Positions 1 to 64,000 of a DNA stretch of 64,000 nucleotides are shown here, one piece after another. Source of the stretch: Folioceros fuciformis (lineage: Eukaryota); NCBI GenBank assembly GCA_049999805.1, contig JBNGIO010006279.1, positions 280,485 through 344,484 on the forward strand, given 5' to 3'. The notes under the pieces are model-generated. The model saw nothing but the letters and a program-made list of their open reading frames with translations. It was not told the origin of the DNA and ran no database searches. The position numbers and the translations under genes were made by a program. How positions within the stretch are numbered: the first letter of the stretch is position 1; the number at the start of each line of letters is the position of its first letter.

Positions 1-204
1 AAAGGCTATCAAGATTATATCATAAAACATAGACAGTCATCGAGATTAGGCCTATATATGTAGTAGTTCTGTACACTATGCTATGATCACATTGTTCCTA
101 GTACATAAGTTGTTTCATTGTACAAGTTTGTCTTATGGTGTTGTAAGTTGTTGTCTTGCTGTGAGATATTTTGTATGTGTTCCTTACCCAATTCTTTTTG
201 ACGT

Positions 205-1401
205 GTGGGACTGTCATACAAGCATGCTACTTTAACAAAGCAACAAAAGAAAGAGGTTTGCGAATATTATGTTCAACACTCTTGCAGACTTAAGGAGTTG
301 ACTAGATGGACAACAGAGAAGTTTTCAATAGCGGCTTCTAAAAGTGCATTGTCTAGGATTGTGAATGACAAAGACAAATGGTTGGACCCTACCATTGGTC
401 CAACAATTAATATGGCAGGAATAAGGGATAGAGCAGTCGTATGCCCACAGATTGACCGCGCAGTACACGTTTGGGCTCTTGCAATCCAACCTTAAGATGC
501 CACAATTTCAGATGACTTGCTTCGTGAGTGCATCAAGTTGTATTGTGACTATCAAGTAGTGGTTATGCTGGTAAAAGCTTGGACATCATTTGTGAGTCCT
601 TATACCATACGCAATTGTTGGAGGCATAGCACTTTGGATGCAGAATTGCGTGCACAAGATGCTCGGTTCCGTGAGTCTTTAGATCTAAACAGCGCACCAT
701 ATGATCTAGAGGATCAATTGTCGCATCCTCAAAATTACTCTAATTCGTTGGAAACGCAGGTAGAAGAGCTACAACAATCCATGCGAAGCTTAGCATTATT
801 AACATCTAAAGATATGATAGGAATTGCTGATGTTGGATATCTAACGATGACAGCTGAAGAGTATCTGAACTTTGAGGAGGATGAAGGATTGAAGACTATA
901 TATATTCCTACAGAGGACAAAATATGGCAAGCATTAATCCCTCCACTTGTCAATGAGGAGGGTGAAGAGAATGATACAGCGTCAGTGGAGACCATAGCGT
1001 CAAGACCGTGTACGACGAAGGATGCTGTAGATAATGCTATGAGGATAACGAAGATGTTTTTGGAAGAGGTGCCACATAATACTCTTTGATGCTTTGAAGT
1101 TGCATTCTCGGTTGGAAAAACATATTGCTAGAAAACATATTGCTAGTCATTGGATGAAAGCAACTCAACATCAATCAAGAATTGATGATTATTTTAACCC
1201 AACAAACTAGAATTAGCTTGGCAGGTATGTAATACGAGGGAGCATTTTGGATTTTTTGGAAGCTTTTAAGCTCTTTCGAATTTTTATTTAAAAAAATTTA
1301 TAATTTTTTAAATAGTTTTATTTTAAAAAAAATAAAATGCCTAAATAAGAACCCCTTTAAATGGGACAAGTTTTGCTACTCCCAATTGTTCCCACTGACT
1401 G
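205..1401 (+). mobile_element. Degenerate pogo/Tigger (Tc5/CENP-B type) transposon remnant, internally deleted transposase
   Basis: ORF 205-495 resembles the CENP-B N-terminal HTH (LTKQQKKEVCEY...SKSALSRIV...PQIDRAVHVW). After a stop at 493-495, ORF 517-1089 has the DDE C-terminal motif (AWTSFVSPYTIRNCWRHS) and an acidic tail. The end at 1401 reads TA-CAGTCAGTGGGAACAATTGG on the minus strand, like a pogo TIR plus TA target site. Confidence 0.7.
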
Positions 1402-1485
1402 TATGTAAATCAGAATTAATTATTATATCAATAATTTTAGAATAGTTAAAAATCGAACTGGCGGGGAATCTCTGGCACTCAGACG

Positions 1486-3882
1486 ATGTCTCGAGCGACG
1501 ATGGAGTGCGCAGGGCATCAGCTGGGCGCCTGTCTAGGCCCGGCAAGCATTCGATGCGGGGCCTGCGGTGCGGTGCGATATTGCTCCCGTTCCCACCAGG
1601 TGCGTGTAGGCAAGTAAGGCAGGCTTGGGATGTCTCTGACATAGGTGGCTGAAGGATGGGCTCTATTGCAGAAGGCGCATTGGGTAGAGCACAGTGCGGA
1701 CTGTGCACGTCTGGCGGAGCAGATGCAAGGGGCGGTGAGCTACAACGATTTTCCTTTCTCCTTCACAGAGGAAGCAACCTGGCTGGTACCGCCGCCTCGT
1801 CTCTTGGCTGTCATACCTGGTTCCTGTTGGTCCGGTGCCTTTGGTGACTAGGCTGTGTAGGTTGATGCAGGCATGGTGACTAAGTGCTCGTTTCTGGAGC
1901 GGCGAGGGCTTCATGGTCTGGGGCTCTGGAGAGCCGAGTGTGGTTGCTTCCAAGATGGTTGTGGTATGCCCCTGGTTCTCTGCTGTTGGGATGTGCGTGT
2001 TGAGACTGTGGTGGACCTGCATGAGCTTGTCACTGCAGTGAGGGCTTGCTCGTAGTGGCATAGAGACCCGCCTGGCTTTTGACCATGGCGTGTGACGTCG
2101 AGTGGCGTCCCTCGGGAGTCTTTCCAGAGCAATTTGATGGTATGGTGCCATACTTGGCGGACGTGCTGGTCTGGTGTTTCAACCTAATGCTGACGTATTT
2201 TATGTGGACATTTTGTTAGTATCTGGCGGGCCGGCGGAACTGAACCGCGATCATGATTGGTTTCTGCCGTCCACCATGTGCCCTTGCACAAGTATGCGCT
2301 AAGCTAACCAAGTTTACGAAATCTTTTGTTTTCTGTCTTTTGTTTACGCCGACATGTTTGTCAGCTTACCTTTCTTGGTAGTTGCAGTGCAGATCCTTGC
2401 AATTCGCCGTCAGCTACTCTGGCAAGTTGGATCGATTATTACAATTGGCGGCAACTTCCTCTAGATTCTCCAGTGGCGTTGCTTCTCCACTGGGTAGTTC
2501 CTGCTCTGGTATTTGCGTGCATCAAGTAATGTGTGTCTTTGGAGGTACATGGGAAAATGACAGTCGCCTGTCTGCTCTGCTGGTCGATTTGCTATCCCGG
2601 CATGTCTTTTGTCGTCAGTCTTATGATGCTCTTCGTTTTTTCAGCCGCTCACCATCTACCATGCTCTATCTTTCATCAGCTCTGAAAATCTTATGAGCCT
2701 GAGTGGGAAGTTCCTACGAATTCTTTACCTAGGTATAAAGTGCCTGGCTATAAGGTGTGGAATTGCAGTGCTGTATGAGACGGGTGATGATGTGTTGTCA
2801 TTCCTTATGTCTCAGGCCCAGAGAGAGAGCTAAAACAGCTCACTGTTTTTGGTGAGTTAACAGCTCTTCTCCCAGGAGCACATCTGCATATCGATTTTGT
2901 TGGCCCTGCAATTCCTGCAACCAGGTACTTCTTGCTAGACAATGCACATCTTCTGCTCGTCCCCTTGGAGTGAGAGTCCCCTGTTAATGTTCCAGAGGGT
3001 CTCCCTGGCGCTCAAGCCTTATGGTTTAACTATGTGGACTTTGCAGAGATGGTGACCTCATAGCAGTCCATGGGTTTCCAAGATGTCTGGATGGAGACCG
3101 TGGATCCAATTCAGCTCCCACTGAACTGCATGTTTGCAGTCCAAGTACGCCAGCCAACAGTTCTTCACAGGAATCTCTTCTTCTAAAGCTGTGGAAAGGG
3201 ATGTACCACGACCGGCATCTTGAATTGTCCAAGGTCGCATGATTTTGAGATGCACCTCTTTGGCTGCTCTCTTCCTTTCCTCCCTGTAACCCTCTCTGTT
3301 CCCCAGGGTTCTCGTCCACACCTCATCCTAGCGGCAAATGCTGGCATTGCAGCCTTCTCAAGCTGGCGTCGTACAATTGTACGCACCTTGTGGATGCTAT
3401 GCGTTATCTCAGAGGTTTAGAGTTCACGTCGCACGAAAGCTCAACTTCCAAGTGTCCTGTTCGCAGGAGTTAATCGTGGAAAGTGGGGTGCCTGCATTCT
3501 TCACGGACTACTGTGCAGAGGCTGGGTTTCTTGCACAAAAATGTGTTCTGACCGTGTCTGGGGCTGCCGTCAGCCATCCGGTAAGACACTATCGGACGCC
3601 GGGCTTCTGAAGCTCTTGGCGGTGCCATCGTGAGAAAACTCCACTGACAGCTGCAACTTCTGATTGCAGGTGCGGTTGAACCCTTTTCGACAGCCTTTTG
3701 CAGCGGGTAACAACTGCCTGGAGGTGCCAACCTATCCCAATTGTGTGATTTTTGGGATCAATGGATTTGCGTTCTCAGGCAAGTGTGTGTCTGGACGTAA
3801 TTGTGCTGTTGCGAAAAAATGCGCGAGAAGTGAGTGTCCTAGTAGAGTGAAGGCTTTTGATGTGAAGAAGTTTCCGGAGTAA
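1486..3882 (+). CDS. MYND zinc finger protein with MSS51/ZMYND15-like C-terminal domain (multi-exon)
   Basis: Exon 1 MSRATMECAG...CGACGAVRYCSRSHQ splices to KAHWVEHSADC (MYND finger). Later exons include SWIDYYNWRQLPLDSPVALLLHW, PHLILAANAGIAAFSSW, PAFFTDYCAEA and NPFRQP, ending at stop 3882. GT-AG introns are visible between exons. Confidence 0.8.
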
Positions 3883-4199
3883 ATGTGCGAAGCAGTATTT
3901 AAACCACTGTACCCGGCTTGTTCACGTGCGTGTAGGTGGTGGCTTTTGTTCTCATGATCTGCGCACCGGAAAGGAAAGTACTAATCAGTCGGGGGCTGAA
4001 AGCACACATTAGGACGCGCGGGCCTCATTCTGTTCAACCATTATCCCTGCGAAGGACGAATCTATTCTGTTGAATTTTTTTAAAGACAGTCACGACCCTG
4101 TCGCCGTCGAGCAAATGTGTACAGCTATGTAGGGAAGAGGCGATGAAAGATCAACAGAAATATCCACTAATCAATCAGACTCAATTTTATTCAGATCCA

Positions 4200-7000
4200 A
4201 TGTCGAATAAATTTTGATGGAATTTGTCTGAAATTAGGAGAAATGGAATACCGATACGAAACTTTGTGCGGCGTTATATGGTCCAAACAAACATTTTGGG
4301 CCGTATATGGTCCAAACAAATATTTTAGGTGGTATATGGTCCAAACAAATATTTTGGGTGGTATATGGTCCAAACATTTTGGGTGGTATATTATGGTCTA
4401 AATATTTTGGGCGGTATATGGTCTAAATATTTTGGGTAGTATATGGTCCAAACATTTTGGGCGGTATATGGTCCAAACATTTTGGGCNNNNNNNNNNATA
4501 TGGTCCAAACATTTTGGGCGGTATATGGTCCAAACATTTTGGGCTTGCTTTCATACAAAGTTATGTGCAGCGGTGTATAGACGTAACACATCTGCCTCCT
4601 TCGGTCGTAGGACCCCATCTAGGGGGTGGTGATACGGATCGAAGTTTCAAGTCCAGCATCCTACCAACGAGGAGGGTAGGACCCCATCGTCTAGGAGGTG
4701 GTGATACGGATTGAAGTTTCAAGTTTAGCATCCTGCCAACGAGGAGGGTAGGACCCCATCTAGGGGGTGGTGATATGGATCGAAGTTTCAAGTCCAACAT
4801 GCTGCCAACGAGGAGGGTGTAGAAGCTGCGGCGCAAGTTGGTGATATGGATCGAAGTTTCAAGTCCAACATGCTGCCAATGAGGAGGGTGTAGAAGCTGC
4901 GGCGCAAGTTCTTCTATTCGGAGGCGTGCTCATCTAGAGAGTGGAGAGGAGCAGAATGACATACCTCTACGTCCACGGCAAGGTGCCGCCCGTGGCAAAC
5001 AACCGTCTCTTGCCGTGAGGGTCTCTCATATAGAATACCGATTCGGACATGGCCTAGACACTCTTTTTTTTTTCTTTTTTTTTCCCTAAAATACATATTT
5101 TTTCCTGGAATATATGGTTGTACTCAGATTCCTGCACTTAATATAGCCACATCAGAGGACCTACTTGTACACCCGCGTAGAGGGACTTTTTTTCTCATCA
5201 CCGGGCGTGTGGAATGATTATTTGGGTTCATGCACCCTCATCATAAAAAATCTGGATGAAACATGTCGGAGGTTCACAGGGGTTAGGGTTTGGTAGTATT
5301 CCAAGACGTGCCGATTGACACCGTGAGACCCTCATGGCGAGCGAGAAATAGTTGTCTGCCATGGGCGGCACCTTGCCATGGACACATAGGTGTGTCATCC
5401 TCCTTGTCTCCAAAGGAGCACCCTAAATCCGCACCCTCCTCGTTGGCGGGATGCTGGACGTGGAACTTCGATCNNNNNNNNNNACCCTCCTCGTTGGCGG
5501 GATGCTGGACGTGGAACTTCGATCCGCACCACCCTGTCGGCCATCTTGCTCTGCAGCATTGCCTGGGGTCCCGGATATTATCACAAAGTAAGGGTCTCGA
5601 TTGGGACCCCTAGATGGCACCCTATGATTGAAGGGGTAGATGGCACCCTAGGATTGAAGGGGTAGATGGCACCCTAGGATTGAAGGGGTAGATGGCACCC
5701 TATGATTGAAGGGGCAAATTTGTTATGTCTAAAATGTTTGAACTGTATATCGCCCTGCAAAAGTTTGTGTGAAAGCCAGCCTGACGGTATTCCATACCTC
5801 ATGGTGGTGTCAATCAATGCATATATGAGACACTACAAAACCCTAACCCTTGCGAACCCACGACATATTTCATATGTGTGCAGTGTATCTTAAAACACTG
5901 TGTGGTATTCTGATTTTTTATGATGAGGGTACATAAACTCAAATAAATTTTGATGAAATTTGTCAGGTCTTTTGAGAGAAATTGTTTCATCTAGACGGAC
6001 TTATGATGGAATACTGGTACGGTCAGGCTGATTTTCACTGACTTTCACACAAAGTTTTGCGGCTTTCATACAAAGTTTGACTTTCACATAAAGTTTTGCA
6101 CGGCAATATATGGTCCAAATATTTTGGGCTGGCTTTCATACAAAGTTTTGCGTGGCGGTATGTGGTCTAAATATTTTGGGCTGGCTTTCATACAAAGTTT
6201 TGCGTGGCGGTATGTGGTCCAAATATTTTGGGCTGGCTTTCATACAAAGTTTTGCGCGGCGGTATATGGTCCAAATATTTTGGGTTCATATTTTGGACGA
6301 AATACATCTGCCCCTGCTTCAGTCGTAGGATCCCATCTAAGGGTCCCGATCGGGACACCTACTTTATTATAATATCGGGGGACTCTAACTCCAGGCAATG
6401 GTGCAGGGCAATACGGCTGGCGGATGTGGTGATTTAAGATCGAAGGGTCCAGCATCTTACCAACAAGGAGGGTGCGAAACTGGCGGAGCAAGCTCTCCTA
6501 CTCGGAGGTGTGCTCCTCTAGAGAGTGGAGAGTGGCAGGATGACATGCCTTTGCGGAGGTGTGCTCCTCTAGAGAGTGGAGAGTGGCAGGATGACATGCC
6601 TCTGCGGAGGTGTGCTCCTCTAGATCCTCTAGAGAGTGGAGAGTAGCAGGATGACATGCCTCTGCGGAGGTGTGCTCCTCTAGAGAGTGGAGAGTAATAG
6701 GATGACATGCCTCTGCGTCCATGGTGAGGTGTCGCCCGTGGTAAACAACCTGTTCTTGCCATGAGGGTCTCTCATATGGAATACCGATTCGCACACGGCT
6801 TTTTTCTTGTTTTTTCTAAAATATATATTTTATATAAGAATATACGATGGCATCCACCTCAGATTCCCGTACTGGACATAGGCACGTAACAGGGCTTCCC
6901 TACAGGGTATTTTTTTTCTCATCACTAACGGGCGTGTGGACCGATACGGACATGTATTATGTTTTTTATTTGGGTTCATGCACCTCATCATAAAAAACAT
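4200..7000. repeat. Cluster of three related non-coding repeat-element copies (direct, inverted, direct) with internal minisatellites and ~33 bp inverted termini; probable non-autonomous DNA transposon
   Basis: 4200-5252 and 5912-6997 share collinear blocks (e.g. gagggtctctcatat-gaataccgattcg near 5018 and 6763). 5290-5610 is a reverse-complement partial copy. TTTTTATGATGAGGGTACATAAACTCAAATAAA (5915-5947) is inverted relative to 6965-6997 and 5218-5252. Confidence 0.75.
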
Positions 7001-7031
7001 CACAGCCCTGGGCGTGTCCAAAGGACTTCAC

Positions 7032-10000
7032 TTATCTGAAGGACGGCATTGCTCCTTCAAATAGCATCCCTTGTACCTCAGTGTTGTTCTGAATCATGTG
7101 CTTGACAAATAGGTTGTGTAGATTCGCAATGTTAGTGCTCTGTGCTCTAACAGGGCAAGGCCCTGAGGTAAGAAAGTTGCTTAGGGTCTCAGGCCGTACT
7201 GCAGATACCTTTTTCCTCTTCAATATGTCTTCGCAATCTTCTGCATCTAACCATCCAATCACAAGATCCGATCCTTCCTCAAGTTTCCAGGTCTTGTTCT
7301 GATCTTCAACACTGGGCCACAAGTGTTCATGGTTGAGCGGACACGAGGACATCCGCAGCTCGCTTATCAAATGCTTCATCATTACGACCTGAGTTTGCCG
7401 GTACTTGCATGGCAGTAGTTTTTGTACACAAGCTGGTCTGATCAGACCTTCGTCGAGCCCTGCACAAAGACGTTCAAACAGGTGCGGACTCACACTAAGT
7501 AGTAGGACTTAAACACAAAACAGTGTCTGGGAGATCAACACCAGAGCTGAACGCACCTTTAGTAGATTTTGAGAGCTTCTGAATGTGATTTCGTACATAC
7601 TTGTGAATGAACGAGACAGTATTTGTGTAACTGTCGTTCGACTGGGCCAGCACATCTATAAACGGGCCCGACAGTGAACCAAACTGTACAACTATTTCCA
7701 TGGTTTTGGTGGTAATTCTGATCAAATTTTGCTCCAATTCGACGCTGGTCCCTAGGGCAGCTCCATGATTCCATAGCCCCCCATTTCTCGAAAGCTTCAA
7801 CTGCATGCAACAGTGCATCAGGCGCAAACCAGAAAGTTTCTGTCCAGACCAAAGGGCAAGATTCCTGAAATGTGATACTGTTCATGGCTCATGTACAACA
7901 CCACTCGGGGGCTCCATGCTGCGAGACAATATTACAAAACGCTAGCTATGGCATCCCCAGTCAACCAACCTGCAGTTCATGAAAGAAGCTGTGTGTGATG
8001 AATGTTCGAACTTTGTCACGACTGACAAATCTGCGACCCACATAAATACCAGGACCATTCGTCTTCCAGCTCAAGTCTGAGCTCTCGAGTAGCAACTCGG
8101 GGATGAATAACTTGTCTGAGAAAGATAGATGATCAATCTTGTCATGATCACTCTTGTCACACAGTTTGAGGCATCTCATAAGAATAAGTCCATCGACAAC
8201 ATCATTATTCTTGAAGACCCGTTCCACCGTAGTTTCCTCAACAAAACCCTCAGATGCATGTGGACGCAACAAGTCAAGTAGCTGAGGGATGACCTCACTG
8301 ATCAGATAGTCAGGGTTAATCACAACTATCTTCTTGTACTCGAAGTTTGAAAAGAAGATATTCTCCCCAACATCATGGAGGTGATGAGAAAGCTGCACAA
8401 AACAACCCCGCACCTTATCATTAATGAAATAGAGCATGAGCAGCACAGCCCCACCGTAATAGGAAAGGAGCAATGAATATCATGATGCTACGGGAAATCT
8501 CAAAATCACTACGTTCAGCTACTAAGTCTCACAAACATCTGTGTAGAGACACTGAAACAACAGTAACATGTGAGCCTGACAACACCTTACCTCCTCAAGA
8601 GACATTTCTTTCTCAGAGCTTTTATATATTTCTTGCCATTCATGGAAGCTTTGCATATAAGTACCGCCAATCCTAGACTGTGCAGGCTTTAAGCATGCAC
8701 GCGGTATGGCAGGAAGTTCTTGCTTATAGTTCTTCAGTTTGTTAACAATATGTTCCCTAACCTTCTGCGCCGTTGGTACGTCAGAGACAAAGAGTGCACC
8801 TTTTTCAACCGTCAAGACTTCCTCATACTTCCTGGCCAAGGTTTCTATGATGCTTGGCTCCAGATGACCACTGCCCGAGAGTAAAATCCAAACAGTGGGA
8901 GCTAATATCGTTGGAGTAGTAATACTGGATGCAAGAAACCGAAACCAGTAACTGATATCCTCTTTAATTTCAGAATCAGTCCTCGCATCAAATTTCACAC
9001 ATACTATGAAGGAAGTAGGGCTTCCTTCACTGCGAGCACGATTTGGCAACAGCAGCTCTGACTGGAAGCTGTTATAGATCGTTTTGTTCCCTGAAAAATT
9101 CCACAGCGACACTGTAATGTCATCGTTGTCTTCGAGGACATGGATGCTCTTCTTAGCAGAGCTCGATGCCGACTTCCTGCTGGGCAGGTTATCCTCAGAA
9201 AACATCCCAAAAAACTCATTTATTCCTGCAGCAAACAATTCCCAGCTGTTAGTACCCATCTGCCTTGTACACAAAGAGTGGACAAAGCAGCGAACTTGCG
9301 CCAGAGCTTGCCTGAATCTCGATGGCCACACAGAATAATTCTTGCAAACAATTTGGTGTCGGAGGTACGTTTTGCTGCAACTAACTCCGAATTCTTTCTG
9401 AGGTCTGTAGGGCTCGGCATGGCTGGGGATGGCGAAGTGTTCATCAGGGAGTCCTTTCCATTGTCCTTCCAAGATTTAAGGAACGTATTATCACGCGCTT
9501 TCAAACTGGCCAACACTTCAGGAGCTTCCTGGAAACCATAGAAGCGTAGAAACCGCAGGCTTGGAGATTTATTTTGCTGCAGTGCCTTTAAAAGTCCTTC
9601 CAAGTCGCCTTGCTCCCAGGAGTGCTCAATATTTATCAGTGTAAGCTCGAGCAGGGTGTGATTGTGTTCCAACATCCACCTCATCTCCTGAGCCCCATTG
9701 CCACCTAAGAAGTCAAAAACAAATTTCAGTTTAAACAGGAACACTCTCACTAAGTTTCCAGAGATGGCGGGTCCTTTACTGCTGTACTCCTGTAGAAAGT
9801 GCTCCTCGGGAAGGATACTCAAGCCAAACAGCAAGACTGAGCAAGTACCTTCTGCTTTCCTTGCAAATCCGACACTTAATTTTTGCAGTGCTGTGTTATG
9901 CTGCCTGTCAATACTCCTGGCCCGCGTGAGAGGGCTAACCAAGGTGTAGACCCGGTGATCACTCAAGGGATTGAGATGTACAGCTAGTTCACGCAGATTG

Positions 10001-10736
10001 TGGTTAGTCCGCAGCATGCAATTGACAGCCTTAGCCCCTTTCTTGCAAAGCTTGTTGGAAGCCCCTCCAATGAGCAGAGTTTGCAGAGTCTGATGCAAAA
10101 CGAAAGTCAGCTCGTGGAAGCTACGAACCCACCATGTAACCACCAGCCACGACAAGGATAGCATACCGTATTGTCTGGTAGTCTGTGCACAGACGCTGCC
10201 AGATGCAGCACCAGCTGCTCGATCCCAGTCCTCCCCTGATCCCCAGTCCTCCACATGCAATTCGACGACAGATCCAGCTTCACCAAGCTTTTGTTGCTTT
10301 TCAACGCCTCTCCCAGGGCCATGGCCCCTCTGTACCCGATGTTGCAGTGGGGCAGCTCCAAGGTCTTCAGGCTCGTTGTTTTTCGCAGCAGCGTGGCGAA
10401 CTCCTCGGCACCCGAATCCCCCAGCGATCTCTGGAATCCTGCTCGTAACGTCTCGATGCTCTTGCTCTCGGATAACCCCTCGCAAAGCTGGTGGGCATCT
10501 TGGCTCGTCATGCCCAGAGACCGCAAATCCACTGTGGTGAGTGTAGGTGACCATCCGATGACGGACATGAGCTTTAACCGAAAGTGCGTCTCGTCCAGGA
10601 AGAAGGCCACTTCGCTGTCCTGGATGCCTTCGAAGCTGGTCATGCTTGACATTTCGTACAAAACATTTCTGAGGGAATCAGGCAGCGATGAATAATTGTG
10701 GTCCTGAAAGCCCACAGACGAGCTGGACGAAGCCAT
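7032..10736 (-). CDS. TORNADO1-like ROCO protein (RNI-type LRR + degenerate ROC GTPase + COR)
   Basis: RNI-like LRRs (LKTLELPHCNIGYRGAMALGEALKSNKSLVKLDLSSN). ROC-like motifs RIILCGHRDSG and SLWNFSG. COR-like motifs KIVVINPDYLISEVIPQLL, LFIPELL and YVGRRFVSRDKVRTFITHSFFHELQV, resembling TRN1. The ORFs join through short introns; the 3' end is uncertain. Confidence 0.75.
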
Positions 10737-11729
10737 GTTCGTAACCGTCTGTCCTGAGACAACATGAAAAACCACTGAAGCCTCCTATCTACAAGCTCCG
10801 TTCGTGTCCGAATCTTTTCACGGTTTTCCATTCCACACATTTCACCGCCACTTGCGCGAATGTCAGCAGTAACTTCCCGGCTTTGTGAGTCCGTTTGCGT
10901 TGATCGGCTTTGTTCAGATATACGTACTGTACATTTACCTCCTGCAGCATAACAATCCTAGGGCCAGAAGAAGGAACATGTTCGTAGATTGTCCTTCGGC
11001 CTGGAATCCAGGCTTTTGGAATCGGGGTTGGCTGTCTCCTTACCCTGCTTTGCAGCAGCTTGGAGTTGCGGGCTCCTGTAATGACTGGATTCAGAAGGAT
11101 TAGCAAATTCCGATGACGAGTTTGCTACTTCGCAAGAGCTATAGTGGACGATTGCAGGCAAACAATCGCAGACTAGTAGCACGAGAGCCGATTGAGCGCG
11201 CAGGATCGGGCCGGAAGGCGCCCAACCGGAGCCGCGCACGAGGGGCAAACCGCAGAGAATCGGTCAGCGTGGAAGCAGCAGACGGAAAAACAAAGAAAAA
11301 AAAAAAATACTAGTGGCTGCACGCACTTGCAGCCCCGAGGCTCAGGCTGGAGGAGCCAGCTGGGCGACGCAGGACGTAGATCGCAACCCGGCTCGGCAAC
11401 ATGCCGCAGGAAGGCAGCAGGCCGGCGTGGTCAAGCCATCATTCACAGAGGCCTTCGAGGATGCAGCGCTGCGGTCGCAACATACAGCGCGGAGGCAGCC
11501 CGAACCGGTGCACGCGGAGTGAGATGAAAGAGAGAGCCCACAGCTAATTCCGCCTTGAATCGCGATCACAAACTTCATTGTCGCAACATGATGTTGATGT
11601 TGCGCTACCTATAGTTGATGAAGGTGCGAGACGTATAGTTAAGCAATCTAATGAATTGGACAGCTACAAGTTCAAGTCAATTGGCTTTACCAACATCACT
11701 TTTTATTGTTCAACATTATAACCTAATTG

Positions 11730-12190
11730 GGTTGTTCCTCCAAATCTTTGGAATAGATGGGACTTTCTATATCTTTTTTTCACAAGCACATATCAATCGG
11801 CTTCTTGGAGAGAGATGGGTAGGTAGACTTTTTGTTATTCTATATCATGATATTTTAGGAGCAATAGATAATTTTTGAGGATCAATAGATAATTTTTGAG
11901 GATGATATTTGAAAGGGTTAGTACCCTTTTGGCCTCATTGGGTCGTCCCTTTTGGCCTCCTTGGGTAGTTCCTCCAATCTTTGGAATAGATGGGACTTTC
12001 GATATTTCTTCAACAAGCTCATGTTAATCGGCTTCTTTGACACCGATGGTAGATAGACTTGTTGTTATTCCACATCATGACATTTTAGGAACGGTAGATA
12101 ATTTTTGAGAATGATATTCGAAGGAGCTAGTACCCTTTTTAGCCCTATTCGGGTTATTCCTCCAATCTTTGGAATAGATGGGACTTTTCA
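11730..12190. repeat. About 2.5 diverged direct copies of a ~190-230 bp unit
   Basis: cctcca(a)atctttggaatagatgggacttt recurs near 11737, 11971 and 12158, with collinear flanks (aatcggcttctt, agataatttttgag, tagtaccctttt). Confidence 0.8.
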
Positions 12191-12577
12191 TTTCTTTTTC
12201 AATAATATAAAATATCATGTGTGTAATAAATTATGTTGGCCCACACTTGTTACAAAGTGATGGAGACAGGTTTTTAAAAGAAGGCAACCACTAGGGAAAA
12301 ACAAGAGAATCCTATTTCTATGGGCATGATACAATTTTACACAGTCCCTAACAAGCCTTGTGTAATCAGCCACATATACGAAAATGATAAAAAAAAGATT
12401 ATGACAAAGGAATTAGTTCACGTCGAAATCATCAACGAGTTATGCTTGCAAAAAGATGGGTACATCCTCGAGCATGTAAGATTAATTAGAACAAAAAATC
12501 TATTATTAAAGACTTTTTCTCACTAGACTTTCGAGCAGGATGATTAATTTGAAATAGATAAAAAAAAAACTTTTTAG

Positions 12578-25600: not shown

Positions 25601-27126
25601 TCAATGCCATAGTGGTGCTGACTCATGCTGCATCTGCACCTCCAGATGGTCCCAATGGCCTTCCACTGAGCTACGAGATGTTCGTTGCTCAAAGGTCACA
25701 TGTGGTTCAACATACCATTCGGCAGGCTGCCGGGGACATGCGGCTGATGAATCCTGTCTCACTTGTGGAGAATCACCTAGCTTGCAGGACGAACCGAACT
25801 GGGCAAAGGGTGCTACCGAATGGTCAGATTTGGAAACCACAATTGCTTCTTCTATGTTTTGCCTCCAAGATTCTTGCAGAAGCGAACTCTCTCCTGAAAT
25901 TACAGGATAATACGCAAGGGCGTCCTTTTGGCACTCGACAGAGGGTGCCTCCTCTGCCCTTCCTCTTATCGTCTCTGTTGCAGTCTCGGCAGCAGTTGAA
26001 GCTGATGGATGATCAGGGTGGCGATGAGGACGAATCAGATGAGGATCTTGACGACGAGGAGGAGTCCGAAGATGAGGCCGAGTACGATCAGCTTCCTCCG
26101 TTCAGGCGCCTTTCCAGAGAAGAAGTGATGGATTTAGATGAGCAGCAGAGGAAGGAATACTTTCAGGAGCTGGCAGACAGGGAGAGGCTTTTTCAGAAAA
26201 AGCACTGGAGGGAAGAGCTGAGGAGGAGGAAGGAATCGAAGAAGAGGATGGCAGCGGCATCTAAGGAACAGCTTGCAGACGAAGCCGCTGAAGAAGAGAG
26301 TGCTAGGGCGGCGGCTGTGCCTGTTCCTCTTCCTGACATGGTCTTACCTCCGTCCTTTGACTCCGACTCTCCTACACACAGGTACAGGTACTTGGAGACA
26401 GCCAATCAGTGGTTGGTTAGGCCTGTTTTGGAGACTCATGGCTGGGACCATGATAGCGGCTACGATGGTTTTAGTGTGGAGAAAGGTTTTGTAGTGAAGA
26501 ACAAGATACCTGCTCAAATCTCTGGTCAAATTACCAAGGACAAGAAGGAAGCCAATCTTACAATGGAATGTGCAGCCTCTTTCAAACATGGTGAGGGTAA
26601 GGTCACGCTCTCAGGGCTGGATGTGCAAACAATTGGCAAAGATCTCGCTTACACTCTTCGGAGCGAGACGAGGTTTAGCAACTTCAAGCAAAACAAAACC
26701 ACTGCAGGAGTGGCGTTGACGTTACTCGGGGATGCCATCGCAGCTGGCTTGAAACTGGAGAACAGACTGCTCGTGGGCAAAAGGCTTAAAGTCGTTGTCA
26801 ATGGGGGCGCCTTGACAGGCAGGGGGGACATGGCATATGGAGGAAGTTTGGAGGCAACCCTACGGGATGAGGATTATCCCTTCAGCCGAACGCTCTCTAC
26901 GCTGGGTCTTTCGATCATGAACTGGCATGGGGATCTGGCCATTGGTGGCAATCTGCAGTCACAGTTTCTGGTCGGAAAGACCATGGTTAGTGCTCGAGCC
27001 AATCTGAACAACAGAGGTGCTGGGCAAATCAGTATCCGAGCTAGCAGTGCGGAGCAGCTTCAGATGGCGTTGATAGGCGTCATTCCCATTTTGCGGTCAC
27101 TCTGGGCGCACACACGCTCCTCTTGA
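22621..27126 (+). CDS. TOC159-family: Chloroplast import receptor, Toc159/132/120 family (acidic A domain, AIG1-type G domain, M domain)
   Basis: [69 protein letters not shown] and a long acidic N-terminus in one exon. First ATG is 22621; the frame is open further upstream. Confidence 0.95.
24049..24246 (+). repeat. 24 bp coding repeat (KPEAEPES-like, ~8 copies) in the Toc A domain
   Basis: aagcctgaagccgag recurs with 24 bp period. Confidence 0.85.
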
Positions 27127-28781
27127 AGCTGCCTCGAGTTCTTCGTATCTTGTTTGACCCCTCCACGCATGAGGAGATGGCAGGTGCCGGCACGACCGAA
27201 TGGTGAGTTCTGTGGCGCCGTCCGGTATCCGAGCGAGAGCTCTGGCCTACGTTATTCGCTATTGCTTGCTGCTTTGGAAGTTGTGCTGAGTCTTGTAGTT
27301 TCCAAGTCGCTATTGCGACATGCATTTTTGGTGCCTATCTAGCTTGTCTACCAAGAAGTGTAATCTTATACGAAACCCTGAAGTGACCAGGACCTCGTTT
27401 AGTCCTTTCTTGGCCTTCTCCTCTTCTTTATCTATTCGGTCAGACGCTTGTCCACGCCACCCAGTCGGTGGAGCTGACGTCTCGGGCGTGTGCCTTGTGG
27501 CGCCCGGAATGCCTTGCTCTCACATGGCGCCTGCGTCTTCCACCAGCCCACAGGTTTGATCCCCGTTTTATTCGCCCACCTTATCCAGCTCCATAAAACC
27601 TCGGACAGCGGGCCGCGCCTACCGGGACTGCTGGGGCCCCCTTTCGCGCCTTCCCTTCCTTCCGTCTCCACTCTTTTCGGACGTGCAAATCCGGATCCCG
27701 TGACAGGCGTTGCAGCTCCAAGCTCCTACTGCTTGCCTCCTTTGCATTCCCCTGCCTGCCTCTTTTGCATCCCACTGCCTGCCTCTTTTGCATCCTAGTT
27801 GTGATCTCAGGAGGTGAGGCAGCTGAATTGTGTTGCGCTCATGAGCTCTCGGATCTCCTGCATGGCAGGTGCCCAGAGTTCGGATCCTCCGGCACTTGCT
27901 GCGTCTTGCGCCACTGGTAATTGTGTGCCTTTCGGTTTCAGAAACCTGTTCCACAGCAGCAGAGCTTGTTTCCTTACACCACCAGCCGGTTCTCTGTCCC
28001 GTACTGGCTCACTTGCTTCCTTTCTTTGCTTCCTTTGGCTTGGCAGCCGCGCTACTGGTGCAGCCAGTCAGCATTGCGGTGTCGCTCTCCGCGGCTGCGC
28101 TTGTCCATCAGTCGACCAATCTGGATAGTAGAGGACTTTGAAGGTGCTCCAGGAACTGAAAACTTTTCACTCACTATTTGAGGTACTGGAGCGCGCGTAA
28201 GCGTTTTCGGCTTGGGAGTGAGATTCGGAGCTCTGCATGCCTTGGAATGTCTGTCAAGTTGCGTCGCTTCCCTTTTTGGTTCGTCGGATAAATTTTGACT
28301 CATTCGTCTGGATCCGTCTGTCTTTTGTTCACAGGTGGCTTAATCTGTTGCATTGCCACTTGCGCAGCAATTTTGTCTTGCCTAGAGCATCAAGCTGATA
28401 GAGCACATGAGGTTTATGAGTAATAGAAGCATGTAGTGTAGTTACCGAACACTATCCTTCACAAAGTCTCCCTGGCCGCTCTCTTTTTTATGTTGTACAA
28501 AGAGCATGTAGTTTATTTACATCCCTGGTTCATGGTGTGTTAATGTAGTACACTGAGAATGAGTTTCATTCACATCCTTGGTTCACTGTTTGTCAAATGT
28601 TGTACAGTAAGAATGGAGTTCGTTTACATACTTGGTTCATGGTTTGATAACATCGTTCATTTCCATCCTTGGTTCAACAGTGTCTGCATTATGTGTCGGT
28701 GTAGTCGGAAAAAAAAACAAAAGTTGCTTGTGCCCCGGACTTTCTGCCGAAGGTTTTGTGACCACGTGTGCAGGTTGAGTC

Positions 28782-30905
28782 ATGGGTCCCAACAGTCTGG
28801 CGATCATTGGGGGGAGGACAAGTTTTGCTTGCCTACCAGTTCCTGCTGCAACTGCTACGTCAACAGCAGCACGGTCAAATCTTGTGGAAGCACCCTGTGC
28901 CAGGTTTGTGAACGATTCTGGTGCTGTCCGTGGTAGTGATCGCTTGTGTTCGTTGAAGTGCTAGTATTTATCCCGTAAGTTTTTCCTCGTTCCTTTTCTG
29001 TAGACTTTGGACCCACGAAAATGGACGTGAGCAGAACAGACTTACAATGAAGACCTTGCGAAACCGTCGTTCCACGTCCTCCTGTGCTGTTGCCAGTGAT
29101 GGCCACTTCGTTACTATTTCCTCAGAAAATGTACGGTTTCTCATCAGTCCTCTTCCCTGACTGCCTCGTTGTAGTTTATCGCACTGTTCATTTTTCTCTC
29201 TCGCGAAGCAGGTGATGTGGCTAGCAAGAGAGCATTTCAGGCAGGAAGTTGCTTCGTCAGATGAAGATATCTCTCTTGCAGAGGTAAGTCTTTGCCAATT
29301 GACCTACTACCTGCCTTGCTCTAGACAGGGTGAGGGATGCACTGGAACTTTTCTTGCAATATCTTTCTAGCGGTGTGAAACCAGTCTAAGATCGATGCGC
29401 TCCCATGAGTAATCATCTCGTTGATAGTGCAGGTGGCATTGCTGATTGCAGCTGAAGACGAAGCCTTTCTTTCTGCAGACAGGGAGAAAGATGTCATTGC
29501 TGTACAGAAGGAGGGACGGACTCCACGTGTCGCTGCTCCCCAGAAAGCAGTTGGGTGCGGTGTTGGGGTGCTTCCGCTGGGCGGTTTGACCATTACTGAA
29601 TGGTTGATCAAGATCAATCATCTGTCGAGCCAAGCCAAGGCTCATCTTTTCAGTAATGGCTGTGACCATAGTTCTGTGGAGATTTTGAAAGCAGTCCATG
29701 CTGCTATCTTCGAGGTGCATGGTTTCACCAGGAGGACATACTTGTCCACCGATGTGAGAAGCTCTTACCTTCACCTTGTGATGGATCATGGTTCTGGCAC
29801 TGGTATGTTGCTCGTCAACTTATTGATCGTGATTCTTAGCAAAAAGCAATCAACTTGCTCTCATTCCAATCGTGTGGCAGCTGTGATGTTGAGCATTTTG
29901 TTCATCGAAGTATGCAAGGAACTAGGCTTGAGGATGCAAGCGACTGCTCTTGGTGAGAGATTTGTGACGTGGGCAACTGTGGCAGGCGAACAGGCATGTA
30001 GAGTTTCCATTCTAATTCGACATTATCTGAACATCTAGATTGTGATTGGTCGATGGTTTTCAAACGACTCTGTTTGGCTATACTCAGATGAGTTTTGAGC
30101 CTTGGGAAGGATTGAAGTGCTTGTTTTCGGAGAATGATCCCAAGGTGCCTCAGTCACGACGCTCGTTTGTGGTCAATCTCAATCTGAGCTGCGAGAAAAT
30201 TTTGGAGCCTGCATCGAATCGAGACATCCTTGGGATTGCCTTGCAAAACCTGAAGGTTATTGTCTAATCCACTGGAACATTAATAGGTTCTTGTAGGATG
30301 CATCCTAATGCCCAGGTTTGATGTCGCAGAGAATACATTGGAAGCAGGCAACAAGGGCTTGCCCTGGACTCTCCATAGACTCACCACTGCACCCTATGGT
30401 TTCGATACGGAGTCGACCCGTTAATGAGCCATTACTGCGCCCTCGAGAACTGCGGTATTTCCTTTACTGAAATTTTCATAAAAACTTCCTTACACGATGG
30501 GTAATCTGACTGTGTGTTCGTCATCTCTTCCCACTTGCAGACTTGCTCTGTCCGCTTCTGAACGTCTTTTGATTCTTCACCCCCGAAACTGGAACTTGCG
30601 AAAGGACCATGGCTTACTTCTTTACCATTCCAGGTGAGTTAACGCACGCCGAGATGCATGGACTGCAGAGGGCAAGGTGGGGTAGTTGGCCGTAGTGACT
30701 GGCCGCGATGTATTAATTCGATCCCCCTTTTTTTTATGGTAGGCGGTTTGGAGAGGCCGTCCAGGAACTAAGTATATATATGGCCTTCGCTCCAGCACAA
30801 GAAATGGAGCTTCTCGGGCCGTTTGTGGAGAAATTGCATCTCATGCGTTTTGAAGCAAAATGGAGCTTGTGGAACCCTCTCAACAATCCTCCTGCTATGG
30901 CGTAG
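28782..30905 (+). CDS. Transglutaminase-like (Transglut_core2/SirB1-like) plus TPR-like conserved plant protein, multi-exon
   Basis: VALLIAAEDEAF, VMLSILFIEVCKELGL, ASNRDILGIALQNLK, ASERLLILHPRNWNLRKDHGLLLYH and FGEAVQELSIYMAFAP...FVEKLHLMR; stop TAG at 30903-30905. The start is tentative. Confidence 0.75.
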
Positions 30906-31562
30906 GAGTCTACGATTATTGGTAGCAAGTAGCCATGAGCTATATGTACCCAAGGCATGTTATGGGGACCTCATACATTGGCTGTGAGGCTCTCGCAAGA
31001 CAGCTTTGTATTATATTGGAAATAAATACTTTATGCTTTAATTTTGGGTTTATGCAAGTTTTTGTACTTGATTTCATGTGTCTTGGGATTAGAGAATATG
31101 TCCTTCATTAGACTTTGATACAATACCCATGGAAGCTCTAAAAGCTATCATTTCCAAAAAGTTTTATGCACAAGGAAATAAATTATTTATTTAAATTTAA
31201 AAAATAAAAGTCCTTAGTGTTTTCCCTAGAGGATAGTGCATTTTGTTTAGGTGAAGGGCAGCATGTTTTGCTTATTTCCAAGAGACTCATTTTTGTGTTG
31301 CCAAGAATCACTTAGGCTCTATGTATGTTGATATTGTCCAATTGTTGGAGCTAGGTGTTGAGTCCCATAATTTGAGTTGCAAGGCATGTGTAATGCATTG
31401 GCTGTGATTTATGTGCTTAAGCGGAGGCAGAATTTGAGGTTACGACTACACTTCCTAGTTGTGGCCTTTGATAGGAAATGTAGCCTTTGAGAATTGCATA
31501 GGTAAAAGGAAGACCGACATTCCAACACCCCAACAAATTGGTCTAGCTGCAAGGTTCCTACA

Positions 31563-32480
31563 TTGGATTGGGTCCACATGGTGGTTGCATTAACAATCAC
31601 AGTGCAAATTGGGGTGGAGCACGACTTCTCAAATCTTTTGAATTTCCGGCTTGCCAGCAAGGCAACATTTAAGCCTAGAGAAGTAAGGCAACATTTAAGC
31701 CTAGAGAAGCAGAGAGACAAGCTTGCAAGACTCATTCAAAGCCAAGGAGTGGCTAAGTATGTCAAGGAATTCCAAGATCTCATGTTGGTGATTGTGGAGA
31801 TAAGTTAATCGGAGATGCAAGATAAATACGTGGAAGGTTTGAAGTTTGCCATTTGGAAGGAGGTTGCTATGCGTGATTGCTACACCTTACAAGAGGCTAT
31901 GGTAGTTGCTTCTTGGGTTGCTACACCTTACAGGAGGCTATGGGAGGCTATGGTAGTTGCTTCTTGGGTTGCTACACCTTACAGGAGGCTATGGTAGTTG
32001 CTTCTTGGGTTGCTACACCTTACAGGAGGCTATGGTAGTTGCTTCTTGGGTTGCTACACCTTACAGGAGGCTATGGTAGTTGCTTCTTGGGTTGCTACAC
32101 CTTACAGGAGGCNNNNNNNNNNNNNNNNNNNNNNNNNNNNNNNNNNNNNNNNNNNNNNNNNNNNNNNNNNNNNNNNNNNNNNNNNNNNNNNNNNNNNNNN
32201 NNNNNNNNNNNNGTTGCTACACCTTACAGGAGGCTATGGTAGTTGCTTCTTGGGCTGACACGCTACTTTCTAGAGGCCCACTTCAACCATGGACGAGGTG
32301 GAGGGGTGATGATGCTAATGCCCCAAATACAACTACAACTGGTCTTGTCCCAACGAAGTTGAGCCGCATCCAACAATTTAGGGGGTAGTATTGCATATGC
32401 AATGAGTAGGGACACTAGTGTTTAGGGGGTAGTATTGCGCATGCAATGAGTAGGGACACTAGTGCCTAGTAGCTGCCCAT
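31563..32480 (+). mobile_element. Degenerate Ty3/gypsy retrotransposon gag fragment
   Basis: RDKLARLIQSQGVAKYVKEFQDL...DKYVEGLKFAIWKEV...TLQEAMVVA (retrotransposon gag pattern), a VPTKL motif and a decayed CxxCxxxGH knuckle near 32390; multiple stops. Confidence 0.75.
31878..32250 (+). repeat. 41 bp tandem repeat inside the gag remnant (spans a 100-N gap)
   Basis: Unit gctacaccttacaggaggctatggtagttgcttcttgggtt, at least 6 copies. Confidence 0.92.
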
Positions 32481-33363
32481 GACTGGGAGCAATGTGCCCA
32501 ATACATGAACGTGGGATTTAAGGGGGAAGGAATAATTCAACTGGGAGAGCTACTATAACTAGAGTTGTTGAGCTACCTTACTTGTGGAGGTTAATATATT
32601 AAATTAATAATAAATAATTAATCAATTATTATATATTTTATATTATATCTTATTTTTAATTTTAGGTGGATGGATTCATTTGATTTGCTTTCATAGGGAA
32701 GCTGACCTCCTCCTTTCCTTGTGCACGTCCTTCCCCTCTTCTCGCAAGAAGCTCATGTTAAGGTCCATGTCTAAAAAATTTCATCCTATAAATTGAATTA
32801 AAAATATTTTTAAATCTAAATAAATAATCTGATTTGATGTAAATGAATGTTTTAGAAATGATAGCGTGTACCTAATGTACCCGGAAAAACAAAACTCTGC
32901 CGATTCTTGAGGGAGAAGAAGCATAGGAACGGAGACCAAACAATTAAAAAACATTAAAGTGTAAATTAAATTAAATTGTACGTAACTGCTGTATGCGAAG
33001 CTTGTTGAGTGGTGGAAGCAAAGATCCTTTACCTCTGCTGTCCCTGGGATACTCGTGTCGCAAACATGCTGTCATTGCCAAATCGATGGGCCGCATTCCG
33101 TGATCGGCAGCCAGGTTGGGGCCAGTGTGAGGACCAGGGCTATGAAGGTGCTTGTCCAGCTGAGCCTGCGGACATCAGGTATCTGACGCAGGGAAGAAGG
33201 CCAGCGTCTGGGCTGCGCGCCACAGATTTCTTGAATCTGGCCTGAATTTTGCAGGATTAGGTCATCGCATTGTGGAGAATCGGTAGGGAAGGGAGCAAGG
33301 CGCAGGCGGGAGCAGGCGCCAGGCGGAGGCTCTTTTAGGTTTGCCGGCTCATGATTGTCGGCA

Positions 33364-35736
33364 ATGGCATTCAGGGGGCTAGGATCGCAGTCCTGTAGAC
33401 GGATTATCAGACGGCCTCGTCAATCCTTCTCCTCCTGCCACTCAGATGTGTTTGCTTTCACCGGATCCGTTCCAGGTGCAGCCGAGGAGGCTGCTGCCGT
33501 GTCGGGTTCCCACGTGCTGGAATCGGTGTTTCAGCGCACACTCTCGCGGCGGGTCATTTGGGGGTCGCATTGCGGATCTGCATTGTCTGACGGCGGGTCC
33601 AGGGAGAAGCACAGCCAGGTGGAGGAGGATGCGGCTGGTAAGTTCGTGAGGAACTTGGACAGGGGATTTGGTTTTGCGGGAGAAGGGTATGGAGCCTGTA
33701 GGAGCTTCCCTGTTGCGGAGGGGTTGGGATCTGCCAGGTTCGGTGGGAACATGAGGTGGTTTTCGTCTCCGACAAGAGTGTATGATCAAGCCCTCCAAAC
33801 GGCGGTCTCGCATGCCACTGCAGCAGGCTATAAAGATGAGGAGGAAAAGGATGTGCCTAAAGTTCGGAAGGCAGAGGCGTCAGCTGAAGAGTGTGACCAA
33901 GCCGTGGTCGGGCTCACTTCTGCATCTGCCAAGGCCAAAATGAAGCAATCTCAGGAGCCTCCTAAGAAGACCGACACTGGATTTGCGCGGAAGTTCTGGA
34001 ACATGATTCTTGGGATCGGCCCTGCGCTGAGAGCAGTCGCGTCCATGAGCAGACAGGACTGGGCGATCAAAATCTCGGGGTGGAGGAAAGCTTTCTGGGC
34101 GGAAATGCAGCATTACTGGGTGGGAACCAAGCTGCTTTGGGCGGATGTGAGGATTTGCGTGCGCCTTCTTTCAAAGTTGGCTGCCGGGAAGAGCCTCTCC
34201 CGCCGAGAGAGGCAGCAGCTAACCCGTACCACGGCAGACATCTTTCGGCTCGTGCCTTTTGCTGTTTTTATTATTGTCCCGTTTATGGAGCTTTTACTTC
34301 CCGTGTTTCTGAAATTGTTTCCAAATATGCTGCCATCGACATTCCAAGACAAGATGAAGGAGCAGGAGGAACTGAAGAAGAGGCTGAATGCCAGGATACA
34401 GTATGCCAAGTTCCTGCAAGAGACTGTAGGGGAAATGGCAAAGGAGCTGAAAACGTCAAGAACTGGGGACCTGCAAAGGTCTGCCAAGGACTTGGATGAG
34501 TTCATGAGCAAAGTAAGGAAGGGAGTTGACGTGAAGAATGAAGAGATTTTAGGTTTCGCCAAGTTGTTCAATGATGAACTGACGTTGGACAACATCAGCA
34601 GGCCTCGACTTGTGAGCATGTGCAAGTACATGGGCATACAACCTTATGGAACGGATGCTTACCTTCGCTTCAGTCTGCGCACTAAGCTTTCCGGGATCAA
34701 GGCAGATGACAGAATGATTCAGCAGGAAGGGGTGGAGTCGCTGTCAGAGTCAGAACTTAGGGCTGCCTGCAGGGACAGAGGAATGCTGGGCCTGGTTTCT
34801 GTTTCTGAGATGCGACAACAGCTACGAGACTGGCTGGACCTATCTTTGAATCACTCTGTTCCTTCATCTCTACTCATTCTCTCAAGGTCCTTCGTAGTTA
34901 CAGGAAGGATAAGCCGTGAGGATGCCATTGAAGCAGCACTGTCCTCTCTCCCTGAGGAGGTGGTTGGCTCCGTGCAAGCCACGGTTCCCAGTGAGGATGC
35001 TTTGGCTGATGCCAAGCGCAAGCTGGAATTATTGCATGAACAAGAGAAGCTCATCAAAGAAGAGGCGGCAAAGGAGTTAGAGCAGCAGAAGCACCTGAAA
35101 CCAGAGGTCAGTGAGCGTCTGCGGCAAGAGGTTGATGTCACGAGTGCAAAGGATGCTCGGGAAAAGGCGAAGCTTAAAGCTGAAGAGAAGCAGGAGCAGT
35201 TGTGCAAGATCAGTAGTGCCCTTGCTGTACTGGCTTCGGCATCCTCTGTGAGCAAGGAGCGTGCAGACTTCTTGAACCTGGTCAACAAAGAGATTCAGCT
35301 GTACAACAGCATGGTGGAGAAGGAAGGTACGAAAGATGAGGAGGATGCTCGGAGAGCTTATCATGCTGCCAGAGAGGACAGTGACCATGCAGCTGAAGTT
35401 GCATCTGGCTCCAAGGTGTCGGCTGCCCTTGTTAGTCGAATTGATGCTATGCTTCACAAACTAGAGAAGGACTTGGACGAAGTTGATGCCAAGATCGGCG
35501 ATCGGTGGCGAATACTTGATAGGGATTCTGACGGGAAGGTGACTCCAGAAGAAGTTGCAACAGCTGCCATGTTTTTGAAGGACACCCTGGGTCAGGAGCC
35601 AGTACAAGAGCTTATCAGCAATCTGGCCAAAGATCCGGAGGGTAAGATCCTGGTCGAGGACATCGTGAAGCTGGGTGCTGCTGCGGATTTGAAGGACGTG
35701 GCCGAAGATGAAAAGCTGCGGCACCACTTCTCGTAG
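33364..35736 (+). CDS. LETM1: Mitochondrial LETM1 cation/H+ exchanger with EF-hand; intronless CDS
   Basis: HYWVGTKLLWADVRI, RTTADIFRLVPFAVFIIVPFMELLLPVFLKLFPNMLPSTF, FNDELTLDNISRPRL and EF-hand DRDSDGKVTPEE. Confidence 0.95.
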   Translation: MAFRGLGSQSCRRIIRRPRQSFSSCHSDVFAFTGSVPGAAEEAAAVSGSHVLESVFQRTLSRRVIWGSHCGSALSDGGSREKHSQVEEDAAGKFVRNLDRGFGFAGEGYGACRSFPVAEGLGSARFGGNMRWFSSPTRVYDQALQTAVSHATAAGYKDEEEKDVPKVRKAEASAEECDQAVVGLTSASAKAKMKQSQEPPKKTDTGFARKFWNMILGIGPALRAVASMSRQDWAIKISGWRKAFWAEMQHYWVGTKLLWADVRICVRLLSKLAAGKSLSRRERQQLTRTTADIFRLVPFAVFIIVPFMELLLPVFLKLFPNMLPSTFQDKMKEQEELKKRLNARIQYAKFLQETVGEMAKELKTSRTGDLQRSAKDLDEFMSKVRKGVDVKNEEILGFAKLFNDELTLDNISRPRLVSMCKYMGIQPYGTDAYLRFSLRTKLSGIKADDRMIQQEGVESLSESELRAACRDRGMLGLVSVSEMRQQLRDWLDLSLNHSVPSSLLILSRSFVVTGRISREDAIEAALSSLPEEVVGSVQATVPSEDALADAKRKLELLHEQEKLIKEEAAKELEQQKHLKPEVSERLRQEVDVTSAKDAREKAKLKAEEKQEQLCKISSALAVLASASSVSKERADFLNLVNKEIQLYNSMVEKEGTKDEEDARRAYHAAREDSDHAAEVASGSKVSAALVSRIDAMLHKLEKDLDEVDAKIGDRWRILDRDSDGKVTPEEVATAAMFLKDTLGQEPVQELISNLAKDPEGKILVEDIVKLGAAADLKDVAEDEKLRHHFS

Positions 35737-36037
35737 GTTTATCACTTCATTTGTGACAATTGTGTTGCGAGCTCTGTGCATCCTGCTCCAATTATTACGG
35801 ACACTATCTCACGGGTTATCCGCACGTCAATTGTATTACAAACATTGAGGTCCAGGACTCGAACGTGATCATGAGGATTGGCACGCAGTCAGTATAGCCC
35901 AAAACTCTACCCGTTCGGCGCCCCTCATGGCTATAAAACCGGGCAAATGCACTCACATCGATGGCCTTCATGTGAGTGCGACGATTTGGACTGAGACGCA
36001 ACGCCAAAACGCGAACGCCCTCCTACGATCCTCCAAC

Positions 36038-37837
36038 CTATGTGGGGAACAACAACAAGCCTAGCAAGGTTGTTGTCAGAGGAACAGTGACGTTGTCGTC
36101 GTACTTCGTCGTTAACGGAAGGGATTCAACGACAGTCGCCGCAAGAGCGATAGCAGCCACCTTGGGGAGGGCCTCAACCACGTCCAATTGGAAAAAGCCC
36201 AAGGCGGAGAAATACCACAGGAACCTGGGAAACAAACATGTGGTGAGGTGAATAGTCGGAGTGAGTTGAAGAAACAAGTACTTCTCTTCACCTGCAGCAG
36301 AAATGGTCGTCATCCAGCCAAGGATTTCCACACATACCCCACAGAAACCAAGAAGCCGAAAGAGCACATTGCCCAGCTTCCAGCCCAGCTTTTATCTGCG
36401 TTGTATGGAAGCTTGAGTCCCCCGTATCGTCGACCCACTATGTCTGCAACACCTGCAGGATTGGACGCAGGTCACACATGTAAACCAACGGAGATGGAGA
36501 GCATGGGTGCATGCAGAAAGCGCAGTTGAGGATCCACGCATGTTACCATCCCCGCCGCACATCATTGCCAGGGAAATCACGCCGATGGGAGAGTCTCTCC
36601 AAAATAAGATGGTGCTGACCATCAGGACGATCAGGTAGTAGAGAGGACCCCGCAGCAGTTCTCTGCACCCAAGAACATCCACCTCCACTCAGTGCCTGAC
36701 CTGCTGGGCAAAGAATAGTTAGGAATAACGGAGCTTTCTCTGCTCCACTTGGCCAAGGCGTGCAAGGGCATGCGAGCTCATATTGCCCAGAGACTTACTT
36801 GGGGTCCCCTTCTCGGCTCATGGAGGTTACAAGGCTCTCATTTGCTTGAATTCCGACGGCGGCGGTGATGCATCTCACAATGTTGAGAAGGGGGACCAGT
36901 GCCGCCGTGTACCGAGCTCCTGGAGACAAACTAGTAGAGACGAAGCACAGATTGTGTGAGGCCAAGTACAAGTTCGTCCCTTCTGGCGAAAGAGCGACTA
37001 CAACAACCATGGCATGATGAGAACAGAACCTGAAGAGAGGCCAACATGCCAAGTACAGGAGACCGGATGAGATGTGCACCAATTTTCTGCTCAACTTCTG
37101 TCACACAGCCAGCAACTGTCTCAGACCATGCCCACATGCACTGACTTAGAGACACGGCTGGCGCCTGATAACCTCAAACCACCACCCGCACGTACTCGCT
37201 CAACGATCTTCCGCTGGCCAAGGAATCCGAAGATCTTCACCCACACCACCGCTCCCACTAGAACCAGCCCCATAGCGCCTAAGTCGTGCGGCACGTTGAA
37301 GAAGTGAAAATGCGGCTCCGCGGACACTATCTCCCGCCACTCCTGCTGCACTGAGGCCTGATGCCCGCTGCTGCACTGTGGCCTGGCCACACGTCCCGTC
37401 CCAAGAACCCACCAATCGCCGGCTCTCCCCTTCTTCCATCTCGCTGTATGGAATTGTCCTCCAGCCAAAGCTACCAAGCTCCTGGATTGGCGCCAGCTGC
37501 TCCCATTACCCCGGAGCGCACAATCTTCCACTCCACACAGCTCCGCGAGCTCAGCCCTGCAGCATTCCGCGCAGCCCAGGGCAGGAGAATGGACCCAACC
37601 CCACCGGCGGAAAGTGGTGGATGCTTTGGGGAGCTCCGAGAGCACCCACCACTGAGGCACAACAGCTCGTAACCGGGTATGAAGCACATGTCGTTGCAGG
37701 AGAGGTACAGTAACAGATTTCAAGAACTGCTGCCCACACGACCAGCACGAGAGACTAGGAAGAGGCACAGCGTAGTGGCGCATCTCGCGCTGAGGAGACG
37801 GCAAGGAGATGCGTTTGGAGGCCAGGAAGCCCGCCAT
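36038..37837 (-). CDS. VTE5: Phytol kinase (CTP_transf/dolichol kinase family), plastid, multi-exon
   Basis: SRKLVHISSGLL, SMSREGDPK/ELLRGPLYY, FWRDSPIGVISLAMMCGGDG, KSWAGS and VESLP...DDNVTVPL. Closer to VTE5 than farnesol kinase by remembered motifs. Confidence 0.85.
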
Positions 37838-38050
37838 AGCTACAGTTCGCTATTTGCATTCCTCTTATCCTTTGCTCATCCAGATCACCAATGGAGTACA
37901 TAAAAATGCGTTGCATTTCATCCAAATCTTGCTATCTCTCGGGACCGGTGCCCTGACCCGTGGCTCCAACAGCCAGTTCCATTTCCTCCTAACTTCTAAC
38001 TCCGTGCAGTAAGTAAGAGCAGGACACAATTTCTTTTCAAATTACGCAGA

Positions 38051-39963
38051 TCACACAATTTGCTGCAGAGATTGCCTTTCGGACTGGAGACTAAGGTTCT
38101 TCATCCTCAAGTAAGCTTTCATGAAGTCGTCCAGGTCTCCGTCCATGATGGCTTGCACGTCTGAAGTCTCTACCCCTGTTCGCAGATCCTTCACTAGCTT
38201 GTAGGGATGGAATACATAGTTTCTGATTTGCTGGCCCCATTCTGCTTTCACAACGTCCCCCCTTATTTCTTTGATCTCTGTGGCTCTCTGCTCTTCTGCT
38301 ATGACGAGGAGCTTTGCCTTCAAGTACGCCAAAGCTTTAGCTTTGTTTTGCAGCTGGCTTCGCTCCTCTGAAAGGACGGAGCAGGCGTTCGGTTAGGTGG
38401 GGGTGGCCAGGTGTGCAAGGGTGGGATATGGAGGGTGGCGGTGAGCCAGAAACACAAACCTGTACAGCGCACTGAGATGCCGGTAGGAATGTGTGTGATC
38501 CGGACCGCAGTTTCGACTTTGTTCACGTTCTGCCCTCCTTTTCCTCCAGCTCTGGATGTGCTAATCTCCAGGTCTGTCTCAGGAATGTCTACTTTGAGAG
38601 ACTCCTCCTCGATAAGAGGCATGACTTCCACTCCTGCAAAGCTTGTCTAGACAAGTGGCAATGAAGTCAGCATCGCAGGACTGCTTTCTCTGGTAGGTCT
38701 TCGATATGGAGAGAGTGCACCTGCCGCAGACCCTTAGCGTTGAAGGGAGACTGTCGAACAAGCCGATGAGTCCCTTTCTCGCTCGACAAGTAACCGTAAG
38801 CAAAGCGACCATCCAGCTCTAAGGTTGCAGACTTGATTCCAGCTTCTTCGCCCTCCGAGCTCTCGACTATCCTTGTTTTGAAGCCTTGCTTGTCCCCCCA
38901 CCGTGTGTACATACGGAGGAGCATCTGTGCCCAATCCTGCACTGCAGCAAACGGGAAGGATTCAAGTTAGACACGATCCCAGTGTTGTCAAGGTCCTGCG
39001 TGCATCCAAGGCATTTGACCACATTCACGCACATCAAGCAAGGAGAAGAAACATGAACAGAAACCTGGGCATCGGTCCCTCCTGCTCCAGCAGAGATGTA
39101 TAGACGGGCTCCCTTCTTGTCATACTGACCACATAGGAGCTTCGTTAGCTCATAACGATCAATGCCCGACCTCAGCCATTCTACTATTTCTGCTGCCTCT
39201 TCCAGGAGAGAAGCATCTGCGGCCTCCACTTCGTCCAGGAGCTGCATGATCATTAGTGCATCGTCCATCTGCAAGGCCAAGGATATGTCTTCTTTCAGCG
39301 AGCAACCAACAGAGCAGACATCCACCGTGGTGTGACTGCGTGCTCACAAACATCTCACCTTGTTCCTGAAGGCTTTCAGTGTCCCAATATCATCCTTCAA
39401 GTCCCCAAGTGTTGACAGGAGCTGCTGCGCTTTGGTAGGGTCATCCCACAGACTTTCCTCGGCTGCTCGTTGCTCGAGGTCAGCTAAACTGGCTTCCTGC
39501 TGAGCTAGTCCAGATGACGCCAGGATGGCCTCCACTCGAGAAGCAGCATCTTCCACGTCTTTTCTGATGCTGTAAAATTCTGACCCACACGGAGGACAAC
39601 ATTTCAGCCCTTCATCAATCTATGTAGCTCTCAGCCTTACAGCAACAAGAGCAAAGTAAGGAGCTGACCTAGCTCACGTCCAGATCCTGTGGCTGTTTCC
39701 CCGGTTGCGGTTGCCCTGAGCCGACCAATTCTATTTGGTCCATATCCATGGTTGCTGAATGTACAAGCTACAGCCACCACAGGCGTGGGGACTCTACCAT
39801 TCCCATAAGTTAGTCTGTCAAAAGCCTCCACACATTGTTCGAGAATGCGTGGAACGTTTCTGCTGGTAATCACAGCGCCAGGATGAAATTGCAGTTGGAA
39901 CACGACCGGGGAATATCTGCAGGGGGAAATATGAGCGCCCAGCACTGAAAAGGACCCCGACAT
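38051..39963 (-). CDS. PrfB1: Chloroplast peptide chain release factor 2, multi-exon
   Basis: [33 protein letters not shown] (SPF), [21 protein letters not shown] (GGQ), [22 protein letters not shown]; transit-peptide-like first exon. Confidence 0.92.
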
Positions 39964-40060
39964 GAGAACAATTTTGCAATTCTCACACTACGGTGACTGA
40001 TCCCAGAGGACTGCGAGATCCAACAGTGTCCTTGAGAAAGATTGTATGAAACATCAGCTG

Positions 40061-40069
40061 AAACCCTAA
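40061..40069 (+). promoter_or_regulatory. Telo-box (AAACCCTAA) in the short divergent intergenic region between PrfB and the ABCD4-like gene
   Basis: Exact motif ~100 bp upstream of the PrfB ATG; could occur by chance. Confidence 0.3.
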
Positions 40070-40547
40070 GGGGAAAAAGTGGAAAGAGAGAACGGAGCTG
40101 TTGTGAGCGGCAATGTTCGATTGGTAGAGTGGACCACCAGTGGAGGGGACCACAGTCACCCGTCTGGACCTAGAGTCACAGTATATGTCTGTGAAGGGAT
40201 GGCGTCTTCATTCACAGATTGCTTGTCCACAGCTGGCCACGAAGGGGGAGGAGGATTTCAAGGAGAACACCGTTTGCTCCCTTGGGTTATGACTGGCAAT
40301 TCAGCAGCTGATGGCTCATGAGATGATTATTTTGGTGCAGAATTCGTTCCACCGGAGAATTCATTGATTGGATGAGGATCTGTGAGAGCCCATCATAAGA
40401 AAATCTCATGAGCATTTGTTCAGTTGGCAATGTTAGCACCGTTTTCACTTCCTTCTCGCACAATTGCAGAATATGAGGCCAGCCAAATGAACAGGCACAA
40501 GTGATTTGCACAGGGGAAGCTACTGGGCAACCACCAGGGCAGGTGAA

Positions 40548-43500
40548 ATGGCTGGCCTGAAGGACCCCTTACTGCCACCAGGGGATGGAGATTCTGAAGC
40601 GAGGAATCCCGATGCTGGCATCAATCCTGCAATTCAACGACCTGTCGCTGTGGATTTTCTGTTCTTGAAGCGGGTTTGGAGGTTGATGGTCATTGCCAGG
40701 GCAGGATGGGCATTTGTGCTTGTGATTCTATCAATTCTCAGCGTGGTAGTTGTGTCCAGAGCCGGTCTGGTCATTGGCCACTTTTATCTAGCTCTCATCA
40801 ATAAGGACATGCAGGTAGCGGATCGGGAACGTATCAACGTTTCGTTTGTCCGAGCTATCCATAGTCATTGATGCTAAGTGTTGTGATTTCAGTTGTCTGT
40901 GTTTATCTTACACCTTTTGTGTCCTTGCTGACAGCTTCTATGGGACGCTATTCGACTCTCCTTGTTGTGGTATGGGGCAGAGTCAATATGTAGTGCAGCA
41001 CAGGTCTGGACAGCTGAGCTCTTAGCTTTACACTGGCGGAAAAACCTTACAGACGCTTGTCACCCTATGTATCTTACAGGTTCCAATCTCTGTGCACTCA
41101 ACAGTCCTGTACAGATTATAGACAATCCGGATGAACGTGTGACACAAGAGTTGTATAATTTCTCTCAAGCCCTTGCACAGTTGATGTTGGAAACAATTGC
41201 TGCACCACTTATGATAGTATACTACACATGGTGGGTATGGAAATATGTGGGCTGGTATGGTCCCGTTACTGTATACTTTTTCTTTGTAGTGGGTGCGACA
41301 GTTACCAGGTGGATCATCTCTCCAATTGCAGGCCTCGTTGCAAGACAAGAAAAATTGGAAGCGTTTTTCAGAATCTCCCACGTCCGGTAAGACAAAAAGT
41401 CTCTTCTTAGAGCTTGTCTTGGTGGACCATGGCCTTGACCTTGATTTTTATCTTCAGCATTCTTGTCCACCGGCAGTTCTAATGGTGTCTGTACTTTCCA
41501 TGGTGACATGGATCATGCAGAATACGAGGAAATGCAGAAAGTATTGCTCTTAATGAGAGTGGAGCACTAGAGCAGACTGAGCTGGATAGAAAGTTTGGAG
41601 CTGTCCTGCAGAACCAGAGAAAGCTGGTTACAAGACACTGTTGTTTAGATTTTGTAACGAAGGCTTACAGTTATCTAGGTGAGCACTTTGTTCGCTGAAT
41701 TGAGCTTCTTTAAAACACTGGGCCTCTGTTTGGGGAGTTGCGGGTGGTTTACAGTCTCGTGCGCACCTGGGTTTTTGCAGGTAGCATTTTAAATTATTGT
41801 GTGGTGGGACTTGCGGTCTTCGGGGGCCGTTATGATCAGGGATCAAGTGGGGATGTAGCAAACATGATCAGCAACGCATCCTTCTCTGTCCTGCAACTAA
41901 TTTTCAGGTATCCTTAGTTAAGTCATTTGCGCACCAAATGTTTGCCAACTGTAACAGAATCTGATAAACGAACTCTGCTCTGCAGCTTTACTCAGATTAT
42001 TGAGACTGCCAAAAAGGTTTCTGATCTAGCTGGTTACACAGTCCGAGTTGCAGAGTTGTTTGAAGCACTGGACCTCCTTCCTGCTGTCTCTGATGCTTTT
42101 CCAAATACTACTTCACTCAGCCCCAAGAAGCATCGGGCTGCAGAAATCAAGGACGACTCTGCAAGCGGAGGACCAGCCTCTGTACTTGGTCTGTCGGAGG
42201 ATTCTGTAGAACCGGATCTTACTGAGTTTCTGGCAATTCCACCGACACATTTTCATCTCCGGGTCAGCAGGGTGCTTGAGTATTCTGTCCACTTCACTCC
42301 TGTGGAGATTCGGCCCATGCTAGCTCATGTATTCCCTGAGGTAGACCCGAGGGCGATTTTGGTTATCACCACCTTCCAACCGGCAGCAATCAACCTTTGG
42401 CCTGCTGCCTGCTGTCTGTATGAGGACGGTTCAACGTCACGCAATTTGGAGGAGACTGTTCTGGAGATGGAGGTACGGGAGGAGATCAGCACCTTGGCCA
42501 ACCTGTTTCTAGCCTGGCAGCAAGAAGTGACTGACAGACTGAAAAGTGTAGGACACTGGGCAGCTGCCGCACATCCATTGACTGGGCTTCCCGTTGGCAC
42601 CTCTAGTCAACGTGGGCCTTTAGAAGCTCCTTCATCCACCTCTCCGTCATCTGCAGAATCAACTGTATTGGAAGTGTCAGATGGTCCAAAGTTCAGACAG
42701 GTGGATGCTGCTCGTGTCCTTTTTGGCTACGCATCCATAGAAGTTGGTTGCGGTAACGTCCTAGTCCATCCGAAGTACTTCACTCACTGTTTTCCAGCCT
42801 CTTTGTTCACAACTGCCCCCTTGGGGGCACTGCTCTCAGCAATGCAGTCCGTCCAGGAAGTGTACATATCGAAGGCAGGTCCACGGATGGGTGATAACGG
42901 TGCTGGCAGTGTGGAGGCAACTTGGGTGAGTGAGAATGCAGCTGTGCCGGGGGAGGTTGCTGCCCTTATATGTGACAACCTCACTCTCAAGATTCCGCGC
43001 ACCCAACAGCTGGTAGTGCAGTCCCTAAGTCTGAGAGTGAAATGGGGAGAATCCCTTCTAATCACTGGTCGAACTGGCAGTGGCAAGACCAGCTTACTTC
43101 GAGCCATTGGCGGTGTGTGGCCACTGCAATCAGGTGCTGATTGTTGCCTGTTTTGTCTGCACTGTTGGTGCGATGTCCAGTTCTTTAGCATAACCCGGCC
43201 CCTCTTTCTGCTCCGCTGTGGTGCAGGAAGGTTCTGGGTTCCTCCACGGCTCGAGGGGAAGGGTGTGTTGTTCATTCCCCAGACACCATTTCTAGTGAAA
43301 GGAGGCCTTGCAGCTCAGATACGTTACCCTGACCAGGATAATGCTTCAACCGAGGCCTGCGCACATCGACTGCGAGAAGCCTTACAAGCAGTGGGCATGG
43401 TCTACCTGCTCGACAAGGTGACAGAAGACTGGCAGGTTTGTCGGACCCCACCCCTCTCGATGTCATCAGGAATGGATACGAGGGACATTTTTATGGAGGA

Positions 43501-43898
43501 ACAGGAAGGGATTCTAATATCGGCTTGTGTAATGCAGCAAGATATCGATATCGACACCCTCTCACCAGGGGAGATGCAAAGCCTATCGTTGGCACGCGTG
43601 CTTTACCACCGACCACAACTTGCGATCATGGACGAAGCAACAAGCGCTTTGAATGAAGAGGCTGAGGTTAGTGGGGAAGGAAGGCATGAGGTCAGTCGCA
43701 CAGTCTGATCGTTTGCTAGGCAGCGTGAAACTCATCCCCCATCTTGGACTGTTATATCTACAGGATCGAATTTACAAGAAAATCATGGAGATGGGCATCA
43801 CGGTGGTCAGTGTGGCCCACAGACGAAGCCTCTTTCACTACCACACCAACATTCTGCATATTCAAGGCGATGGAGAAGGTAGCTGGGCTTTCAATTGA
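40548..43898 (+). CDS. ABCD4: ABCD4 (CblJ)-like ABC-D half transporter with an inserted MMADHC (CblD)-like domain
   Basis: TMD: DNPDERVTQE, GWYGPVTVYFFFVVG...QEKLE, RIRGNAESIA, FTQII...SDLAGYTVRV. NBD: LLITGRTGSGKTSLLR, LSPGEMQSLSLAR (LSPGE signature typical of ABCD4), IMDEATSAL, SVAHRRSL. The insert at about 42270-42820 matches the MMADHC pattern. Confidence 0.88.
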
Positions 43899-44476
43899 TA
43901 GGAAGCCGGCCGACTGAAAAACAGCTTTGAAGCGCGCCGCCCTTTACGTCGTTGAAGATATTACGATCGCCAAGTCTGTGATGAGCTGCATACCTATCCC
44001 ACATAGTTACGAGGTGCTCCTACGGTCTTCCTTCGTCTTCCGTCGCAAAAAAATCCTATCAAGTAATAAAAAAAGCAGAGCAACTACAACATTGAAATCA
44101 TCGGCGGAATGGGCTGTGGAAGTAAACTCTGCTAGTGGGCAAAACTTAAGTTTATCTTCAGTGGCAAGCGGTCCTGCGGAGGACTTCTCTTCCTTCCAAA
44201 TTCCCCCAACCTCATCGAGCAAGATCGTCCATCACAGTCCTCAGCCAATCAGACAGCGAGTATAACTGCCAGCAACACTGCACGTGAACTACTGCCTGTG
44301 CCACCACAAACCATCTGGCACTGACATGAAGAGCAAAGTTTACGGAGGGCAGGCAAACCGGTAAAACTGAGGAGAAACAGTGATAAACGTCACTGGCATG
44401 GGCTGGAAAAGAGAGGTTCTGCGCGAGCAGTCTTGATTACAAATTGGGGGACAACCCAAACACAGGAACAAGAACC

Positions 44477-46157
44477 TTACAGTTTCACAGCAAACTTTGA
44501 CACGCTGCAGGCCTGCCGTATGAGACTACTGTGCGTGAGTCCCAATCTGGACTTGGCCCCATTTCTATCCTGCGACCGACTAGCCTCATTCCCAGGTTGG
44601 GCGGGAGCTTGAGCAACCAATAACTTAGGGCGAAACACATTGTCAAGCTGACGTTCTTCTCCAACATTTGAGTAATGGTTAACAAGAGATCTGCCTTCCT
44701 AAGATTTCCTACGTGCTGATCCATGGCAGAATTAAGGGGGTCACAAAGCCAAACCAGACATCCCATTTTCCACCCTTGAGCTGAAGCAGAGGCCACCAGA
44801 TAGATAACTAGCAATGATGACACTGGTATGTACAATCATCTATCGGACATGGGTTTGAAACCTCTGGATATATATATGTATGCATTGCGCATGTCAGGCG
44901 CGTCTTGAATTATTTCGTTTCAAAGCTGACCTTTCTAATGACGAGATGAATTTTCGGAGGTGGCGAATATATTCTGGATACAGCTCAAGGTTGCAGTGAC
45001 CGCCACCTTTCAGCCATAGAGGTTCATACTTTTCCTTACAGAGATCCCACAGCTGCTTTCCATGTGACCAGTCAACAACCTCGTCAGCCGTTCCCTGTAA
45101 AAAAACAAGGGTACCGATTCAACCAGCAAACATTAGGCCCACAAGCTGCATAGCCTGAAATTTGCTAAAGCCATTATTGAATTTTGACTGAATTAAGCCT
45201 GGGAAAGGACTCACGTGCATGATGAGAACAGGGCATGTGACCTGCCCAATTTTGTCAATGTTCTGCAAAGTACCAAGGATGGCATCACATCAGGCATGCA
45301 AACGCTTCAATTGCAGCGTCGGACAAGGACTTCAGGAGTTGGGGGCTTACTTTGTAGATGTCAAACCAGTAAGTTCTCTTCACAGGGTACATAACCCGCA
45401 AGCCTGAAAGGATTGGACTATGCAGAACCACTGCTCGCAAGCGGGGTAACCGAGCTGCCAAATCCAACGTCGGTCCACTTCCCACAGACTGTCCATACAG
45501 AACAACATCCTCTTCCTTGGCTCCATACTGCTTATGGAGACAGTCGTAAGCTGCTTCGATGTCGGCATACGTGTTTGGTTCAGTCGGCTGTACGCATGGA
45601 CGAATGAAGTTTCTTAGTACCTTCTCACAACTCAACGATCCCGGGAGACGTAGCCCCTGAAACCAATTGCATGCATAGCGGACAAACAATCAAGAAGACC
45701 TAACCTTCCCAGAAGACGCTCCGTACCCGGTATAATCGTACCTGCACGATTCAACGAACAAAACAGACGATTACGCCGGGCCGCAACAAGGAAGCCGCGT
45801 CAACCGCGTTGCAATGCAGTCCCGGAAGCTGGTCAAAAGGTGTCCAGAAAAATACCCTAGCACATTGACATGAAGATGCACACTGAGCTCCACAAACAGC
45901 TCGTACATTTGCCCCAAATCAGCTGCATTCCCATGCGAGTAGAGCAGCGTGAGCGTCGCGGACGGGTTGCGCACATACAAGGCTATGATATCCTGAGCCC
46001 GCTTAGTCCGCAGGCGCAGCACATCCACGTTGTCTCGCAGCGGGACGTCGGCAAACTTCAGCTTTCCCGTCAGCTCATCAGTGACCACCCTATACGACGG
46101 CGGATTGGGAGGAAAAAATGCAAATCTAGCCGCTACAGAGGATGTCACTGCTCCCAT
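44477..46157 (-). CDS. ABHD17: ABHD17-like alpha/beta hydrolase (putative depalmitoylase), multi-exon
   Basis: [56 protein letters not shown] and [11 protein letters not shown]. The last exon (about 44691-44477) is tentative. Confidence 0.9.
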
Positions 46158-49100
46158 CCCTACCTACTGCACGAACCCCTGCCCTCCTCGATCTGGCTCT
46201 GCTATCCACCTCAAACCCTGCCAACTCTTACAGAAACTAAACGCCGCTCCAGACGTCCCAAATTCCTTACAGCGCTCCTCCTGCACTGCAAACCTAGAGA
46301 AGAGGAAGATGCAACGGCCCGGCCCCGGCCAGATTGCTCACCTACACACAGCCCCACACCGGGCTAACCGAGAGCCCCGCTCTGTCCGCGCTCCGCGGCC
46401 TCCATGGACGCGATCGCAGAGCAACTACGGGAGTCGCTCGTGCGCGCGCATGGCCGCGGGCGGATCCACAGCAAGCCTCAGAGCACCAAGATCCGCACGC
46501 GAGGGAAGAGTGCCAGACTGGGAGACGCAACAGCCGAGGGGGGCGAATTTTTGCACCCGTGCCTGAAACAAAAAAAAAAGAGAATGCGTCTCTTGTCCTG
46601 GCTGAGGTGCATGCCCTACTCATCTGTTTACCATGCTTGTCCTATTCATTTGCTAACGCCATCATGCTCCTCACTTCTAGCCTCTCTCGCCATTTTCTAT
46701 CCAACGTGTCCGTCGGCTACCGTTCCCCTCGCTTCCAACACCCAATTTAGACGCCGTGAAAAACAGCCACCAACTACATTCTCCATTTCCAAAGCAATGG
46801 TAACTATGGATAAGTATCAACCTATTGTCATGGGTTAAAAATTGCCAAATGTTGGGTTGTATAGATCTTGTCCATCTCTTCACCTTCCTGCAAGAGATTT
46901 CCTCATCTTCACCTTCCTGCAAGCTGGCAGGTAGCTTTAGAGTAGATACGTGTACTCAGGGCCTTTGTCGGCTGTTCTCTATCACCTGGATGCGAGTGAA
47001 CTTCCAACAGATGCTGATTTCATACGGTTTCCTTCAAGGGAGTTTGTTTCTAGGAGGCGTTTGTACGATTGATAAGGATATGGTTCAATTTGATCGTGGA
47101 GGCATCTGGCANNNNNNNNNNNNNNNNNNNNNNNNNNNNNNNNNNNNNNNNNNNNNNNNNNNNNNNNNNNNNNNNNNNNNNNNNNNNNNNNNNNNNNNNN
47201 NNNNNNNNNNNCCCCCCCCCCCCCCCCCCCCACTATCGCCGCCTTTCCTTCGGGTTCCTAATTGTCGTTGCCCCTTGGGGCGTGTTGCCTTTTTAGCACT
47301 AGCCTGACGTAGGTACCTGACGATTCACTGGTTTTGCGGGATTTATGACGCGACCATTTATTGTGTTGCGAGGTCTTACGCCTGTAGGTGGTAGGGCCTG
47401 GCCTGACGGAAGGGTGACCTCGAGCTGCTGTTCTTACTCTGGATAGTCTGGACTAGAATGTATGTAAAGCGTGGGATTGATTGATAGAAAACACGATGTG
47501 CTTCAATATTGCTGATATGTCCGCCATTAAAACATCCAGGTGCAACCATGTGCAAGTGCAGCCAAGGAAGGAGGGCAATCCTTGTCTACTCTGGCCCTCA
47601 AGGATCTGTCCGCATTTGCAAATGAAGCAGCCGATCTTTCTCTGTCCGGGTAAAGATGGTTCCCCGATGAGGAACAGGATTAGAATAGTCGGGGCCGGCG
47701 GCGGTGGTTGAAGCCTGGGGAATCGTTGAGTGACACAGGCGAGCGTGCTGTCAAAATCAGCTGATACGCATACCAATTACATATGTGCCACGCAAACTAT
47801 GTGTGCGTGGAAGTTCGAGCCCGTGGGCATCTCGTAACACAGAAGAACCTCTTGGAGCTTCCAAAGGGAAGTTACCTGCCTAGGTCTCGGACTCCCATGC
47901 GGTGATGCATGACCTAAATGCCTTCTCCATGCCGAGTATGACGTGGTTGGGAAGGTGAGGTGACTGAGAGAGATCGGCGTCCACCAAGCTCGAGGCAAAC
48001 GACAGCTGTTGGCCTTAATGGAGATGCCTTTCTGCATGCAGGGCATGCTTGTGCCAAGCTTTGCATGATGCGCAGACGGCTTCACATTGGACGAGATTGC
48101 GTTTGTTGCTAACAAGCACTAGACCGGATGTGGAGACCAGCAGGCAGCAGCTCTTTCCTGGAGCTGGAGGATCCGTATGAGAGAGAGTGTGAGGATGAGG
48201 CTCGTCAGCCTGCAGGTCCTGGTTCAGAAGAGGATCGTTTGCATGCTGCTAATCACCGCTTGTTGTCGAAACATAGTTTCTGCTCGCATTCATCTGCAGC
48301 TGCCGGCACGTCTTTCCTGCATAGCGGCGTGAAAGAGAAGGCTTTTTGATCTTTGCGGCCTTAAGGGAAGGCTTCTTGGCCTGTGTCTGCGTCGCCCTGA
48401 TGGGAAAACCTTGCAAGGCGTTTACATGTTACATAATTCTAGACAAGGCCGGCAGCACTCTCCGATCATCGCAGAATTACACTTAAAGGAAGTTGGGAAT
48501 TACGTTCTGCAAACGCATTTGTTACCCACTGGCCAGTAAATGAGCTTGCGGCACTGGCCCATGTTCACAACTACTCATCCCTTCTCTCTTGACCCGCGCA
48601 TCTGACGAAGCTGTTTACATATCCTGCTTGCCTCATGGTGTGTTGTACATGGTTGTGAAAATATTGCCAGCACCACACGAACGCATATGGTTAATCTAAC
48701 GAGCATGCGAGCATACATGCACAGGCTGTGGTGCCTTGTTCACGTAATCCAGGCATTCTTGGCAGGGGCAGAACGTACTAGAGGAGGGATGGAGACACGG
48801 GGAGACACGGTCGAGTTTTTCCGGGTAGCTAGCCCAGTTTCTACACGAAATTTGCAGCTGCTGGCAACAGATTTCTAACACCAATTACACTGTTCCTGTT
48901 GTACATTTTCCACTGTACATCGAAAATCCACAAGTCCTTCTGATGGAGACGAAGTTCTTGCAGCACATGGTCCACAGCACTGCACGTACCTCTCATGGCA
49001 CAGTGGCCGGAGCTTCTGTACAGGATGAACGGGTTAGCATGGATTCAATCGTACATTGGATGTAAATGATATGAACCATGGCTGCAGGCGCATTCCAACT

Positions 49101-51257
49101 GCTGACGTTCACTGAAAGTGTGGCACTGCACATGGATTAGGACAACCTAGCAGCGCTGTGCAACGTCGTCAACAACCGAGCTCGTCCTCAGTCAGGTCAG
49201 ACATTTCCTGCCTATGGAAGTAGTAAGAGAGCTTGAGCTTCAGGTCGTACTAATTGGGAACCGGCAATGTTGATGGTGTTTCAGATTAAAAGCACGTGGA
49301 AGACAGATGGCCATGTTATACCGAATGACAAGGACCGTGCGGCGAAGATAGGACGCGGTGACATCGATGACGTCTGAGGAGCCTCTATTCCATAACTTGG
49401 GCCCAAAGAGAAGGGTGAGAGGACGACCGGGGGATACTTGTTATCCCTAGCTACTTCACGTAATCCATCAACCCTAAACGGTGAAACCTTCAGCGCTTTG
49501 CAAGACGGACGAAAATGGAGGGAGAACCAATTGAAGTGCCATGACCGCTGGTCAGCTTCTGTTCCTGAAGGGAGAAGGCTGTCGGCAACACTGTCCCACT
49601 AGTCACTATCACCATGGTTTTCCTAGCGACTCAGCGTCCGAAGCGGTTTAAAGGCTGGAGCGGGTGGAACGCAACTTCTGCTGCGAGTGGTGGCCGAATG
49701 AAATGAACGTACATACAGTACGAGGGGCTTTTTCGGGGCAAGGTTCTGTTGCCGGACGGCCGGGGGCCCGGGCCGGGGACTCAATAGCTACCATTCGCAG
49801 ACTTCCGAGTCGGGACTGCTGTCCTTCCAGAAGAGCTCGCACAAGACAGCTTGCGGCCCTGCTTGTTAGACGGACGAGCACTTTGTCTGTCGGGCATCAA
49901 CATCACAACCATGCTTACTCCCAGAGTGCATACTGTGCGCATGTTCCTCTACTCCGGGCAAGGACTGGTTCCGAATGTGCCAGCCACAGTTCATCAGATC
50001 CGTGTGCATCTGGCACGGCACAGAATGAATGCAAGCAGATTAGGGTTTAGTCACACACATAGAGTGGTGTTCCGTGCGTCCTGTACATACACATGTATGT
50101 TTGAGCAGCAGTGATGCGGACGCCCGCGCCGCATGTGTGTTGCAGTGCAGCAGCACGCTTCTGGCAAAGGTGGCAAGGACGACGTGGTCGTGGCCAGGCC
50201 GGGCCGGGCCGGGCATGGCCGAGGTGTGTCGTGGCCCCGTTCCCACGAACAGCCTCACAAATCGAGGCGTCGACTTGGTGTTTGCGGCTCAAGAAAGTGG
50301 CACACGAGCGGGCCTACGACTTGCCATTAATTTGTTTTTTTTTTTTTTCCCCTTTGAACGCAACTGCCGGGAGTTCCCGCCTTCCCCGGACGTCTTGGCA
50401 GCTTTCCGACCGGCGGGAACCGGCCCAGCCGGTGAGTGACAGTTACGCGTCCACGGTCGTTAGAGCCGGGGTCGACGACATGGCCGCACCAGCGGACGCA
50501 GCGCGACGGGCTGCGTACAAGACCCACCTACCTTGCAGACGTGGGCCGTCTCATAGGCGCGCGCCCTTCAAATAATTCACGATTGACGCGCGCTGCCCAG
50601 CCCTGACCTGAGCCGGGCTGCCCTGCTCGGTCGGCGACTTNNNNNNNNNNNNNNNNNNNNNNNNNNNNNNNNNNNNNNNNNNNNNNNNNNNNNNNNNNNN
50701 NNNNNNNNNNNNNNNNNNNNNNNNNNNNNNNNNNNNNNNNNNNNNNNNNNNNNNNNNNNNNNNNNNNNNNNNNNNNNNNNNNNNNNNNNNNNNNNNNNNN
50801 NNNNNNNNNNNNNNNNNNNNNNNNNNNNNNNNNNNNNNNNNNNNNNNNNNNNNNNNNNNNNNNNNNNNNNNNNNNNNNNNNNNNNNNNNNNNNNNNNNNN
50901 NNNNNNNNNNNNNNNNNNNNNNNNNNNNNNNNNNNNNNNNNNNNNNNNNNNNNNNNNNNNNNNNNNNNNNNNNNNNNNNNNNNNNNNNNNNNNNNNNNNN
51001 NNNNNNNNNNNNNNNNNNNNNNNNNNNNNNNNNNNNNNNNATTCGTGTCCTGCGGGGTGGTGAGCTGGGTGGAATTGTGGGGTGCAGCGGGAGCTGCAGA
51101 GGCGGCGAAGTGGGAAGCGAATTGGAGCAGAGGTGGTACAGGTTAGTAGTTTCCGGGAGGTCTGGCTTGATGGATCCAGGTGGACGCGGGTGCTGCTCTT
51201 GTGGGGTGATGAGTGATGGGGTTGTGGTAGGACTTGGCGAGTTGTGTTGTAGGAAGC

Positions 51258-54200
51258 ATGCATGACGGCTACGGCAGCAGTGTTTTGAGGGCGCCCATTC
51301 AGATGGCGTCCATGACTTCGTCATTTGATGCAGATAGTGCGTTTCTGTACTCAGACAGGAGCGCTCTCGGGCATGAGAAGCAGAAAGGGCAGTTTTATGG
51401 CTCTTCTGGAGACAGCCAAGGGCAAGTACGCATGATAGAAGCAGAGGCTTCGGGTGAAAACATGGGCCCGGAGGGCGGTGGGCATGCCAGGAAATTGAGT
51501 GATGTCCAGTTGGCGTCTCGCCGGGCCGAGGAGGCAGGTGCGTGTGTTTTTAGGTCTCGTTGGGGAGGTGGCATGTTGATCACCCTGAGAGTCTCCCAAG
51601 TGTGATGGTTTTCCGTTGGCTCATTGGGTTGAGCAGCAAGTAGAAGAGCACAGGCGGCGGCATGGCTCCAGAGAATGGTTGGAGCGTTAGACCTGTCCGC
51701 TGAACCCTCAGAGGAGGAGCTTAGATTGTGTCTGAGAAATGGCATGGTCCTGTGTAGCGTTCTCAACAAAGTACACCCTGGAGCAGCTGTGAAGGTAAGA
51801 ATCATGCTGATTGTAGGATCTAGGACTTCATAGAATTCTGGGTTCTACTCGTATGTTTTGGCCATTGGCGACAAATATCTGGATTCTGGGTCCCTGATGT
51901 TAGGTTGTGTTTGCCACGTCAATCATTGGCTTGTGGTATCGTCTGATGTCAGATTGTTGAGAACCCAACACCCTCGACTCCAGAAGAAGGTGCACACTCT
52001 GCGTACCAGTATTTTGAGAATGTCAGAAACTTCGTGGTGGCAGTTGAGGAAATGGGTCTCCCAACATTTGAAGCATCTGATCTGGAAGAGGTATGCTTGA
52101 AACTGAAATCTCCAAACTCCTTAGTGGAATATGTAGCTTGATTCAATGTGAGATCGCACCTGTTTACTTTCACACTGGTGTTCATAACGTGTTTTTTGTC
52201 GGTACTAATAAGCTCAGGCGTCCTAGCAGGTGAGCTATCTCCCGGGGTCATCAGCAAAGGTAGTAGACTCTGTGTTAGCACTTAAGGCATACCATGACTG
52301 GAGACTGAGTGGGGGAACAGGATTCTGGAAGTATAGCGGTCCTGTCAAGTCTCCGCGAATGTCTGGTGGAAGAGGCTTCTCTGGATTGACATCCAACGGT
52401 GTTGTCAAGTCACCTAGTTTGCTGAGTCAGACAAACATAGCCCGGCCAAACAACAGCCATCGCAAGAGATGGCCGGTTTTAGATTCCGATGGTCATGATG
52501 ATGGAGAACTTTCATCACCAGACTCTGCAGACCTGAACAACTATAAGGGTGGAAGAGGATTGGCTTTGCCCCAAGGAAATGGGTATCACCGACAAAATGG
52601 ATCAGCTGATGGAGCCCTTGAAACTGAACCTCTCAACGGTCCTGTGTCAGGTTTGAAGAATCAGACTTTGATAGTGGCATGTTATAGCCTCATAGTTGTG
52701 ATTCGTTAAAGTGTCTCTTGAATAATTTGAAGAGGCTGTCTCTTGACAATCGTCAAACTGGGTGCATCGATAATCTGGCCGTTTTTGTACTGTAGAATCT
52801 ACTGCCACTTGGATCCAACACATCGGCTTCAGGATTCGTGAAGTTTTGCAAGGGAAATCGAAGCGCATTGAAGGTTTTCCTATCTCAGATGACAAGGAGA
52901 ATTCTGGAGCAATCAACATCTTTGATGTATGGCGTTAGCTGTCGTCAGTATTGCCAAAGCCAATGATTGATTAAGTGTGTGCAAAAGTAGTGTGGTTTAT
53001 TCAGCTTCTGACTTTCTTCATGCAATCTTCCTACAGGACGCACCATCACAGTCTTTGCTGAGTCTTGTGAGTGCGATCATTGGGGACAAGCATCCAGAAG
53101 AAGTGCCTATGGTATGGTCACCTATTCCCTTGACATTTGCAGATCGGCTTGGCAATGAGTTTGTTTATATAGAGCACTGGTGGAATGTGATCTTTAATGG
53201 CTTGTCTGTCACATGCAGCTTGTTGAATTTATCCTACGAAAGGTTATGGAGGAGTTTGAAAGGCGACTGCAAACACAGGGGGAGCAAATTAAGAAAGTAC
53301 GTGATGAAAGCTGGATGTGATCAAGAGTTCCTCAATTATTCACTCACAAATGAGGTATTCTTCCAGATGACAAGTGCTCTGAAGGAGATCCTTACAAGGG
53401 AGGAAAAACTTACATCAAGGGCCAAGGTGCTTGAAGCCCTTGCCGCTGGTACTGGCGAGGAGGTTAAGGTAGTATCACATACCTGTTTTCTCTTTTAAGG
53501 AGTCAATCTGGTATGGAAAGCACGCCTGACGCAATGTGTCGGGTTTCTGATTGCTTTGTGTTCTGGCAGTTGGTCTCTAATCATCTTCAGCAAGTCAAGG
53601 TGGGTCCCACAACTAGTCATGCAAGTCTGCAAGAAGCTAGGATGGTTGAAGCTTGTGCTTGTGTTGTGTTGTGTTTGGACTGTTGCATTCAGAACAAGGA
53701 ACCGTTGGCCACTCAAGTAGTGAAGAATGTAAACTTTCCCAGAATCAGCTCTGTTATTGCTGATTGTTTGAAAGAGGTTGGTCTACCAGATCAAGGGATG
53801 CAGAAGGACTCGCAGGGTGAATCTTGCATCTCTCATGATGACATGCTTTCCTGTTCTTGGGCAAGTTATGGAAGCCCCCTTTCCCCTGCAAACGTAGATG
53901 AATCTGTAGAGTCGAATGCACTTAGTCTAGATCTATGCTGCCAAGCGAAAACTCCATTCTTTGGGTGGCCACCCTCTCGGCATCTGGATGAACAGTCCTT
54001 AGCCAAGAGCTCACCCTGGTTAAAGAGCTTGAGTCAAGAATTCCTCGATCTCCAAAAATATTTGCCTTTATGTCCCAACAAGAGATCAAGAACGGTGAAT
54101 AATCATCACATTTGTGCAGAAAGTGATAAACATGCTTGCAACTGTAATTGCCTTACTGCCTGCCTCTCTGCAGAAGTAAAGTCACGTCTTCATTGCTATG

Positions 54201-57200
54201 AAGTTACTGACATTGCTGTGGATGCCTTCTTCATTCTTACATGAAGATGGAGAAGAAGCATATTGAGGAAGAAAAAAGGGCAAAAGAGGAGGACATTGAA
54301 AGACTTATGAAAGAGCGAGAGGAGAAGCAGATGCATGTTGATGTCCTGAGAAACGAACTGGAGGTGATTAAACGCGCAGATCAAGAACAACAGCTTCAAC
54401 TGCAACTTCATAAGAGGGAGTTGGAAATGGAGTCAAGAGTCAGGATAAGGAATGTGGAAAACCAGCTACTTGAATCACAGATGAAAGCTAAGGCAATGGA
54501 AGCCAACTATGTTAATGAGATCAGAGGTTTGCGGAAAAAGCATAGAGACTTTGAAGGGGCTATGTGGCTTCAGGGTGAGACTGTCCAGGTATGTTGTGCC
54601 TTGTGGCGAGGAGCATATTGCTCGAGACGGTAATTATGATGGTAGTGTAGATCATCTGAAACAAGACCAGTTCCAATCCAACTGGCACGGGCAGTCTCAG
54701 TGTTCAGAGTTTGCCCGCTCTTGTTGATGTTGCAGGAATTGAAGGCAGCCTCTGAAAGAACACGATCAGAAGTCGTTAACATGCAGCATTCTTGGAATTT
54801 GGAGATTGAATCTCTAGGTTGGCACTTGCTTTTGGCCCCTTGTCACAGTAGTCCNNNNNNNNNNNNNNNNNNNNNNNNNNNNNNNNNNNNNNNNNNNNNN
54901 NNNNNNNNNNNNNNNNNNNNNNNNNNNNNNNNNNNNNNNNNNNNNNNNNNNNNNCAGTAGTCCTGCTTGACTCTGTACTTGGTTGGTCTTGAAGTTTTTC
55001 TGCCAACACTTTTCTTCTGCAATTCCTTGCTCTGTAGGGACGGAAATGCTGAAGATGGCTGAAGCTGCCTCAGGCTATCACAAGGTTCTTGAAGAAAATC
55101 GCCAACTGTATAATGAAGTACAAGATCTGAAGGGTAATTGTAATGTCATTTGCGGATAATGCAAGGGCGTAGGTCTTCAATGGGTTCTTGCTGTGGTTGT
55201 TCAAGCTTACGATACCACAAGCTTGGCCCCAATTTTCCTGCAGGAAATATCAGGGTCTACTGCCGTGTAAGACCTTTCCTTCCCAGCCAATCTGCCCGAC
55301 AAAGCACGGTTGACTTTGTAGGCGAGAACGGTGATCTAGTGATTGTGAATCCCAGCAAGCAGGGCAAGGATGCCCGAAAAGTATTCAGCTTTAACAAGGT
55401 CTTTGACACCTCAGCTTCTCAAGGCGAGTACCACTTGTGCAGCCAATATGTCATTCATTAGCCCCATGTCTAATTCAGGAATTCGAGAGATGAGTCACTC
55501 AGATGTCTCATTACCAGTATGTCTGCCTTGAACAGAGCAAGTATTCCTGGACACTCAACCTTTGATCCGGTCTGTTCTTGATGGCTTCAATGTTTGCATT
55601 TTTGCTTACGGGCAGACTGGCTCTGGGAAAACCCACACCATGGTGAGTAAAGTTCTCCTTATATTATCCAAGTCTTCTGCTTGACCCTGTGAAATGTAGT
55701 AGTTGTTTCCTCAAACGCTTTCATCTGTGTGAACCTGTGTAGAGTGGCCCAACTGGTGGCTCCGAGGAAGACTGGGGGGTCAACTATCGAGCTTTGAATG
55801 ATCTTTTCAACATATCTCAATCACGGACGAATTGCATACAGTATGAGGTGGGAGTGCAAATGATAGAGATCTATAATGAACAAGTTCGTGACCTCCTAGT
55901 CTCGGATGGGTCATCGAAGAGATATCCTTCCTGACTTGTGATAGCTGTGATTTCGTTATGTATACATGCTTGTGTAGTGAACCCAATCCACCTGATCTCC
56001 CACCTTAACAGTTATACGCTTGAGATACGAAATAACTCCCAGCAGAATGGCCTAAATGTCCCAGATGCCAGTATGATGTCAGTGACCTCCACTGGTGATG
56101 TACTAGACCTAATGAAGATTGGCCAGAAGAACAGGGCTGTTGGAGCAACTGCCCTGAATGAACGGAGCAGCCGCTCTCACAGGTGTGTTTCCTGTGGTTT
56201 CCTTCTGATGTGCTTAACCGATTTGTTTAAAACGGGTTCTAACCCTTGAGGAGAATCCAGTGTGTTGACTGTCCATGTCCAGGGCACAGATCTGAAGTCA
56301 GGTGCCATTCTGCGTGGTTGCTTACACCTCGTTGACCTTGCGGGAAGTGAGCGCGTTGACAAGTCTGAGGCCACTGGAGAGAGATTGAAGGAGGCTCAGC
56401 ATATCAACAAGTCTCTGTCAGCTTTAGGAGACGTGATTTCTGCCTTAGCACAAAAGAATGCGCATGTCCCCTACCGCAATAGCAAGCTTACTCAGCTGTT
56501 GCAAGACTCTCTAGGTTCTCATATTTGCTCTTACTTGCCTGTCACTTGGCTTTGAAAAGGCTATGAGGAAACCAATGCAGCACTAACGTATTTGGGTGGT
56601 TTCAGGAGGTCAAGCGAAGACACTGATGTTTGTACATATAAGCCCCGATTTTGATTCTTATGGGGAGACTATCAGTACTCTGAAGTTCGCAGAGAGAGTA
56701 GCAACAGTAGAGCTCGGTGCTGCACGCTCACATAAGGAGAGTGGTGATCTTCGGGACCTTAGAGATCAGGTATGCCAAACCTGTTGGAGTAGCTTCATGA
56801 GTGCATGTAACACCTCCAGGCAATCCTCGTCCGTTTGTCTTCCTAACAGGGAGAACCCTACAGATCTCATCTCTGAAGGACCTGCTGACGAAGAAAGATG
56901 TCGAGATAGACCGATTAACAAAGGAGATTAAGGCACACGAGGCAGAACGGTTAATGAGGGAGGCCAAGGCACATGGTGCCGAAAGTGGTGGTGCCAATTT
57001 GCAGCAACCAGTTCTGAAACCAAAGATTGCAAGTTCGCCATTTACTTCTCGCAGGGTTAGTACAAGTGGTGAAATTCCTAGAATGAGAAAGCCGAGCAGC
57101 GAGTCTTCAATCGTCTCCGAGGTACGAAATACTTCTATTCGCTGGAAAAAAACCAAACATGCATTTCTAATCAGTGCCCTTAGCAATAGTTAAACGAAGT

Positions 57201-58607
57201 GTAGAGTTGGCTATAGCTATGCGCTTTTTGGTATGTGGTTTGAACCAAGCAAGTGCTGGCATTGTGCATTGCAGGGCCAGCAATCAGTTCGTATTTCACA
57301 TGAACGTTTGCCAAAGCAACGTCCATCTTTGGTGATAGCGGTTAGTCAGGATGGCTCATCAGAAGATCACGAGGCTGAATCCCCATTGGATTCTCCTCCA
57401 GGTCAGAGAATATCATCAGAGGACGGACAGAGTAAACCTTATCATGCTCAACGTCAAGGTACTTCCAACAGGAGTACTTCTCCAGACTCGGATCCTCCAC
57501 CAGCAACTCTGGTAGAGACCAACCACTACAGGACAAGGCCTTCAAGGAATTTGGTTGTGAAGCAGGAATCCAATCCTAAAGACTGGCAGGATAGGATTGA
57601 CAGCAGCACCAACACGTCGGTCCTCGGTACAGCATGTCATGATGAAAGTTCTAATGGTTGGAGCGGCGGGGAGTTACCAAAGCTTGATGGAGATGTGGCA
57701 GGGCTTCCTTCAGCACATTTTGGCGGCAGTCAGCTCCTGGCAGAGAGCTCAGGATCTGGTGTGCAAGAAGAAGCAGAGACCTCTGGCAGGAACCAAAGGC
57801 CTGTGGCACCTGATGACAGGGGTCCTGAACTCCCTGGTAGTCAAGAAACTGAGGTGAACAGGGACCCTTATGCTTCAGTTGATTCACTGTTGAATGATCC
57901 ATTTAGGAATGAGATGCTAGACAGGCGGGAAGCAGAAGGGGACTATAGAAGTGATCTCTCTGAGGGGGAACTGTCACAGGGTACAGACTCCTCATCAGTT
58001 AACTTAACTGATCAGGTCGTGCCTGCCAGACGGGATGAGTCCAACATGAAAAAGCTTCAGCAGGGCGGGGAAAGGCGGTAAGACTTATGACTCAGGCCTG
58101 TAACCCAGAGCTTAGCTGCATGGACTGCGAGAGCTCAGCCGAAGAGGCATTTCTGGTGTCTGAAAGCGTTTCTGGCTATCTCTCTGTGATTCGTGCACAT
58201 GAACAGCGTCAGCTTAGAGTGTGCCATGTAGTGTTCACGAGTTGCTCTTGCCCTGCGCAGACCCCATCTTCAGAGCCAGATCCCCCGACCACCCACGAAA
58301 GACCGTAAGCAGTCTGTAAGCGACCAGCCGCATGTTCGCGCAAGGAGATACTCTATGGCAGGAACAGACCCAAAGCGTTTGCCTTCCGGACTCAACAGAC
58401 TTGGGGCAGATGCTGGTAGGTCCTTCGCACTCGCGGCTTCACCCACCCTTCCGTTGCTGCACTGCATATTCCTACTGCCTGTCTGTTCTGACACTCCCTT
58501 GCCGTTGCGTTGCTGTCATGCCAGGTCCAGCGGATGAAACCAAGCCCGCCCCATCTCGCCACCCTCCTTCATCCACCCAGCACAAATCCTCCAAAAGATG
58601 GCTGTAA
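51258..58607 (+). CDS. KCH: Kinesin-14 with N-terminal calponin-homology domain (KCH), many exons
   Basis: CH domain ([30 protein letters not shown]), coiled coil, and motor motifs [57 protein letters not shown]; ends SSKRWL*. Confidence 0.93.
55922..56017 (+). other. U12-type AT-AC intron in the kinesin motor domain
   Basis: Donor ATATCCTT, branch CCTTAAC at 56003-56009, AC acceptor; splicing restores SSKR/LEIRN in frame. Confidence 0.9.
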
Positions 58608-60090
58608 CCTGCCCATTGTACATACCAGATGTAGTAGCTAGCAATCGAATTCAAGGTATCTCGGATTAGACCCATGTCCAGCAACCAGATGGTAGCGTGT
58701 CTGGAGTTCCGAGTCCAACACCAGTTCTGAATGCTGTACGAGATGCTAGTTTGCAATGTCGCAGACCCTGCGAACGGGAATATTCCAGTGAACGTCTGTA
58801 GGTCCTCCCCCAACTTGACACACCTCGATGTTGTGCTGAAGCACTCCCCTTGCTGGAAAGCAAGTACACTTCTGTGTTGCGTGAGTGTGGCGCTGAGCAT
58901 GGCGCATTGCATTCCAGAAACCGTTATGTTAACCGTTGCTTCTAACTGTAATGAAAGGCGACGTCAGAGGCAAGTACGTGGAAGGATCCTGGACCGACAA
59001 GTTTCCGACATGGTTGCAGGGTAGCAGCACCCGCCAACACATTCGCCGCATACGACCCAGGGAGGCAGGCAAGACTGCCTTTTTCCTCCACGACGCACTT
59101 TTTGTTCCGCTTCGCTCCTCGACCTGTCAGCTTCAGTGCCCCTAGACCTGTCGTCTGCTTGCTGCACGTACCTGCTGCTGCTCATATGTGGCTCACTGGA
59201 ACCTGCAGTCCCAGCTTCTGCGCTCTTGCGTAGCCCGATTGGTGGGACATAGCTGCGCAGAACCCGAAATGCCTGATTGTAAATGCACTTTAGCTGCAGT
59301 GCATGGTACGGGATCCCAGGACAGGAAGGGAGCTCCCTTCCGTGAAATGTAACATTTTCTAGCACAAAGAAATGTGGAATTATCTGGTCGTGCTCCTGTT
59401 GTGTGGCGGCAACGCTGGGCCTGGGCTCCACAAGCAGGCTGAGCTTTCTGTGGAATAAGTATCTATGAATCCAGACACTCCGCGTCGCAGCAACAGCTCT
59501 ACATCCGGTTGCGCCTCACCCGGAGATCTGCGAGTCTGCATGCATGTGGTGTCGGTCGGGGAGAGGCGATGTCCTGTGAGTAGGGTCGCGCTCCTGCAAG
59601 GCTAGGCTTGGGGAGGGGAGACAATCTGTTGGCAGGCAGGCATGGACCTATGCCGTGGCAGTGCTTGAGTCTGCCTTCCATTCCATCATTATTGTCAGTG
59701 TCTGGCACTGTTGACTGTGTGCCCGAACAAGCTTTGTGACAGAAAAACGGAGCACCAACAAGTTACCTCGCATCACCATGCTCAGCGGGCTGCACACTGC
59801 CATGGTCTTCATCCTGCTCTTGCAGCTTCTCTCGCTCTCAGAAGAGTGAAGAAGAAAGGGGTCCACAGTCTGTGGCAGGAGTATCAGCAAATCTCACAGC
59901 CTGGAGATTACTCCCATGTCGAGCTGATAAGACTGGGCCTAAATTTATTGAAGTTCTCCTCTGCGACGGTGGGACTTATTGTGATGTACTCAGTAACCCA
60001 GTCTAGGCGCTGGGTTCTCAGATTCTCCTGATCGTGTTTGTGGGTTCCAGGTTGCTGTGAGTGGGTGCAGATCGGTTACAGTCCACAACA

Positions 60091-62791
60091 ATGCAGGTGG
60101 TGCGGCGGGCTGTAGAGATGTCCTCGGAGGCTGCAGAGGTGCTAAAAGGCTTGCAGAAGGGGAGCAAGCAGATTCCCTTCACTTGCCTGTACGACCAGAA
60201 AGGATCTATCCTGTATGAGGAGATCACCGAGCTGGAAGAGTATTACCCGTTTCTTGCAGAGGAGGCCTTGCTGGAATCTTACGCTGATCAAATTGTTGAA
60301 CACGTGCCTCCGGGCAGTGTGGTGACGGAGCTGGGTTGTGGGACTGGAAGGAAGACTGCAATGTTGCTGAGAGCGCTGCTATCCCGACATGGAAGGTAGG
60401 CAGGAGGATGTTATGTTACTTGCATGGAAATCTTTGTTAACGAAGGCTGCTCTCTTCTGGGAGTGGCTGCTAACTGTGGGCGGTGTCTTGCAGGTGCACG
60501 TTTGCTGGGGTCGATGTGTCGCGGCCCTTTCTGGAATCGGCAACCAGGAACCTGTTGGCTTGTGTGCCCAGGCTGAAGCAGGGGGATCTGCACATGATGC
60601 AAGCCGATTATCTCGAGGGGTTGCAGCAAGTGAGGAAGAAGTTTCCCCATGAACTACTCACTGTGGTGTGGTTGGGAAGTAGTGTTGGGAATTTGAGCAA
60701 CGAGGGCGCTATTTCGTTCTTCAAAGACGTCACAACATGCGTTGGTCCTCATCACCAATTCTTTCTCTGCGCTGGTGAGTGAACTGTGCTGTTTTCCGGA
60801 ACGCGGCATCATCTGAAATCCACGCAACGGGTCCATCCAAATACTTCATCAACGTGACTCTCTTTTGCCAATCTAGACATGTGGAAAGACGAGTACACTC
60901 TTCATGCTGCGTATCACGATTCCAAGGGTGTTACGGAGAGATTCATCAAGAACGGTATGGCAAATGCCTTGAAGATGATAGGGGCTGATGTGACGGAGGA
61001 GGACGAGGAAAGCTGGGTGTACGAAGTGGAGGTGAACAGACGTCTGCGTCGGGTGGAGATGTATCTGCGTTTCCCGCGTGGAGTGCAGCTTCCGCAGGAC
61101 ATTTCCGTCAGCGGCATCATGTGCAAACGCCAACCCTTTCATGTCCCACATTCTTATCGCAGATTCAACGGTTTTGGACTTGTTTCTCATCTCACCTCCC
61201 TCTTCAAACATTTGTTGCTGCAGGTCAGGAGAAAGAGTGTTGGTGGAAGTCTCGAGGAAGTTCACCATCGCTGATCTGCAGCATCTGGCCACCCAAGCTG
61301 GGTACATCATAAGCGCCTCTTGGCACTCACCCGTGTACGGCAGCCAGATGCTGGTGCCCGCTCAGGAAGCATTTCGCCAGTGCTGGGATGACACTGACCA
61401 CATCTTCCGGGGACTAGACGACTGGCGTGTGAAGCCCATCGATCTCCGCCATCCCTTTTGCTTCTACTAGTGAGTCACACAATGCTTCTGTTCTTCCATC
61501 CACCATGAGTAGTATCAGTTTCGTTGCTGCATTGCGAAGTATCCTGGTTGTGATCCAACACATGCCTTCGTCGTGATGAGCTTACCTGGTCCTCGGGTAT
61601 TGCCCGTGGCCATGTTCCTGCAGTGGACATGTCCATGCCTTTGCCAAGCTCAAGCTCCTGCCCGACGAGGATGCTTCCCAACTGGATATGATGTTCTCCA
61701 GGGGGATCGACCCCAACGTAGGAGACCCCTCCAAGTGCCACTCCCATCCTGACATCCCTCCCGAATGGCCTGCAACAGAGGATATCAAGCAGTACGGGAA
61801 GCAGGTGAGAGAACAGATCCTGCAAGCACTGGCAGGCGGGATGATCAACATGCGGATGGTGAATTTCGGGCTCGAACATGAGCGGATGCACCAAGAAACT
61901 CTGCAGTACATGGTAGCGCAAGAGAGGAAACTTTCCTTCGAGAAGCACTTCGAGAGCAGGAAGCTTGAGCTCGCAAACGGCAGCGCCCACCACTCCAACG
62001 GCCATGCCAAGAAGCAGGCTACAGTGTACATTCCTCCAGGAGTAGTCCACATGGGGAACGACACCAGCGGTGGGCAATTCTGTTGGGACAACGAGTACCC
62101 GCCACACGAGAGCAGGGTGGATCATCCCTTTGTGGTGAGCAGCAGGCCAGTATCCATCTCCGACTTCCGCACCTTCGTGCTCCTGAACGGCTACCAGCAG
62201 ATGCGTTTCTGGAGGGAGGAGGAGTGCAGCTGCTTCCATGGAAAGGGTGTGAAGTGCCCCGCAACATGGTCGCTGCTGGACGGCGACTTCTGGGTCCACT
62301 CTCCGTCTTCGTCGCAGCATTGGAGTGAGGTTGCCAGTGAGCCGGTGTTTGTGAGCCTGGCGGAAGCCATGGCCTACTGCGCCTGGGCCGGGGCCAGGAT
62401 CATGACTCAGGCCGAGTATCACCGCATCCTGGACGTGGTGGACGCGGACTTTGAGCGACAGGAGAGGAAGCGTATGGTGCAGAGGGGTAACGTATATCGC
62501 AGTGATTATGGTAATAACAGCGGGGTGAACGGAGCTGGGGGGGCAAGGATAGAGCAGATTCGTACAGGTGGGTGGGAGTGGACAAGTTCCGTCTTTGAAC
62601 CATTCCCTGGATTCCAGCCGATGGTAGAGTACCCTGAATATTCTGCCGATTTCTTTGATGGTGAGCACTACGTTCTCAAAGGATCTTCCCCAGTGACCCA
62701 TCCTTCCATGTCTAGGGATTCTTTCAACAATTTCTATCAGCGGCTTTATCCTTACGTATTTGCCAAGTTCAGGTGTTGTTTTGATTTGTAG
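60091..62791 (+). CDS. egt1: Ergothioneine biosynthesis protein 1-like fusion (EgtD histidine N-methyltransferase + DinB/FGE-sulfatase EgtB sulfoxide synthase), spliced
   Basis: EgtD motifs: LYDQKGSILYEEITELEEYYP, ELGCGTGRKT, WLGSSVGN, AAYHDSKGVTERF, EVSRKF. EgtB motifs: KPIDLRHPFCFYYGH, RGIDPNVGDPSKCHSH, EHERMHQETLQYM, WDNE, WEWTSS, YPEYSADFFDGEHYVLKGSS. Four introns. Confidence 0.92.
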
Positions 62792-63069
62792 GTGCATCAG
62801 TTTTTGCTACTTCCTCGTCGCATCTCTTTGTTGCACAACTTGTGCAGCTGTGCAGACTATCTACGTGTTTGTAAGAAGCAAATTGAAGTGCATTGCACTT
62901 GTTAATCAAATGGTGTAGTATCCCGAAGGATTCACCGTCAGTTTGTAGCAACCATCACGTCTGTTGCAGTGCATATTCAAAGTCAGAACCGATCCTCCAC
63001 ACGACTGTTCACTTGACCAGTTTCAAATCTGTCAACAACTGGTGGATGCGTGGAGGTAAAGAATCCTTG

Positions 63070-64000
63070 TCAACAATCCGCCTTCCTGAGAACTCTCTCC
63101 AGGAAAGTACCGACCACGTCTGAAGCTTGCTTCTCTAACGTTTCTTGAGTGATCTCTCTTTGCTTCAACACCTGCTTGCCAACTTTGAACGAGTGATCCC
63201 CGCCTTCTACGATGAAGACCTCGTTCAGACCCGTCATGGAGGCTCGGACATGGTCAAGCTTGTCCACAGGACACATGGGGTCCTTGCTTCCCTGGATGAA
63301 CAGGATCGGAAGTGAAAGATCCAGTAATGTCGAGTCCCGGAGAACTCCATTCGCACCCTGCCAACTCCCGGACCTATCAGCGTCTTGCAGAACTTTCGTG
63401 CTGCTCGCATTCAAGGAGCACAGAACTGTACGCAAGCAAAGGCGGAACAACCTTCAGAGGATAACCCAGACACACTACAGCCGCGACACCAGCCTGTTCA
63501 TTAGCCGCAACCATGCAACTCACCCTGTCGTCAAACCAATTCTGCAGCTGAGAATTGTGATTCAAGGAGGATGCGAGGTGCAGAGAAGACCAATATGAAA
63601 TACGAGCACAAAACCTGGAGCCCATGGACTTTCCAACCAGCACCACGGGATGTCCAGGATGCCTAGAAGCAGCCTTCTTTACTTGAGCAAGGTGGAAATC
63701 CACCAGCTTTTCAGCTTTAGGCGGAGCCCCACGCTTACCTCCAGCCAGATCTGCCACAGATGCACGTTGTCAGACACCTCATCCCCCAGCCCTGCCCTCA
63801 CGCATCACTTCCCGTGTGCACATTGAGGTTACATGGGTAATCGAAGGTAACAACCTCCACCGCGTTGGTAGCAGCGTTCAACAGCTCCGACCACCTGCTT
63901 GTAATCAAACATCAGGCACCCGCAGAGAAATATCCCATCGCCCCAGCAAGTCCTGACACTCACCTGATCATCCAGGGCGAGGACGAGGAAGCCCCAGCCC
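63070..64000 (-). CDS. KANSL3/Tex30-like alpha/beta hydrolase (5' partial, runs off the window)
   Basis: AGASSSSPWMIR, VVTFDYP, VVLVGKSMGSR/VSCMVA, CLGYPLK, LFIQGSKDPMC and GGDHSF. Confidence 0.85.

Follow-up and report, generated by a model that had tools for sequence, protein, structure and literature searches.

Can a plant synthesize ergothioneine by itself? To our knowledge, the compound was long thought to be made by fungi and some bacteria only, with plants taking it up. The 64,000-nucleotide stretch of Folioceros fuciformis DNA analyzed here (the window) contains a gene that a first-pass annotation, made from the letters alone, had read as a fusion of EgtD and EgtB. A plant-encoded synthase overturns the uptake-only view, and this point has now been published for non-flowering plants (PMC13358676).

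We conclude that the gene is very probably the nuclear EGT1 of a hornwort that is a close relative of Anthoceros agrestis. Its product is a single polypeptide of 747 amino acids with two catalytic domains, predicted to form the precursor of ergothioneine. The N-terminal EgtD-type SAM-dependent methyltransferase would trimethylate the α-amino group of L-histidine and yield hercynine. The C-terminal part, consisting of a DinB-like and an FGE-like domain, is predicted to be a non-heme Fe(II)- and O2-dependent sulfoxide synthase that would form hercynylcysteine sulfoxide by linking the imidazole C2 of hercynine to cysteine. Release of ergothioneine would fall to EGT2, a PLP-dependent C-S lyase that is a separate protein encoded elsewhere. 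Production of ergothioneine by non-flowering plants is documented for other species in the accessible text of PMC13358676.

Gene structure and transcript support

EGT1 comprises five coding exons (Table 1), which total 2244 nt and correspond to 747 codons plus the stop codon. The frame is open throughout, all introns are of the GT..AG type, and an in-frame TGA precedes the ATG within exon 1. Contigs of one public run (X1), catalogued merely as "RNA?", skipped the four coding introns and one 5'UTR intron exactly and showed zero base differences from the window over positions 59500-63300. Because these contigs are spliced, X1 holds RNA. A 1330-nt contig joined exons 1 to 3, a 2050-nt contig joined exons 4 and 5, and the joint between exons 3 and 4 was present in a single 58-nt contig, whose shorter arm spans 28 nt. 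No listed run is catalogued outright as RNA, and two further runs, X2 and X3, contained almost none of the window's words.

Table 1. Coordinates of EGT1 and other features in the window
Feature	Position	Strand	Remarks
TOC159	22495-27126		
LETM1-like gene	33355-35736		
5'UTR exon	59511-59968	+	1330-nt X1 contig covers 59511-59967; contig begins there, true upstream limit may differ
5'UTR intron	59969-60050	+	82 nt, GT..AG; X1 contig joint 59967->60050 (cut +1)
Exon 1	60051-60395	+	5'UTR to 60090, CDS from 60091; start of EgtD-type methyltransferase
In-frame TGA	60058-60060	+	upstream of ATG
EGT1 coding region	60091-62791	+	start ATG at 60091; stop TAG at 62789-62791
Intron 1	60396-60493	+	98 nt; X1 contig joint (cut +2)
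Exon 2	60494-60774	+	middle of methyltransferase, LGSSVGN substrate loop; PF10017
Intron 2	60775-60876	+	102 nt; X1 contig joint (cut +1)
Exon 3	60877-61120	+	methyltransferase; PF10017
Intron 3	61121-61223	+	103 nt; joint 61120->61224 in 58-nt X1 contig
Intron-3-retaining contig	61093-61253	+	161 nt, X1
Open frame on intron 3 retention	60858-61274	+	frameshift; stop at 61272-61274
Exon 4	61224-61469	+	methyltransferase end (VEVSRKF), linker, start of DinB-like iron domain up to ..PFCFYY
Intron 4	61470-61623	+	154 nt; joint 61469->61624 within 2050-nt X1 contig
Exon 5, sulfoxide synthase	61624-62791	+	GH, HERMHQE (HX3HXE), YPEYS tyrosines, NFY triplet; PF03781
FGE-sulfatase fold	about 62015-62776	+	in exon 5
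Abhydrolase_11 gene	63070-63769	-	

Intron 4, which interrupts the codon preceding the first iron-ligand histidine, had been predicted exactly, with PFCFYYGH as the resulting sequence. The joint lies inside the 2050-nt contig. A second intron that the first-pass annotation had placed ambiguously near 61113-61228 was resolved by the 58-nt contig as intron 3. A minor form retaining this intron was also seen in one contig, and retention shifts the frame into a premature stop. The word depth was 24-32 for the spliced contigs versus 10 for the retaining one, contig depth being a poor measure.

The proposed setting among ordinary plant genes held in so far as TOC159, a LETM1-like gene and an Abhydrolase_11 gene, the last convergent with EGT1, are present in the same 64-kb window. 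It is weakened by four N gaps that separate TOC159 from EGT1.

Domain composition

The fusion architecture was borne out by profile searches. PF10017 (Methyltransf_33) matched exons 1-4 collinearly, at profile positions 3-84, 90-175, 180-246 and 259-293 with E-values of 1.2e-24, 5.2e-12, 2.4e-11 and 6.1e-4, respectively; the exon 4 match, at 19.4 bits, lay below the 23-bit cut-off. Exon 5 matched PF03781 (FGE-sulfatase) with E = 1.3e-26. Thus, a histidine methyltransferase stands N-terminal to an FGE-sulfatase-type domain in one polypeptide and a single spliced frame, the arrangement of Egt1-type proteins. The accessible text of PMC13358676 defines plant EGT1 by the same domain order.

Among solved structures, exon 5 matched EgtB-IV 8vih (8.3e-26, 94 bits), EgtB-I 4x8b (8.4e-23, 84 bits) and OvoA 8khq (5e-22, 82 bits). 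Exons 2, 3 and 4, searched singly against the PDB, gave no match, and the search for the N-terminal half was run with the full-length green homologue P0012 in place of exons 2-4. The equivalog cut-offs were not reached. Exons 1-4 scored 84.1, 40.9, 31.1 and 19.1 bits as separate pieces against the EgtD model TIGR03438 (cut-off 290.9), for which the whole of P0012 attained 202.7 bits. Exon 5 scored 181 bits against the EgtB model TIGR03440 (EgtB-I/II side; cut-off 360), 188 bits, slightly more, against the SenA model NF041186 (cut-off 420), and 145.6 bits against the OvoA model TIGR04344 (cut-off 400). In a control, the experimentally named fungal Egt1 P0093 also failed TIGR03438 (197.4 bits) and TIGR03440 (99.9 bits), so these two cut-offs tell little about eukaryotic members.

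The window protein aligned collinearly over its full length with 13 fused homologues (10 from streptophytes, 1 from a chlorophyte and 2 from fungi). The family alignment revealed a lineage-specific insert of ~31 residues in the FGE-like domain.

Substrate, iron and catalytic residues

The methyltransferase residues were mapped via alignments to EgtD structures, the PDB alignment of P0012 and the family alignment. The glycine-rich SAM loop ELGCGTG is encoded in exon 1, as evident from alignment to the EgtD structures 7scf and 4uy6. The accessible text of PMC8593015 names Y39, F47, Y56, T163, N166, Y206, T213, E282 and S284 of EgtD as histidine/hercynine-binding residues. All are identical in the window protein except F47 and T163, which are conservatively changed to Tyr and Ser. 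The positions of G161 and M252, which we take to be histidine/hercynine-binding too, are kept as well, so that 9 of 11 substrate residues are identical overall.

In the C-terminal half, the three-histidine iron site is present: the first histidine lies in FYYGH, and HERMHQE (HX3HXE) aligns with HQRIH of EgtB-IV. Both tyrosines of YPEY (the YxxY pair) are kept and align with chain positions Y378/Y381 of 4x8b, presumably Y377/Y380 in literature numbering. The iron ligands and the YPEYS region, which had previously appeared intact from the letters, are found as described. The asparagine aligned with N414 of 4x8b is also kept. D416 and R420, which we assume to be gamma-glutamylcysteine-binding residues of EgtB-I, both correspond to Tyr. 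The N414/W415/D416 positions of EgtB-I read N-F-Y, a triplet that deviates from each of the six composite motifs in print. The EgtB-IV motif, given as RxYH--DxHxHYxNWFx in the accessible part of a preprint (10.1101/2024.04.10.588772), fits at R..Y..H, D, H..H, Y and N, the front positions being putatively mapped, with W replaced by F and F by Y. At the level of individual residues, the enzyme would use hercynine and cysteine, cysteine being the probable sulfur donor.

Phylogeny and origin of the fusion

Quick trees were calculated for the N-terminal half, the C-terminal half and both halves joined, with the groups named post hoc from the tree. Twelve loci from genomes of the phylum Acidobacteriota supplied the outgroup, and the trees were built without OvoA or cyanobacterial EgtB-IV; no EgtB above the cut-off was found in the control genomes searched. 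The window protein was placed within land plants, within streptophytes and within Viridiplantae (SH-aLRT 96-100). Support was 99-100 for Viridiplantae and 96-99 for land plants including the window protein, the latter in the trees of the N half and of the joined alignment. The branching of the genes broadly followed that of the species. This nesting fits vertical retention rather than gene transfer or contamination. Of the two origins offered by the first-pass annotation, horizontal transfer or retention from algal ancestors, retention is favored by the trees of both halves and of the joined alignment, and recent transfer into the plant is not.

The phylogeny of each half, which had been proposed as a check, placed the green-lineage proteins with fungal Egt1 and not with bacteria. 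A clade of fungi, dinoflagellate and chlorarachniophyte sequences and Viridiplantae was recovered with support of 90 for the C half, 91 for the N half, 95 for the joined alignment and 97 for a reduced set. In AU tests conducted under LG+G4 on a hand-picked subset of 28 rows (full joined alignment, 55 rows), each of the two alternative pairings was rejected (p = 0.0225 and 0.0049). Separate fusion events in fungi and in plants were considered because bacterial EgtB outscores fungal Egt1 on exon 5 (225-260 versus about 117-148 bits), but the rooted trees and the AU tests argue against them. A cyanobacterial (plastid) origin of the C-terminal half was not supported either: of the 586 confirmed bacterial loci, the 80 best included none titled as a cyanobacterium. 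These 80 were soil metagenome-assembled genomes of Rokubacteria/Methylomirabilota, Acidobacteriota, Binatia and others.

There is, in our estimate, about an even chance that the following holds as a whole. The EgtD-then-EgtB fusion would have arisen once, from a synthase of the EgtB-IV-like/OvoA side and a neighboring EgtD of the kind found in soil Acidobacteriota/Rokubacteria and not in cyanobacteria, and would then have become common to fungi, the green lineage and some dinoflagellates and chlorarachniophytes. On this view, plant EGT1 would descend from an old eukaryotic gene and have been lost later in flowering plants, and would be neither plastid-derived nor recently transferred. The green enzymes, having N-F-Y or N-Y-Y for N-W-F, would constitute a distinct class beside the fungal "type III". 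A literature search turned up no study of where plant EGT1 came from, and the words "horizontal" and "cyanobacteria" are absent from PMC13358676.

Alternative explanations

Hornworts live with microbes, the N gaps lie between the plant-type TOC159 and EGT1, and the nearest stand-alone relatives of the C-terminal half are soil bacteria (32-40% identity). These observations would be compatible with a foreign gene, either contaminating fungal, algal or bacterial DNA or a recent transfer from a fungus or bacterium. The gene, however, is interrupted by five spliceosomal GT..AG introns, which are spliced out in RNA-derived contigs, and its best matches over exon 5 are all from streptophytes (45-50% identity), compared with 27-32% for fungi. 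Its protein lies within land plants in trees that roughly follow the species, and the A. agrestis genome has an annotated orthologue that is ~89% identical by an eye count over 400 residues (Dataset S1 of PMC13358676). The probability of a foreign origin is next to negligible, and the earlier argument against contamination is upheld by the spliced introns and by the nesting in land plants. Decay of a gene that is still transcribed, or expression mainly as the frame-shifted form retaining intron 3, would leave no working enzyme. The 161-nt contig, with its early stop, and the insert in the FGE-like domain point in that direction. Against this stand the fully open frame, the conservation of all checked catalytic residues, a terminal branch that is not long (0.40-0.54 versus a median of 0.28-0.46) and the greater depth of the spliced contigs, subject to the caveat on contig depth given above. 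We consider a non-working gene extremely unlikely.

An active enzyme might also form another product, either 5-histidylcysteine sulfoxide of the ovothiol type or chiefly the selenium compound selenoneine. By PDB scores the C-terminal half belongs to the OvoA-like/EgtB-IV-like side, the highest-scoring NCBIfam model for exon 5 is SenA, and N-F-Y agrees with the N(F/Y)(F/Y) segment of the SenA motif as given in the accessible part of its source. Yet the fused partner is an EgtD-type Nα-methyltransferase with intact histidine-binding residues, unlike the C-terminal methyltransferase of OvoA, and the Y/F position of OvoA is occupied by Asn, as in every hercynine-using class covered by that part of the source. 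The front of the SenA motif (N-E-H .. H-R) is unmatched, the window protein reading R..Y..H and D on the putative assignment of positions. The protein groups with fungal Egt1, and ergothioneine is the compound measured in plants carrying EGT1, according to the accessible text of PMC13358676. A different product thus appears very unlikely, and synthesis of the ergothioneine precursor is the reading that we prefer.

Relation to published plant EGT1 and to known enzyme systems

Plant EGT1 is already in print, and the window gene is confirmed rather than new. The suggestion in the first-pass annotation that homologues might already be noted in non-seed plants proved correct. In its accessible text, the work of Kock, Gutsche, Walter and Zachgo (April 2026; PMC13358676) reports EGT1 and EGT2 in every non-flowering plant group examined, EGT1 in all bryophytes examined, and ergothioneine measured in sterile cultures. 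Its Dataset S1 lists A. agrestis EGT1 as AagrBONN_evm.model.Sc2ySwM_368.642.1 (746 aa), together with an EGT2 candidate. The same text names Thuja as the sole gene-bearing species without ergothioneine, A. agrestis being positive by implication. The A. agrestis and window proteins share domain order, near-equal length (746 versus 747 aa) and the exon 3/4 junction sequence; they come from different, closely related hornworts and show ~45 differences, including a 1-aa indel, in the 400 residues compared. Because the published set includes a hornwort orthologue of the same gene, the window provides independent confirmation and not a discovery. The additions made here are an exact, transcript-supported gene model with splice proof for a second hornwort, and a residue audit that makes a case for the probable use of hercynine and cysteine. 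They further include a first look at the origin of the plant enzyme, a question that the accessible text of PMC13358676 does not address, with evidence for one old fusion and for EgtB-IV-like soil enzymes as nearest among bacteria.

Fungal Egt1 (S. pombe SPBC1604.01, N. crassa, Claviceps; "type III EgtB") likewise has EgtD followed by EgtB in a single chain, is united with the green-lineage proteins by the trees of both halves, and shares HX3HXE, the tyrosine pair and the Asn. It differs by the low identity over exon 5 given above, by N-W-Y in place of N-F-Y, by long extra loops and by a C terminus ending in ..AGARL instead of ..AKFRCC. In addition, the EasF-family model TIGR03439 (cut-off 205.55) is passed by the fungal N-terminal half (388 bits) but not by the green P0012 (160.7 bits).

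Bacterial EgtB-IV-like synthases with an adjacent EgtD (solved as 8vig and 8vih) are the nearest stand-alone relatives of the C-terminal half. Members P0150-P0240 showed 35-40% identity to exon 5 (225-260 bits), and for the representative P0158, EgtB-IV was the closest among solved structures (236 bits). The R..Y..H, D and HxxxH pattern and a C-terminal YPYVFAKFRC are shared with the window protein. These bacterial enzymes have N-W-F instead of N-F-Y and are encoded separately from EgtD, with egtB usually preceding egtD; 70 of the 88 loci examined contained an EgtD match.

OvoA (5-histidylcysteine sulfoxide synthase, 8khq) resembles the window protein in its DinB-like plus FGE-like iron domain and, according to the accessible part of the preprint (10.1101/2024.04.10.588772), groups with the C-terminal half on one side of the division within the family. 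It acts on C5 of histidine and carries its methyltransferase at the C terminus, whereas that of the window protein is N-terminal and EgtD-type, and the OvoA-specific (Y/F)-A pair, aligned with N414/W415, is N-F in the hornwort enzyme.

Gene Structure and Transcript Support of EGT1

EGT1 has a coding length of 2244 nt over five exons, corresponding to 747 codons and a TAG stop, and an in-frame TGA (60058-60060) precedes its ATG. Window positions 59500-63300 were compared with the contigs of X1, a public sequencing run whose kind is on record only as "RNA?" and which contains 0.82 of the words sampled from 60000-62900. Apart from the skipped introns, the contigs were without letter differences from the window. 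The 5'UTR exon and exons 1-3 were joined in one contig of 1330 nt. The exon 4-exon 5 joint, which spans intron 4 (61470-61623, exactly as annotated at first pass), fuses both enzymes, and produces the junction peptide PFCFYYGH expected by the first-pass annotation, lay inside a 2050-nt contig extending beyond 63300. The intron near 61113-61228 that had been regarded as ambiguous proved to be intron 3, exactly skipped in X1; the sole carrier of this exon 3/4 joint was a 58-nt contig with a shorter side of 28 nt. Intron 3 was retained in a contig of 161 nt (61093-61253), and its retention would shift the frame and lead to a stop at 61272-61274. Being contigs, the X1 data are evidence for presence and joints, not for expression level or strand. 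The transcript-supported gene model is one addition of the present analysis.

Features of the window, with the evidence for each
Feature	Position	Strand	Evidence
TOC159-type chloroplast import receptor, 1543 aa (TOC159_MAD + AIG1), intronless open frame	22495-27126		Pfam
LETM1-like protein with EF-hand pair, intronless open frame	33355-35736		Pfam
ABC_tran-matching intronless open frame	41918-43708		Pfam
EGT1 5'UTR intron, 82 nt	59969-60050	+	exact skip in X1 contigs, GT..AG
EGT1 coding exon 1	60091-60395	+	gene model
EGT1 intron 1	60396-60493	+	exact skip in X1 contigs, GT..AG
EGT1 coding exon 2	60494-60774	+	gene model
EGT1 intron 2	60775-60876	+	exact skip in X1 contigs, GT..AG
EGT1 coding exon 3	60877-61120	+	gene model
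EGT1 intron 3	61121-61223	+	exact skip in X1 contigs, GT..AG
EGT1 coding exon 4	61224-61469	+	gene model
EGT1 intron 4	61470-61623	+	exact skip in X1 contigs, GT..AG
EGT1 coding exon 5	61624-62791	+	gene model
Abhydrolase_11 gene	63070-63769	-	Pfam

The EGT1 transcript contig had a 5' leader of about 500 nt (59511-60090), although a contig need not begin where the transcript does. The exon 5 contig ran more than 500 nt past the stop into the last exons of the convergent Abhydrolase_11 gene (63070-63453 and 63377-63769, minus strand); the 3' ends of the two genes may overlap, or an unstranded contig may merge two transcripts. Four N gaps separate the TOC159 gene from the N-free stretch bearing EGT1 (54955-64000), and several further open frames of 250-485 aa in the window were without a Pfam match.

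Domains and Active Site Residues

The Pfam family PF10017 (histidine-specific SAM methyltransferases) was collinear on exons 1-4 (profile positions 3-84, 90-175, 180-246, and 259-293); on exon 4 the match scored 19.4 bits, below the 23-bit cut-off. PF03781 (FGE-sulfatase) matched exon 5 with E = 1.3e-26. The architecture read earlier from the sequence, and with it the observation of a fusion gene, was thereby confirmed. None of the bacterial equivalog models tried on EGT1 attained its cut-off. The EgtD model TIGR03438 (cut-off 290.9 bits) gave 84.1, 40.9, 31.1, and 19.1 bits on exons 1-4 and 202.7 bits on the whole green-lineage homologue P0012; the EgtB model TIGR03440 gave 181 bits (cut-off 360), the SenA model 188 (cut-off 420), and the OvoA N-terminal model 145.6 (cut-off 400). 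Because the named fungal Egt1 P0093 likewise stayed under the EgtD and EgtB cut-offs (197.4 and 99.9 bits), we interpret these failures as a limitation of bacterially tuned models. Compared with solved structures, exon 5 scored highest with EgtB-IV (94 bits), followed by EgtB-I (84), OvoA (82), SenA (69), and EgtB-II (57).

Exon 5 carries an insert of about 31 aa (62430-62530; DFERQ.. to ..NGAG) that is kept in the spliced contig and missing from nine other aligned land-plant and zygnematophyte sequences. Closterium and fungi have long inserts of unrelated sequence at this site.

The methyltransferase half was audited in alignments to EgtD structures and in the family alignment. EGT1 retains G161 and M252, which we take to be functional EgtD residues, and its glycine-rich loop ELGCGTG aligned with ELGSGTS of the EgtD structures. 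Of the residues with roles given in the accessible portion of PMC8593015, Y39, Y56, N166, Y206, T213, E282, and S284 are retained, F47 is replaced by Y, and T163 by S. In the sulfoxide synthase half, the first histidine lies within FYYGH, and the motifs HERMH and YPEYS, noticed at first pass, are both present in exon 5. HERMHQE forms the HX3HXE motif opposite HQRIH of EgtB-IV, and both YPEY tyrosines stand opposite positions 378 and 381 of the EgtB 4x8b chain. Opposite chain position 415, Asn is retained and followed by F and Y, and a Y stands opposite chain R421. As given in the accessible part of preprint 10.1101/2024.04.10.588772, all hercynine-using classes have N at that Asn position, OvoA has Y/F, and D and R at later motif positions are confined to EgtB-I, which uses gamma-glutamylcysteine. 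The EGT1 pattern is nearest to EgtB-IV but differs from it (N-F-Y versus N-W-F). With C-terminal motif positions mapped by the 4x8b alignment and EgtB residue numbering, and front motif positions by inference, the pattern argues for hercynine and cysteine as substrates of EGT1; the residue audit pointing to this pair is a further addition of the present analysis.

Homologues of the Sulfoxide Synthase Half

With exon 5 as query, 3439 candidates among longer proteins were scored; 143 had E <= 0.001, and none was a 100% match. The top matches were PF10017+PF03781 fusions of mosses, liverworts, a lycophyte, ferns, and conifers (45-50% identity). Fusions of zygnematophyte algae were 36-49% identical, those of chlorophytes 34-42%, and fungal Egt1 just 27-32%. 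Stand-alone bacterial EgtB matched better than fungal Egt1 (35-40%, 225-260 bits); their representative P0158 had EgtB-IV as its nearest structure (236 bits).

The window holds one EGT1 copy only. Duplicates occur in several lineages, with adjacent gene numbers in Ceratopteris (17G012400/500), Cryptomeria (SUGI_0817810/0817940), and Cycas (002917, 002923-25), and Ceratodon, Riccia, and Marchantia have two copies each. Five metagenome "proteins" (P0121, P0125, P0129, P0133, and P0136; 350-460 aa, PF03781 only) fell among mosses in the unrooted C-half tree; each probably represents the long final exon of a moss EGT1 gene, called as a bacterial-style open frame in a soil or peat metagenome.

Phylogeny and Origin

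Four sets of trees were built, each on hand-chosen subsets of the matches: the C half unrooted (80 rows); the C half rooted (54 rows, from which the rotifer P0074 with its long branch, the rows from metagenomes, and some members of the other groups had been removed); the N half (55 rows); and the joined halves (55 rows, 728 columns). The outgroup (loci L089-L100) comprised 12 of the 14 matches above the TIGR03440 cut-off from 61 Acidobacteriota-phylum genomes. Any match was found in 27 of the 61, a tally including the unpublished G050 and G025, neither of which contributed sequences.

SH-aLRT values, the sole support measure, from quick tree searches with deviant composition in many rows
Group	Rooted C half	N half	Joined halves
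Viridiplantae	99	100	100
Streptophytes	not recovered (unrooted C half 98)	95	99
Land plants + window EGT1	not recovered	99	96
10 fungi + 3 dinoflagellate/chlorarachniophyte + 18 green sequences	90	91	95

Each half, analyzed separately as the first-pass annotation had proposed, placed fungi, dinoflagellates/chlorarachniophytes, and green sequences in one clade separate from the bacterial pairs; support was 97 on a 28-row subset under LG+G4. On this subset, AU tests of groups named post hoc, from the tree already seen, rejected two alternatives: a grouping of green sequences with bacteria that leaves out fungi (p = 0.0225), and one of fungi with bacteria that leaves out green sequences (p = 0.0049). 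Horizontal transfer and retention from algal ancestors had both been offered as origins. Placement of the window EGT1 within land plants in the N-half and joined trees supports vertical retention and not transfer. Evidence for an EgtD-EgtB fusion that would be common to plants and fungi and related to EgtB-IV-like enzymes of soil bacteria, partly from these trees built without OvoA and cyanobacterial EgtB-IV, is the third addition of the present analysis.

Comparison with Bacterial and Published Plant Systems

Of 601 pattern matches in genomes taken one per species, 586 were confirmed. The top 80 of these 586 loci came from soil MAGs titled Rokubacteria/Methylomirabilota, Acidobacteriota (Vicinamibacterales, Thermoanaerobaculia), Binatia, Dormiibacterota, and a few others, and no cyanobacterium-titled locus was among them. 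An EgtD homologue adjoined the EgtB gene in 70 of 88 loci, mostly directly downstream on the same strand, the opposite of the order in the Egt1 fusion. The fused P0060, P0075, and P0078 also have EgtD after EgtB and were placed with bacteria, outside the Egt1 clade.

One bacterial fusion has the Egt1 order: locus L100 (G040:C2:331087-335346, Acidobacteriota phylum), a 799-aa open frame with EgtD (49-338) followed by EgtB (381-798). It was the best bacterial match to the N half of the window EGT1 (34%) and sat on a long branch at the ingroup base. P0060, P0085, P0088, and P0104 (1137-1286 aa; one from the protist set Nk52, the others from seawater or metagenomes) combine PF10017, PF03781, and aminotransferase class I/II (PF00155), the EgtD part of P0060 being C-terminal (951-1244). 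Such proteins may represent the entire ergothioneine pathway in one chain.

Homologues in algae and non-seed plants, surmised at first pass, are already on record. In the portion of PMC13358676 (Plant Biol, April 2026) available, plant EGT1 is defined by the same domain order and reported from Klebsormidium, from all examined Zygnematophyceae, Coleochaetophyceae, and Charophyceae, and from all examined bryophytes, lycophytes, ferns, and gymnosperms; it was not found in flowering plants or Chlamydomonas. Ergothioneine was measured by HPLC-MRM/MS in sterile cultures, with Anthoceros agrestis among the cultured species, and Thuja is named as the sole gene-bearing species without it. The gene-finding methods described there are BLAST and domain calls only, and the words "horizontal" and "cyanobacteria" are absent from that portion. 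Our literature searches found no further paper on plant EGT1 or its origin. Because hornwort EGT1 and its function are already in print, the novelty of the window gene is low; its earlier interpretation as a plant EGT1 is supported. That the window derives from a hornwort close to A. agrestis follows from Dataset S1 of the same source, which, as far as available, contains an A. agrestis EGT1 of 746 aa; its first 400 residues showed about 45 differences from the window model by eye count, including one 1-aa indel, and include an exon 3/4 junction sequence identical to that of the window model.
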